Positions 1-64,000 of a DNA stretch of 64,000 nucleotides are shown here, one piece after another (positions within the stretch are counted from its first letter, which is position 1; every line of letters begins with the position of its first letter). The DNA is taken from assembly GCA_964234715.1 (NCBI GenBank), contig OZ174282.1, one strand, 5' to 3'. Origin of the DNA: Podarcis melisellensis. Taxonomy: Eukaryota. Under the pieces are notes generated by a model. The model ran no database searches. It was not told where the DNA came from and worked only from the letters and a program-made list of their open reading frames with translations. The position numbers and the translations under genes are program-made.

Positions 1-594
1 AGTTTTCATTTTATCCTCACAACTTCTCTGCCAAGTTGGTTAAGGTTTGAAAGGCAAGAGTCTCTTGCCTAAGGCTTACCCAGTGAGTGGCCTTTCATAA
101 CTCTCATTCTTCATTCAAACCTCACCCATGTTCAGATCTTGCCCCATTGTTTCCCATTTGCACTGCTTGGCTTAAAAAATAAAAGTTGTTTGATTTTATA
201 TTCTTTACAATCCCTTGTTTGTAAGAGTTTGGGGATGGGGAGAGAGAAAGGAGGAATGTCATAATTAAACTAAAGTGTGTGGAGAAAGCTTACAAGTGTA
301 TATGGAGCAGCATGATACACAAGCATAGAAAACTGAGTCTTATTCTAAGTTAGACCATTGGTGCATCTTGCTCATTACTGTCTGTTGGACAGTGACAAGA
401 GTTTCCTTACTGCATAGGTTTGGAATCAGTGGCCCATAATGTCTGCCAACCCCTTGAGGTCCTATTGCTTCTTGACATTCTCCATAAACTAATGGTGCTA
501 TTTGGGAAAATGTAAGCAATAAGTTGCAACATGATCAAGCTCCATTAGTGCTCTCTTTCTCTTTTTCTAATAACCATTGTGTTCTAAGTTGCTG

Positions 595-1255
595 TGGGGT
601 GAGGCGTTTGTGGCCCTAGGATCACATTCCCTCCTAGGGGCTATATGGCAGTGGTTAAGCAAGGCCAGAGTCAATAGTAAGCAGAGCAACAAAACATAGA
701 TGTTACCTTTTTACATTAGGTTGGTTTCTACACTTGCACTTGCCTCTCTGTCCTCCATCCATGCAAGCAGGAAATCTTATCAGAGTTCAAGGATACATTC
801 TAGCCAGGTGAAAACACAGGAGAGTGTGAAGCAAGATAAGTGAGGGGTATGGGACGCAGGTGGCGCTGTGGGTTAAACCACAGAGCCTAGGACTTGCCGA
901 TCAGAAGGTTGGCGGTTCGAATCCCTGCGATGGGGTGAGCTTCCGTAGCTCGGTCCCTGCTCCTGCCAACCCAACCTAGCAGTTCAAAAGCACGTCAAAG
1001 CGGGAAGGTTAACACCGTTTCCGTGTGCTGCTCTGGTTCGCCAGAAGTGGCTTAGTCATGCTGGCCACATGACCCAGAAGCTGTATGCCAGCTCCCTCGG
1101 CCAATAAAGCGAGATGAGCGCCACAACCCCAAAGTTGGTCACGACTGGACCTTAATGGTCAGGGTTCCCTTTAACTTTTTATGGCCTGGGAAGAATCTCA
1201 AGGGCCAGATAGACAGGGCTAGAGGGTGCAATTTGGCCTGGGTTTCCCAGGCCTG
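595..1255 (+). mobile_element. Degenerate hAT-like non-autonomous element, interrupted by a Sauria SINE
   Basis: Shares blocks (cagagttcaaggatacattc...; tggcctggg...agggccagatag) with copies at ~38780-39100, ~40259-40795 and ~51395-51670; boundaries approximate. Confidence 0.5.
851..1180 (+). mobile_element. Sauria SINE, full length
   Basis: Head gggacgcaggtggcgctgtgggttaaacc, B-box-like ggttcgaatccc, typical body, degenerate ccctttaactttt tail; highly similar to the copy at 30735. Confidence 0.92.
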
Positions 1256-1716
1256 ATTTAGGAACTACAGTACTATGCATCCTGGTGTGTCAGTGCAATC
1301 AGATCATGCAATTTAATCCTGAAGGTGCAATTTTTAACCCAGACATTGGGCAAACCTTCACAGTCAGTTCTTGTTTTTTCTGTTTTTCCAAGCTTATTAT
1401 TAGCACTTGCAGCCACATGTGGGATTCACAAAATACTTACAGCTGAGGTCCTAATGAGGGTTAAAAAAATGAACCACTGGTTTGCAAAGACTGTAAGAGG
1501 CCTATGCAGTGAGGCTCTGCTGTTAAGGCAGTCTTGAGCAAAAGTTGTGGGTTGGGGTTTTTTTGTGTGTGTCTGTGTGTGTTGTGTTTTATACTATATT
1601 AAGGGGCAATGTTGAGACAATGCTGTGGCTGAAAATGAAAAGAGCAGGTAGGTGGAAGTGAGAGGAACATAATTAGAAAATCTGGCAGCCACTAGGCAAC
1701 CTGTTTTAAGGAAGGG

Positions 1717-1739
1717 AGAAAGAGAGAGAGAGAGAGAGA
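1717..1739. repeat. (GA)n microsatellite
   Basis: Direct reading. Confidence 0.85.
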
Positions 1740-2115
1740 TAAAAGGATGTAATTAAATTTGTTAGCAAAATAAAGACAGACAATGTTTCTTTTGTTGTCT
1801 TTAGGGTTTGTTAACCTCCCAAATGTGTGTGCGCGCACTTGTGTGTGTTTAAAGTATCACAGAATGTAGCGACACACATGCACCAACTACCTTCAATGAA
1901 GTTGCCTTTTTGAAACCTTTACTTAAAAGACAAGAACATGTTCCCTGTTGTGCTATTCTGTGTAAAGTCTTGTTATGCTCAGGATGATCTAGTGGAACTT
2001 TTGTTTTGAATATAAAATAGTAGTTCTGGGGATCACAAAACAATTGAACTTGGCCCAAAATATGTCCCTTAGGAAGTGCATGGCGTGTCCATTCTTCATT
2101 CTTTTGCCATTCCAG

Positions 2116-2226
2116 AGGCAACAGAAGGCTGTAGGAGGAACTGGGAGCCCTGCTCCTGGGACTTGCAGACCTGTCTTTGCCTCCTTCTTAAAAATGGCCT
2201 TCTGGCAAAATAAGTTACTGACTAAG
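2116..2226 (+). other. Candidate 111-nt internal or 5'UTR exon
   Basis: attcttcattcttttgccattccAG|AGG ... AAG|GTaagc; open in phase 0 and contains AAAATGG; no protein recognised. Confidence 0.25.
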
Positions 2227-2889
2227 GTAAGCAGGCAATTGTTAGGCTTGTTGTAAAATAAGTAAGAGTTGGCAAGGAACCTACATCTCCCACCCAGCCA
2301 TCATTAGGTAGTTTAGTTTTCTTGAGCAGCAACTGAAAGGGAGAAAGGGCAAAATGCTGTTTGAAAGCAAAATATTGGCTGTGCCTAATAATGAAAATGA
2401 ATCTGGCAGGCGCCATAATAAAATGTATTGGAGATTTTATCCCACCATCCTCCCAAAAAATTCTCCTGCATAGCTTTAATTAACAAAAGTCACTGTTTTC
2501 CCCTTCTCTGGTGTTAACTTATTTATAGGCCAACCTGCATGTTAAAATCAGTAAATAACTTCCTGTGAATGTTTTTAATAAGGATTTTGAAGAGTATCAG
2601 ACTCTCTGGCACTGTTTTGATATGTTCATGTGGTTTTCATTTAGTGCAAGGACCTGAATTACATAAGCATAGTCAATAAAGCAGGATATAGCAAGCCCTT
2701 CTGTTGTCCAGATGTTAGATGGGATAAAAAACAAGAAAGATGAGATAAAAAAACAAGAAAAAACCCCCAGCAACAAACAAACACAACAACAAAACAGAAA
2801 TTATGGTGTGGAGTTAACCCCATTTATGCTGAAAAAGAACCAACTTCAGTAATGCCTCCCTCCCTTGTCACCTGGTGGTAATTCTAACA

Positions 2890-3012
2890 GGGGAAGGGAC
2901 CGTAGCACAGTCATAGGGCATCTGCCTGAAACCCTGGTGCTGCCAGTTTGTGAAGACATTACTAGATGGACCAATGGTCTGATTTAATATAAGACAGCTT
3001 CCTGTGTTCCTA
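2890..3012 (+). mobile_element. tRNA-derived SINE with CR1-like tail, internally deleted
   Basis: gggaagggaccgtagc... head and ctagatggaccaatggtctga...cagcttcctgtgttcct tail shared with many copies in the window. Confidence 0.7.
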
Positions 3013-4565
3013 ACTGGCCAAGGGTAATCAACTAAAGAGACTGTTTACAAGCATGTGTAATCATTTGGTTGTAAGCAATTCATGTTTCTGAATAATGCAA
3101 GCAAATGTAGTGGTCTGAAGATGCTTGGGGATATTTCCACAGTAGGAGAAATGGTCTTTGTTTTGCTTTGCTGAGAGATAGAGCTAAAGACTGTATGTGG
3201 GGGTTTTCCCCTGCTCATGATGTGTGAGGGATGTGTACACACAGAGTAGAGTTTGGTAGCGGAAGAGCCTGACATTTGGGACAGCATTCCTCCATGCTGA
3301 TAACCTGATCAAAATCTTTCTGTGGCAGGGCACTGCCAGGGACACACAGCATGCATTACAGCACCTCTGTCCAAGTGTAACACGGTTTTGGAAGCCTTTC
3401 AAAGAAAAAGGTGCGCAGATGTGTCCTTCATTGCTAGACAGTCACATGGTTGATCCAGTGCTGCTTTGAGATATAGGAAGCTCAGTGGACACAATGAACT
3501 GAGCATTTGTGCATCTCGAGTATTTGGAGAGAAGCTGGCAGGCCCCCTTTCCCTCTCAGTGGGAGTTGCACGAAACTCAATGCAAGTTGCTCAGGTGATA
3601 CATTGAAAGCAAAGGGGAGACATAGAAAATCCCAATACTGAAATACATCAACCAACTCCCACATGTCCTAGTGTCATATTTACGTGCTAAGAAGACGACA
3701 TGGGTTTAAATTGTCTTCATCTTAGCTGTCTCAGCTCTCCACTCCCCTGCCTCCAGTAGTCTTCTGAAAGACTGTGTCAAGTCTGGGTGGTTATTTCTTT
3801 GTTGTTATCCTTCTCTCTCTCCCCCCCCCCCAGTTATTAAAAAGGCAAGGAATGGGTTAATTAGGTACCACTCAGAGCAATTGGGTGTAACTACCCTTCT
3901 TGATCACTATTCAAGACAGAAGCTGAGGCCAGTTTGGATTGTAAACAACAACATCGACCTCTTCCCCCCTACCCCATAGGGGGGCAGACTAAACTTTATG
4001 GCTTGTTGGTATGTTTGTGTGAGGAGGAAGAAAGGGGAGGCCTACAATCAAGCATGCTGTAAATCATCAGTGTGGTTGGTGCTGGGGGAGGTCCTCCTGG
4101 GTGGGGAAAGAGAGGTGATTGGGGGGGGGGAGGTGGGAGAATTCTAAGGTAATGAGATGATAAGCTTTGGAGAGGGGTTGCTATACAATGGCCACAAGAA
4201 AAAAGAGAACTAAAATATAGCAAAAAGTAAATAAGAATGAATTAGATAGCTGACATAGCCCTGAGTCAGACATACTCAAGAGAAAGGAATTGTAGTTGGA
4301 TGGTTAGAGGTTTGCTTGTTTCCTGAACTGGGATGACGCATACAAAAGGCTTCACATTTCCTGCAGAAAGAATCCACATTGTGGAAGGCTTTAGGGGATA
4401 TTTTTTAAGGGGGAGGAATGGGTTTTTTTGGACTGGGTTTATTTGAGCAGTTCGTTCTGAGGTTTGGTTTTGGAGCAATTTTTGCTTTTCTGCTGAAGGA
4501 GTCTTTCAGGGTTTCTTCTTAGGAACAGTCTGTAACTCAGTGGTCACATCATTTGCAAGTTCCCT

Positions 4566-4928
4566 AGAACTCATGGGAATCCAATGCAGCTGAATGTTGG
4601 AAGACTCTGGACAGATAAAGTATTTCCTCACACAGCACATAGTTAAACTATGGAACTTGCTCCCATAGGAGGAAGTGATGGTCACTGACCTGGATGACTT
4701 TAAAAGAGAGTTGGACAAATTCATGGCTACTGGCTATGTTCTGCCTCCACAGTTGGAGACAGTAATGCTTCTGAATACAAGCTGCTGGAAATTGCAGGAG
4801 GAGGGGAGTGTTCTTGTGCTTGGGTCTCACTTGCAAGTTTCCCACAGGCATATGGTTGGCCATTGTGAGAACACGATGCCAGATTAGATGGGACACTGGC
4901 CTGATTCAGCAGGCTCTTCTTATGTCCT
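4566..4928 (+). mobile_element. CR1 LINE 3' fragment
   Basis: Degenerate CR1 ORF2 C-terminus (KYFLTQHIVKLWNLLP*EEVMVTDLDDFKRELDKFM) followed by a CR1 3'UTR ending ctcttcttatgtcct. Confidence 0.85.
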
Positions 4929-4931
4929 TCT

Positions 4932-5072
4932 GTCCCCAGGTTCAGTCCCCAGCATCTCCAAGTAATGCTGGGTATGTCCTCTGCCTGAAACCCCGGAGAG
5001 CTGCTGCCAGTCTCTGCAGACAATACTAAACTACATGGACCAATGGTCTGACTCAGTATAACGCAGCTCCTT
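4932..5072 (+). mobile_element. tRNA-derived SINE with CR1-like tail, 5' truncated
   Basis: ccaggttcagtccccagcatctcca...ctgaaaccccggagagctgctgccagtc...ggaccaatggtctgactcagtataa. Confidence 0.75.
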
Positions 5073-5497
5073 AGTGCAGTGCTTTAAAAAAATAGCAGAA
5101 TGTATGGGACCTTTATTGCACCATGGCTTATAATGTTATTGTCAGTAAAGTTACTGTGCTTTATGTTTTCCTCTTCAGGCAGTAAGTTCATAATTTTGAT
5201 CAGGAATTTTTTTAGGCTTTTAAGGAAAATTAGAGGACCAATTTGCATGCTTGCTGAAAATGAAGATTCTTCAGTGTTAGGCTGTTGTAAGTGAGATCTG
5301 TATTTTCAAAGTATAGTCCTGTCTTTTGGAATGCTACCTTAATATATCAAATCAGACTATAGGTCTATATCATTATCTGCCCAATTAGCTGTGATTTGTT
5401 TTCTCTGTTAATCATTTTTAGTATGTATTTTTATCGTTGCAAACTGCTTTGGCATTTCTTTTAATGGAAGAAGTAATTCTAATACATAAATAATATA

Positions 5498-5628
5498 CCA
5501 GCCTTCCCCAAAGTGGTGCCCTCCAGATATTGAACTAAAGCTCCCAGCAGCCCCAGCCAGTATGGCCAACAGTCATGACTGGAGTTATAATCCAAAATAT
5601 CTGCAAGGTACCAGGTTGAGAAAAGCTG
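5498..5628. mobile_element. Short hAT-like palindromic MITE (ccagatgttgttggactaca family)
   Basis: cagccttcccca...ctccagatattgaacta...ggagttataatccaaaatatctg...gagaaaagctg; imperfect inverted symmetry; related copies elsewhere in the window. Confidence 0.6.
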
Positions 5629-6764
5629 ATCTGCATGGACTCTCAGTGGTTCTCAGGGTTTCAGATAGGGGCCTTTCCTAGCTCTGCCTGGAGATGCTGG
5701 ACTTTAGAATCTTTGCATTTTTGCATATACTACTTCAAGACTGTTACCAAGTGAATAAGAATCATTATTGTTTGCTTCCAAGCTTGAATGTGAAATCTCT
5801 CAACTGGAGATTTCTAATCAGATTGGCACACTGTTGTTGGATTAAAAACCCAAGGTGGTGGCTGCCTTATTTGGAAGGCTTTGTGTACCAGGTTGGGAAT
5901 GGGTGGCTTGGTGGGAAGAAGAGAAGACCGCAAGTTCCTGGCTTTATGTGGGGGTCAGACGGTCAGCAAGGATGATAGAAGGCTTGCAGTTGGCTAGGGT
6001 CTGCCATCTGGCAATCATAAAACCGGCAGTACACATTTTAAAGAGGAGGAATGGCAAGGGAACAAGCTGCAGACAGTTGTCTTAAGATCCCGCCCCTTAA
6101 GCAGACACCTTTTTTAGAACTCATTTTCTCTTTGCTAGCTGGGGTGTCTGCACTGAGGGTCAAAAGTTCGCACTGTCCAGATATATTCTCTCTCTCTCCC
6201 CCCTTCCTACCTCTGTGGACAAACTTTTCCCACCCAGCCTGCAAGATAGGAACTGCAATAAGGGGGCAAAAGAATGCAGGAGAATCTGACTTCTCTAAAC
6301 CAGCCACTCCTTCCTTCCCACATAGATGGAGGAAAGATCTGATTGAGGCGATGGAGGAAAGATCTGATTGTTAGAAGTAGTTGGGAGAACAGACAAATTT
6401 CAAATGTAGCCTGAACATTTGAGAATGCTCTGGTTAGCCAAACTGGTGAAGGCACCCTCCAAAAACAATAAGCTGGCATGTTCGCCCTTTATCCATATTG
6501 TTTATGGACTGTCCCTCCCTGTTTTGTGTGCAGTCTGTTCACCTCCCCTCCACAGCAGTGTTTCCTGTAAGCCAGGTTTGAAGAATATGGCCTCCTTTGT
6601 GAGGCTTCCACTTCAACCCCATCCAGGGGATTTATGGATTCAATCAGAATACTCTCTGCCCTATAATACTCCTTAATATCAGAATGCAGCATTTCTCTTG
6701 CATATTAACAGTTTAATAAACTACCTGCACAAAGCTGTCCGTCAGGGACTCAACAATTGCACTA

Positions 6765-6987
6765 CAGTGGTACCTGTGGTTACGTACTTAATTCGTTCCA
6801 GAGGTCCGTTCTTAACCTGAAACTATTCTTAACCTGAAGCACCACTTTAGCTAATGGGGCCTCCCGCTGCCGCCACAACGCCGCACAATTTTTGTTCTCA
6901 TCCTGAAGCAAAGTTCTTAACCCGAGGTACTATTTCTGGGTTAGCGGAGTCTGTAACCTGAAGCGTGTGTAACCCAAGGTACCACTG
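6765..6987 (+). mobile_element. Tc1/mariner (Tigger/pogo-like) MITE, copy 1
   Basis: TA|cagtggtacct...aggtaccactg|TA TIRs with TA TSD; same internal sequence as four other copies. Confidence 0.92.
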
Positions 6988-7427
6988 TACTGGCTTCTCA
7001 GAATGTTGCAAGGTGTGAGGAGGGTTGGGATTTTATAGATTTTGCCATTTTGATAATTCTCTTTGTTACCATTTTGGATCCTTGTCTTGCATCCTGCAAG
7101 GGCGAAATTCAGCCAGCAGGCCTCTATATCCAGGTCTCCCAAGCCGCTTTCCCTCCCATTGCTCCCATCCCTCTGAACAGCTGTTGGTTGCCTCCCAGTC
7201 AAGGCAGCCATTTTTCTCAAATGTGTAGACACAAGGTGAGTGCCCATGAGTAAACTTGGCATTGGGACACCAACAGCTACAAGGGAGAAACACCAGCTGG
7301 CAGATAGGGACATTCTGAATATTTCAGGGATCAAAAATTCTGTACTTTATGTCAGATTCTGTGCTGGATGTGTGAATCGACAAGAGTGACATTCTGTCCA
7401 ACCCTTCTGCAAAACAACTTTTTGGGA

Positions 7428-7595
7428 ATGCAGGAAGCTGCCTTATACTGAACAAAAACATTGGTCTGCCTAGCTCAGCATTGTCTACAGTGACTATCAG
7501 CAGTTCACCATGTTTTTTCAGAAAGAGGTCTCATTCAGCCCTACCTGGATTGAACCTGGGACCTCCTGCGTGCAAAGCAGATGCTCTACCACTGT
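7428..7595 (-). mobile_element. tRNA-derived SINE with CR1-like tail
   Basis: aggaagctgccttatactg...ctagctcagcattgtctaca...ggattgaacctgggacctcctgcgtgcaaagcagatgctctaccactg, reverse complement of the family. Confidence 0.8.
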
Positions 7596-8423
7596 GCCAC
7601 ACCCACGAGCCTTCTTCATTTCCCCATATTACAGCCAGTCTGTCTTCATGCTTCAGTTATGTATTGTATTGGGTTTTAAAAAATGCCCTATTCAGGGGAA
7701 TTGTTCTCCCTCACCCCTTTTACATTTGTGTAAGGACAAACCAGCTTCTCAAGCAAAGATAACGTGTAAAGCTGGAATAAAATAATGAGACTCAAGGTGT
7801 GATTATTTTATTGCAGTTGCAACATGTAGTCAAACCCAGGTATATTGGCTATATGTATTTGGTAAGCTGTTTTCCTTTGCAGATGCTGCACCTCCAGTGT
7901 AACAGTTCCATTCTGGAATGCAGCACTGCACATCTGTTCTACATTACTGCAGAGCTCTGTCATAAACGCCCAGAGAGCTACCTTGGCTTTTTATGTTGAA
8001 ATGTTTGTATTACACAAATACCCCGTTGCCAAGCAATCTTTATTAAAAGAGCCAGTTTATGCTCCCTGCATTATAATAGAGAGGTTGGGGGGGCCTCAGA
8101 AGGTCATATATGTAACACATCTGCAGCTCAAGTTCCTAGTCTCCAAGGGTGTGAGCTGTAGCTGTACTGGATGAAAGGTAGATGCCACTTTAGTCTTTGA
8201 CTGAATTAAACTTTTAAAAATCCCATACTGTTCTTCATAGTTCTGGTTATTTTACTGGAAGGGGTGGAGTGTGAGGAAACACAATGTACAATATTTTAAA
8301 AATCAAAACAAATGTAGGCTTCTTAGAGATTGCAACTGTTGCCATTCTTCCAGATGAATTTTCCCACCAAGAAAGGGTTGCCATCTTTTCTTTTTACTAT
8401 CTCTGATCCTTTATCTTTAACGG

Positions 8424-8433
8424 CATTATTATT

Positions 8434-8473
<40 letters not shown>

Positions 8474-8496
8474 TATTATCATCATCATCATCATCA
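8424..8496. repeat. Compound (ATT)n(TTG)n(ATC)n microsatellite
   Basis: Direct reading. Confidence 0.9.
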
Positions 8497-8607
8497 TGTG
8501 CTTTCTTGGAGAAAATAACTTCATCAGCTAAATGGGAACAGGACCCATAAATACTTAGTAAACTCTACATCAAGAGGACTAGAAAATAACTGGGTTTGCT
8601 TGTTTAA

Positions 8608-8794
8608 GGGAAGGACTGTAGTTTAGTGGTAGATCATCTGCTTTGCAAGAAGGCCCCAGGTTCAGTCCCTGACCTCCCATGATAGGGCTAGGAAAGGACT
8701 CCTGTTTGAAACCCCAGAGTGCTGCTGTCTGTCATAATACTGAATGATATGGACCAAGGGTCTGACTGTGTAGAAAGGAGCTTGCTATGTTCCT
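8608..8794 (+). mobile_element. tRNA-derived SINE with CR1-like tail, near full length
   Basis: gggaaggactgtagtttagtggtagatcatctgctttgc (A-box) ... ccaggttcagtccc (B-box) ... agcttgctatgttcct. Confidence 0.8.
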
Positions 8795-8832
8795 TTGTCT
8801 TTTTAAAGAGAAAAATGTAAAGGCACTAGGAC

Positions 8833-9132
8833 TGGCAGCCTATATCCTGGTATTGTCCCATTGGAATCAGTAGGGTGGACCTACGGTTAGTCCTACTCTG
8901 AGAAGACACATAGAAATTAATGTGCATGACTAACTTATGCCCATTAATTTCAGTGAGAAATAAGATCACCTTGGCCTATCTCCCCACAAAAAGGAGATAA
9001 AGAAGCTACTATATATAGTGGGATATAGTCAATGTTTGTCCTCCAAAGTTAGACACACTGATGCTAAGGACAAACTTAGGTCCATTAATTTCAGTGGGTC
9101 CATTTTGAGATGATCTTAGCTGGATCTAGCCC
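8833..9132. mobile_element. Two adjacent copies of a short palindromic MITE (tagtcctactc.gagtagaccc...gaaattaat family)
   Basis: Core gaaattaat...gactaactta.g.ccattaatttcagtgg recurs at ~15634, 26030, 43763, 53240, 57920, 61200 and 61400. Confidence 0.6.
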
Positions 9133-10340
9133 ATTGCTTGTTTTGCTGTGGGGTTGATTTTTTTTTAAACATAGTTTGGGATCATGGACCAGAACTTTTT
9201 GAACCTTCTCTGTAAAATTCACAGTTCTAAGCTGGTTTTCATTATGACGTTGGCTTATCCCCTTAATGACATACTATGGCTTTGCATTACGTGCAGACCA
9301 GGCCCGCACAAAATAGTGATTCATTTAGAATTCTGGAGGAAGCCATGGTAGTTTCATAAATGAGTATAAACTTATACAGGTTTGTAGTGAAGATACTCCC
9401 TGCTGCTTCTCCTCCCCCACTTCAGTGAGAGCCAAGGTAGAAATTTTGGGAGAACTAGCTTGTGTGCTTACATTATCAGTTCCTTAAGCCTAGAGATAAA
9501 TATTTTGCTCTTTCAGCTGCTTTCTTTTCTTTTTAAAGTAAAGGGCGTTTCTCACACCACTGCAGAATCTTAGCAAGAGACATCAAAGCTTGTATGGCAG
9601 GAAAAGGAAGAAGGCTGGCTGGCTAAGCTTTTTTAGCATTGTGTCAGTCGCAACTGTCTATCGGAAACCACAAAAAAAGAAGCTGTGCCTTAATCTGTGT
9701 AGACCTGCAGTCACAACATGCCTTGTGCTTGTCCAAGAGGCCACTTCCTATCCAGCAGTATCCTTCTGTCCTCCCAAATGGCTACTTCCTCTTTTCAACT
9801 TCACTGGTGCAGTTCTGCTTCCGCCCCGAAGCATGTTGCTCCTCTGCTGTGCAGTCGGGACTTTCAAGCTTGGCAGCTCCTTTGCTTGCAGAAGTGAGTT
9901 CCTCTTAGGTCACGGCGTAAAGTGCATTTGCATGGGTTTGGCAAGGTGGAGGGAACGCCAATGCATCAAACCCAGTTGGCAAGAGGCCCTCTGGACGCTG
10001 TTTTAATTAGAAGCACCGTGAAAACTCCCTTTTGTGGTTTCACTTCTCAGGGCCAGAGTTGTGGGAAATGTTTTCTCCAGGTTCCAGCTGCCCTGGCTCT
10101 TTCAGGTGCATGTTCTGGCTCTTCAGATCCAGGTGAGCCTAGGTGGGGAAGGAACAAGCAAGATAGCTCAGCCTTCCAGGTGTACCTGCCTCTGCCTGTG
10201 TTCCAAAAGAGGGCAAGGTTGGGTAGGGAGCGTAGGTGCGGCCTAGATTTGGTACAAGAAGATATGTGTACTGAAATTCTCTGGCCTGTGGTTACAAAGC
10301 ACATACGCACACTTGCTAAGGAGTCAGGCAGACAAGGAAG

Positions 10341-10605
10341 CATAAGAACAGGCCAAAACCTGATATTCTCCTACATCCTGTTTTCACAGTGGCCAACCAT
10401 ATGAGCTCTGGTAGATCAGGTTAAAGTCCTATCTAGTCCAGCACTCAGTTCTCACAGTGGCCAACCAGATGCCTATGGGACACCTGCAAGCAGGATCTTA
10501 GTGCAACAGCATTCTCCCCGCTTGTGAATTCCCAGCAACTGGTATTCAGAGGCATTTGCTGTCTAACAGTGGAAGCAGAACATGGCAATCTTTGCTAGCA
10601 GCCAA
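10341..10605 (-). mobile_element. CR1 3'UTR fragments
   Basis: cataagaac... tail, tcacagtggccaacca twice, cctgcaagcagga...cccagcaactggtattcagaggca; reverse complement of the 3'UTR at 4740-4928. Confidence 0.75.
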
Positions 10606-11201
10606 TATCTGCAGGGCCACAGTTTCACCATTGCCTGCTTTTGAAACATCCCTCACCCAGTGTGCTCACTGTCTACAGTCCCATCACAAACAACAGAGGA
10701 AAATCAAATGAAGGCAGGTTAAAGACGGGAAACAATATGCCTTCAAAGGGGGGAGGGTGTTCCTGAGTAGCGTCACCTCGTTATTCTCACTGCTATTGGT
10801 CTAAAGTGCCCTAGTGCTTAGGAGGAGGAGGCAAGTCAAGCAGCAGCTGCTTCTTTGTACTCACTTGGAAAGGGCAGGCGAACAGGCAAGGAGGATTTAG
10901 GAGTCTCCGGAGGGCAGGCAGGGGGTTAGCTGTGGGCTCCAGTAGATGACTGATGATGCCAGTCCCTGGTTCACCTTCTTGTGGTGAATTTTATTTCCTG
11001 TCCCTCTGACTCTTTTGACCATCTGCCCCCAATAGGCATACATTCCCCCCTTCCAGGTTCAGTTCTCCCACCCATGCCACTTCCGCCACCCCCTCTCACT
11101 CATTAGTTCAGCTCCATTTTAAGCTTCTTCCTGGGAAGACTGCCAGAAGGTGCATGAGCAGACAGATATGCTTCAAGCATAGTAGATGGACTTTGCGATG
11201 A

Positions 11202-11204
<3 letters not shown>

Positions 11205-11237
<33 letters not shown>
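11205..11237. repeat. (TG)n microsatellite
   Basis: Direct reading. Confidence 0.95.
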
Positions 11238-11239
<2 letters not shown>

Positions 11240-11391
11240 TTGGAATGGCCAGGATCCAGGTTTCCAAGAGCCCACCTGCATCCTCAGTGCTGCATGGCAA
11301 ATTGCTTTGGAGATTTGCTGCATAATCCTTTGTATACTTGGTTGCAAGTCTCACTATTTTCAACAAAGATTTGCTCCCTTAGTGTTTCAGG

Positions 11392-11626
11392 GCTGCAAAT
11401 AAAGAGGTACTATTGTGTCGGGAAGGTAAACAGCGTTTCCTTGCACTCTGGTACTCAACACGGTGTCCCGTTGCACCAGAAGCGGTTTAGTTATGCTGGC
11501 CACATAACCCGGAAAGCTGTCTGTGTACAAATGCCAGCTCCCTTGGCCTGAAGCGATATGAGCACTGTACCCCATAGTCACCTTTGACTGGACTTAACCA
11601 TCCAGGGGTACTTTACCTTTACCTTT
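11392..11626 (+). mobile_element. Sauria SINE, 5' truncated
   Basis: cgggaaggtaaacagcgtttcc...gctggccacataacccggaaagctgtc...ggggtactttacctttaccttt tail. Confidence 0.88.
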
Positions 11627-11742
11627 TCTCACCTAGTTTGCATGCGTTTGTCTCATGAAGTTCTGTTTTGTAATTTGGGTTATATAGATAAAATTAAATA
11701 AAAATACATTTTATAAAAATAGATTAGTCTTCTGACTTCCTT

Positions 11743-11744
<2 letters not shown>

Positions 11745-11777
<33 letters not shown>

Positions 11778-11824
11778 TGCACTCTCGCTCTCTCTCACAC
11801 ACACATACACAGTCACACATACAC
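11745..11824. repeat. (CA)n microsatellite with degenerate extension
   Basis: Direct reading. Confidence 0.9.
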
Positions 11825-12827
11825 AGTGTGGCCAATGTGGCTACTGTAGGCAGTAAGATTCTTGTCAAAGATTACAGTCTGTCAGTGGCATTTGTGGTGA
11901 AGATGCACTATATTATAGTTGCACCCTTAAAAACTGTGAGCATCTGTGTCTCATCCAGTGGGTTCCCTTTCTCTTTAAAACATAAAGAGGAAGTAAGGAT
12001 GCCTACTGTGGTTATTTTTCCCAGCACCCCATGCATGACAACTGGGCTGAGCCCTGCTTCTCTCAGGGCTATTTAACAGCCCCATTGATATTCAAAGTGC
12101 ATGGCTCCATTTGACTGATCTGGGCCAAAAGACCCACTGATGGTTCTTCCTCACAAGAAAAAGACAAGCTGATTCCTGCTCTTCACAACATTGCACATTC
12201 TCTTTATTTTTCAAAACCAAGCCAGGTGACTTCCTGATTCCTTTCTGATGTTGGGCTTGAAGGCTGCTGTTATTCAAAACTTCTCCCCTTATTCCTTTGC
12301 AAGACAACAGGCTATTGATGGCTTGAATTGGTCAAAAACCAAATCATCCCCTCTCCTGTGATACATATAACTAAATGGTTCTATAGCCAGAAGGCTAAGT
12401 GTTGCACCTCCCTTTTCTTCTTATTATGTTGTTAATAAAACCTTGAAAGTGTGATACCTTCTCATTTCTCAGTACCACTGTCTTGCCACAGAGAGATTAA
12501 TTCATTCATGCCTAGTGTTATCAGTGCTGATAATAAGATGAAAGCTTAGGGTTTCCAGGACTGCTTTGTTTCAAAGCATGGATATGACTGGTCTCCACAG
12601 TATGACGGAGCTCTTCCAAAACCTAGTTAATTAAATGATATCATTGTGGCACCCAAACTCAATTTTGCTAAATCCTTCTCCCCAATATGAACTGGTATGA
12701 ATCTTTTTAGTGGCTGCCACATGATCCACATGTAGATGCATTTCTTCGTGCTCTTGCTTTCCTTACATCCCTCAACTTTTAGTTTACAATAAAACTTGGG
12801 AGCTGAGATAAGGCAGAAACCATAGGT

Positions 12828-13008
12828 ACATAGGAAGCTGCATTATAATTAGTCAAGCCACTGGTCCATCTAGCTTAGTCTTGTCTGGGATGATTTGTAG
12901 CCGCTCTCCAGAGTTTTAGGCAGGGGACATTCCCAGCTCTTCCTGAATATGCTGGAGTTTGAACCACACACCTTATGCATACAAAGCTGACGCTACCATT
13001 GAGCTACG
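12828..13008 (-). mobile_element. tRNA-derived SINE with CR1-like tail
   Basis: acataggaagctgcattata...ctggtccatctagct...accattgagctacg. Confidence 0.75.
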
Positions 13009-13257
13009 TTGTGAGTTGTGGGTAATGGATGCTTTCTAATGCTGCAAAGAAAAATAATGTGAGTAGAGGAACGTTGCAGTTATTATGCCATGAGATCTTG
13101 TGCAGCCTTACAGTAGTTTTTGAAATGTGGGACTGTCAACACCAGTCTGCTGCTGGAATTGTACCGCATTAGGGGTGCATTTTAAAATACCTCAGTGTGA
13201 AATAACATGCTTATAAAGTAGCTTTTGTGTTATAAGCATGCATAAGAAATACATACA

Positions 13258-13259
<2 letters not shown>

Positions 13260-13330
<71 letters not shown>

Positions 13331-13337
13331 TGTGTGT
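13260..13337. repeat. (CT)n(TG)n compound microsatellite
   Basis: Direct reading. Confidence 0.95.
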
Positions 13338-14956
13338 ATGGGGGACATGTTGACTGGAATTAAAAAGCAGAATGTGCTTTCAAACCATTCCCTGTGCAGA
13401 CTGTTAAGGAGTATAAATTAAGATCCAGAGGAGGGGGTATAGCTTATCCAGTGGAGTTGCCTATCGGTGTTCATGTGCAGAATTAGGTCCCATTTCACAT
13501 GAGTACAGATTGAAATGATACCAGTTTTTAGCCAGAGTCCAGTTGCTCACGACAGAGTCCCTGAGATAGCCTTTCAGCAGAGAACAAAGTGTTCATCCCT
13601 TGACGCATGTCCCAGAAACCTCAAAAAGAAAGAAAGGGGGTGGGGGACAAAATCCAGAATCCTTACTTGAGCACTACACTTTTCCATCTATTCCGCAGGG
13701 TGCTTCTATCACTCAAAACGTCCCTTCTGCCCATCAAATGCTCTCATCCTGCCCCGCCATTGTAAAACACCCCCAGAGTTCAAAAGGTCATAGCCTTTGC
13801 ATGCCCTCCCCTACCTGCTTTTATTACTTTCCGTTGCCTTCTCATGACTTGGCATTTCATTACCATAAGCAGCTCTTGCCGAGGTATCAGACAGGTCAGG
13901 GATGGGCACTGTGTGTTTTCTCTCTCTTTTACAACACTCTCTGGTGTCTTTCTCAAGATCCCTTTATTTCTTCAGCGGCTGGACAGAGAGTATAAATAAC
14001 TCCCGAACCTTTAACACGTTTGCTGGTTACTTAAGAGAGAGTGGCTTGTTTGCTTAAGTGCTTGACAACTAAGAAGATCCCCCCCCCCCCTTAAAAGAAA
14101 AGAAAGAGGGAGGTGCACATCTCCTGAAACCTATTGTTGTGGGATTTTAAAAGTCTCTTGTCTCTAATAAAACAAAGGGGAGTGAAGGAGGGCACCAAGG
14201 GAAGAAGGGATTTTGTCTCCTATCCAGCCAAAACCTTCCCAAAATGGGGTTCTTCACTATAATCTGCTTCTCTTTCAAATATAATAAGAACAGTACAGAA
14301 GCAACATTAAAGCAGATTTGATTTTAAAATGTAGGTCAAACTGCAGCAACTCAGTTTGGGTATGTGCATGTGTGTGCACATATTATTATTACGTATTTTT
14401 AAATCTGCATAAAGTTTAAGTATTGAAATGTATTTTTGGCCTGCTTCACATCATCAGTAGCCTGCTGGGTCCTAACAGAGCCGGCAAGTGCAGTGGGGAA
14501 GCTCTCAGCTTTGTTCAGAAGGGCAGTCACGATTAAAATGTTACCACAATGGTTATGAATTCTAAGAAAAACACATAGCCAGAATTTATTTTAAATGATC
14601 CATGGGGGTGCCCTGAAAGAGGTTATGGCACCATAATGACTGGTGCACTCTTTCTTTTGCTTAGGCTTTTGTGAATCAACTCCCACGTCGTCAGTGGGCT
14701 GTAGTACCTTGTGCTGCAACAAATTTGTTGTTTTTACAGGTGCTGCAAGAGCTCCCATTGTTATTGTCATTTCAAACTGAAATGACTGCACTTCTAGAAT
14801 TAAATGAGATTGAGATTTTATGCGTGTGTGAGAAAAAAGGAAAAGGGAGTCATGCCAGTTATGATTAAAAGTCAGGAGATTGACAAAAACAGAGAAAATG
14901 GCAGTATGATGCAAAACCATGTTTTTTTCTATACTATGTATTGAAACTATACTGTA

Positions 14957-15174
14957 CAGTGGTACCTCAGGTTACAGACGCTTCAGGTTACAGACTCTGC
15001 TAACCCAGAAATAGTACCTCAGGGTAAGAACTTTGCTGCAGGATGAGAACAGAAATCGCGCAGCAGCGGCAGCAGGAGGCCCCATTAGCTAAAGTGGTAC
15101 CTCAGGTTAAGAACAGTTTCAGGTTAAGAATAGACCTCCAGAACAAATTAAGTTCTTAACCAGAGGTACCACTG
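14957..15174 (-). mobile_element. Tc1/mariner (Tigger/pogo-like) MITE, copy 2, opposite orientation to copy 1
   Basis: TA|cagtggtacctc...gaggtaccactg|TA. Confidence 0.92.
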
Positions 15175-15633
15175 TACTTTGTATTTTTCGTATTTTATTA
15201 TTAGGCAGAGTTGGGGTTTCTTAATTGGTGGTTGTAAACTGCTTTGTGGAAAAAAATTCCTCAAAAAGCAGACCATGCAGTTTTTAGCAAATAAAATTTT
15301 TTGCTTATTCCAAACAAGTTTGACCAGTATATAAAATACATATTTATTTGTGTTTCATGATATGAGTTCTAGTCATGATCCAGAATTCATTGTTTGTGTG
15401 TTTGATGCGAGAGACTACTGAAAGGAAAAGTTTGAGCAGCCTTATGCTAATTCCCTAAACTGCTTTTTTAAATTCAAAGAGTTTATTTTTAAAAAACACA
15501 GTGTGTGTTTCAGGTGAACTGCTGAAAGGAAAATTCACAGAATAACTTTGGTGTGCAAGTAGATGCCATGCACACATGCGTATTGATCTTTGACTCCATT
15601 TAACTGAGTGCCAATAAGCAGGTAGGATTCTGT

Positions 15634-15765
15634 GGGTTGTGTCCAGTGTTACCCTTACTTAGAGTAGACCCACAAAAATTAATGGACCTAAGTAATGCCT
15701 GTTAATTTTAATGGATGGTTTTCAGTGGGTTTGCTCTGAGTAGAACTGATATTGTATATAGCCAC
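15634..15765. mobile_element. Short palindromic MITE
   Basis: gggttgtgtccagtgttacccttacttagagtagaccca ... tgggtttgctctgagtagaactgatattgtatatagcc inverted symmetry. Confidence 0.65.
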
Positions 15766-15810
15766 ATACCTATGGCATTTGTGCTGTTTTTGTTGTTAAA
15801 TCCTGGACAG

Positions 15811-15913
15811 TTTGCATAACTCAACATCTCTCTTTTCTTTTCTCTCCTCCTTTATCTCCATCTGGTCGTGGTGCCACCTGTCTCTTCCTGTGCTGAATGT
15901 TGTACAGGTAAGT
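15811..15913 (+). promoter_or_regulatory. Candidate recursive splice site (juxtaposed 3'ss/5'ss, CAG|GTAAGT at 15907/15908)
   Basis: No AG dinucleotide from 15811 to 15905, long polypyrimidine tract, branch-like cataac/ctcaac at its start, first AG followed directly by consensus donor GTAAGT. Confidence 0.55.
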
Positions 15914-16999
15914 AATGCCGTACTCCTTACTCAGTGTTTGCTGTGTTAATTTTGCTGTTACCTCTTTGATGAATGTGTCCCACTTTTTGACTTGGAATAA
16001 TGTATTTCAGCCTCTGAGTGACCTTTGGAGGATGTGCTTGAGCAGTTTTGCTAAGTGGTAGATGAGGATGGTGTGACATCTCAAGAGGGCCTAACTGGCA
16101 GCTTTGCCAGTACTGCTGCTTCCTTATGGATATGCGCTAAAAATCAAATGCTCACTAAGGCATCTGAATGCCACAGCAAAATAATATATTTTGCCCCTTG
16201 TTGTCACTTTGTTCTGGTTTCTTGTGAGCAAATCTTCAATATGCCTTGCTGCTTCTTTTTTAAATAGTAAAGGCAGTCAAGTATCTTTCAAATAGGCCAG
16301 TTGCATATTGTTCGAGTGCATGTGTGTTTGTAGTTGGGTTAGGTGCAGTTTGTTATGCAGTTTCCAAAACAATTCCCCCCCCCCACACACACACCTTTCC
16401 TCTGACCAAATATTTTTTTTAATGGTGTGGCACATTATAGCAGATATATACTCTTTGGCCGAAATATATATTGCTAGAGATAATTTAGTTTGGCCTCCCG
16501 TTCTAAATATTTGCACTGAGGCAACACCAGCATGACACCCTATTTTTGTGAAGCTGCCCCAAGATTATAACCAGCTGACCCTTGTGGGAAAACTTTCAGT
16601 GTTTGCAATGGTGTGAATGTTTAAAATACTGGTGGTAAGATTGTAATGATAGCACAAGCACCCTGCTATGCCTCTGACTGTGACTGTGACTGGCGAGACA
16701 GAATTGAGCATTTGGAGATCTATGAAACCAGGGTACACACTCAGCATACCTTACTGCTCCCTTTGCCCACTGAAAATGATAATTGAAATTTTACACCCAC
16801 CCACACATACAAAATTATTTATTGTAACCCACTCATGGTGCTTATGGTGTGACATACAAACGTAATAAGTAAATAGAATAAAATTGGGGAGGTGCACTAC
16901 ACATCATAAACATGATGGTTATGCAAAATACTGTACTCCGAAATCCATGTTAGGTGCCCATATACTCCTTTCCATAATACTGAATTACTTGTTCGGTCA

Positions 17000-17232
17000 G
17001 GAATGGGGAACCTGCAGCCCTACTAGTGCTGTTTCCCTTGTGTTGCATTTTAGGGGAGGGACATATCCATTTGTGCTCTGTGAAGCAGACGTGACGGGGA
17101 ACCTCTGGCCCTCTAGATATTGTTGAGGACTCCAAACTCCTATCAGCAGTATCCATCATTGTAAGTGGTCATGGATGATGGGTATTGTAGCTCAGAAACA
17201 ACTGGAGGAACACAGGCTCCCTGTTGCCTGTG
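17000..17232. mobile_element. Degenerate hAT-like MITE remnants (ccagatgttgttggact family)
   Basis: ggggaacctctggccctctagatattgttgaggactcc...gatgatgggtattgtagctcag...ctggagg. Confidence 0.5.
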
Positions 17233-18756
17233 TTGGAGCATAGGGACAAAATAACAGTGTTCACCACCACCAGAGAAATAGCATATATGAGCGGTTAAAT
17301 AGCCAACCCACATGAAGCTGTTTTTCACACCTGTCTCCTAGTATCAGATCTGGCACCTTTTGCATAAAATCTCACACCCTTTACACAGATTACTGTGTCC
17401 CTCAGGCTTTCAGAGTGACAGACTTTCCCGATGTCACTTGGGCAGTTAGATCCCCTTGTAAGCATTGTGACATTTTAGTTGGCTGTGTTGTCATCCCTTT
17501 GCTGCTTTTGGGGGTGCCCTGCATCAGATCCCAGCCATTATTATTTTAAAAAGTGTTATTTTCAGTGTTCCACTGTTCTTCTTGTGAGGAGATCAGAAGG
17601 GCTCAAACTATATTATTCAGTTTTCAAGTATTATTATATGAATGATGGGCATCAGTTTTATTATGCTTATTTCTGTATTGCGGACCTGTCAGAAGTTTTA
17701 ATTCAGGTCCACATTGCAGTGCAGCAACATCTGGAGGGCCACAGGTTACTCAACCGTAATCTTGGAAGGATCAAGATACATTCAAGTGATGGGAAACATC
17801 ACTCTGTCAGTCAGAGCAGATAATTCTGGACTAGATGAATGAATGAATCCTGTTATAAGGCCGTTTCTTATGGAAATCTTTGGACCAGAGCTGGATATTG
17901 TGGTTTGTCAACATCTGGCAGGTCTACACAGTGGCTGCAGATGTGGTTGAGGAGAACTAGCTATTTGTCAGTTTGGTAAAGGGATGGGAGAAGTGTATAA
18001 ACGATTAAATGAGATGAGGAGATTGCTTCCCAGCAAAGCCTGTTTTTGCTAATGAAGAAATAGCTGCTTATCAGTCAGAAGGAGGTCTTTGAAAGCTTGT
18101 TCAAGGGTTAAAGTTACAGGCTGGAGTGCTCTTTACAGTCCTCTTAAGCATAAGGACTCCTTTGGAATGTGTGAAAGAGGCAAGTGATGTTGAAGATAAG
18201 AATGAACTCTGAACTGCCTTACTATGCTGCAATCCAGTTTGTGCATTAATGTCCCACAACAGAAAGAGCAGAATAAATTTCCCACACACTTGCGCTCTTT
18301 TTTTAAAAAAAAAAAGTATGAGGAAATCGCTTGGTTATTAAGATCCTTGAGAATAAATGAATATTACACAGGCTTCTGAAGTGGAATAAAATAATTAAGT
18401 GGTGTTCTACAGTGGATAATAAATAATTAAGCCTGGCTCATGTTTTAACTGGAAGGTGTGTTCAGACTAATTTAGTCAAATGTGACTGTTTTGAATCGTT
18501 ATTTCATTTATTTACACCAGTGGAATGGTAGGTAGATAGCGAAAGCTCTTTATGCAAAGCATTTTGCATTGATGTAGCAAAATCTGTGCTAGTTATAAAG
18601 TATGTGCATTCTGACACCAAATTATCAGGGAACAGTTTCAGGGAACTGGAGACTCAGAAATGTGGTGGAAAAGAGCTGTGCACCAATTGGCACAGTGACA
18701 ATCACTCAATAGGGTGGGCACTTTTGTGGGAGGCAAAATCCCCATTGCAACTACAA

Positions 18757-19037
18757 CAGGGGTCAGTAAGGTTTATCTTGCTTGGGATGGATCAGTCCCG
18801 CGGAGATCCCTCCATGGGCCGGATCACGTGTGAGTGTGCGCGCCCGTGGTTTTTGGCATCTGTGCGTGCGCAGACGTGATTTCCAGCACCATGGAAGTGA
18901 TTTCCTGTACCTCGCTGCAGTGGTTTAGCGCAGCACAGCACATGAGCGGGCAACTCGATTCTGGGGCGGCTTGTGGGCCGGTCAAATGACCTCCGTGGAC
19001 TGCTTCCGGCCCATGGGCCTTAGGTTGCTGACCCCTG
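18757..19037. mobile_element. hAT non-autonomous element
   Basis: TIRs caggggtcagtaa / ttgctgacccctg; 8-bp TSD aactacaa / aactacag (7/8); CpG-rich interior with gggccgg motifs. Confidence 0.85.
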
Positions 19038-21272
19038 AACTACAGTGTGCGATCTGACAAGTATGGGAAGAGGTGTTTAGGCTGGGTTATGGGGGCAGGT
19101 CAACCTCATCTTCCTTGGATGGGCATTCACTAACAGATTCCCTACCCCTCCACCCATATACATGCCTGTATTCTGAAAGGTTGTTCAGGGTTTTATTAGC
19201 AAAACCAAGGGCCAGGGTAAGAAGCTAGGTAAGAGAAATTGTAAGTGGTGCCTGCTGTTCCCAAGTTTACGATGCTCCCAAAGCAGTCACCTAAGATACC
19301 GCTTGTGGAAAAGATCCATTTACCTACTGTGGACCCCTTTATTTCTCTCTTAGTGACCACCCACTTTTTGTGGGGAAGGGCCATGCAATTGTAAATGTCA
19401 GAGAGAAGCTTGCATGAACTTACCACTCACTTATTTGTACCACCAACCCTCCAAAATGTGCCTGCCACATGCTTACAAGTTGCACCCCCTAAAACATAGT
19501 TATGCTCTGTTGTCATGGTAACCAGTTTTTTTAAAATGCTCATCTTACTTTGGTTGGTAATGCAGTTCTGCTAGGGATATCAGGCACAATTAAAATAAAA
19601 TAAAATAAAGGCGAGTGCTTGGTTTTATTCCTCGACCCATTCAAATGTTTGAATAGCTTATGAATGGTCTGAATATTATGAGGTGTTTGAAGTGCAGGTT
19701 TTGTGTGTGCACGTAATACACATGTTGGGAAGGTAAGTGTGCAAATTCTACTTCCCAATTTATGTATTTTGTAATGAAGAACCCACCACCACACCACCCA
19801 CCCTCACCCTCTTGAGCCACACTTCAGACACTAAGTTGTGCACGTGATTTTCTGCAAAGATAATCTCAGAGGAGAAGTGGGAGGAAGTAATGTTTAAAAT
19901 GGAGCCAAAGTTTCTTTTCTATTGCAAGTTATTTAATTTAGCACCACAGCCTGCGATCTTGCAGCTCCCTTCTGATATAACCCTTTTTCTTCAAGGTGTC
20001 CTGGACAGTGACAGTGATCAAGGAAAGCTGTTCTTTTATTTCCGCACTTGCATCAATATGATGCCAACTCAAATAAGGATAGGGGGTGCAAATTGTTAAG
20101 CTACTGCTGCATGGAAGGTGATGACTTCTCCTAGTGTTGCAGCACCATATGTTTGGATGACCCTAGTGCACACATGTTCCCATTGTCCAGGGCCCACTGG
20201 TAAATTGCAGATAGTGGGATTCTAATTTAGCAAAACATGCAAATCTTTGAAAACGTGGTGAGGTTTTTAGGACTAAATTACTGCACTGAGTGCCAAGACC
20301 TCAGCACCACAAAGGGTCTTACATATAACATAGTTATGGAACCTGATTTCTGCTCCACGTTGTCAAGTCCTCGGGGACAGAGATGACAATCTGTGTTGGA
20401 ACCTCTGATAGGTCAAGGGAGGAGTTTGCCATAGAGGAGAGTTCTGTGGACCACTGCTTAGCTTGAACGGACCATTCCAACTCCCTGTTCCAGTACTCAT
20501 GGAGGTAGGATATCTGTCTGTGAATCACCAATACAAGTAGGCACTGTGACAGAACAATTAACATGCCACTGAGAATCCCCCCTCAAGTAAAATAGAGCAA
20601 AACAGAGCCCTTTTAATTTTAACGCCCCAGTAATATTGTTAATCTCTTATGCAGCATGTTAAAAACCCCTGGAATCATCATCCTTTCCAAGAAGAAGACC
20701 CCAGAACGCCTCTCCCTCTGTGTGTGTATCCAATTAGCAAACTGAGCCTGGCACCCAGAATCTTCTTCATTGACAATAGAGCAAGCACAGCTATCGAAGA
20801 AGTTTTATCACCCACTAGTGTATGCAGACCCATAAAAAATTGCAGTCCCTGAAACAGGGGCCAAGGCACAGTAGGCTTGGTTGGAGGGATTCAAGGAGGG
20901 GGCAAGGGTCACAGGTCAGGACCTTTCTACAGGATGAACAGAAGCGGCTTTGACTCGTTAGTGAAATGACCGTAATGGATGATGGGCTTAAAAACAAGGT
21001 CTCTTGGGAGGGTAGAGAAGGCAAGAAACATAGAATCCCAAAGTGCCAGTATTTTAAGAAACACCCCCCCTTTTTTTCTTTCTTTTTCCATAAATAAAGC
21101 TGATGTTCCAAGATTCACATGTATATGTGGTGTTGTGGACAGACAGAGTGTAGGGTTTGTAGTGTTCATGATTAACCACAAATAATTATTTTTTCCGCTT
21201 AAAATGACCCCAAGGCAGCTTTATAGAAAAAAAATAGGCTCAAGTCACTCTGTCAACCCCAGAACAAATTGA

Positions 21273-21362
21273 GGGCCATTTCACATGATCATCTTTGAAG
21301 TAGAAGCAGGGAGCATTTTCCTTTGGGTATTCACATGTTAAAACAGTCCTGTGAAATGACCC
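21273..21362. mobile_element. Possible short PIF/Harbinger-like MITE
   Basis: Inverted ends gggccatttcacatga / tcctgtgaaatgaccc (14/16); no clear TSD. Confidence 0.35.
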
Positions 21363-22162
21363 CTTGTGATAAAACTGCTAGCCTGGGGTGAGGGTGGAGA
21401 AAGGCTTGAGGGAAGGTTTTGTGTGTGTTTCTTTTTCTTTTAAATAATGTGTAATAACTTTTGTGTTATAAATACAGTTTTGCACTTTCTTTTTAGAATA
21501 AACTTTTACTTTCTCTGTGAATAAACAATATATTGTGCCGATCACCTCAATAAATGTTATTGAATCCACCCTGCTCTTTTCTGAGTTAGTTTGAAGAACA
21601 ATACATGCACATATTATAGGTTCCACAGAATCTCTGGTCTGCCACAGCCTAAGATGCAGGGAAAGAATGTTAGACAGGAATGGCAAAAAAAGTGTAAGAG
21701 GGTTGTGCGTTTTTTTCTAGCCGCTAATACTGGAAATCTTGTTGCTAGTCAGCTAAAATACCTAGACCACAGAGAGCTAGTCACATGTGAGTGTTTTATT
21801 ACCATAGAATTAGCTACCTTTTAAAAAAATTAAATAGGCACTGCACTCCTTCTCTCTTTTTAATTTGTTCAAAGCCATACAAGGCCTTTTCAGCTTACCC
21901 GCTGAGTGTACATTTTGCTGTGCGTACCACAGCTGCCTGGTCATAGAAGGGAACCTTGAGAAAGGAGACTGTGTAGAGCTCTTTTCAAGGTTGCTTAATG
22001 ATGTATTTCAAATACTAATGTGAAAAGGTGGTGGTGGGGAAAGTGAGAATGAACAGCACTTAGGATGGGCCACCCACCCCCATATGGTTGGGGAGAGGAG
22101 AATCGGTAAAAATTGAGGTTTCAAATGCCACCCACAGCTGAGTCTCTCTAACCCCGGAAGGA

Positions 22163-22310
22163 NNNNNNNNNNNNNNNNNNNNNNNNNNNNNNNNNNNNNN
22201 NNNNNNNNNNNNNNNNNNNNNNNNNNNNNNNNNNNNNNNNNNNNNNNNNNNNNNNNNNNNNNNNNNNNNNNNNNNNNNNNNNNNNNNNNNNNNNNNNNNN
22301 NNNNNNNNNN
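22163..22310. other. Assembly gap (148 N)
   Basis: Run of N. Confidence 1.
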
Positions 22311-23045
22311 TTTTTTGCCTGTAGCTGTTTCATTGTGGAGGAGGGAGGTAAAGTAGAAGTGAATTTAGAGAACCTGGTGATCATTCCTCTGCCCTTTCCC
22401 ATGAGAATGGTATTACAGTATAAGAAGCATTAGAGGAAGCGGGGGGGGGGGGGAGAGGGAGGGAGAATAAATATGAATGATAAGAGATGGGTTGAAAGTG
22501 TTGCCTGATGGGCAGCACCCTTTCAGGTTTCTATATCTCTCTGAGCTTGCATTAATTTTTAATCACTTCCTCCAGTTGGTATGTAACAATCATCTTTAAG
22601 TTGACTTTGTGCACTGGCTCCTGCATTTGCTGGGTTTTTGTTTTTTGCCTGCAAGCTGAGTAGGGCTGGGTCTCTAAAATTAAAATGGGATGAGACATGA
22701 CTTTAACATTTGGGTGAGATCCTGGCCTTGTGACACCAGTGTAAAAACAGATACCTTTGCTTGGCTGGTCTCTCCCCTACCCCCCTTCACAAAACACCAG
22801 CTCCAGCCTCCTTGTGCTTCTAGGATTAATTTTCACATCTGGGCTGCAGATGCAAAGGCGAGGATCCATTGTGGATAATTATGGAGTTGACGTCCTCTTC
22901 TCAAGCAGCTGCTGGCATTTTTATACATGGCGTGTCTGTTGCAGTTTAACCCGTAGGTTTAGGGGATTTGATTTGTACATCATCTCTCTAGTCACATAAA
23001 TATTTGGGAGGATGTGTAATGTACCTAGCCTCTGTTTTTGTTTTT

Positions 23046-24434
23046 TTTTTTTTTAATATTTTTATTAGTTTTTTACACATATTAGTGACAATACAAAACA
23101 AACACAAACATCAAAAACAAACAACAAAAATTGACTTCCCCATGCCTTCCCTTCGCCACATCCTTGTTTTACCATTTTTCGAGCAACTCATCAATCAGTC
23201 TTTAGTTAAGTCCCTTTTGAATTTCCTTAAGATTTAAGATTTACAGCTGTAGTTCTTTGTTTCCTACCCCTTAACATCTTATCAGTCCACAATTTTACAA
23301 TAATTTTTTAGATATGTTTTAAATTTCCCCCAGTCCTCTTCCACTGTCTCTTTCCTCTGGTCGCGGATTCTGCCAGTCATCTCTGCCAGTCCCATATATT
23401 CCATCACCTTCGATTGCCATTCTTCCAGAGTAGGTAATTCTTGCATCTTCCAATACTTTGCCAACAGGATTCTTGCTGCCGTGGTTGCATACATAAAGAA
23501 TGTCTTATCCTTCTTTGATACCAATTGGCCGACCATGCCCAAGAGAAAAGCCTCCGGTTTCTTTACAAATGTCCACTTAAGGACTTTCTTAATTTCATTA
23601 TAGATCATTTCCCAGTAGGCCTTAATCTTTGGGCAGGTCCACCAAAGATGGTAAAAGGTACCTTCAGCCTCATTACATTTCCAACATTTATTATTGGGCA
23701 GATGGTAAATCTTTGCAAGTTTGACTGGGGTCATGTACCACCTATAGATCATTTTCATTATATTCTCTTTCAGGGCATTACATGCCGTAAATTTAACACC
23801 GGTGGTCCATAACTGTTCCCAGTCGTCAAACATAATGTCATGACCAATATCCTGTGCCCATTTAATCATAGCTGATTTCACTGTTTCATCCTGTGTATTC
23901 CATTTCAGCAGCAAATTATACATTTTAGATAAGTTTTTAGTATTGGATTCTAACAATTCTGTTTCTAACTTTGACCTCTCCTTCTGAAAACCAAGTTTCC
24001 TGTCCTGCTTAAACATCTCATTTATCTGACGGTAATGTAACCAGTCTCGAACTTTATGCTTTAGCTTCTCAAAACTTTGTAGCTTCAATCTTTCGCCATC
24101 ATATTCTAAAATTTCACAGTACTTAGGCCAATTAGAGTCCATGTTAATTTTTTTCACTGCTTTCGCTTCCATTGGTGACAACCACCTAGGGGTTTTACTT
24201 TCCAATAAATCCTTATATCTATTCCAAACATTATACAATGCTTTCCTGACAATATGGTTCTTAAAACTTTTATACACCTTTACCTTGTCATACCACAAAT
24301 ATGCATGCCAACCAAAACTATTGTCATATCCTTCCAGATCAAGAATGTCTGTATCTTCAAGAAGTAGCCATTGCTTCAACCAGCAAAAGGCTGCTGATTC
24401 ATAGTAAAGTCTTAAGTCTGGCAGGGCAAAGCCC
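23046..24434 (-). mobile_element. L1-clade LINE, 5' truncated and young
   Basis: ORF2 C-terminus, 3'UTR, AATAAA and poly(A) (poly-T on +); 17-bp TSD cctctgtttttgttttt at 23029-23045 and 24435-24451. Confidence 0.93.
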
Positions 24435-24439
24435 CCTCT
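23282..24439 (-). pseudogene. L1 ORF2p C-terminal fragment (385 uninterrupted codons; post-RT GGxxLP motif and Cys-rich CWKC...HLWWTC region)
   Basis: RGGFALPDLRLYY...CWKCNEAEGTFYHLWWTCPKIKAYW in the ORF track; endonuclease and RT core are absent. Confidence 0.88.
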
Positions 24440-24454
24440 GTTTTTGTTTTTGAA

Positions 24455-24858
24455 CCATCTAGTCCAGCATGGATCAGGCCAAAAGCCCATGTAATCCAGC
24501 ATTCTGCTGTCACAGTGGCCAATCAGATTCCCCAATAGAAGCCTTCAAACAGGACCTGAGTGTGACATCGCTCTCCCTAATTGTGACTCTTAGCAACTGG
24601 CTTTCAGAGGCATACTGCATACATACATACATACATACATACATACATACATACATACAGTGGAGGTAGCACACACAATCTTGGCTAGTAGCCATTGATA
24701 GCCTAATTCCCTGTAAAATTGCCTAAAAGCCATTCAAGTTGGTGGCCATCACTACATTTTCTCGTAGCAAATTCCATGCTTTAATGATGCAGTGTGTGGA
24801 AGTACTTCCTCTTTTCTACCCTGAGTCTCCCACCATTCAGTTTAGCTGGATTTCCCCC
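24455..24858 (-). mobile_element. CR1 LINE 3' fragment containing an (ATAC)n expansion
   Basis: ccatctagtccagcat...tcacagtggccaatcaga...agcaactgg...caagttggtggccatcactaca...ttccatgctttaat; matches the reverse of 4566-4928. Confidence 0.8.
24619..24659. repeat. (ATAC)n microsatellite
   Basis: Direct reading, about 10 units. Confidence 0.95.
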
Positions 24859-24933
24859 ATTGTTTGTTAGCAGGGAGAAACAAAACAGCCCAGATTGGTT
24901 TGTTCACAGTAAACCATTAACTACGGTTTATAG

Positions 24934-25142
24934 CAGTGGTGTCCAAACTGTTTTCAAAGAGGGCCAGATTGGATGAAGTGAAGGGCCAAGAGGGCCAACC
25001 AAAGTTGTTGAGCTTTTGGGGGGGATTGAAGTTGTTGAGATCTTTTTAGGATTTTACCCCAGGAAATAAACTGCCACAGGGGCCGGATTAAAACGACCGG
25101 CAGGCCGGATTAGGCCCCCGAAATGGACTTTAGACATGCCTG
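24934..25142. mobile_element. hAT non-autonomous element
   Basis: Perfect 8-bp TSD gtttatag (24926-24933 and 25143-25150); imperfect TIRs cagtggtgtccaaa / tttagacatgcctg; ggccggatt subterminal motifs. Confidence 0.88.
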
Positions 25143-26029
25143 GTTTATAGTGATGTGGGAATTAGGCCACTGTCAAAACAAACTCCTTGCTGCCTTTAGA
25201 AATGTACAATGCAACTGTTATTGTGTTTAGACTGTCAGGTGTCCTGCAAGGTTGAATTTAGGATAGTTTTTATGATTCAGGGATGTTGGCTGGCAAATGT
25301 AGGGAAACCACTTGATCTGTCAGAATATCAAGGGCACCTTTGAAGAGTAAGGGCCCCTACAGACATCCCTTTTTATTGTGCATTCATAACGACTTGTTCT
25401 CATCATGATGGTATTGGTTTTATTAGACACGATCCCCATTTTGAATACTGTTTTGCATCTGCAGAAGTTTCAGGGCGGATGTACTTTGTATCCAATCACT
25501 TCACGTCCTGTAACTTGCTGCTGAAATCCTGTAACTTTTCAAACTGTGAATGTTCCAGGGTTTTTGTTGTTTGTTTCTGCCCTGCTGTACTGCAAAAGGG
25601 CCCTTCTGGGTGGCAGTAATGCTATGGCACGGGGGAGGGGGGGAAGCATTGCTGAACAACTAATAAAACATAATGAAAATCCATTGCTAATGCATATTTA
25701 TTGTGTCAGTGACATTTTGGAGAATAAGCCCCTCCCCCAAAAAATTCTAGAGGGACCCTAACAGATTTATTTGGGCAGTACTTTTTGTAGACTTGAGTCC
25801 TCTTCTAGCATCTGCTGAAGTGGACTCTAGTCTGTGAAAGCTTATGCCATAATAAATTTGTTGGTGCCCCACGGCTCTCTTGTTGCTGCAAGAGGCTCCT
25901 ATGACTATCCCTTTCCCAGATGGATGTGTGTTCACTGCTAGGAAATTATTTAATGACAGGTGGCAACACTCAGGCTACTTCCAGTGGCTATAGTAGTGAG
26001 TGAGTGTGAGAAGAGGGGCTGCAGAGTCA

Positions 26030-26128
26030 TATTCAGAGTAGTACTCATTGAAATTAATGGACACGACAAGCTTAGGCTCATTATTTTTAATTGATCTACT
26101 TTGAGTAGGACTTAGTTGTTTACAACCC
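26030..26128. mobile_element. Short palindromic MITE
   Basis: tcagagtagtactcattgaaattaatggacacgac...tctactttgagtaggacttagttgtttacaaccc. Confidence 0.6.
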
Positions 26129-27595
26129 TAGTTACTGATTTATAAGTGGTTTTTTTAAACAGCGTATAGGATTAAAAGGGAGTGGGGAAGGTCTGATATG
26201 TGGTGTTTGCCTTTCTCAGTAGATAGTTGAGGAAAACCACACATGCCGAATTAAAAAAAAATGCAGCAGAGTGCAGGTTTTTGCCATGTGCACACGCCTT
26301 TTCTAGATAAATGTCTTCCTGTGACTTTAAGAATGTCTGCAAAATGAGTCAGCTCAGCTACAGGAGGCGTCAGACAGGCCAGGCAGACTGAGGGAGATGG
26401 GTGGGGGAGGGTGATGGCAAGGGAGGAGGTGGAGGGAGTGCGCTCAGAGGACAGAACAGCCACAGTCTGGGCTCTCAGCCTCCTGGCTAGACTGTAGAAA
26501 CTTCTAATGGAGCTCCTGAGCTCAGCTCTCCACCCTCCCCTTCCTGAAGCTTGGCTGGAGGGGAGGGGAGGGGGGAACCTGGCTGGCTTTTTTGTCATCC
26601 TCTTCCACTGCACAGTGACCTTGCCTGCAAATAGCACACAGGAATTCAGAAGGGGCGTCTTACACTTGGAGTATTGGTACAGGCAGAAAATGAGTGTACA
26701 CATGAATGAATGAATAAAATATATAAATAAATAAATCAGAGTAGGAATCTCATTCTGTTGCAACACAGTTTTTCGTTCTGTGCTGAAAAACATGTCTTGG
26801 TGTGCTGTTTTAATATAAATCAGAGAGAGCTTATTCTGTCCTCCCCCCCCCCCACTTTCATTTCATCTGATTGCTTCTTTTGCAGTCTCCAAACATTTTC
26901 ATCAAGGTAGCAGGCAAGTGGGTATATTTTTTTTAGGAAGGTGCCCCTCTTGGGGGTGGGGGTGAACTATGTGGATAAACAAGGAAGAAATTATCCAGTT
27001 ACTCTGAACTGTGTCTGTATCAATGTGACATAAGGAAATTAGTGATCACTTTGTGTGTAAAGTGTTCACATAAAGCAGAATTCAGACATTGAATATTAAA
27101 AGGTGGACAGGTTGAAAATGTACATAGTGTGAAATGAGGAAATTAGAGATTTTAAAGTGTTTTTACATAAACACTTAAGCAAAAATTTTAGTCTTAAAAT
27201 ATATGCATAGGGGACAAGTAGATATGGTTTTACGTTTTCTGCTTTAAAATATTTTAAATTTTCCCTTCCCTGGACAAGTTTTAAAAAATAATGATTTGAC
27301 CTATTGCATTACAGGATTTCCTAACTTTTTAATTTAATTTAATTTTTAAAGAGTACTTCACTCTGAGTTCAGGGTTACATTGGAGTTCCATTTCTGAAAT
27401 ATTTTCACCCCTTTAAAATACCGTATTTTTCGCTCCATAGGACGCACTTTTTCCCCTCCAAAAATGAAGGGGAAATGTGTGTGCGTCCTATGGAGCGAAT
27501 GCAGGCTCCCTGGCTTCAGCGATAGCAAGGCAAAGCCTCGAAGCCTGCGCTCCGGAGGCTTCCCGTTGCTTCCGCTGAAGCCAGGAGAGTCTGCT

Positions 27596-28115
27596 CTTTG
27601 AGGCTGGCGGGGGGAAAGCAGCGCTTCCCCCATCGCCAGCCCCAGAGGATGGGGGGCAGCAGGAAGGCGCGCAATGCCTTCCCGCACCTCCCCAACCTGC
27701 CTTTGAGGCTGGCGGGGGGAAAGCAGCGCTCCCCCCATCGCCAGCCCCAGAGGATGGGGGGCAGCAGGAAGGCGCGCAATGCCTTCCCGCACCTCCCCAA
27801 CCTGCCTTTGAGGCTGGCGGGGGGAAAGCAGCGCTCCCCCCATCGCCAGCCCCAGAGGATGGGGGGCAGCAGGAAGGCGCGCAATGCCTTCCCGCACCTC
27901 CCCAACCTGCCTTTGAGGCTGGCGGGGGGAAAGTAGCGCTCCCCCCATCGCCAGCCCCAGAGGATGGGGGGCAGCAGGAAGGCGCGCAATGCCTTCCCGC
28001 ACCTCCCCAACCTGCCTTTGAGGCTGGCGGGGGGAAAGCAGCGCTTCCCCCATCGCCAGCCCCAGAGGATGGGGGGCAGCAGGAAGGCGCGCGACGCCTT
28101 CCCGCTACTCTCCAA
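27596..28115. repeat. 105-bp GC-rich tandem repeat, ~4.9 units
   Basis: ctttgaggctggcgggggg starts at 27596, 27701, 27806, 27911 and 28016. Confidence 0.97.
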
Positions 28116-28120
28116 CCCTC

Positions 28121-29080
28121 CTGCAGGCTTTTGCGGGAGATGGGGGAATTCCCCCACCTCCCGCAAAAGCAGGCAAAAGCCGTGCGCTCTTTAAAGAGGC
28201 TGCACGGCTTTGCTGGCTTTTGCGGGAGGTGGGGGAATTCCCCCACCTCGCAGAAAAGCCTGCAAGAGCCCCGCAGCCTTTAAAGAGCGCACGGCTCTTG
28301 GGGGCTTTTCCCCAAGGAGGGAGAAGGGACTGACTGGCCGAGTCAGTCCCTTCTCCCTCCTGCAGGCTTTTGCGGGAGATGGGGGAATTCCCCCACCTCC
28401 CGCAAAAGCAGGCAAAAGCCGTGCGCTCTTTAAAGAAGCTCCGTGGCTTCTGCTGGCTTTTCTAGGAGGTGGGGGAATTCCCCCACCTCGCAGAAAAGCC
28501 TGCAAGAGCCCCGCAGCCTTTAAAGAGCGCACGGCTCTTGGGGGCTTTTCCCCAAGGAGGGAGAAGGGACTGACTGGCCGAGTCAGTCCCTTCTCCCTCC
28601 TGCAGGCTTTTGCGGGAGATGGGGGAATTCCCCCACCTCCCGCAAAAGCAGGCAAAAGCCGTGCGCTCTTTAAAGAAGCTCCGTGGCTTCTGCTGGCTTT
28701 TCTAGGAGGTGGGGGAATTCCCCCACCTCGCAGAAAAGCCTGCAAGAGCCCCGCAGCCTTTAAAGAGCGCACGGCTCTTGGGGGCTTTTCCCCAAGGAGG
28801 GAGAAGGGACTGACTGGCCGAGTCAGTCCCTTCTCCCTCCTGCAGGCTTTTGCGGGAGATGGGGGAATTCCCCCACCTCCCGCAAAAGCAGGCAAAAGCC
28901 GTGCGCTCTTTAAAGAAGCTCCGTGGCTTCTGCTGGCTTTTCTAGGAGGTGGGGGAATTCCCCCACCTCGCAGAAAAGCCTGCAAGAGCCCCGCAGCCTT
29001 TAAAGAGCGCACGGCTCTTGGGGGCTTTTCCCCAAGGAGGGAGAAGGGACTGACTGCCGTTTCAGTCCCTTCTCCCTCCT
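28121..29080. repeat. 240-bp palindrome-rich tandem repeat, 4 units
   Basis: ctgcaggcttttgcgggagatggggg starts at 28121, 28360, 28600 and 28840; units 2-4 nearly identical. Confidence 0.97.
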
Positions 29081-29589
29081 GATCGAAAAGCCCGCAGGAG
29101 TCAAGCGGGGCTCCTGTGGGCTTTTGCGGGAGGTGGGGGAATTCCCCCACCTCGCGCAAAAGCAGGGAGGTCTTGGAGTAGCGCACAGCTGCGTGCAGCC
29201 TGTCCACTGCTCCCAGAGCGGGGGGGGGAATCATATTTTTTCCTTGATTTCCCCCCCTGAAAACTAGGTGCGTCCTATGGTCCGGTGCGTCCAATCGTGC
29301 GAAAAATACGGTAACCTTTTCACAATAAACACTGTCCAGACATTATGCCCAAACAGGAAATATCATCTAGTATTGGGGCATTGGGGCCGTATTTACCAGC
29401 CCTGACTTCTCTGATGTTGACCTTCTCATTCTCAGCAAGGAGACTGAAAGGGGATTATCATCATTCACTTGAATGCGAGTAGAAGCCTCTCTGCAATTGG
29501 TAACCCTGATGAAACAGGTTTCTTCATACCACAGAGGCCTCTACACATATTCAAATGAACACAGACCTTCCCTGCTCAACACATGATGA

Positions 29590-29993
29590 TGTTATTATTT
29601 GATCACCTTTTATACATCTCAAAATGATTTACAAAGGTATTATAAACAGCCAAAAATAGCTTTAAAAACAACTGAATATATATTTTAAAAAACAATACAA
29701 AGTGAACACCCAAGACAAAGACCCTTTCATCCAGCTGGAAAACTTGTACAAACAAAAAAGTCTTCAGTTGTTTGCAGAAGTGCAGATAAGTAGGCGCCTG
29801 TCATGCTGTTGCACCAAAGAGGGGTGCTCTAAATTACTGTGGAGTGAGCTTCTGATACTTTTGGACTTGAAAGAGAAACTCCCGCATAACACAGTGACCT
29901 GGGTATATAAGGGATAAGGTGGTCTCTCAGGTAACCTGGACCTGAGTTGTATAGGGCTTTATTTGTTAGTACCAAAACCTTGAACTTGGCCCC
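29590..29993 (-). mobile_element. L2 LINE 3' fragment, degenerate
   Basis: Minus-strand translation AKFKVLVLTNKALYNSGPGYLRDHL resembles the L2 ORF2 C-terminal motif; L2-like tail near 29590-29630. Confidence 0.7.
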
Positions 29994-30734
29994 AACATAG
30001 GTTGATATTTCCTTTTTGTGGCGTAACACCTGAACACACTTCTGTCAGATGACTCAAATAGCTACGGGGAGGGAGTAAACGTCGGTGTTATTGACTGTTC
30101 ATCTCCTGCTTTCTTGCTGATTTTACAAACAAATTGGCTTCTTGTTACTGAATCCTGAAGTTAACCTTTAGCCAGTATATTAAAAGGACAGATTCACAGA
30201 AGCAGGTTGTTCCACCTGCTTTCTTTCACTACCCTTTATTGTGTAATCTGTGACTGTGCCAGATGCTTCTTCAGACGTATATTAGAAATGTGTAATGTGT
30301 AAGAAAGGGAAAATTGATTATGCAGAAGTGGCTTTAATTAAAACTTGTTTTTCACGTCTGCTCTCCTTTGTTTATGTCTGTGTGGCAAGGCAACGCCACT
30401 CCCTGTAGTGGGAACTTCTTGGAGAAGTTCAGCTGCTGGTGCAATCAAAGGTAATTTTGTTTGTGCAAGATATTTATCTCTGAAGCAATGGCGAAGAATA
30501 GGGGTTAAGGAGAGGACAGGAGGCAGAAAGCACAGTGCCTCCACCTGACTGTCAATCCTTATAACTTTTTAATGGCTTCCTAATGGAGTCCAATGCCATT
30601 CTGTCTTGAGGTTTCCTGAAGTACATTGGTTACTGCAGTTCTACAGTGACTTAAGGAATGAATGACAGCAAGCACTGATCCAAATAGTTGATGCATCAAT
30701 TTGAGCATTTACCATTTAGTAGCTGCCTAATTCC

Positions 30735-31108
30735 GGGACGCAGGTGGCGCTGTGGGTTAAAGCCTCAGCTCCTAGGACTTGCCGATCGAAAGGTCGGCGG
30801 TTCGAATCCCTGCGGCGGGGTGCGCTCCCGCTGCTCGGTCCCAGCGCCTGCCAACCTAGCAGTTCGAAAGCACCTCCGGGTGCAAGTAGATAAATAGGGA
30901 CCGCTTACCAGCGGGAAGGTAAATGGCGTTTCCGTGTGCGGCTCTGGCTCGCCAGAGCAGCGATGTCACGCTGGCCACGTGACCCGGAAGTGTCTCCGGA
31001 CAGCGCTGGCCCCTGGCCTCTTAAGTGAGATGGGCGCACAACCCCAGAGTCTGTCAAGACTGGCCTGTACGGGCAGGGGTACCTTTACCTTTACCTTTAC
31101 CTTTACCT
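30735..31108 (+). mobile_element. Sauria SINE, full length and young
   Basis: Intact head, ggttcgaatccc box, CpGs preserved, (ACCTTT)4+ tail, 14-bp TSD tagctgcctaattc (30720-30733 and 31109-31122). Confidence 0.96.
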
Positions 31109-31519
31109 TAGCTGCCTAATTCAGCATCCCCTCACTTGTTTCTGCATGTGTTTCAGTTGGGCATCAAAGCATATTCTACCCAAAGTGCAATTCTTCTGGG
31201 GGAGACTGGGACAATGTCCCAATTTGGGGATAGTGGTTTAGGTAATTAGAACTGTTCCCACATTACATTGGTAAAAGAAGTAACCCAACTCTATGAGTTA
31301 TTGAGTGGCGTTCATACATCTTGTTGTTGGAAGCTAATGAGATGCAATCTTGCAAGAATTTACCCTTGGCTACTAGGGGACTCTTGAGAGTGGCTAGGCT
31401 TTTGCAACACATGCCGAGTTGTTCAAGGCAACTGCTTATGATGGATTTAAAAATAATAATTGTAATTGATAGTGACAAAAATTAACTGTGTCCAGGATAG
31501 CCCCAGTGTGAGATGTTAG

Positions 31520-31637
31520 CCACTCCAGGTCTACACTGACTGGACAGTGGCTCTCCAGGAGTCCTTCCAGCTGTACCTGAGATTCTAGAGAATGAACATG
31601 ACACTATTTCCATGCAGACTCTGCCACTGAATTATGG
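31520..31637 (-). mobile_element. tRNA-derived SINE remnant
   Basis: gtctacactgactggacagtggctctccagg...tacctgagattctagagaatgaac...ctctgccactgaattatgg. Confidence 0.55.
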
Positions 31638-31930
31638 ATTTCCTAGCCACACTAGAGTTGTTTCAGTGAGGAATGTGCCAGTTTTCAAGGAAGGCGGCTC
31701 AGTTTTAGCTTTCAGGTGCAGACTGTGACAACATAACCAAATTTTGTTGGTTTGGGCAATTCATGACACCCTTGAGTTGATAATTGAGGTTTCATTTTGT
31801 TTTGGGCAAAGCCGTAAATAAATACTAGGCAAATAACAGTTGGGAATGTCACCACCTAAAACATTCGGGACAAACATTTCTGCTCTTTCTCTGGGTTCTC
31901 CAGACTGCTTGGTAAATGCCAACCAGCAAT

Positions 31931-32286
31931 ATAGGAAGCCGCCTTATGTAGAGTCATGCCACTGGTCTATCTAGCTCTATATTGTCTACACTAGGAGCAG
32001 CTCTCCAGGGTTTCGGACTCAGAGGATATTCCCAGCACCACCCGGAGATGCCAGGGATTGAACCTAGGACCTTCTGCATGCAAGGTGGGTGCTCTAACCA
32101 CTGAGCTACGACCCTTCCCTTAAGACATAGGAAGCTGCCTTATACTGAATCTGTCTAGCTCAGTATTGTCTGCATGCCAAGGTTTCATGAAGGGGTCTCT
32201 CCTGGCCCTACCTGGAGATGACAGGGATTGAACTTAGGACCTTCTGCATGTGAAGCATGCTCTATTGCTGAGCTATGGCACTTTCC
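31931..32286 (-). mobile_element. Two tandem copies of the tRNA-derived SINE with CR1-like tail (~31931-32119 and ~32125-32286)
   Basis: ataggaagc.gccttat ... gggattgaac.taggaccttctgcatg ... ctgagcta.g twice. Confidence 0.85.
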
Positions 32287-32394
32287 CACCTGGGTAATGT
32301 TGTTTCAGCCTCACCAGGGAAATTTGAGAGGGCTTAAGACCTCTAATTTTTTGTGTGTGTGCAACAGATTCTCTTCTTGATTACCTCTTTTTGT

Positions 32395-33201
32395 TTCTCT
32401 TTTAATGGCCATTACCAAAATACTTTTACAATGAATTTTTTGTCTTTTCTTCTAACCTCAGTGGGTCATAGTGACTTTAAAACTTCTAGAAGTATATCCT
32501 AGTCAGTTCCGTCTAGACTATTTCATTATCTAATCTGATAATCACAACAAGGTGGAATGTCTGTGGAACTTTGTATCTCATTTTTACAGTTTCATAATTA
32601 TCACTTCAAGATCACTGTCAAAGTACACCACCTATCTATATCCCTATTTGCAGCTATATTGTGAGGTGGGTTCTTGTGCCCATTTTACATATGAGAAACT
32701 GAGCTTTACTTTAATGGTAATCTAAGACCACAGGCATGACTTTCTCTTTAAATGCCCATTACCAAAATACTTTTACAATGAATTTTTTGTCTTTTCTTCT
32801 AACCCCAATGGGTCATAGTGACTCTAAAACTGCTAGAAGTATATCCTAGTCAGTTCCGTCTAGACTATTTTTTGTCTTTTCTTCTAACCCCAATGGGTCA
32901 TAGTGACTTTAAAACTGCTAGAAGTATATCCTAGTCAGTTCTGTCTAGACTATTTCATTATCTAATCTGATAATCACAACAAGTGGAATGTCTGTGGAAC
33001 TTTGTATCTCATTTTTACAGTTTCATAATTATCACTTCAAGATCACTGTCAAAGTACACCACCTATCTGTATCCCTCATTGCAGCTACTTTGTGAGGTGG
33101 GTTCTTGTGCCCATTTTACATATGAGAAACTGAGCTTTACTTTAATGTAATTTAATGTTACTTTAAGTTTAAGGTAATCTAAGACCACAGGCATGACTTT
33201 C
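32395..33201. repeat. Local tandem duplication (period 347 bp) with a nested 85-bp re-duplication
   Basis: cattaccaaaatac at 32410 and 32757; gtcttttcttctaacc at 32789 and 32874; few substitutions between copies. Confidence 0.95.
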
Positions 33202-33365
33202 AGGTGTGACTTTTACACCCCTAATGTACAACCTCTTACCTTTAACTTGCTCAATTATTAATTACTGAAACTAAGATATATTAGTAATCCAGATAATTTT
33301 GTAATGGTATAGAAATGCAAAAGGAATGCCACATGTCAGAATGAATGCCACATGTATATTTGGAA

Positions 33366-33684
33366 AAAGTAACCCTGGATGGTTAATTCCAGTCAAAGGC
33401 GACTATGGGGTGCGGCGTTCATCTCGCTTCAGGCCGAGGGAGCCGGCATTTGTCCACAGACAGCTTTCCGGGTCATGTGGCCTGCATGACTAAACTGCTT
33501 CTGGCGCAACAGAACACCATGACAGAAGCCAGAGCACACGGAAACACTGTTTACCTTCCTGCCACAGCGATACCTATTTATCTACTTGCATTAGTGTGCT
33601 TTCGAAGTGCTAGGTTGGCAGAAACTGGGACAGAGCAATGGGAGCTCACCACTGTCACACAGATTCGAACCGCCGATCTTCTGA
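33366..33684 (-). mobile_element. Sauria SINE, slightly 5' truncated
   Basis: Reverse complement of the SINE body: ggccgagggagccggc...gggtcatgtggcc...tttaccttcc...gctaggttggcag...gattcgaaccgccga. Confidence 0.9.
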
Positions 33685-35408
33685 ATGTGGCTATACCAAG
33701 TTCAGTGAAATCTGTGTTTATTTCCTAAGGTCCCTAGTGGTGCTGTCTATAACACCACAGGTTCTTTTTGAGATTTTAACACCAGCCCAAGCTAGGATGG
33801 GTCTAACAGGGTGCAATAATCTATTCTTTTCAACCCACACACCCATGAATTTGGTGTAGGGCAGGGTGGAAAGAGGCAAGAGAGAGTACCAACACAGGTT
33901 AAAGATCTAGGCACGTGTGGAATGCAGGGGTTATCTGACCCCCTGCAAAACCTCTGTGCAAATGAATTCTTAGACTAACCTTGGAGAATTTATGAACCAA
34001 TATCTGTGAATAGCGGTATCTGAAAAGCAATTTTGTCTTGATAAATGAGGGGCGGGTGCACAACCAAGTCTGGGTGGAATCGCTCAGTGATGACAAAGCC
34101 TGGAAAGATTTATTTAGGCAAGTTGCAGTAATGATTTACTATGATAATGGTCATCTACACATTCAGAATACGTTCTCTTATGCATGCTGAGGAATTTGGG
34201 TGTACAGTAGACGATTCCTTCCCTCACTACAATTTAATTCATAAATATTTCCCTTTGTGGGGGCGGGGAGAAGGGAAGGTCTCCCACCTTGTCAGCTTGC
34301 TTTTCTACTCTCTGTATGTACATATCCACCAGAAGGAAGCAAAATGGTAAAGGGAATAAATTATTAGATCTGTGGAAAACGGTACCAGTTTCAAATGAAA
34401 AATGGCACATCATTCACTCTAGGAACAGCCAAGCATCCTCTACTTGAATTTGGGCCATTTAAAAAATGTTTTGAGAAGAGGGAGTGGAAGAAGCAGAGAG
34501 GTATGATGATTATATGCAGATTTCTTTTCTGAGCCTAGTTTTATTTCAGAAAGTTTTCAAGTATTATCAAAGTTGATTAAGAAATGTGCCTTGTTTTCCT
34601 TAAAAATAGGAGGCCATCTAATCTATATACCTACCTAGCAGGCTGTCTTGCCAGCCAGCCATCAGCATCTCTTTTTGAGTAACAAGCTATCATCTTCCAC
34701 AGTTGTTACCTTTTTGACAATACCATTTCCTTGAGAGGGCATCTAAAAGAAGCCGTGCTGAGTACTCGCTTACAAAAGGTTACATTGAACCAAGTCTCCT
34801 TAAGTGACATAATGAATATGAATACTGGGAGTAGGAAGCGTGCAAACAGTCATGAATCCTTGCTCAGTTCAAATGGAAAGATGGCAGAACCTGAGGGTTG
34901 TGTATGTATAGATCAAGCTAGCTAACATGGGAATCAACCTTATACCAGGTTAGATATATGGATGTTAAACAGCTTAGGGGACAGACTGTAGCGCTTCACA
35001 GCAAACTTCCACAAGACTCTCATGATCCTATTTTCTGGAAGCAACTCTGCAAGTAAGAGGGGAACCACCATAGCATTGTTCCTCCAACTCTCAACTCACA
35101 GAGACATGTCAGTAAGGTATAGTTACTCCAAAAAAGGTATTCCTCAAAGGGCCATACCTCTGTGGTATAGTTCACAGAGTAAGGGGCATTAGAAAAGTTC
35201 TGGTGGCAAAAGCTGTCCCTTTTCAATTCATGGTAGGGAGTTTTTTTATTCTGTTTTGCTGAAAACAATCTTGCCTCCTCCAGTTTCCATGCCACCCAGT
35301 TCAGAAAAATCCAGCATAAAGGGAAAGAAGATTCCTTAAACGGCAGTTCATGACCTTCCTTTTCTGTTTTTAGCTAACTACGGGTGCTTTTCATTGCTGA
35401 AAAGTATA

Positions 35409-35623
35409 CAGTGGTACCTCGGGTTAAGAACTTAATTCGTTCTGGAGGTCCATTCTTAACCTGAAACAGTTCTTAACCTGAGATACCACTTTAGGTAATG
35501 GGGCCTCCTGCTGCTGCCACGCAATTTCTGTTCTCATCCTGAAGCAAAGTTCTTAACCCGAAGTACTATTTCTGGGCTAGCGGAGTCTGTAACCTGAAGC
35601 GTCTGTAACCCGAGGTACCACTG
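35409..35623 (+). mobile_element. Tc1/mariner (Tigger/pogo-like) MITE, copy 3
   Basis: TA|cagtggtacctcgggtta...taacccgaggtaccactg|TA. Confidence 0.93.
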
Positions 35624-35763
35624 TATGGAGAAAGCAAAAGTTGCCTCTGTGCTTGCAGTTGTGTCTGGCCCTGTTGTGGGATGGACCACCCCAGGACTCA
35701 TCCAACTTTAGAATGTATCTGATCCAGATACTCATATTGTGGAACAGCCTCTGATTTGGTGTA

Positions 35764-35910
35764 AAGCTGCCCATCTAGCCTAGTATGGTCTATTCTGACA
35801 GGCAGCAGCTCTCAGGGATCTCAGTGAGAGAAGGATCTTTCTATACGCTTCTGCAGGTGCCAGGGATTGAACCTGAGATGCAGAGCAGGGGCACTTCTCG
35901 CTGAGCTATG
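35764..35910 (-). mobile_element. tRNA-derived SINE remnant
   Basis: ccatctagcctagtatggtc...gcagcagctctcaggg...gccagggattgaacctgag...ctgagctatg. Confidence 0.6.
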
Positions 35911-37565
35911 CAGAGTGCTAATTGTGTCAGTGAACTGTATGCTTGGATGGTTGTGGATTTTTTGAGCATGTAGCTCAGGGAAGGAAAAAAGAAAAGCCTT
36001 GTAACACAGTCACAGGCAGGGATTTTACTTTTTCCCTACCTTTTCTTGATCACATCAACCCCGACTTCTCAGAATCTGGGCATTAGAACCCTGATGAGAG
36101 TGAAAGAAGAATATTCTAAGCCTCAGACAAGCAGTGGCACGTACCATCTGCCCAGAGGGACCTATCCTTTGCTTCCCTTCCCATCTGCTGTCTCCGAAAA
36201 GCACTAATGGTTCTCAGACTTCAGTGAACAAAGAAGGGAATAATATCTTGGCAGCCCTGACCTTGTTTTTCTTAGCGTGCTTTTCTCTCTTCCCCCAACA
36301 GTGAGTTAGAGCTTTGGAAAATCGGGAAGACCAGAATAACTTAACCTGTCTTTCGTGTTCTGATAGTTTCAGAGTTGGACTCCAAACCAGGGTTCAGATC
36401 TCCCACTACGCCTTCAAGCCGAACCTATTTTGCAGCACAATTGTGAGGACAAATTAGAGGGTAGCAGGGAAGAGCTCCTTGGGAGAATGTAATGCAATGC
36501 ATCATAAGAAATAGTGCAAAACCACAGGGGTCATTGCAGAATGACACTGAACACTATAACTGGGCATTTGAGAGTAGTGCTAATATCTGGGTGGTTATGG
36601 AAGTGATCTCTGCCCAGATGCCATGGCATGGCTATGAGTCTTAACCTCAGCTGCAGCTTCTCTTGCCCTCTCCCTGCCTGTTTCCACATGTTTCTGTGTG
36701 CCTTGTATTTTGGATAGTTTGCTCTCTTTGCGAAAGGCTTTTGGAAGCAAAGGGGTACAACTTTCACAGAAAAGAAGGTGGTGCAGGGAGTGGGGGACCA
36801 AGCAAGGATAAACCCATATGGTTTTTGGTCAGTCATGGTGGAATGCTTCTGTGTTAATCTAGCTCTTTTGGTTTTCTGTAAATCTCCTCCCCACTCCCAA
36901 TCCCCCAGCACTTTGGGGAGGTGGGTGGGGGGTTGTGCCTCTACCTTAATTGTCTCTTGATGAGAAAACCAAGTGGCTCAGCACCTCCAGGCTTTTTGCC
37001 ACATTCTAGATCCTTCTCTGTACTTTTTCTCCCTCTCCCCCCCCCCCTTCCCTCTTCAGTGTTTGTGGAGCTGGAGACTGGCAAAGGTTTGCTGTTTTGT
37101 CGGTTTCTATGGAGCAGAGAAAACATAAGTCAGCCAGGCCTAGAAGATTTTTTTTTTTTTAATGAAGGCAGAAAAAAGGGGGGTGGAGAAATATGATCCC
37201 ACTGTACTCTACAGCCCAAATGTGGATTCCTTCTTCAATTGAAGGGAAAAGCATTTCCCTGTCTTTTCTCTCTCCCACACCCTTGCAGATAGAGTTGCCC
37301 AGTCCAGATGCTGAAAGTAATTTAGAAGGTGTGTTTTTTTAAAAAACAAAACAAAACTCAAAGGAGAAATTCCACAAGAGGTAGCTTCCTCCTCCATAGC
37401 ACCACTGTGATGGTGGGTAGGGACACACACAGCTGGTGAAACTGTAAGTTTTCTTTCTGTGTCTCTCTTACAACAGAGGAGCCTGGACAGGGTCCGGTTG
37501 GTGAGCTATATTTGCAGACCCTGGAGAGGTAGCAACATGCATAATCTAAAAGGGAAAGGTTTCTT

Positions 37566-37885
37566 TTCTTCTTTTTAAGTGTATTTTTATTAAAGATTTC
37601 TTGGTTTACAAAAGTATGTGCAATGTCTTTTTTCCCCAAGTTACATTTTCTACAGATGAGTTTCATTTGTTGAGACATTAGTGTTACATTAGGAAGAAAA
37701 GAGGGAAAGGGGGGTGGTGATGGGGTCGGGTGGCGATGTTTCTATTTTGCTTAATGTATGTGTGGGGTGTTGTGTCAGAGTCGCTTGTGCAGGTTCTCTT
37801 TGCTATTCGCTTGTATTCCTTTGGTGGAGAGAGAGGTTGGGATTGGCCTAGGGTCTGGTTGTTCGTTTGTGATTGGCTGTGGTGA
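37566..37885 (-). mobile_element. Short retroposed insertion, probably an L1 3'UTR fragment
   Basis: 18-bp TSD aaaagggaaaggtttctt (37548-37565 and 37886-37903); AATAAA and an A-rich tail on the minus strand. Confidence 0.8.
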
Positions 37886-38624
37886 AAAAGGGAAAGGTTT
37901 CTTGCAAGAATCTTGAGATTACACACTTTCCCCTTTTCTCCTTCCATCCCACTCTTTTAGGATTGACAATCTCAGCTTGAAAAACGATATCTTGCTGCAG
38001 CTGTTAAAACTTCTTATCTTCAAAATGTGTCTATTCAATTATTTGCAAGTTCTGTTCGTTTGTAGAATTTGCCATCCCCCCTCCCTCTTGTGCCTTTGGG
38101 CAGCTATCCAACAGGAGTTCAGCTCTCCACGCCCTTGTTTTGCTCACAACTCCAAACTTGAAGCTATTCCAGTGAAAGCCAAGATTTTATTCCTGAAACG
38201 TTTCAGAACCTTTGTAAAAAAGAAGAGTGTAACAGAACTGGAACTAAACCCTAAACCAGATATGTTGCCAGATATTAGGCTTCATTATAATTCCAAAATG
38301 TTGGCTGAAGTGCTCACTTCCTCTGGTTCCCCCTCCCCCCTTTAAATTGAGCCTACAGCTTGTGACCTTGTTATGGCTTTCTTGGGCAGAAACCAGGGAA
38401 AATTCTGTGGTTAAGGCCATTTTATGTTTTTTCTTTACTCTAGTGAAACTGGAAATGGATTAAAAAGAGAGAAAGAGGAAGAGAAAAGAGCAAAACTTTT
38501 CTGTAGGAAGGTAGTAAGATTTGCACTGCAGTCTTTTCACTTTTTTCTTCTTACGAGGGATTTCCCTCATTTTTAAATTCACTTCCCATGGAAAAATCAT
38601 TAACCCATGTGCCACTAGGTAGAG

Positions 38625-39100
38625 GTGGGGGTGGGGTGGGAGGTGGCCCTTTCAGGTCTCCCCATCTGCCTCTTGGTTCTCTCCCCAGGCCACACTATTC
38701 ATTAGCCCTATTTCATACCCACTTTAAGAGTTTTTACATGGCCAGAATGTGCCCCTGAACTCTGTTAATGCCTCTTTAGTCTGAGGGCTACATTCCTACT
38801 GGGACACCCTTCTGAGGGCCACATACCATTAGTGGAAGAAGCCGTATACAAAAGTGGGCAGAGCAATGGATGTACAATTTATCCGTTATATTGTAGGCCA
38901 GTTTGTACTCACACTCACACATCCCTCTTTATCCTCCACCCAGACAAGCAAGAGGCATGATCAGAGTTCAAGGATATATTCTACCAAGGCAAAAAACACT
39001 TGGCGTAGGAGCAGGGCTTGTGATGGGTGTGACCTGGGGAAAGTTCTGAGAGCCAGACAGAGAGGCTTTAAAACAGACAGAGAGGCTTTAAAATCTTGGG
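38625..39100. mobile_element. Inverted pair of degenerate hAT-like element fragments (minus ~38625-38778, plus ~38780-39100)
   Basis: gaatgtgcccctgaactctgttaatgcctct is the reverse complement of agaggcatgatcagagttcaaggatatattc; same family as 595-1255. Confidence 0.55.
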
Positions 39101-39126
39101 CATCCAAGATAACAAGGCCATATTTG

Positions 39127-39610
39127 TAAGAACATAAGATCATAAGAAGGCCCATCTAGCCCAGAATCCTGTTTTCATAGTCACCAACCAGATGCCCTAA
39201 TGGGAAGTCAAAAAGCAGGACCTGAACACATGAACACTCTCCCCACATCCACCGTGGCTATTAGTCATTGATAGCTTTCTTTTCAATTAATTTGTCAAAT
39301 GCACTTTTAAAGCCAAGCAAGTTGGTGGCCATCGCTATACCTTCCAAAGTTTAACTATGTGCTGTGTAAAGCCGTCCTCCCTTTTGTATGCCCTGAATAT
39401 TCCAACATCGGGCTTCGTTAGATGACCCTGAAGTCTAGTGTTATTGGAGGGAGGGACTTCTCTTTGCCCACTTCCTCCAAACCATGCATAATTTTATACA
39501 CCTATCATGTTTCCTCTTAGTCACCTTTTCTCTGAACTAAAAAGCTTCAAATGTTGTAACTTTTCCACATTGCTCCATTCCTCTTGATGGTTTTCACCTC
39601 TCTTTTCTGA
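39127..39610 (-). mobile_element. CR1 LINE 3' fragment
   Basis: (taagaaca)-type tail, ggcccatctagcccag, caagttggtggccatc, agtttaactatgtgctgtgtaaa, ccttttctctgaactaaaaag. Confidence 0.82.
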
Positions 39611-40258
39611 TCAGTTGTTCTCTATTGATGTGGTAGACTCTGTTTGAAGAACAGTTTTCTTCCCTAGCCAGATGTTCTGGTTGTACAAAAGAAAGCACAG
39701 GTGCAGTATGACTATTGTGGCAACTTTTAAAAAGTCCCTGATCTAAATCCTACCTAAGGAACGTTCAATAATATTACGCTCATTAGAAAAAGAATAAGCC
39801 ACCAGAAGTCTGTAATAAATTATTTCCTTTTAATTGTTCTCCAAGTCCAGCATGAAGGAATGCCATTCTATTCTGGCAAGAATATTTTTACCTGTTGCCC
39901 CTGAAGTCAGACCACAGTGGGTACATTCAAATTCTATACATAGGGCAAAAGTCAGAGCTGATATGTCTTTTGAAAGTTAAATGTCCAATTTCTGTAAGGG
40001 CACAAGGGCAGCTCCTCACTGAGCTGTTCACTTTCACCTGCACTGTTCTGTCCCGTAGTAGAAAATACCAACAACATAGATGTAAAAATCCTTTGAAAAG
40101 AAAATCCCATGGGCCTCATAAAATGAAGGCATCTCTTCTCATTGCCTGAAGCAATCCAAATATATTTGCTTCTTCAGCTTGCATTTAGCATGTAGTGTCC
40201 TTCAAAGTCTCTTTCTTTGTTTTCAGAGAAAAACCAGTAATTCATGTATCTTGTACAT

Positions 40259-40795
40259 CAGGGGCAAGGAACCCCATTCAGCCCAAGGGCTGCATTCTAT
40301 GATGGGGAAGCTGGGGGTGGGGGCAATATGTCAGTGGTGGGTGGAACCAGAGTCGAAGGAGCCAGAGCACCAGATGTGACTTTTGCCTTTGTATATTAGG
40401 TTACAGTGGTACCTCGGGTTAAGTACTTAATTTGTACTAGAGGTCTGTTCTTAACCTGAAACTGTTCTTAACCTGAAGCACCACTTTAGCTAATGGGGGC
40501 CACCTGCTGCTGCTGTGCCACCGGAGCACAATTTCTGTTCTCATCCTGAAGCAAAGTTCTTAGCCCGAGGTATTATTTCTGGGTTAGCAGAGTCTGTAAC
40601 CTGAAGCGTATATAACCTGAAGTGTATGTAACCCGAGGTACCACTGTATATTCCCAGCACAAAAGTCATTAAAAAATGTGAGCTTATACCCCAACTAGGC
40701 AAAGCACTGCATGTTGGATGCCGACTGGGACAGGCAAGGGTTGTGGCCTGAACAGAATTTCAGGGGCCAGATAGAAGGCCTGGGGGCTGCTTCTG
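40259..40795 (+). mobile_element. Degenerate hAT-like element interrupted by MITE copy 4
   Basis: caggggcaaggaacc start; gatgtgacttttgcctttgta and ggggccagatagaaggcc shared with 595-1255. Confidence 0.5.
40404..40646 (+). mobile_element. Tc1/mariner (Tigger/pogo-like) MITE, copy 4, with a short internal duplication
   Basis: TA|cagtggtacctcgggtta...aacccgaggtaccactg|TA; taacctgaag.gta repeated near the right end. Confidence 0.93.
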
Positions 40796-43762
40796 TTCTG
40801 CATAGCAATCAAATCTAGCCTGTTTCATACTTATTTTACTAATTTCACAGTCTAAGTGTGCTATCTTAAGGTATTGTAAATGCTGTTTCGTGGCAACATT
40901 TACTAAATCTCTTCCCTCTCAAAGCTTCTTCAGTGTGTTTGTTTGTTTGAGACCTCATCTTCCTATTGCTGTACGTTTCAGATGCAGCATGCAAAGTTGC
41001 ACCGTTTCAAATACATTGTTACATGTAAGACAAGGACCATGAGTGCTGGAGTGGTAGAAGTGCTAACACATGCCCTTTAGAGGCAGCTGAAATAATAATA
41101 ATAACAGCAGCAGGAGCAATGAATTATTATTAATAGTTGTGAATTTTATTTCATTTATGAATTACTTTCCGTGAAGCATCTCAAAATGATTTCACAGTAC
41201 AGATAAATAAACAAATAAACGCGCATTTAAAAACCATTTCAACCCACTCTTGACATCTTTTGAGATTTGCTACAGTGATCATGAAATTTGAACACAGATG
41301 CAAGTTTTGGTTAGCATTAAGTGTATGAATTTCAAATCATTGTGTGAAATGTTCTGTTTCCCCACAAAATGGCTGTATGCTCAGAATTTCTTTTAAAGTA
41401 ATCTTCACCTGTTAATCGTAGAAAAGCAAATACTTTTATTGCACATTAGAGACTAATTGTGTGTGTGTGTTGAATGGCAGAATGTTTCTTGGACTAGATG
41501 CATTAAGGGTTACCTTTGGTAGACAGGTAAACATACACATGGATTTAGAGGTGGGAGTGTAAACAGTGACGTCAGGTGGAAATAAAATGCAGAAAAAAGA
41601 GTTGCAATCTGGATTCAATTAAAGTTTGAATGTATGCAAAATGAGCCCAATGGTCATTCACAGTAATTACCTCTTATGGGACAAGAAACTATTGTCATAG
41701 TTCAAGTCCAGATGAATAGAATCAAACTTAATTATCAATCCTAATTAACCTATTTCATGGAGGAGTTTCCCTTGGGGATTATAAATTGTATGACATCTTC
41801 AGAAGATAACCACATGGTCAGGATAAGTAGCAGTTTTTTGCTAGTGGGTTTTCCACCCACAAGTGACTATCTGGCCTGTGATGGTCATTAATAGAGTCAA
41901 ATGAATGGATTGGCGAGTTTTTCACATCCAGCTTTTAACAGATAATGTATATCTGGGGGCTTGAAAGACTGCTTGACCAATGTAGATACACCATTTTATA
42001 TAGTGATAAATTACCCGGGACTAGAAAATTTCAGATGTGGGAACCATGGACTGACTCCTTCCATAGGTGAGTTGGGGAAAGTGGGGTGGAATTTGGGGCT
42101 GGTGGGCGTTGCAAGGCAATGTATCTTCTGGACCATTTCCACCCTAAAAATTATTCACAGCTCCCTTTAGTAAACAGTGGCCTCAGTTGGCAGTTAAACA
42201 GTAAAAGAGTTTATTTTTATTTCTTGGAATTCAGTAGACCTGAAATGGCTGTTAAATGTTAACTTTCAAAAGACACACACATCAGCATTCTCAGCCACAG
42301 TGAAAGTGAAGGTGGGGACAAAGTAGGCTGGAGAATTAGAGGAGTTGTAGATTTTTGTTTTGTTTCAGATGCTTTCAGAACATACTCGCTGTTCCAGCCA
42401 CCTGTTTCTAAATAAATTACGCACCTTGTGAAGGGTGTGTTTGTGCCTTTTTGTGATAGATTCCACCCTTGTGGTAGCTCCTTTTCTTTGTCAGATAGTG
42501 ATCCCCTGTCACTACTTTCCTAAACCTCTTCTTGAAAAGCTCTGCTCAGTGGTCTTTCATGGAGACATTTAATAGAATATATAGACGGGGTGGCTAATCT
42601 GCAACCTAGAGACAGTGATTTCCACTGGATTTGGGGGCCTTTTCGCTGCCCAGTACCTGTTGAGCAAAGGGGGGGGGGGTAATGTGAAGAAATTATAGCA
42701 CTTCTGAGAGAGTAGAGGTGGAAATCTCCCTCTCTCATCATTAGGGCATGCTGGCTAAGGCTGGTATGAGTTGGAGTGCCAAACAAAAAAAAATAGGGGG
42801 GGCATGTTTACTACCTCTGCAAATTCAGTTTATTGACACACTGCAGCACTTTCCCCCTCTAAGACAGAGACCTTGTGCTCCATTTTGTAAGTCATTTGAA
42901 AATATTCACACATATGTAAGCAAGCAAGGATAATTTGTTACATTGCCCTTGTAAAGGTTATGGTAAAGCCTAATGAGTTAGCTTACTGGTTTTTCTTAAC
43001 CTAAAATACGCCCATGTTGAAAGTGCTGCGTCTGACAGTGAAAGGTCTTATAATTGTCTTTGGGGACATATTGCCTTTCTAGGAACTTTATGAAGCAAGG
43101 ACTCTCTCCTTTATTTTTATTTTTTTTAAATTGCTATTACTCAAGGCTTACACTCCAACCCACTGGATATAATAGGAGGAATCCGGTTGGTGTCAAAATG
43201 GAATCCACAAAGCCAGGCTCTTGAGTTCTTAGAAGCAGGGTTCCAATGAAATCTTTATATGTTTGGTATCACGTTGTTAAAAGTGGTGGGTATCTAGTGC
43301 TTTTTGGCCAAAAATAGCATAACTACTTTGCTAGTACATTGTCCAAGTGAATGTTAATATGCACATGATTTTCTTTCTTTTAAATCAAACAGCAATATTA
43401 ATGTGGACATGTCTGTGTGGTCTCCTGATTATGCATGCTTCCTGGGATAATGCTAGCTTTGATGTTTTTGTATGTGCTTTTTGAGCCTCCAAGGAACTTA
43501 CATCACCCAGAGACCTAAAATTAGGATGAAAATCTGTGGATGCAACCTTTGGGGTGATTTATATACACACATGTGGCCAGTGGTCCTAAGTGTTTGCCAC
43601 AAAGCCAAGTGGCAGGTATAGTACTTGTAGTCTAGATACAGCAGTTTAATTAGAATAAACCTCCAAATAAATTAAGTTGCTTCAAGGAAAGAACATAGTG
43701 AGCCAGTTTGGATGATCAGATCTCAGTTTGATAAATATGCACTGTGATTAGAAACCTCTAAT

Positions 43763-43873
43763 AGGGTTGTATCCAATTCTTGTCCTGTACAGAGCAGACC
43801 AATTGAAATTAATGGATGTGACTAACTTAGGTCAATGGGTCTAGTCTTGAGTAAAACTTAGTTAGATGCAACC
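43763..43873. mobile_element. Short palindromic MITE
   Basis: agggttgtatccaatt...agaccaattgaaattaatgg...caatgggtctag...agttagatgcaacct. Confidence 0.65.
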
Positions 43874-43934
43874 TATAGTTCTCCACTTCATCCAGCCTGG
43901 GAAACTATAGTTACCAGCTTTGTCACAAGTCAGG

Positions 43935-44017
43935 ATCATAGAATCATAGAGTTGGAAGGGACCAGAAGGGTCATTAATCCAACCCCCTGTAATGCAGGAA
44001 TCTTTGGCCCAACATGA
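43935..44017 (-). mobile_element. 3' half of the tRNA(Lys)-like SINE with CR1 tail
   Basis: (atcataga)2 gttggaagggacc...tccaacccc...gcaggaatcttt.gcccaacatg is the reverse of 45678-45768. Confidence 0.75.
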
Positions 44018-45614
44018 GACCACCTTCAAATAACTTAAACCACCATCAGATAAGTTAACTGTATCTTGGCTTGCACCTAAGCTGATAACCATGTTTTTCC
44101 CCAGAAATGGGTGTGGGTTTTTTTAAACTTCCTGGTTTGTTTACTTTTACTTTGTGCCATGAAGTGGTTGCATGTACTAGCGAAAAGCTTGTGCTTTTTG
44201 GGGAGGGTACAGGGAAAGCACTGTCATTGCTAGTGATTCAGAAAGGGGCAAACACAACTGGTTTTCCGCAACCACGATGAAAGCCAATTAGTACGAGCTG
44301 GACTAATCTCAGAAACAAACTCTTCCCACTTTGAAGAACACACAGAAACCACTTTATCAGCTATGCAAAACTGTTCCACCATCTCTCCAGAATGGCTTCC
44401 CAGAAATCTCTTTATTAAGTGGCAAATAGTAGCCTCTTTGATCGCCTAATCCAAGGGCATGGGGGGTACGGGGACTGTGGCCCTCCAGATGCCATTGGAC
44501 TCCAGCTCCCACCAGCACCCTCCAGGTTTGCTCCAAAGAAGAAAAGAAACAAGGCTCTTAGTAGCAACTGTCCCCTGGTCCATTTTAAACGCTGTTGTTC
44601 AGATAAAGGAAGGACGACTTCTAAGTACAGCATGGGAGCCACTATTCCAAAATACCAAGTGAGCACATTCTCTTCTGAGACATGACTCAATAACTGAGAT
44701 AAACAAAAGGAGGGAAAGGGTGAGGGAGGGCAGGAGTTAGACAGTAAGTCGGCGCGGTTACAAAGGTCATAGTTGTGCAACCTTGAAGGTACTAAATATA
44801 TGCTGTATTTAGAAATAAATAACATCAGCTGTTTCGTGCCTAATGATACAGTCTTTGCTTCAGAGGCATGTTTTAAAGGAGAATGGGGTGAGATTTTAAA
44901 GGAGGATGGAGTAAGTTCAGGGTGCTTTGCTCTGTGTGCTTTATAGAACTGGAAGTCGGAGGACAGGAGCCAAGGCACTTTGCCCATGCCCAGTAATTAA
45001 ATATGGCACAAATAAACAAAAGGAAGAAAGGGGAGAGAAAAGAGGCCCCTGGGTCACCCCCTTTTACCAGTTAAAAAGAGCGATATATTCTCTTTTTGGC
45101 TTCAAGGACAAAAACTGTGGTTCAAGTTAGACTAGAGAACTGTGGATACAACTGGTCATGTATTTGCAGCCAGTTCAATCACCAGGTAGAAGTGTAAGCA
45201 TTGCTAATTGCTTTGCATCAGGGCAAATGCAGGAAGAAGGAGAGAGCTGCTGCAACCGTACCCTCAGAATAGTTTACCAGTATCAGTAGTTCTGAGGAGC
45301 CATCAGATCCAGTCACCTCTCTGTGTGCCGCCCCTCAAATCACCCTCAGGGCTACAGCAGAAGCTTCAGTGGTGTCAGTGAAGTAGCCAGCTAGCTAGCT
45401 AGCTATATGGGAGGTTACTTGGGAGGTGCATGTAAGAACTTGCCTAGATCAGGGTCTGGCTAAGGGCCAGGAAGGGTTGGAGTTCAGCTCTCCTATATAA
45501 GCTCTCAGTCTGAGCCGCTTGAACCGCTGAAGTAATAATTTGTAATTTGCAAGCCTTAGGCTTCCAAATTTAGCCTTTCTGGACTGAGGGTAATGAATGA
45601 GGGTGAACTGATTT

Positions 45615-45768
45615 GACGGGATAGCTCAGTTGGCAGAACATGAGACTTACTAATCTCAAAGTCGTGGGTTTGAGCCCCATGTTGGGCAAAAGATTCCCAC
45701 ATTGCAAGGGGTTGAACTAGATGACCTTCATGGTTCTGTCCAACTATATAGTTCTCTGATTCTGTATG
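45615..45768 (+). mobile_element. tRNA(Lys)-derived SINE with CR1 3' tail
   Basis: gatagctcagttggcagaacatgagact...taatctcaaagtcgtgggtttgagccccatgttgggc resembles tRNA-Lys(CTT); followed by gggttgaactagatgacc...tccaact...gattct CR1 tail. Confidence 0.8.
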
Positions 45769-47594
45769 CTCTTCAAAGAATGTAAATTTGAAAAAGCTGC
45801 AGTTGTATTTCAGAGCTCTGCAAGGCTGTTGATACCAATCAGAAATGTGTGGATCAGTTCTGCTGTGCTGTCAAAATCTCAACATTTTGCACCAATCTGT
45901 GTGAATGCCCCTGTGTTTAACGATTCTCCTTTGTTTTTCTTGATGCTGAAAGATGATATGTATTTATCATCTGGCTTTGGTCTCAAGGCTGTTTCTCCAC
46001 TGATCTGTACCCCCTCCTCCGACCATTTTTGGAACAATCAACAATTTAGTCTAAAATCATGCTGGATGTTTGGGCTGCAAAGCTTAGTTTATTTTGTCCC
46101 TCTTTTCAAGGACTTAAGATGTTGCTGCAGGCAGCAGTTAGTCTAGAGAAAGCGGGCTAATGGCTAGTCCGTGATGTTTGTACTTTATAAAATATTGTTT
46201 TCGAAGCTTGTTCCCTTGGCTCTGACGCCAGCCCGCCCTGTGAACTTGAGCAGTGATGTTTGATCAAGCTGACTCATTGCTATCAACCTCTGTTTCCTTG
46301 TATGTAAAACAGGATTAATAGAAAGATGTATTGGTTTCCAGATGTTACAAAGAGCTAAGTACCATTGCTCAAATATTTTATGTGTTAAATCCTTGCAGTT
46401 GTAGGAGAGCATTCTGATAGGTTGCTTTTTTTTATTTATTGGAATATCATGTGCAAAAGGGACAAGAGAGACCGCCAGCTTTATAAGTGTCAGCTTTGCC
46501 TGTTTTGACACTGGATTTCATGGAGGTACTTTTGATGTATTCTTCTTAGCCATAATGATTTTTGTTTTGTCTAACAGATTCATCTTTAGCTCACTGCTTT
46601 AATTCCAAAGGGCTTTCAAGCCCTCACCTTGAAAAGGCTATTGGTGAAACAGAAATGTCTGAAGGAAGGAGTGACTTCAAATATTTTTTGGAGAGGAGCA
46701 TACTGCTAGTAGCAGCAAAGGCAGATTTCTCCCCTTCTGCCACTTCAAAAACATTACATTTGTCATAGCAATAATGACAAGTATTCTAAGGTGTGGGTTC
46801 TCTGTTGCATTTACGTTTTGTAGTGCTTTATGGCAAAGTGTGGGGGCTGTTACTGTCAAGAAGCAGTACTTTGCCAATAGACAAAACTAAAGAGCAATGT
46901 TTAAGTAATAACAAGCAAGTTTGCAGAAAAGCTAGCCCATTATATGGAGAGCAAGGAAGGTTTTAAACTGTTGCCTAGAGAGGCAAAGGGTCTAGTGGGC
47001 TTTCTTAATACATATCACAGCACATTCCTTGGAAGGCCTTGGGATTATAGACTGGATGCTTTCCAAAAACTTAAAAGAAATTTTAAAAAATCCTTTCCCT
47101 CATGTAAAGAATGTGTGTTTTGAAAGTGGAGGAACTGAGTCAAAGTTTGCTTCTCTGCACAATTACTAGCATGGGAGATGTGTGCGGCATTCTGAATTTA
47201 TAAATAAGACTTAAGTGGTTCTTAGGGAATTGTCCTCCCCTCCCAAAAAACCCCCCGTTAGAACATTTGGCATATTTAGCTGAATTAATGGATAAACTAC
47301 ATGGAAAATACAACTTTTAAATACTTCTGTAGGTGCAAACCCTTTGTGGCTGACAAAATAAATGTTTGTCTTTTTTGCAAATATCAGTCCAAAGCTACTT
47401 ACTTTGGAAAAATAGTGGCACTCTCCATTTTGCCTGTTTAATGAATAGTTTATAAAATTTACATTCCTTTAGAAATGGGGTATGCTTCTCATTACTATTT
47501 ACTAATTACTCTTATGTTCTTGACTGGACTGTTCATGCTGTAGATGCAAAACCACTTGCGTGTTCACCTTAAGAACGTAACATGCAATGTGGAA

Positions 47595-47705
47595 AATAGA
47601 CTGCCCTTGAGATCTTGTTGGACTTCACTTCCTATCAGCCATAGCCAGGGATGATGGCAGTTGTAAGCCAGCAACATCTGGAAGGCCACAGCCTCTCTCC
47701 CCGCC
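47595..47705. mobile_element. Short hAT-like palindromic MITE
   Basis: cccttgagatcttgttggact...gggatgatggcagttgtaagccagcaacatctggaaggccaca. Confidence 0.55.
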
Positions 47706-48022
47706 CCGGTATTTATACCATTTATATTCTGTACCTTCAACATGATCATATTTGCAGACTGCTGGCAAAAATGTGGTAAAAGCAGTATACTGTACAAAAG
47801 AATCAAACTAGCTAAACTAGTAACAAACCTCTAGAAGCCTCAAAGCTGCTTTGAAAGTTGGGAGGGGGGGACTCTCAACAAAGATCTCAAAATATTTTTT
47901 AAAGCCTAGGGAAATGTTTTAGCTGGACATAGTCAGACCATTGCCACATCTACGTCAATATTGTCTATGTTGCTTGGCAGCAGCTTACCAGAAATCACAT
48001 GGGTGATCTAGTTGTAACTTTC

Positions 48023-48190
48023 AGCACCCACTTTCCATGCAAAAGGTCTCAGGTTCAATCCATGGCATCTCCATGTTGGGCAAGGAGATGCTCCCTGTCT
48101 GAAACCTTGAGGAGCCACTGCCAATCAGTGGAACCAATACTGAGCTAGATGGGCCAATGATCTGACGTGTAGGATAGCTTCCTATATTCT
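48023..48190 (+). mobile_element. tRNA-derived SINE with CR1-like tail
   Basis: caggttcaatccatggcatctcca...ctgaaacc...aatactgagctagatgggccaat...agcttcctatattct. Confidence 0.75.
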
Positions 48191-48202
48191 TAACTACTAG
48201 CA

Positions 48203-48333
48203 CAAGGGGTAGTCAACATGGAACCCACCAGATCTGTGGACTACTATGAAACTCTCCCGGCATGGCTGATGCACTGGAATGATGTGGAGTTGCAGACCAC
48301 AACATCTGTAGGGCACCACATTGACTGCCCCTG
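48203..48333. mobile_element. Short hAT-like palindromic MITE
   Basis: aggggtagtcaacatgg ... acattgactgcccctg TIR-like ends; ccagatctgtggactac / gcagaccacaacatctg interior. Confidence 0.65.
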
Positions 48334-49703
48334 CTGTAAGGCAAAACAGCTGTGTTATATATTGCAGATGGCAGGCAAGGGATGATGACTTACTGGGGGG
48401 GGGGCTTCCCTAGTGATTTCATGACAAAATCAAATTTAAAACCAGGAAATTTGTCATAACTCAGTCTCTTGATAGATGTGCTGCACTATACTAAGAATGT
48501 CCACACAGAACTGAATTAAATGGCGCTCACTCGCAAATTAAATAGTGTTGCCATTTTGTCCTCCTTGTATTAGTCTAATCCTCCTTTAAAACAACCTTGT
48601 GTAAAACTTGGACTTTTGTTAAAACTTTTACTTTCATTCCAAGCTATGTTTCATTTCGTAGTGCTCTCTAATTCCTCTGAACTTCATTCTGTGTTTCTCC
48701 CTATTTTATTTTCCTCTTTCTGAGCTGTCTCCTTCACACCTTATATTCACTTTATTCCTTCTTCCCCACCCACTTTTCTTCTTCCTCCTACTGCTTTTAC
48801 TCTGGTTCTTATGCAGCATATTTCATTGTGATTGAGCTGTAATGTATAATTCATCAAGCTGCGTTGAACCATGAAGCTATTGTATGAAAGGGAGATGGAG
48901 ACAAGTTGAGCAAATGAAAGGCTTAATTCTAGTGTGGAGACTTGGCCTGCCCAGGCACAACTAATGCCAGCCTTCATTTCTGAAGAGCATGTCATTAAGC
49001 ATGGGAATGGGTGGCCATTAGGACTGCAGTGTCCCACCAAAAGCAACCTCCTTTTCTGTGCTTAATCTCAGTGACTGAAAATAACAATGTCCATTGTAAA
49101 GTGGCATAGCTCTTCTGAGCAGTGACATCGTTCTAATGCAGGTTGTTGGCATCTGTCTGTCTTCAGAGACAATGGAGTGCACCACCAGGGTCGAAGTCAC
49201 AGGTGAGAGCTGAGTGTAGGGTGGAGACCAAAGGTGGACAAACTACTGCAGAAGGAACATGTGTCTCCCACCAGAGATACTACCCGTCCCCTAACACCCC
49301 ATGCACCACTTACGATTTAGCACACCTAACCCAGCACACAAAGCATACATTATAATTGTGGGTTTGCCAGGGGCATATGGTAGAAACATAGGAAGCTGCC
49401 TTACACCCAAGCAGCTTTAGAAACTGAGATATGAAAGCTAGGAGCTAAATGGCACCTTAAACCTAGGTTATGGGCGTAACAACGGAATTTCTAGGTGTGC
49501 TTTTTTAATAGCAAGAATACAAAGCTATGAATGAACTGAATGGACTGCTGCTAAAGTATTAAGTTCATTTTTCACATGGTCTAGTCCTTCCCTTCCCCAC
49601 CCCCTAATATTCTTAAGAGGGTCTCTTTTCCAGTCTTCAGAGTGTAGCTGGAAGTGGGGAGGCAGAAAAAGGCCTTCATTTCCTTCCACTCTGCAGTTTT
49701 AAT

Positions 49704-49769
49704 CTGGGGGCCGGATTTAGAATGCGATTGGGCCGGATCCGGCCCCCGGCCTTAGTTTGCCTACCCATG
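49704..49769. mobile_element. hAT element right-end fragment
   Basis: gggccggat x2 ... ggcccccggccttagtttgcctacccatg, resembling the right end of 24934-25142. Confidence 0.6.
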
Positions 49770-50837
49770 TCCTTGACAGGGCTGCCTGGGGCTGTTAAGA
49801 TGTGGAAGTTACAACGTCAGGAGCCCAGGTTCACCACACCTGCTCTAAAGGAAGACACCATTTTGTTGACTTCTTGAAAATTCACAGAAGTTTCAGAAAT
49901 GCAAAAACCAGTACTAATGAAGGAGTTTGTAAATACAGTCTCACGCCCACACCAATTCTTTTTTCAATAAACAAAGCATTTATTTTAATTTAATTAACTC
50001 AGATTCCTAGAAAATATATGTTCCAAGTATAGCAACCACAACTTCCTGTAGTTTCGTATGTTTGGGAGGGGGAAGGTAATTGTTGAAGCATCACCCCTGC
50101 TGCCCTACAACATTTCCTCTTAATTCAAGATGGAGAAGTTTACTTTCTCATGTATTGATCTGTTGCGATGATGGGCACAGAGCCACAGACCCATTACTCA
50201 CTCATTGCACATTCCACCCCCAAAACCTGACAAGTCATGCTCTTGGAATGTTTCCTACAGATTTACCAGCTTTAGGAAACAGCTGTAGTTCCTCTACCAC
50301 CCATCTGCATTTCTGCAGAGAGCAAATACAGGAGAATTAGAAGGTGGTGGTGGTGTTTTTTTAAAGGGAGAAATTCCTTTTAGCAGAGATGACCCAAAAT
50401 AGTTTTGTTCCTGAGTCAGAAAACCCCAAATGGTGGTTCCTCTTCTCCACTCTGTCCCACCCTCATCTTGGAAGTAAAAATATAATGATAAATCAAATCT
50501 TTAACAATTCTCCCCTATTTTAATGGTCAACCTGCCTTTTAGATTTTAAACCATTGCCAAGTCTGCTAATTTAAGTCTCTCGGGGCGACGGAGGGAAATG
50601 TGTTGGTAGTTATGTGTTATTCTGATCCCCTTGTTGGGTATGAACATGGGTTCAAATTCCAGTCAGCCATGAAACAGCTTTTGATAAGTTCGTGCTAAGC
50701 GCTGTTCCGGTTTGGCATGACTCACTGGATTATTGTGAGGATAAAATACAATAATGACATATAACTCAACCTGATATGGGGAAGGGCTGACATTGCCCAG
50801 TTAGGACTGGGAAAGATCACAGCCTGAAACCCTAGAA

Positions 50838-50971
50838 CAGGGGTGAGGCACTTATAGTCCTCCAGATGTTGTTGGAATGCCACTCCCATCATTCCTGATG
50901 ATCATGCTGGCTGGGGCTGATGGGATCTGGAGTCCAACTACATCTGGAGGGCCTTAAGGATCCCCACCCCT
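50838..50971. mobile_element. Short hAT-like palindromic MITE inserted in a SINE remnant
   Basis: caggggtgagg...cctccagatgttgttgga...ctcccatca / tgatgggatctggagtccaactacatctggaggg...ccccaccccta. Confidence 0.75.
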
Positions 50972-51059
50972 ATCTTAGACTACTACTCGGATAGACAACT
51001 AGATGGAGCAATGGTCTTGACGGTATAAGTCAGCTTGGCGAGTGCTATTACACTGAGGA

Positions 51060-51162
51060 ACTGTTTACAGGCTTCCCAAAGGCATCTGGTGGGCTGCTGT
51101 GAGAGCAGCATGCTGGACTAGATGGGCCTTTGAAGTGATCCAGCATGTTCTTTGTATGTCCT
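51060..51162 (+). mobile_element. CR1 3'UTR fragment
   Basis: ggcatctggtgggctgctgtgagag...atgctggactagatgggcc...gatccagca...tatgtcctt. Confidence 0.7.
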
Positions 51163-52824
51163 TATTGCATACCCACACCCATTGGTGATCCACTGCTGAC
51201 TCCAACCTACCCCTGTCTGGACTTCTATTTCTCCTTACTTTGTAGATGTCTGTCTTCTCCAAGCATGTGAGCAGTGATGATAATGATATCAAGGAGGAAG
51301 GAGCAGGGACCTTCATTCACCTAGTCCTCTTTTTCCGACCACTGGTGTAGATTGAGCTCAGAGGGATGGAAAGCTAGTGGCAAGAAGGGGGGGGCTTTCT
51401 TTTTCTATCAAGGCCTGTGCTCCCTATGGTGGTGGTGGGATAACCTGTCAGGGATCACATGTCAGCAATGGGGGGGCCCAGAACCCAAAATTGGGTGGGT
51501 CCACCTCTCCCCCCACACCTCTTTTCTCTCCTCAGGCTTGTGGCGGATGAGTGAGGGAGAAAGACAAATCACTCTTGTAAAATGTCTGAACTGATCACTT
51601 TGCAGAGGGGCTTTAGAAATTAGGCCAAAGGCCACATGAAATTAAGCTGCAGGTTGTGTCTACCCTGACCGAAGTTCATGAAGATATGAACTGGCTCATA
51701 CAAAACTCTGTTGAACAAGAACATTGGTAATCTAATGTAGTAATTTGGAGGGGGGGGGGAGAGAGAGATGACAAATCTAAATAATCCGTCACTTAAAAAC
51801 CCTCTTTTTTTTAAAAAAAAAAATATATGCACTCTTACTTAATGTACATTTTGGAAACTCATTATTTCTCCCTGAATCATTTCAATGCCATGCTAGGAAG
51901 GAGTGATTTCATGCCATTTTCTCTTCCCTCACCCCCCACCCAAAAAAGTAGGTGGAATTACTCAGTACTTTGGTATAATTGTTCTGAGTCCTTTTTCTGA
52001 ATTCGAAGAGAAAATGTGCAGAAGAGATGTACAGCAGGCACCCAATGTGATGGAAAGGTATAATTTGGCCACCTACCACTAGCTGCTGAAAAGTAATTTT
52101 AAAGGCCGGGTGCCGATCAGGATTAATCACCCAGTTCGTTACTGAAAAACACGTCTTTCCTTTCCCACACCTTTGTGTGTTCCTTGCTAAATAGTGTAAG
52201 GAGAGAGAGGAACAACCTCTTTGACCGTATTTGCTTGGGAGAAAGATAGTCCAGCTCTAACCAAAAGGGTTCCCTTTGTATTGACACATTCCAGTGTTCC
52301 CTTCCTATATAGGACTTCCTTTTGTAGAAATAATCCGTGGTCATTGCTGGTGGTGCAAAGATAAAAAGTCTGCCCCTGCCCCCTTTTCCTGCAGACTGTT
52401 TATGGACCCTGTCAGCTCAGTTACCTTCAGTTGAACTCCATCGATGGACATGGCCAAGTGTTCCCCTTCAAATGAAGGGAGGGTGGTGGTGAGGGGAAGA
52501 GCATTGTTGAAAGGAGGTGACCTCTTCGTCACCCTCTTCTGTCATCATGATGCCTTTATGGGTGTGTGTGTGTTTTTTTAAATTCTTTCTGAACCACAAC
52601 AACTTTCCATCCTCTTCCCTAGAGACATAGTGGGGATTTTTTCTTTTTCTTTTTTTCCTTTTCAGCATTGCACCCTCTCTGTCACTCTTGAGTTCATTTG
52701 ACTTAGACTTCATAGTCAAAAGCTGTGAAGTGCCTCTTTTTTGTTTTTAATTAAAAAAATAACTTTTATTTATTCCTTATGGGACCAACAGTGCTGTATT
52801 TTCATATATAATCAGAACTAAGTG

Positions 52825-52995
52825 GCTCCCCATAGTGTAGTTGGGCTGACTTGCTGGGAGACCTTGAGCCAGCCGCTGTCTCTCAACCTAACCTACCTCA
52901 CATTTCGGTTGCATGGGTAATGTGGAGAACATGTATGCTACCACGATGTCCTTGAGGGAAAAGCAGGGAGAGGACATAGATGCAATAAGTAAATA
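52825..52995 (+). mobile_element. CORE/MIR-like SINE remnant
   Basis: gaccttgagccagccgctgtctctcaacctaacctacctcaca...atgcaataagtaaata; similar to 56192-56412. Confidence 0.6.
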
Positions 52996-53012
52996 TATGT
53001 AACATTCCACCC

Positions 53013-53216
53013 CAGAGCTGTGCAGCAAGTTTAGTTATGTTCAATTATCTAGAATAATCTTTTGGAGAATATTCTCGAGAATATTCTCTATTAACGAGGT
53101 GTGTACATTTAAAGCAGCTGTGCAGACGACACAGAATTTACAGTTTGTGGAGAATATTCTCCAGAGAATTTTCTAGCAGAGAATATTCTCGAGAATATTC
53201 TCACCGCACATCACTA
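53013..53216. repeat. Unit rich in GAGAATATTCTC palindromes, possible hAT/Ac-like MITE
   Basis: 24-bp double palindromes at 53065-53088 and 53179-53202, 16-bp palindrome at 53148-53163; ends cagagctgtgcag / ccgcacatcacta are weakly inverted. Confidence 0.6.
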
Positions 53217-55349
53217 AGCAAGATTCTCTCATTGCAGATCTCATTCATGAATCCCAAGTTAGTCATGTCCATTAACTTCAGTGGGTCTGCACTGCGTAGG
53301 ACTAGCACTGGACACAGCACATGAAAATCAGGTGTGAGAATTGCCAGTGAAAAGGAAAGAGGTGTGGGTGGAGGAGACTGAGAGAGAAGCATTATGTCAC
53401 CAAGATTCTCTGCCAGCTGTGATGGAGCCGGACTATTGATGAATCCCTGGCTGTAGGCCAGTCTTTCCTGGACTCAAATGTAATTCAGGGAGAGGGCAGG
53501 GGAGGAGAAGGGCGGGAGGAGGGAGAGAGAACCAGACAGAGAAATTGATTGTTAGTTTAATGTGATTTGACATCAGGGAAAGTGGAAGTAGAGGACAAGG
53601 AAAAGCCACAACCTCAGTGCTACATTAGCAGCACTTTGACATTACAGAATTTATTGGTGCCCTGTTTCTCTCCTGGAGACAGACTTTTTAGAATCCTTTC
53701 CAGGGCAAGAGAAATATGGCCAAGGTTTGTGTATGAATGATAGCTTTGTGTGCAGGAGACACAGCTTGCAGGCACTCTCCCTGCCACCCCCCCCCCCCCC
53801 CCCCGTTGCTCAGCACCTACAGGGAAAGGATGGAGAGGGCAGAGCAGTCAAACAGCTGGAAGATGATATCCATTCTTTGTTAAGGCCATCAGTAATTTCT
53901 CTGGATGGGGAAAGATCACAGCTATGAGTTGTCAAAGTGATCCAGAAACGTCCCTGGCTGGTTATAGAATCCTGTCCTTGACAAGAAAGCTATCTATCAA
54001 ACTGTATCTGGGCAAGTTCAACCATTTGGCTAAGTAATGATGTGCAACAGAGCCCAATTGGACTCCTTAATGTAGGGTTGTTGGTAGGGTTGAATCCTGG
54101 CAGTGTGGGAAGGGGTACAGACCTTGCTCCTTAAATTGGGGTTGTCATATATTATGAAACCCCTCATACCTTAAAAAATGATGGCTCTTCCAATGCTGGG
54201 TGCTTGCAATTTGTTCGTTTGCATCATCATACATATTACTCCTAATTCCCTTTCATGTGTGGTGTTACCTTGTCGTAGGCTTGTTGAAGTTGTGTGAAGC
54301 ATCATATTTTGAAGTGAGCATTTTGGCTATTGTTTCACACATGAGGCCTCTCTTGCTTACGTAACAGCAAAATACCAACCAAATGTTAGGAATGTGTCCT
54401 AAGTATTTGTGCAGGTTGTTGCTGACCACTGTGTGTGTTTATTTATTTACAGCTTACTTCCCAACAAAACATTTTACTCAAAGCGATAATGTATATGATA
54501 ATGTGGTGACTGTGTTTTGGACCAAGTGCAATTTCCAGAACATATTTAAAGTCAGCCTTTAAAGATTGCATCAGGAGTCCAATCTGGGCATAACTGGAGC
54601 ATGTGTGACCTAGTCTGGGTCTACTAAGCACTGCAATATTTCTCGCTTTCCTTAGTATGTGGTTTGTTGGTTGCTTGCCATGCAAATAGGTATGGGAGGA
54701 GATTGCAGCTTATGTCACACACCAAGACACATTAGGTTCTCTAAAGAGTCTATTTCTTTTCCTCTCTCTTGTTGGTGGTGGTTTAGGAGAAGTATGCAGA
54801 CAGGCTTAGAGGTATGTAAGGGCATTATTGTGGAAGGTAAGAGAAAATGTCCCGTCTGAAGTAACCACGAGACGAGAGCTCTGGGCCTGTGCTTTATACG
54901 GGGCAAGAAATCCTGTATTGTTTGCTAATTCTCTCCCAGACTGGAAAATACTTCACGTCTGTCCTCGCGGAAAACATGTCATGAAAGAGTGTTTGTACGA
55001 GAGGCATCTTTGTTCATTGTTCCCCTCAGCCAGTGTAACTTGACATATTCTGCATTAAAGGCGGAGGTACCTTGAAAACAGCATTTTGTTTTGCTTTTTA
55101 AAGCATGAAAGAAAGGAAGAAAGGAAAGGAAAAAACAGCTCACAGTCATGGAACTGGAAAGCCACCCCAAGGACCAGGTCCTGAGCAGCGCTATGAAGCT
55201 AGAGCCAGATGTGAAGACAGGTCTCGAGGACTTTAACAGGACAGCATTGACCACTGTGTTATTTCCCCCCTTGCCTCCATGCCACACTTCAGCCTTCATA
55301 ACTTCCACCCTTTTTTTGTATCAGCTTCACACCATCATCCTTTGTGGAA

Positions 55350-55800
55350 GATTAAGCTGTTCATGGATGATATTGGTATCGGTGACTACTAGCCATGATG
55401 AGTGTAGTGTCTGAGGCAGCAAGTCTCTGAATACCAGTTGCTGTTGCACTCATGTCTTGCTTTCAGGCTTCTCAGGGCAACCCAGATGACCACTGTGAGA
55501 ATAGGGTGCTGGACTATTTTGATGTATCCAGTTTGGACATCTTTAAAAGAGGATTAGGCAATTCATGGAGGATAAATCTTTCAATGACTACTGGGCCCAG
55601 TGGCTATGTTCTCTCTCCACTGTTGGGGGCAATATGCCTCTGCATTCCAGTTGCTAAGAATCAAAGTGGAGGAGAGTTGCTATTGAACTCTCTGATCCTA
55701 CTTTGGGGCTTCCTTCAGGTGTCTGGTTGGTCACTATGAAAAGAGGATGCTGGTCTAGATGGTTCTTTCATCCTGATCTTGCAGGACTGCTCTTATGTTT
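55350..55800 (+). mobile_element. CR1 3' fragments (two pieces)
   Basis: ctttaaaagaggattaggcaattcatggaggataa...ggctatgttctc...ggatgctggtctagatgg...gctcttatgtt. Confidence 0.8.
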
Positions 55801-55816
55801 GCACATGTTAGCATTT

Positions 55817-55883
55817 TCCCCCTCCCTCCCTCCCTCCCCCCCTCCCTCCCCCCCCTCCTCTCTCCCTCCTCCCCCCAGCCTCC
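55817..55883. repeat. (CCCT)n-like polypyrimidine tract
   Basis: Direct reading; G-rich minus strand. Confidence 0.85.
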
Positions 55884-56191
55884 CATGGGGCTCTGAGGTT
55901 TCTGAATGCAGTAAATAACATTTTTAATACCTTCTATTGTGGAAAGGGCATGCCTAACCTCACATTTCCAAATGGGCATATCTTGATGGCCCAGGCCAGC
56001 TGTAAAGTATGATCCAAGATCATACTATGACTCTCATGTTACACACAGAAGCAGGAGATCAAGTATGTCATGCAGGGGAGTGAGGAAAACACAAACTTGT
56101 GACATAGGTAGCCGTACTCAGAATACACTCATTGAAAATAGCGGCTATTACTAACAAATCTCTTGATTGAACATTGGCTGTATTCTGCGAT

Positions 56192-56412
56192 CCAGTGTGG
56201 TGTAGTGGTTGGAGTGTTGAACTAGGAGACTAGCAGGGTCCAAATTCCCACTCTGACATGAAGCTTGCTGGATGACCTTGGTTCACTGGCTCTCAGCCTA
56301 ACCCTCCTCATAGGGTTGTTGTGGGGGTTGAATTAGGAGGGAGAAACCATATACACCACCTTGAGCTCCTTTGAAAAAAGGTGGGATATAAATGCAATAA
56401 ATAAATAATAAA
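56192..56412 (+). mobile_element. CORE/MIR-like tRNA-derived SINE
   Basis: cagtgtggtgtagtggttggagtgttgaactag (A-box)...gaccttgg...ctctcagcctaacc.tcctcatagggttgttgtg (CORE-like)...gggatataaatgcaataaataaataa. Confidence 0.8.
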
Positions 56413-56458
56413 ACTTACAGTTGAATACAACCCAGAATGAATATGAGGCTTACTGGTT

Positions 56459-56872
56459 TGGAAAAGGGGTGTGGCTAGGTCTTAGAGCACATACTTTGTG
56501 TGCAGAAGACCCTAGGTTCAGTCCCCAGCATCTCCAGGTAGGGCTGGGAGAGAAACCTGTCTGAAATCCTAGAGAGCTGCTGCTAGTCAGTGTAGACAAT
56601 ACTGAGGTTGGTGGATTTGGGATAAAGCTGCTTCCTATACAGTGGTACCTCGGGTTACATACGCTTCAGGTTACAGACTCCGCTAACCCAGAAATAGTAC
56701 CTCGGGTTAAGAACTTTGCTTCAGGATGAGAACAGAAATTGTGCTCCAGCGGTGTAGCAGCAGTGGGAGGCCCCATTAGCTAAAGTGGTGCTTCAGGTTA
56801 AGAACAGTTTCAGGTTAAGAACGGACCAACGGAACGAATTAAGTACTTAACCCGAGGTACCACTGTGTTCCC
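56459..56872 (+). mobile_element. tRNA-derived SINE with CR1-like tail, interrupted at its tail by MITE copy 5
   Basis: ggttcagtccccagcatctccaggtagggctggg...gtagacaatactgag...gcttcctata[MITE]tgttcc. Confidence 0.8.
56640..56865 (-). mobile_element. Tc1/mariner (Tigger/pogo-like) MITE, copy 5
   Basis: TA|cagtggtacctcgggtta...taacccgaggtaccactg|TG; the right TSD deviates. Confidence 0.92.
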
Positions 56873-57919
56873 ATGCAGGATAGTACTTCCTTAAAAAAAG
56901 GCATTTGGTGGGTTGGAGTCCACAACCCAGGTTAGGTATGGTTTAGGTTGGAGGTTGGTTCTTTTGGCCAAATGTGAGGGCTTTCTTTTGTACCCTGGCT
57001 TTTGAGCGACTGGACTATTGTCACCCTTGTTACCCAAATGTCAGATTTGTCCCTCTTGAATCTGCAATGTTGTCAAGAGAAGCTGCTCTCAATTTCTAAC
57101 AAATGCCTTCTCCACCCTCACATAGTTCTTATAAGTTCTGCAGGGTAGGGACTACGAAGACTACTGTAGGTGAAACATGAAAGGCGATTGCGTGTTTTCT
57201 TCCATGCAGATAAGAGTGTGTTTTTTTAAAAAACAAAAGGGTTGTATGTTTGAGGTGTGGCATTCTTGGTTTCTTTCTTTTACCCTGGTGTTGACGAAGC
57301 AAGTTTCTGTGAGCCAGTGTGGGAGTTGGAGAGCAGGAAGGAGAGGGTTGGTTTGGCAGGTTGATCAAATGAAGGTTTAATCCATTTTCAATCCATCTGC
57401 CCTCTTATTACTCTCCAATCTTCTTTTGAAGATGTTGTGGGTCTCTTTACAGCGATTAAAGCACAATCCAGTTACGTGGATTCTGACGGCGTGCATCCCA
57501 GCCTCTTCATCCCCTCCACCCCAGATGCCCCATATTTTATGGTAGGGAAAAAGTGAGAGAGAGCAAGCAGATGGTATCAGCTAGAACTACCTGTTTGTAC
57601 TGAATAGAAGTTTACAGGAGAACATCATAGTGTTTGAAAGGGACACTACAGGTAGTACATAAACCTTCTGCAAGGAGCACCAGCTGCTTCAGGCCTCTGG
57701 GTGCATGTTATGTCCCAAACTACCATGGAGATGTCTTGCCTTAGGCAAACAGCTAACAGCTACTGCACCAAAGTCATCCACTTAAAATTAATTCTCATTG
57801 TGTGGCTGTGGAGAGTACTTAGAAATCCAGAGAGCCACTCAACATGTCTGTTTGCTTGTATCTGTAGTTAGATTGATGGATAAGGTCCACTTCATGTATA
57901 GAATCATAGAATCTATCCA

Positions 57920-57992
57920 AGGGACCCAAGTTAGTCATGTCCATTAATTTCAGTGGGTCTACTCTGATTGGATTAGCAGTGGCTACAACCCT
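57920..57992. mobile_element. Half copy of the short palindromic MITE
   Basis: cccaagttagtcatgtccattaatttcagtgggtctactctga...ggctacaaccc, nearly identical to ~53253-53300. Confidence 0.6.
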
Positions 57993-59639
57993 ATATCTTC
58001 TCAATCTCTAATGACCCTTCCATCGTATGCTCACAACTGGACCCTTTAGGAAGGCTTTTCAGCCATTACTCTTTCTTTGATTCTACATTTTTAAAAAAAT
58101 GCTTTTAACTGCTGTGGTTAAATAATTTTTTGATGGTGATTTGGGTATTCTCTCTAGATGTTTTGAGTGGCAAAGACGTTTCTCTGCTACTGTAGTGCTT
58201 TAGTTATTTAAGTTACTTTGTTAGGAGCCTTGGGCTGGTTGAAGAAAGTAGGGTGTGTAGAGTGTGTGTGTTTGCCCTCTCCTTTCTCCCTCCTTCCTCT
58301 CTTGTCTCCCTGACCATCAAAAGTTAAAATTCTCAAGACTTTGGAGCCATATGCTTCATTTGGCTTCTGCTAATAATATGAAGCAGGGTGGGAAACCTTT
58401 TCCAGCCTGTCGTTGTTGTTTAATAAATTTGTGCACAGCCCTTCACCCATAGATCTCAGGGCAGTTGGTAACATAAAAATACAAGATAAAAAACATAATA
58501 AAAACAGGAACAAACACAAATGAATAGCCTAGGAAGTGGGGTGGTTTTTTCCTCATCTCATAGGCGTAAGAACTGCTAAGTTTTTCTGAGATACACAGAA
58601 ATTTCTGAGGGGTGGGGTAGACTGGGAATTGAAGGGTGAAAAGCTATTGCACAGTGCATGGGTGCAAAGCAACTGTGGGGAGAGTGGGAGTTCTGGAGCC
58701 CTTTCTCTCTCTCCCCATCCACCCGAGGGGGAACTGACAAAGGGCAGTGCAAAGAAAACTCTGTCCCAAAAGCCAGTTCTGGGGTCGAGGTCAGTTATTC
58801 TGGCCTAGAAAACACAAGGCTCCCAGCAGCCGCCCTTGTCAACCCAGAGAACGCTCAGTGACATGCATACCAGGATTTGACAATGAAACCAGAGGGGAGG
58901 AAAAGGGGGCAGGGCTATCTTTTTATAAACTACTCGGTTGTGGGAGGAAAGCCTTCCCAGCACAGACTCAGGGTAGCAGCAGCCATTCTGGGATGGCGAC
59001 AGCTAACAAAAGAGCAGGGGGGATGGAAAAGGGGGCCAAGGGCCCCCTTGGCGAGCTATTGTTTCCGTGCTCCATGTCGAATAACCGTGACTCCCCTGAC
59101 CTCTTGGTGTGCTCTCCTGAATGAGGGCTTCAGGACACCTGCCACACCAAACAGCTGAGGCAAAAAGTATTAAGGGCCTGGCTTCCCAGCACTGTTTTGC
59201 TGCTACTCCCCACCCCCCATTCCTTTGTAGCAGAAAGGATAACAAACCTTCCCATTGTCAAATCTGCCCTCTGCCCCCCTTCCCTCCCCCTTTCTCCCCA
59301 TTCCAGTTAATGGTGCCCATTTTTTATTGGTTAAGGTTCCCATCTGCTTGGAAACCGGTTACGCTGTTAAGGAGGACCAGGGTAGGGGGAGAGATTAAAA
59401 CCTTGCCTCTAAATGCCAGGATTATCATTATTAATAGTGGTAGCAATATTTATTCTTTTGCAATGCCAAAATGAGTACAGATCTACAATAGATATTTTTG
59501 TTCCCCAGTGGTGAATTTGCTCTTTTTCTTTCAACCTAGATTGGGTCAGGCGTCAGGGGCTATTTATTCACAGGACCTCTCTGGAATATTACCAGTGGGG
59601 TTCTGTGCACAAGAGTGGACCGTGCTTCGGCTTCATTTC

Positions 59640-59898
59640 AGCACCGCTGACGGCAGCTGTCCAAGGAAGTCTTTCCTAGTCTTATCTAGAGATGTCAGGG
59701 ATTGAACATGGAGCCTTCTGCATGCAAAGCAGATGCACTAACCCCTAAGCCATGACCTTCAAGACATGGGAAGCTGCTTTATACTGACTGAGACTTGTGT
59801 TTCATCAGTACACAGACTGGTTGTGGCACTCTATAGGGTTTCAGTCAAGGGGCATTCTAGCCCACCTGGAAATGCCAGGGATCAAACTGGGGACCTTC
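59640..59898 (-). mobile_element. Two tandem tRNA-derived SINE remnants
   Basis: cagggattgaacatggagccttctgcatgcaaagcagatg ... acatgggaagctgctttatactga ... gccagggatcaaactggggaccttc. Confidence 0.7.
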
Positions 59899-60274
59899 AA
59901 AAATCAAGTATTATTGATGAATTTACTCTAAACCTGCTTAACAGCATGTAGCAATGCTGCTGAAATCTTAGAAGCCAGACTAGATGAATAAGGTCTTCAG
60001 TCTCTTGTACAACTCTGTAACTTCTGAACACCGACTAAAGCAGGGGAAAAACCCTATTTCAAATGTGTATGTGCATAATTTTGATAGCATCACAGAATAC
60101 ATGTTTTTCTTGCTGCAATATTTGTCTTGGTGTGATTATTGTTAAGCTTGCCTGGATATATTTGGGGGCGGGGTGAAGGTCCTGGTTCCTAATACTTCAG
60201 CAGTTATTGTCACATGCTGTCCAACCAGTTTGGGAGCACATTTTGCCAATAATACTTGATCACCACTGGCTACC

Positions 60275-60375
60275 AATAATAATAGTGATGATGATAATTT
60301 ATTATTTGTACCCCGCCCATCTGGCTGGGTTTCCCCTGCCACTCTGGGCGGCTTCCAACAAAGATTAAAAAATAC
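60275..60375 (-). mobile_element. L2-type LINE 3' terminus
   Basis: (aat)n tail plus tttgtaccccgcccatctggctgggtttcccctgccactctgggcggcttccaaca, resembling squamate L2 3' ends. Confidence 0.65.
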
Positions 60376-61199
60376 ATTACTTAATTCCTGAACCCCATCT
60401 GAAGCGCTACCTGTCACCCTTTGAGGCTTAAATAGTTTGGATCTAGCTTACTTCCAAATGATACTGGGCCACTTACGTCAATATAATATTGGTGGTCCAT
60501 TGAGATGGGAAAGGGGACTTCACTCTGTGAGTCCCCCATTACCAGAAATTAGAAGGGTGTGTATGTCAAAGGATTTTTTTCATCCCTTCTTTGTATTCCC
60601 ATTAAACCAAGGCCCAACTCTTTATACCAGATATAATCACAACTTCCCTAATGTTACAGTGATTTTCTAGCTCTTGTATCTGGTAATATATTTTTAAGGA
60701 CAGTCGCCCTTCATTTTGCCTTGGCTCATGACTTCCTGTGTGCACAACCCTCCTCATGTCAGGAGGCCTTTGATCCTTTAATTGGTTTCTATCCACCTGA
60801 TCCCATTTCCCCCCCCTCCCCTGGAGCTAAAATCTATTTCTCCATAATGCCTCCTTCTGCAGCTTCTCATTACAGTCCTTTAACCAGAGATCCTTATGAA
60901 CTAAATTCTATTAAGTGTTGTTCTCCAGTCAAATTACCTTTTGGGGCTTTTTCATAAATAGTGTACATTTCTCTCTGTGTGCATTTCAGTGGATAGCCCA
61001 TTGCCTCAAGAGGTTGGGACAATTCATATGGGAAATAAATTAGTATATATCATTTTTAAAACTTTTCAGAAATAGAATGAATGAAAGAGTAATGATAGTT
61101 TTAAATTTATATGTGGGGAGAGGAGTGATATACTTCAAACTGCTACTTTTTGAACAATTAGAAAGAAGTGTTAATTATACATATGGAATTAGAAGAAAA

Positions 61200-61500
61200 C
61201 CAATCGGTTCATCAAGTGCTAGTCCTACTCAGAGTAGACCCATTTAACTTATTGGCCATGAGTATATCACTATTATACTTAATTGGGTTGTATCTATCTC
61301 TCTGTCTTAACAACAACAACAAAAGCAACAACAACCCTGTCCCGAGTCACCCAGTGAGCTAGGAAACTGAAGGCCTTAAAGTATGAGTTATATGCAAGGC
61401 TACTCCTACTCACAGTAGACCCAGAGAAGGTAATGAAGACAACAAAGTTAAGTTCATCAGCTGTGCAGTTTGTCTACCCTTGAGTATAACCAATAGGATT
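61200..61500. mobile_element. Two degenerate copies of the short palindromic MITE
   Basis: gctagtcctactcagagtagacccatt and ctactcctactcacagtagacccag...tctacccttgagtataac. Confidence 0.5.
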
Positions 61501-63685
61501 TTAAAACCTCCACTAACAATAGAATTGCAAACTATTCATCTAGAATTAGTGGACAGGGATGGGAGGACAGTTAGGAGAGGTGATGGACCAAGAACCTTCC
61601 CCAAATGGTTAGCCAGTAAATCCCATTACCTCGGCTGCTGCTCTCTCCAGGTGCCCCTATTGGCTTTTCACTGGTAACTCAAAAGGTTGGAATATGTGGC
61701 TCAAAGAGACTGCAAGTTGCTGACACATCATGTCAACAGAACAGGATTTGTTAATGTCAAACTAGTATGCCACTCTAGTTTATCATAGGCACCCACAAAA
61801 GCACACCTAGCTTTTTTATTGTTGCTCTAAGCAGGATTATACTGATTTCTAACTGCAGTGGTTTGCTTTCCCATCATGTTGTCAGACTGTGGAACCACTG
61901 GGCATTATCCAGTCACATTGCAAGCCTCATAGAAACAACCAACATGACATCAAATCCTTTTGACACACTTAGTAAGATGATTTTTTTAAAAATCCAAAAC
62001 AGGTCACATGAATACAAAACTGCATACAACCCTTTCTGATCTTGGCTGTTCTTCCATTCCTTTCGTTGTCCTAACCCTGATTTGGTATGCAGCCCATGGG
62101 GCGGTCATGCCTGCTGGCAAACAAAGGGAATTGGAAATCAGCATTACATTTGAACTCTCTCCCACCCCTTTGCTTTATTGATGCCCATAAGGCTGGACAT
62201 AGTGACCACTCTCTCCCCCCCCCCCCTTTATTCTGAGTCCCCTTTGCCCAAAGAGAGAGAAGCTTAGAATGCAGTCAAAGCATTATCGTCTGGCACTTTG
62301 TGAGATACCATATTCCTCATTTTTCTCATTTCAAATGCGCAGGATTTCTCCCTCTTGTTTCAAAATCCCAACTCCTAAAATGTCACCCAGGACCCTGTAG
62401 CTCAGATCCTTGCAACTCGACAGCTGGAATTTACTGCTTCCCACTGAGTCAATTGGGTTTTCTTTACTCCTCTCTATTTCTCTCACTTGTGCTGGAGCCT
62501 CACGCTTTGGGGCCGGACGTCCCAGCTGCGATCATGCTTATGCTTAGCTGTCATTGCGACAAAGAAGACTGTAGCAGGGTGTGTACTTTGGTGAGGATGC
62601 TAAGTGTTCCCCAATATATTCAATACAATGGGTGGGGCTGCAGCCCTCACCGATATTGCTGAACTACATATCCCATCTTCCCAAACAGTTGCCCATCAGG
62701 AGGGCCACATCTCCCCGCACCATGTCCTAAGGACAAGGTTCTGACAGTGGTAGGGGCTATTCCTGCACAGGTTCTGTGTCAGCCACTGAATGCAGTGGAC
62801 TCTGAGACGGAAAAGTCAACTCCCCCCCCCCAAAAGAAGAATACTAGATGCTTCCTAGGACTGTTGCATCAGTCCAGTGGACTGTCATTTCTAATTCTGT
62901 CTGGAGCCATGACTGTTCTGGGATAACCCCATCCCCATCTTTGGTGAAGTCTTACTTGAATATACTAAGACCTTTTCAGCAGCTATGCACAGCTACGAGA
63001 CTCTGCAAGCAAGGAAAGAGCTTAACTCAAGAGCTTAACTTCATCCCCACCATGCTGCTAATGCTGCTGTGTTTCAGCCCCATTGCCTTATCCACCAGGT
63101 TAAACAATTCTCAATCACTCTACCTTTGTACAATGCAAGGAGGAAGAATCAACCTGGCTTCCCTGTTTTTCACCTAGTCTGCTTTGCATTTTTTTTGTTT
63201 GCTGCTTGGGGAGTAATAAGTCCTTTCAGTGCCTGGCGACTTGCAAATAACCCTGGAGAGTCTGTCCTGTCCCTCACCTCCTCCTCCTGACTCCCCATGA
63301 TGGCTTTTATGCTCCCCAGCTTTATAAGTGGTTCTTTTATGCCTTTCTTACAATTGAAAGGAAACCCCAAACAAACAAGGGGGACAACAACAGCAGAGAG
63401 AGAGAGTGGGTAGAATGCTTGGTAATCCAGTACTGCCAGCAACTATTGCAGGGAAATCCAGAGTTAAGAGCAGAAAAGCCAGGCAAGTGAACAGGCTGCC
63501 CTCACCTCATCTCACCCTGCGGTGCTGAAAACTCTTCCTGGTGCCTGGTGTTCCCTATCAAATGTGCTTGATTAGTTGGTCGCTAGAGGGTGAGTTGAGG
63601 ACAGCCTCTTTTGCTTGGAGTTGCATGCTGAGCTTGAAGTTTAAACCACCACCACCCCTTTTTGAGTTATCAAAAGTGCTGCATA

Positions 63686-63822
63686 AACAGTGTTCTTTAA
63701 CCTTGTGTCCCCAGTTGTGGGACTACAAATCCCATCATCCACAAACATTTTAGCCTCAATTGTCAAGGGCCATGGGAGTTGTAGTCCACCCTCATCTGGG
63801 GACCCAAAGTTGAAGAACACTG
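63686..63822. mobile_element. Short hAT-like palindromic MITE
   Basis: cagtgttctttaacctt / aagttgaagaacactg TIRs; gtgggactacaaatcccat / atgggagttgtagtccac interior. Confidence 0.75.
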
Positions 63823-64000
63823 ACTTAGAAGATGCTGGGCATCATACTGTAAATGAGCAGCTAACCTTACTTGGACCGACAAGTGCGAAGCTTTTAAATC
63901 ACATGCAGAGAATTTGCTTTCCAACATCTGTTTCATCTTGGTGTTTTGCATCTGCACACTTTTTCATTTCAAAGATGCGTAGCGGAACTTGGAGGAGGCA

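Follow-up and report, generated by a model that had tools for sequence, protein, structure and literature searches.

Vertebrate recursive splice (RS) sites and cryptic RS-exons are known from neural genes (CADM1/2, LSAMP, NTM, OPCML, PDE4D, ANK3, ROBO2, NCAM1 and HS6ST3), in whose long first introns an acceptor AG is placed directly beside a donor GTAAGT. These sites lie on the sense strand of long introns (>5 kb, typically >50 kb, first or second) in long genes, and the donor of the RS-exon is usually found <350 nt downstream, the RS-exon often containing a premature stop codon. Zhang et al. listed four features of RS sites, namely a long intron, an AGGT motif, a strong 3' splice site and high conservation, and they also reported branch motifs at 20-50 nt upstream of real RS sites, which is an enrichment and not an absolute requirement. 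The published filter for the strength of the 3' splice site is MaxEnt >=5, and the criteria originating with Sibley et al. (2015) are used here as the papers that cite them present them. The tests that define an RS site are RNA evidence (junction reads from the upstream exon to the first base past the AG, a saw-tooth profile, or lariats) and conservation of the AGGT across species at a level similar to that of canonical splice sites. A study of mouse brain described that real RS sites are enriched in AGGTAAGT and in T + C over the 20 nt preceding AGGT, and in the literature it is the pyrimidine content of these 20 nt that best distinguishes real AGGT sites from false ones. In the table of validated sites of that study (n=20), T+C is >=0.75 in 17/20, including 15/15 of those carrying AGGTAAGT, and G in the same 20 nt is <=0.20 throughout.

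The candidate analyzed here, TACAG/GTAAGT at 15903-15913 on the + strand, lies in a 64-kb stretch of lizard DNA (the whole stretch analyzed, called the window), and its features are collected in Table 1. As RS sites require, its acceptor AG is fused to the GT of a donor, which rebuilds a strong 5' splice site, and it has the same form as the 15/20 validated mouse sites that carry the full AGGTAAGT octamer. The setting of vertebrate RS sites is intronic and exon-free, and that of the candidate is exon-free and probably intronic. The likeness becomes weaker upstream of the AG. In validated RS sites the pyrimidine tract stands directly against the AG, with T+C mostly at 0.75-1.0, whereas in the candidate ~42 nt lie between the end of the tract and the AG, and the 20 nt before AGGT reach 60%. 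Moreover, the branch motifs that are enriched at 20-50 nt in the former have no counterpart in the latter.

Other known systems share part of this architecture. The ratchet points of Drosophila (Ubx, kuz and ~200 others) have in common with the candidate the fused 3'ss/5'ss look of a zero-length exon; unlike it, they carry a long uninterrupted polypyrimidine tract beside the AG, and most of them have a second 5'ss <100 nt downstream, while the nearest usable donor of the candidate is weak and lies at >=150 nt. Tropomyosin-type 3' splice sites combine distant branch points with long AG-exclusion zones, and their AG opens a real, conserved and regulated exon. The candidate follows the same order (branch-like motif, pyrimidine tract, AG-free spacer, first AG), likewise with a CU-rich tract of the PTB type; however, its AG directly abuts a donor and no exon body follows, as it does in the tropomyosin type. 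Finally, the candidate resembles strong intronic pseudo-5' splice sites and U1 snRNP sites (telescripting, decoy sites, cryptic exons) in that its 9-mer is perfectly complementary to U1 and probably lies on the sense strand, but this class is defined by binding or functional assays and the candidate by its sequence.

Table 1. Features of the candidate site and its surroundings, in window coordinates; a slash marks a splice boundary and scores are those of simple matrices (PWMs).
Feature	Position	Strand	Basis or score
AG bounding the AG-free zone on the 5' side, also acceptor of the alternative 97-nt exon	15809-15810	+	direct reading; PWM 2.6 bits
AG-exclusion zone, 95 nt	15811-15905	+	rank 11 among + strand AG-free runs
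Branch-point-like cataac/ctcaac	15815-15826	+	only ATAAC fits UnAy (A at 15819)
CT-rich low-complexity tract with abundant UCUU/CUCUCU-type motifs	15826-15864	+	36/40 pyrimidine at best
20 nt preceding AGGT: T 40%, C 20%, G 25%, A 15%	15886-15905	+	composition count
TACAG, acceptor-like end	15903-15907	+	acceptor PWM 5.4 bits
GTAAGT, perfect donor	15908-15913	+	donor PWM 12.6/12.7 bits; preceding CAG gives the full U1-complementary 9-mer
Best donor <200 nt downstream, atg/GTGTGA	16071-16076	+	PWM 5.6 bits, weak
Inverted pair of decayed dispersed-repeat copies	15625-15780	.	similarity ends near 15765-15780

A sequence-only reading had described this locus as an AG-exclusion zone of 95 nt with branch-like cataac and ctcaac at its 5' end, a long pyrimidine tract, TGC motifs near the acceptor, and TACAG followed immediately by GTAAGT. 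Direct reading of 15500-16300 bore out the zone together with its bounding AG, and the remaining letters proved correct as well: both hexamers are present (15815-15820 and 15821-15826), the CT-rich tract covers ~15826-15864 with its best 40-nt window at 36/40 pyrimidine, TGC occurs at 15869-71 and 15891-93, and no nucleotide separates TACAG from GTAAGT. The same reading had called the sequence apparently non-repetitive; 15780-16000 is single-copy in the window, while the adjoining 15625-15780 consists of a pair of inverted, decayed repeat copies. This AG-free run ranks 11th in length among ~4,500 on the + strand, such a length being reached by 0.24% of runs, and the best 40-nt window of the tract belongs to the top 0.2% of positions in the window. 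There is a single CAGGTAAGT 9-mer in the 64 kb. RNA folding of 15805-15925 predicted a hairpin that pairs 15884-15893 with CAG/GUAAG, which is not significant (z = -1.1). An internal duplication, suggested by the repeated AAGTAATGCC...TGTTAATTTT, was rejected, as neither the repeat search nor BLAST gave an extended repeat.

The two halves of the site are of very different quality. Splice sites were scored with simple, approximate PWMs, so that the values given here serve as rank guides only. On this scale the donor at 15908, with 12.6 of a possible 12.7 bits, stands at the 99.97th percentile of all GTs in the window, while the acceptor at 15907 reaches the 92nd percentile of AGs (5.4 bits) and 367 AGs on the + strand are equal or better. 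Over 15886-15905, the 20 nt before AGGT, T+C is 0.60 (T 0.40, C 0.20), with G at 0.25 and A at 0.15; among the 273 AGGT sites on the + strand of the window, 23% have T+C >=0.60 and only 2.9% reach >=0.75. The candidate appears to fall short on the proximal-pyrimidine feature and the comparison leans negative, although its 0.60 equals the lowest of the 20 validated mouse sites; it is below all 15 that carry AGGTAAGT, and its G of 0.25 compares with a maximum of 0.20 among the 20. Three validated mouse sites have proximal tracts as poor as this one. The strong pyrimidine tract is displaced, lying 43-82 nt upstream with its end ~42 nt from the AG. We also searched for a UnAy branch motif 20-50 nt upstream of the AG, the interval of its enrichment in real RS sites, and found none there. 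The UnAy matches in the zone have their A at 15854 (53 nt from the AG) and at 15819 (88 nt) only, and the former, TTTAT, is the sole full yUnAy match in the AG-free zone. Since no other AG intervenes between a pyrimidine tract of the top 0.2% and this AG, it may still be a workable 3' splice site, as in a scanning model with a distal branch point.

Downstream of 15908 all donors are weak: gtg/GTAGAT at +150, atg/GTGTGA at +163 and ctt/GTGAGC at +316 (16224), and the PWM found no strong donor within 150 nt. The one at 16071-16076 would bound an RS-exon of 163 nt with stops in all frames. As a usable donor is likewise missing downstream of 10/20 validated mouse sites, this weakness speaks neither for nor against recursive splicing.

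The window is repeat-rich, with 43% G+C and a CpG observed/expected ratio of 0.22. When 136 stop-to-stop ORFs of >=74 aa were scanned against Pfam, those touching 15000-17000 being set aside, no coding exon above chance appeared in the 64 kb, as would be expected for a very long intron; exons shorter than this threshold would escape the scan. The single match, to RHD_RETREG1-3 (E = 0.0094), considered as an exon of the host gene, was rejected because it is at chance level among 136 queries. An open frame of 417-420 aa at 23285-24544 (-) has no Pfam match at E <= 0.01 and carries a Cys/His motif. This motif resembles the C-terminal part of L1 ORF2, and the frame lies on the strand opposite to that of the probable transcription. 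Also, 148 N are found at 22163-22310, being an assembly gap or a masked stretch.

In relation to the strand, T exceeds A on the + strand in 16/16 4-kb blocks (S_TA +4.2%) and G exceeds C overall (S_GC +2.1%), a skew of the sign that sense strands of vertebrate introns are reported to show. The motif therefore probably lies on the strand that is transcribed. AATAAA/ATTAAA signals number 89 (+) vs 108 (-) and 5'ss-like motifs 9 (+) vs 5 (-), small counts whose difference is partly explained by the T>A skew. Taken together, the window probably belongs to an intron whose sense strand is the + strand, the one with the motif, a skew linked to replication being a possible alternative.

Repeats reach the very edge of the candidate. 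The site itself has no second copy within the window and begins right beside repeat-derived DNA, an inverted pair of a dispersed family that is ~65 nt long, with copies 65-85% alike. Further copies of this family are found at 53256-53322, 57927-57991, 61212-61283, 61370-61495, 43764-43825 and 8863-9109. The remnants that adjoin the AG-free zone argue against a deeply conserved block immediately upstream. A second element in the region, a small MITE-like inverted repeat, occupies 14944-15187, with terminal arms of 31 nt (...CAGTGGTACCTCAGGTTA... and its complement) and internal TCAGGTTAAGAAC repeats. At 13260-13337, (CT)27 and (TG)12 form a perfect compound microsatellite, in this order, which illustrates that CT-rich tracts can arise locally as simple repeats. 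The search for CpG islands met a GC-rich block at 27.4-29.3 kb and a CpG cluster at 30600-31200, the only strong one in the window. The latter was rejected as a promoter, since it corresponds to a young SINE (30734-31108) with a CpG observed/expected ratio of 0.84-0.89, which mimics a CpG island in the scan. This SINE ends in ~5 ACCTTT units, (ACCTTT)n, and is flanked by a target duplication of 14 nt that starts with T (tagctgcctaattc, at 30720-30733 and 31109-31122), which fits the features published for the Sauria SINE of squamates and marks this DNA as that of a squamate; no tRNA was found within it by ARAGORN.

How often such a motif would appear by chance was estimated from the empirical share of AG-free runs of >=95 nt (0.24%) multiplied by the compositional probability of GTAAGT (3.1e-4). 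This gives ~0.0035 expected sites, each an AG-free zone of >=95 nt ending in AG/GTAAGT, per strand per window. Over 702 windows of the genome and 2 strands, ~4.9 sites are expected at >=95 nt, ~15 at >=70 nt and ~50 at >=50 nt. The candidate is therefore beyond chance within one window but not at the scale of a genome scan. The published yields are also low. In mouse, 20 RS sites supported by both junction reads and a saw-tooth profile came out of 4.77 million AGGT sites in sense orientation, and <0.06% of the long introns that are expressed use RS. The human figures are 36,870 sites passing the filters of motif, 3'ss strength and conservation, of which 342 had junction reads and 16 a saw-tooth profile, and high-efficiency intronic RS sites number ~10 in human vs 197 in Drosophila. 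The yield from motif to validated RS site is thus about 1% or less, conservation filter included.

Recursive-like sites are found elsewhere in the window too. The best combined PWM score, above that of the candidate, belongs to 10131-10138 (...ctcttcagatccAG/GTGAGC), which has an AG 4 nt upstream, and a second AGGTAAGT at 19731-19738 has a poor tract. In another repeat family, the copies at 56538 (+), 32211 (-) and 59865 (-) have a good acceptor directly joined to a donor (...catctccag/GTAGGGC). By combined PWM score these three rank near the top of all recursive-like sites in the window, so repeats can seed motifs of this kind in bulk. By eye, we also noticed a splice-like pair near the candidate, a pseudo-exon of 108 nt at 15514-15621 (tttcag/GTGAAC ... 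AAGCAG/gtaggat) with all three frames closed.

In our opinion, the candidate is probably a chance pseudo-site in a lizard intron and not a dedicated or selected recursive splice site; this ranks as the most likely explanation, the end of an unannotated exon would come next, and a true recursive site last. According to the exon reading, GTAAGT at 15908 would be the donor of a real exon, which we regard as unlikely. Such an exon could be a cassette or poison exon (15811-15907), could reach back to 15663 with a length of 245 nt, or could be a first exon, alternative or of a lncRNA, with ATG TTG TAC AG at its end. The perfect donor is in its favor, and cryptic exons in long introns were reported by the mouse study, but the acceptors available are poor, the one at 15811 with 2.6 bits (80th percentile of all window AGs) and the one at 15663 mediocre (88th percentile). 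One frame of the 97-nt piece is open, although it encodes a low-complexity run of L, S and F, and an open frame is expected anyway because pyrimidine tracts cannot contain stop codons; besides, 97 is not a multiple of 3. For a first exon, a TATA-like TATATAG at 15755 lies ~150 nt upstream of the donor. On the other side, the Kozak context of the ATG is poor, with T at both -3 and +4, no CpG island is present (3 CpGs in 15300-15900, observed/expected 0.15) and the would-be promoter is partly decayed repeat.

A genuine recursive site appears improbable on the same evidence. It would imply that an upstream exon is spliced to 15908 through a branch near 15819 or 15854 and the tract at 15826-15864, and that the regenerated 5' splice site, xAG/GTAAGT, then removes the remainder of a very long intron, the RS-exon being optional. 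The perfect AG/GTAAGT is the form enriched among validated sites, and the long AG-free zone is accompanied by a pyrimidine tract that is strong though distal. The skew agrees with transcription of the + strand, no exon appeared in the 64 kb among ORFs of >=74 aa scanned with Pfam, and a good downstream donor is also missing from half of the validated mouse sites. These points have to be set against a proximal stretch of 60% pyrimidine and 25% G, poorer than in all 15 validated AGGTAAGT sites, the absence of a branch motif at 20-50 nt, a prior from motif to validated site of ~1% or less even after conservation filtering, and the several motifs of this kind expected by chance over 702 windows. 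In its more specific form, that of a working RS site of a squamate intron with an unusual build (branch point and tract 43-90 nt upstream, an AG-free spacer and a perfect regenerated donor), we consider the proposal very improbable. The indirect features are mixed overall and lean against a true recursive site.

A chance pseudo-site may have arisen where a perfect U1-complementary 9-mer, CAG/GTAAGT, happens to hold the first AG after a decayed CT-rich tract of low complexity. Its surroundings are CpG-poor and exon-free squamate DNA, unique within the window, and probably belong to the interior of an intron with the + strand as its sense strand. In a transcript, the site would presumably be bound by U1 snRNP as any strong pseudo-5' splice site, and it might occasionally act as the donor or the acceptor of a rare cryptic exon. 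PTB, which binds motifs of the UCUU/CUCUCU type, would tend to be drawn to the CU-rich tract and to keep the site silent. The candidate probably has no function of its own.

For now, the value of this candidate is one of caution: a AGGTAAGT placed behind a long AG-free, CT-rich stretch is striking in a single window, yet it is expected several times over hundreds of windows. High-confidence recursive sites number about 10-20 per mammalian genome. Should the candidate prove real, it would join a small and well-described class, with an atypical build in which the tract is distal, and it would extend the known architecture of vertebrate RS sites, where the tract is tight against the AG, and add an example from a reptile.

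What the first reader, a model, noticed from the sequence alone, without database searches (positions are those of the whole stretch)
27421..29311. Tc2/pogo-like MITE acting as a vehicle for two satellite-like arrays
Seen: a 1,891-bp element with TA TSD, 27-bp TIRs and extra TIR-core copies (an 18-bp perfect fold-back, 27430-27447 with 27481-27498). About 80% of its length is two different tandem arrays, and it forms a GC/CpG-rich island in AT-richer surroundings. CpGs are barely decayed, so it is young, recently homogenised or unmethylated. Established: MITEs with internal tandem repeats can seed satellite DNA. Inference: a mobile, length-variable minisatellite and CpG-island delivery system that may be undescribed in lacertids.
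Basis: partly seen in the sequence, partly recalled or inferred. Interest (0 to 1): 0.72.

Follow-up and report, generated by a model that had tools for sequence, protein, structure and literature searches.

The report
Lizard transposon carrying two hairpin-repeat arrays
This is a real 1.9-kb non-coding cut-and-paste transposon in a lizard genome. Almost four fifths of it is two tandem arrays of GC-rich, hairpin-forming units, a kind of element already known from frogs, clams and flies, so it is an ordinary example and not a new system.

Summary
At 27421-29311 there is an 1,891-bp element flanked by TA on both sides. Its inverted ends match 13/13 at the termini and 23/27 overall, and there are two extra copies of a 13-nt end motif.

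Inside are a 105-bp x5 array and a 240-bp x4 array, which make up 79% of the length. GC is 62% against 41-43% in the flanks. Every part between the ends folds far better than shuffled sequence, and the flanks do not. There is no coding capacity and no Rfam match.

I read it as a non-autonomous, TA-targeting (Tc1/mariner-superfamily) transposon. Its interior hairpin modules were tandemly amplified, and some of that is very recent: three 240-bp units are 100% identical.

The "Tc2-like" label has only weak support. The first 6-8 bases of the end match Anolis TcMar-N4/N6/N13, and the source paper calls N4 Tc2-related.

Copy number, unit-number variation, satellite seeding, methylation and a partner transposase could not be tested. 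CpG o/e is 0.54, below the usual island cut-off.

Repeat-carrying MITEs are a known kind (miDNA4, Xstir, DTC84, FEDoR). This scan has already noted several similar elements on other DNA of the same genome. Verdict: new member of a known kind, modest interest.

The parts
27419..27420 (.). Left copy of the TA target-site duplication
   Evidence: TA directly outside the left end, matched by TA at 29312-29313. Longer or shifted TSDs (3, 4 or 8 bp) do not fit the flanks.
27421..27447 (+). Left terminal inverted repeat: a 13-nt terminus followed by the 13-nt core motif
   Evidence: 13/13 terminal and 23/27 overall match to the reverse complement of 29285-29311. The terminal 13-mer is found perfect only at the two ends.
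27481..27499 (-). Inverted, truncated copy of the end, lacking the outermost 8 nt. It forms a 19-bp perfect fold-back with 27429-27447.
   Evidence: The left 180 nt fold as ssDNA at -67.8 kcal/mol, z -13.9.
27501..27592 (.). Unique long hairpin module between the left end and array A
   Evidence: Fold of 27421-27600: a continuous stem-loop covering these positions.
27591..28117 (.). Array A: 105-bp unit x5.0, GC 70%. Each unit holds two hairpins.
   Evidence: TRF gives 97% matches, score 989. Units 2 and 3 are identical. The two edge units share a variant that the inner units lack. Unit fold z -3.4.
28116..29081 (.). Array B: 240-bp unit x4.0, GC 60%. Each unit is two diverged ~90-bp palindrome-bearing sub-units plus ~60 bp with two more hairpins.
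   Evidence: TRF gives 98% matches, score 1855, with an 89-90 bp sub-period at 80-82%. Units 2, 3 and most of 4 are 100% identical, and unit 1 differs only in a 28-nt patch. Unit fold -103.4 kcal/mol, z -16.6. Palindrome map.
29082..29267 (.). Unique right interior with further quasi-palindromes, including one more copy of the 44-nt palindrome of array B at 29120-29163
   Evidence: Sliding fold z -6.7 for 29071-29220.
29268..29280 (-). Inner copy of the 13-nt end-core motif at the right end, direct with respect to the degenerate outer copy
   Evidence: The gapped alignment of the two ends shows 17 extra bases in the right end between the terminal 13 nt and this perfect core copy. Those bases hold the degenerate outer core copy at 29285-29297.
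29285..29311 (-). Right terminal inverted repeat
29312..29313 (.). Right copy of the TA target-site duplication

Best explanation
It is a non-autonomous cut-and-paste DNA transposon of the TA-targeting Tc1/mariner superfamily, inserted into AT-rich, TE-rich non-coding lizard DNA.

Only its ends are likely to matter for movement: the 27-nt inverted repeats and the repeated 13-nt core motif, which are presumed binding sites for a transposase supplied in trans.

The interior is free-running cargo made of GC-rich quasi-palindromic modules. Two of these modules were tandemly amplified, to 5 x 105 bp and 4 x 240 bp. The likely mechanism is replication slippage, unequal sister exchange, or template switching during gap repair, all of which hairpin-forming DNA favours.

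The last rounds of amplification are very recent or were recently homogenised, because the inner units are identical while the edge units differ.

Shown: the anatomy, the lack of coding capacity, and that the hairpin and GC character stop exactly at the ends. Inferred: mobilisation in trans, the mechanism of array growth, and that the arrays travelled with the element.
For: - TA TSD plus inverted ends at far above chance level.
- GC jumps from about 27-29% to 55-70% exactly at the ends.
- Sliding 150-nt ssDNA folds score z -3 to -11 in 12 of the 13 windows centred between the ends. The last window, which mostly spans the right end and flank, scores -1.6. The flanks score -2.3 to +1.4.
- Two arrays at 97-98% identity, with identical inner units and variant edge units.
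- ORFs across the arrays give only sub-threshold repeat-summed Pfam noise. No Rfam family matches inside the element.
- The kind is documented: miDNA4, Xstir, DTC84 and FEDoR (PMC12628747, PMC3879986, PMC12054243).
- Lizard Tc1/mariner non-autonomous families with a TA TSD and ends starting CYGTAT are catalogued in Anolis (PMC3014272, Table 2).
- Unchecked notes of this scan describe similar elements elsewhere in the same genome.
Against: - No second copy, empty site or partner transposase could be examined, so mobility and family membership rest on one copy.
- The two ends are asymmetric: a fold-back on the left, a direct duplication on the right.
- At 1.9 kb it is too long to be a MITE in the strict sense.
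- The end starts with CC, not the CA typical of many Tc1/mariner elements.
- 100% identical units could also reflect an assembly error in unit number.
Confidence: 0.8

Rival explanations
1. Composite origin: the arrays were resident genomic tandem repeats, or cargo of another element, that became bracketed by two independent end fragments. One such fragment could be a tiny ~80-bp fold-back element at 27421-27499, paired with an unrelated right end. On this reading the unit never moved as a whole.
For: The left end is a self-contained fold-back, with the end plus an inverted truncated end. The two ends are built differently. Double insertions are a known route to TE-linked arrays (PMC5932611, abstract listed).
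Against: TA lies on both outer sides and the 13-nt termini are perfect. GC and hairpin character change exactly at the outer ends, not at the inner fold-back arm. The inner left copy lacks the terminal 8 nt, so it is not a complete end.
Confidence: 0.07
2. It is a foldback-type or FEDoR-like element, with paired forward and reverse inverted-repeat sites around arrays. On this reading it is not a Tc1/mariner derivative, and it would be mobilised or spread by another route.
For: The left end has the forward-reverse arrangement described for frog FEDoR. Like FEDoR, the element is not AT-rich, is kilobase-sized and carries arrays (PMC12054243). The whole interior is palindromic.
Against: The right end has two same-orientation core copies, not a forward-reverse pair. 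The TA TSD and short ends that begin like Anolis TcMar-N families fit Tc1/mariner (PMC3014272).
Confidence: 0.08
3. The element is real, but the number of array units, and perhaps their perfect identity, is an assembly artefact.
For: Units B2, B3 and most of B4 are 100% identical over about 700 bp, and A2 equals A3. Such repeats are error-prone in assembly. There is an N gap 5 kb away at 22163-22310.
Against: The edge units carry distinct variants in an orderly pattern, and the junctions are clean. No read data could be obtained either way.
Confidence: 0.1
4. The GC-rich hairpin block has a host-level function, as an unmethylated CpG island or regulatory module, or as a source of hairpin-derived small RNAs. 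That function, not selfish spread, would explain its preservation.
For: GC and CpG are higher than in the surroundings. The hairpins are very stable.
Against: CpG o/e of 0.54 is below the 0.6 criterion over the element and both arrays. No Rfam match. No host exon or promoter was recognised nearby. The neighbours are L1, SINE and MITE copies. There are no expression or methylation data.
Confidence: 0.05

Closest known systems
miDNA4-Xt of Xenopus tropicalis (Tc1/mariner MITE carrying a satellite motif; Scalvenzi and Pollet 2014, as summarised in PMC12628747 and PMC12054243)
   Same: Vertebrate, TA-type Tc1/mariner non-autonomous element with short inverted ends around an internal tandem repeat that can be amplified.
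   Different: miDNA4 is 300-600 bp and AT-rich, has one repeat type, and usually has a single monomer. This element is 1.9 kb and 62% GC, and has two unrelated arrays built from palindromes. Variation between copies is not shown here.
DTC84 and pearl-type tandem-repeat MITEs of bivalves (PMC3879986)
   Same: Flanking 'cassette' with inverted repeats around up to five core repeats. The units carry a palindrome proposed as a hotspot for copy-number change. Edge and inner units are ordered variants.
   Different: DTC84 has an AA putative TSD, a linked microsatellite, very short inverted repeats and one repeat type. The host phylum is different.
FEDoR of Rana temporaria (PMC12054243)
   Same: Kilobase-sized, not AT-rich, non-coding, with arrays between inverted-repeat sites. 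Forward and reverse sites lie close together at the left end.
   Different: FEDoR is about 3.5 kb, has forward-reverse pairs at both ends, and could not be assigned to Tc1/mariner. Here the right end has direct copies and the TSD is TA.
Anolis carolinensis TcMar-N4, N6 and N13 non-autonomous families (PMC3014272, Table 2)
   Same: Lizard host, TA TSD, 22-25-nt ends beginning CYGTAT, and no similarity to any resident autonomous element. The paper says N4 resembles a Tc2-related frog element.
   Different: Only the first 6-8 bases agree. The Anolis families are 168-661 bp. In the passages that my term search of that paper returned, no internal array or minisatellite is mentioned.
Tetris and other foldback transposons of Drosophila (PMC4079207)
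   Same: DNA transposon whose internal or terminal tandem repeats supply building blocks for an emerging satellite.
   Different: In Tetris the repeats lie within long inverted ends. Here the ends are short and the arrays are central. No derived satellite is shown here.

Membership tests
Tc1/mariner (ITm) superfamily, non-autonomous element | TA target-site duplication | tested here: met
   TA at 27419-27420 and 29312-29313. Alternative TSD lengths do not fit.
Tc1/mariner (ITm) superfamily, non-autonomous element | Terminal inverted repeats | tested here: met
   13/13 terminal and 23/27 overall. The terminal 13-mer is perfect only at the two ends, with 0.43 hits expected at up to 2 mismatches.
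Tc1/mariner (ITm) superfamily, non-autonomous element | No transposase gene | tested here: met
   ORFs over the arrays give only sub-threshold, repeat-summed Pfam noise with no single stretch passing.
Tc1/mariner (ITm) superfamily, non-autonomous element | Multiple dispersed copies with the same ends, and empty sites showing mobility | not testable with these tools
Tc2/pogo clade | Ends matching an autonomous element that encodes a pogo/Tc2-type DDE transposase | tested here: inconclusive
   Only a literature comparison was possible. The first 6-8 bases equal Anolis TcMar-N4/N6/N13, and N4 is called Tc2-related (PMC3014272). No autonomous element was available.
Tigger-type pogo elements | Ends of the CAG...ACCTCG type | tested here: not met
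   This element starts CCGTAT. A different 225-bp TA-flanked MITE family in the same window does carry the CAGTGGTACCTCGGG type of end.
MITE in the strict sense | Small size (about 100-800 bp) | tested here: not met
   It is 1,891 bp. Without the arrays the chassis is about 400 bp, and about 745 bp with one unit of each array.
Tandem-repeat-carrying MITEs (miDNA4 / DTC84 / Xstir type) | Inverted-repeat cassette around a central tandem array | tested here: met
Tandem-repeat-carrying MITEs (miDNA4 / DTC84 / Xstir type) | Unit number varies between copies of the family | not testable with these tools
   No second copy could be obtained.
Satellite DNA | Long arrays of the unit independent of the transposon ends | tested here: not met
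   None in the 64-kb window; the longest match of any part of the element elsewhere is 17 nt. Genome-wide status is not testable.
CpG island (Gardiner-Garden and Frommer criteria) | Length over 200 bp, GC at least 50%, CpG o/e at least 0.6 | tested here: not met
   Length and GC are met, but o/e is 0.54 overall, 0.50 in array A and 0.47 in array B. Only two 300-bp edge windows reach 0.64-0.66.

The most novel reading that the evidence does not exclude
This copy belongs to a lacertid-wide modular system. In it, a few transposon 'chassis' (this CCGTAT-ended one, plus Tigger-like and hAT shells) exchange and disperse interchangeable GC-rich palindrome arrays. These arrays would seed minisatellites or satellites and GC/CpG-rich blocks across gene regions, with the hairpins themselves promoting both array growth and cargo swapping between shells.
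Probability: 0.15. Interest if true: 0.55.

Novelty: new member of a known kind. Interest (0 to 1): 0.3.

Why it matters
It is a clean vertebrate example of a DNA transposon whose cargo is almost wholly tandemly amplified hairpin DNA. Elements like this are one documented route from mobile elements to satellite DNA, and they create length-polymorphic, structure-prone GC-rich blocks inside AT-rich regions. If the family proves abundant and variable in wall lizards, it would be useful as a marker system and as a model for how palindromes drive array growth. As a single copy it does not change what is known.

Tried and rejected
- Other copies in the window: none for the ends or any interior module.
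- That stretch was covered only by reference-based local scans: Rfam over the whole window, Pfam on the ORFs, and folding.
- Coding reading of the long ORFs across the arrays: rejected. Both periods are multiples of 3, which keeps the frames open, and the Pfam hits are noise.
- Structured-RNA family: none found.
- Similarity of the two ends beyond 27 nt: not above shuffles.
- Host gene context: 27 long ORFs outside the element were scanned. The only Pfam hit is one sub-threshold match on 9590-10006, and an L1 ORF2 tail was identified against solved structures.
- Literature on lacertid or Podarcis repeat-carrying MITEs: nothing found. One query was malformed.
- Alternative TSDs (3, 4 and 8 bp) were rejected by reading the flanks.

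Full report
**Observation**

Reading 27200-29550 shows an element that begins at 27421 and ends at 29311, with TA immediately outside on both sides. The outermost 13 bases are identical at both ends in inverted orientation, and the 27-nt ends agree at 23 positions. Allowing two mismatches, the terminal 13-mer has three hits in 64 kb against 0.43 expected from shuffles. The two perfect hits are the ends themselves.

A 13-nt core motif just inside the terminus occurs four times:
- once in the left end (27435, +);
- once inverted 33 nt further in (27481, -), giving a perfect 19-bp fold-back that lacks the terminal 8 nt;
- twice in direct order at the right end (29268 perfect, 29285 degenerate).

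A gapped alignment of the two ends places 17 extra bases in the right end, between the terminal 13 nt and the perfect core copy. Those bases hold the degenerate outer core copy. Beyond the ends the two termini are no more alike than shuffles.

Tandem Repeats Finder gives 105 bp x5.0 (27591-28117, 97%) and 240 bp x4.0 (28116-29081, 98%), together 79% of the element.

GC is 62% against 41-43% in the 5-kb flanks and under 30% just outside the ends. CpG o/e is 0.54 against 0.21-0.32 in the flanks. The one weak point is the phrase that CpGs are barely decayed. An o/e of 0.54 misses the usual 0.6 island criterion, and a young tRNA-derived SINE 1.4 kb downstream reaches 0.8-1.0.

**Anatomy of the interior**

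As single-stranded DNA the 240-bp unit folds at -103.4 kcal/mol against -44.3 for shuffles (z -16.6). The left 180 nt fold at z -13.9, and the 105-bp unit at z -3.4.

In a sliding 150-nt scan, 12 of the 13 windows centred between the ends score z -3 to -11. The last window, which mostly covers the right end and flank, scores -1.6. All flanking windows lie between -2.3 and +1.4, so the hairpin character starts and stops with the element.

The 240-bp unit is itself compound. It holds two diverged ~90-bp sub-units, each with a 44-54-nt palindrome around a GAATTC centre. It also holds about 60 bp containing a short hairpin and a perfect 21-bp-stem hairpin. One more copy of the 44-nt palindrome sits in the unique right interior (29120-29163).

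Units B2, B3 and the first 221 nt of B4 are 100% identical. B1 differs from them only in one 28-nt patch. In array A, units 2 and 3 are identical, and the two edge units share a variant that the inner units lack.

Identical inner units with variant edge units are the usual signature of recent in-array expansion or homogenisation by unequal exchange. The clustered patch in B1 looks more like a conversion or template-switch event than point-mutation decay, but that is inference.

**What it is not**

Long ORFs cross the arrays because both periods are multiples of three. Their Pfam hits are sub-threshold sums of repeated fragments. Rfam finds nothing inside the element. No part of the element recurs elsewhere in the window; the longest match is 17 nt.

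**Surroundings**

The neighbourhood is transposon-rich non-coding DNA:
- an L1 ORF2 C-terminal fragment at 23282-24535 (E 1e-11 to solved L1 ORF2p chains);
- a young tRNA-type SINE with its own target duplication at about 30730-31100;
- five copies of a 225-bp TA-flanked MITE with Tigger-type ends.

None of the 27 long ORFs scanned outside the element shows a host protein domain above threshold. Gene context is unresolved, because short exons would be missed.

**Interpretation**

The TA duplication, the short inverted ends, the repeated subterminal motif and the lack of coding capacity fit a non-autonomous member of the Tc1/mariner superfamily moved in trans. The interior is cargo. Two hairpin modules were amplified in tandem, most plausibly by slippage, unequal sister exchange or gap-repair template switching, all of which palindromes promote. 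The same argument was made for the palindrome at the unit junction of DTC84 (PMC3879986).

The Tc2/pogo label rests only on the terminus. Anolis TcMar-N4, N6 and N13 have a TA TSD and ends that start CYGTAT, and N4 was reported to resemble the Tc2-related frog element DNA5_Xt (PMC3014272). The element here shares the first 6-8 bases with them. It does not have the Tigger-type end seen in the other MITE family of this window. I rate Tc1/mariner superfamily membership as likely and Tc2 affinity as open.

**Comparison with what is known**

Repeat-carrying MITEs and their role in seeding satellites are well described:
- Xstir and miDNA4 in Xenopus, DTC84 and pearl in bivalves, Tetris in Drosophila, and Helentron cargo in oysters (PMC12628747, PMC9659126, PMC3879986, PMC4079207, PMC7492417);
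- most recently the 3.5-kb FEDoR of the grass frog, which pairs forward and reverse inverted-repeat sites around arrays (PMC12054243).

This element differs in degree only. It is longer, GC-rich, carries two unrelated arrays, and is built almost wholly from quasi-palindromes.

I found no paper describing such elements in lacertids. Dfam and Repbase could not be consulted.

This scan's own unchecked notes list several similar 'hairpin-array' transposons on other pieces of the same genome, which those notes take to be a wall lizard. So the scan has seen this kind before on other DNA.

**Limits**

The claims that would make the finding interesting need other copies or reads. These claims are a length-variable family, TIR-less arrays, a partner transposase, recent insertion, and methylation state.

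**Verdict**

It is a new member of a known kind, of modest interest.

Noticed in passing
window 6764-6989, 14955-15176, 35408-35629, 40403-40623, 56638-56866: Five copies (85-92% alike) of a ~225-bp TA-flanked MITE with Tigger/pogo-type ends (CAGTGGTACCTCGGG...). The copy at 35408 has a rearranged interior. This is a different family from the element studied.
   Followed up: partly
window 23282-24535 (-): A 417-codon open frame that is the C-terminal part of an L1 ORF2 protein. It matches residues ~864-1252 of solved L1 ORF2p chains at E 1e-11. An assembly gap (N) lies just beyond it at 22163-22310.
   Followed up: yes
window ~30730-31100: Young tRNA-derived SINE with an (ACCTTT)n-like tail and a ~14-nt target duplication. 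CpG o/e is 0.8-1.0. Older, diverged copies lie at 851-993 and 33366-33680.
   Followed up: partly
window 32394-33155: Local tandem duplication of a ~431-bp segment (95-97% identity), next to a tRNA-like Rfam hit at 32043-32115 that is probably a SINE head.
   Followed up: no
window 28198-28226 versus 28438-28466: The only difference between the first 240-bp unit and the later ones is a 28-nt cluster of about 10 changes inside a quasi-palindrome. Part of it reads like a short inverted segment, which suggests a template-switch or conversion patch more than point mutations.
   Followed up: partly
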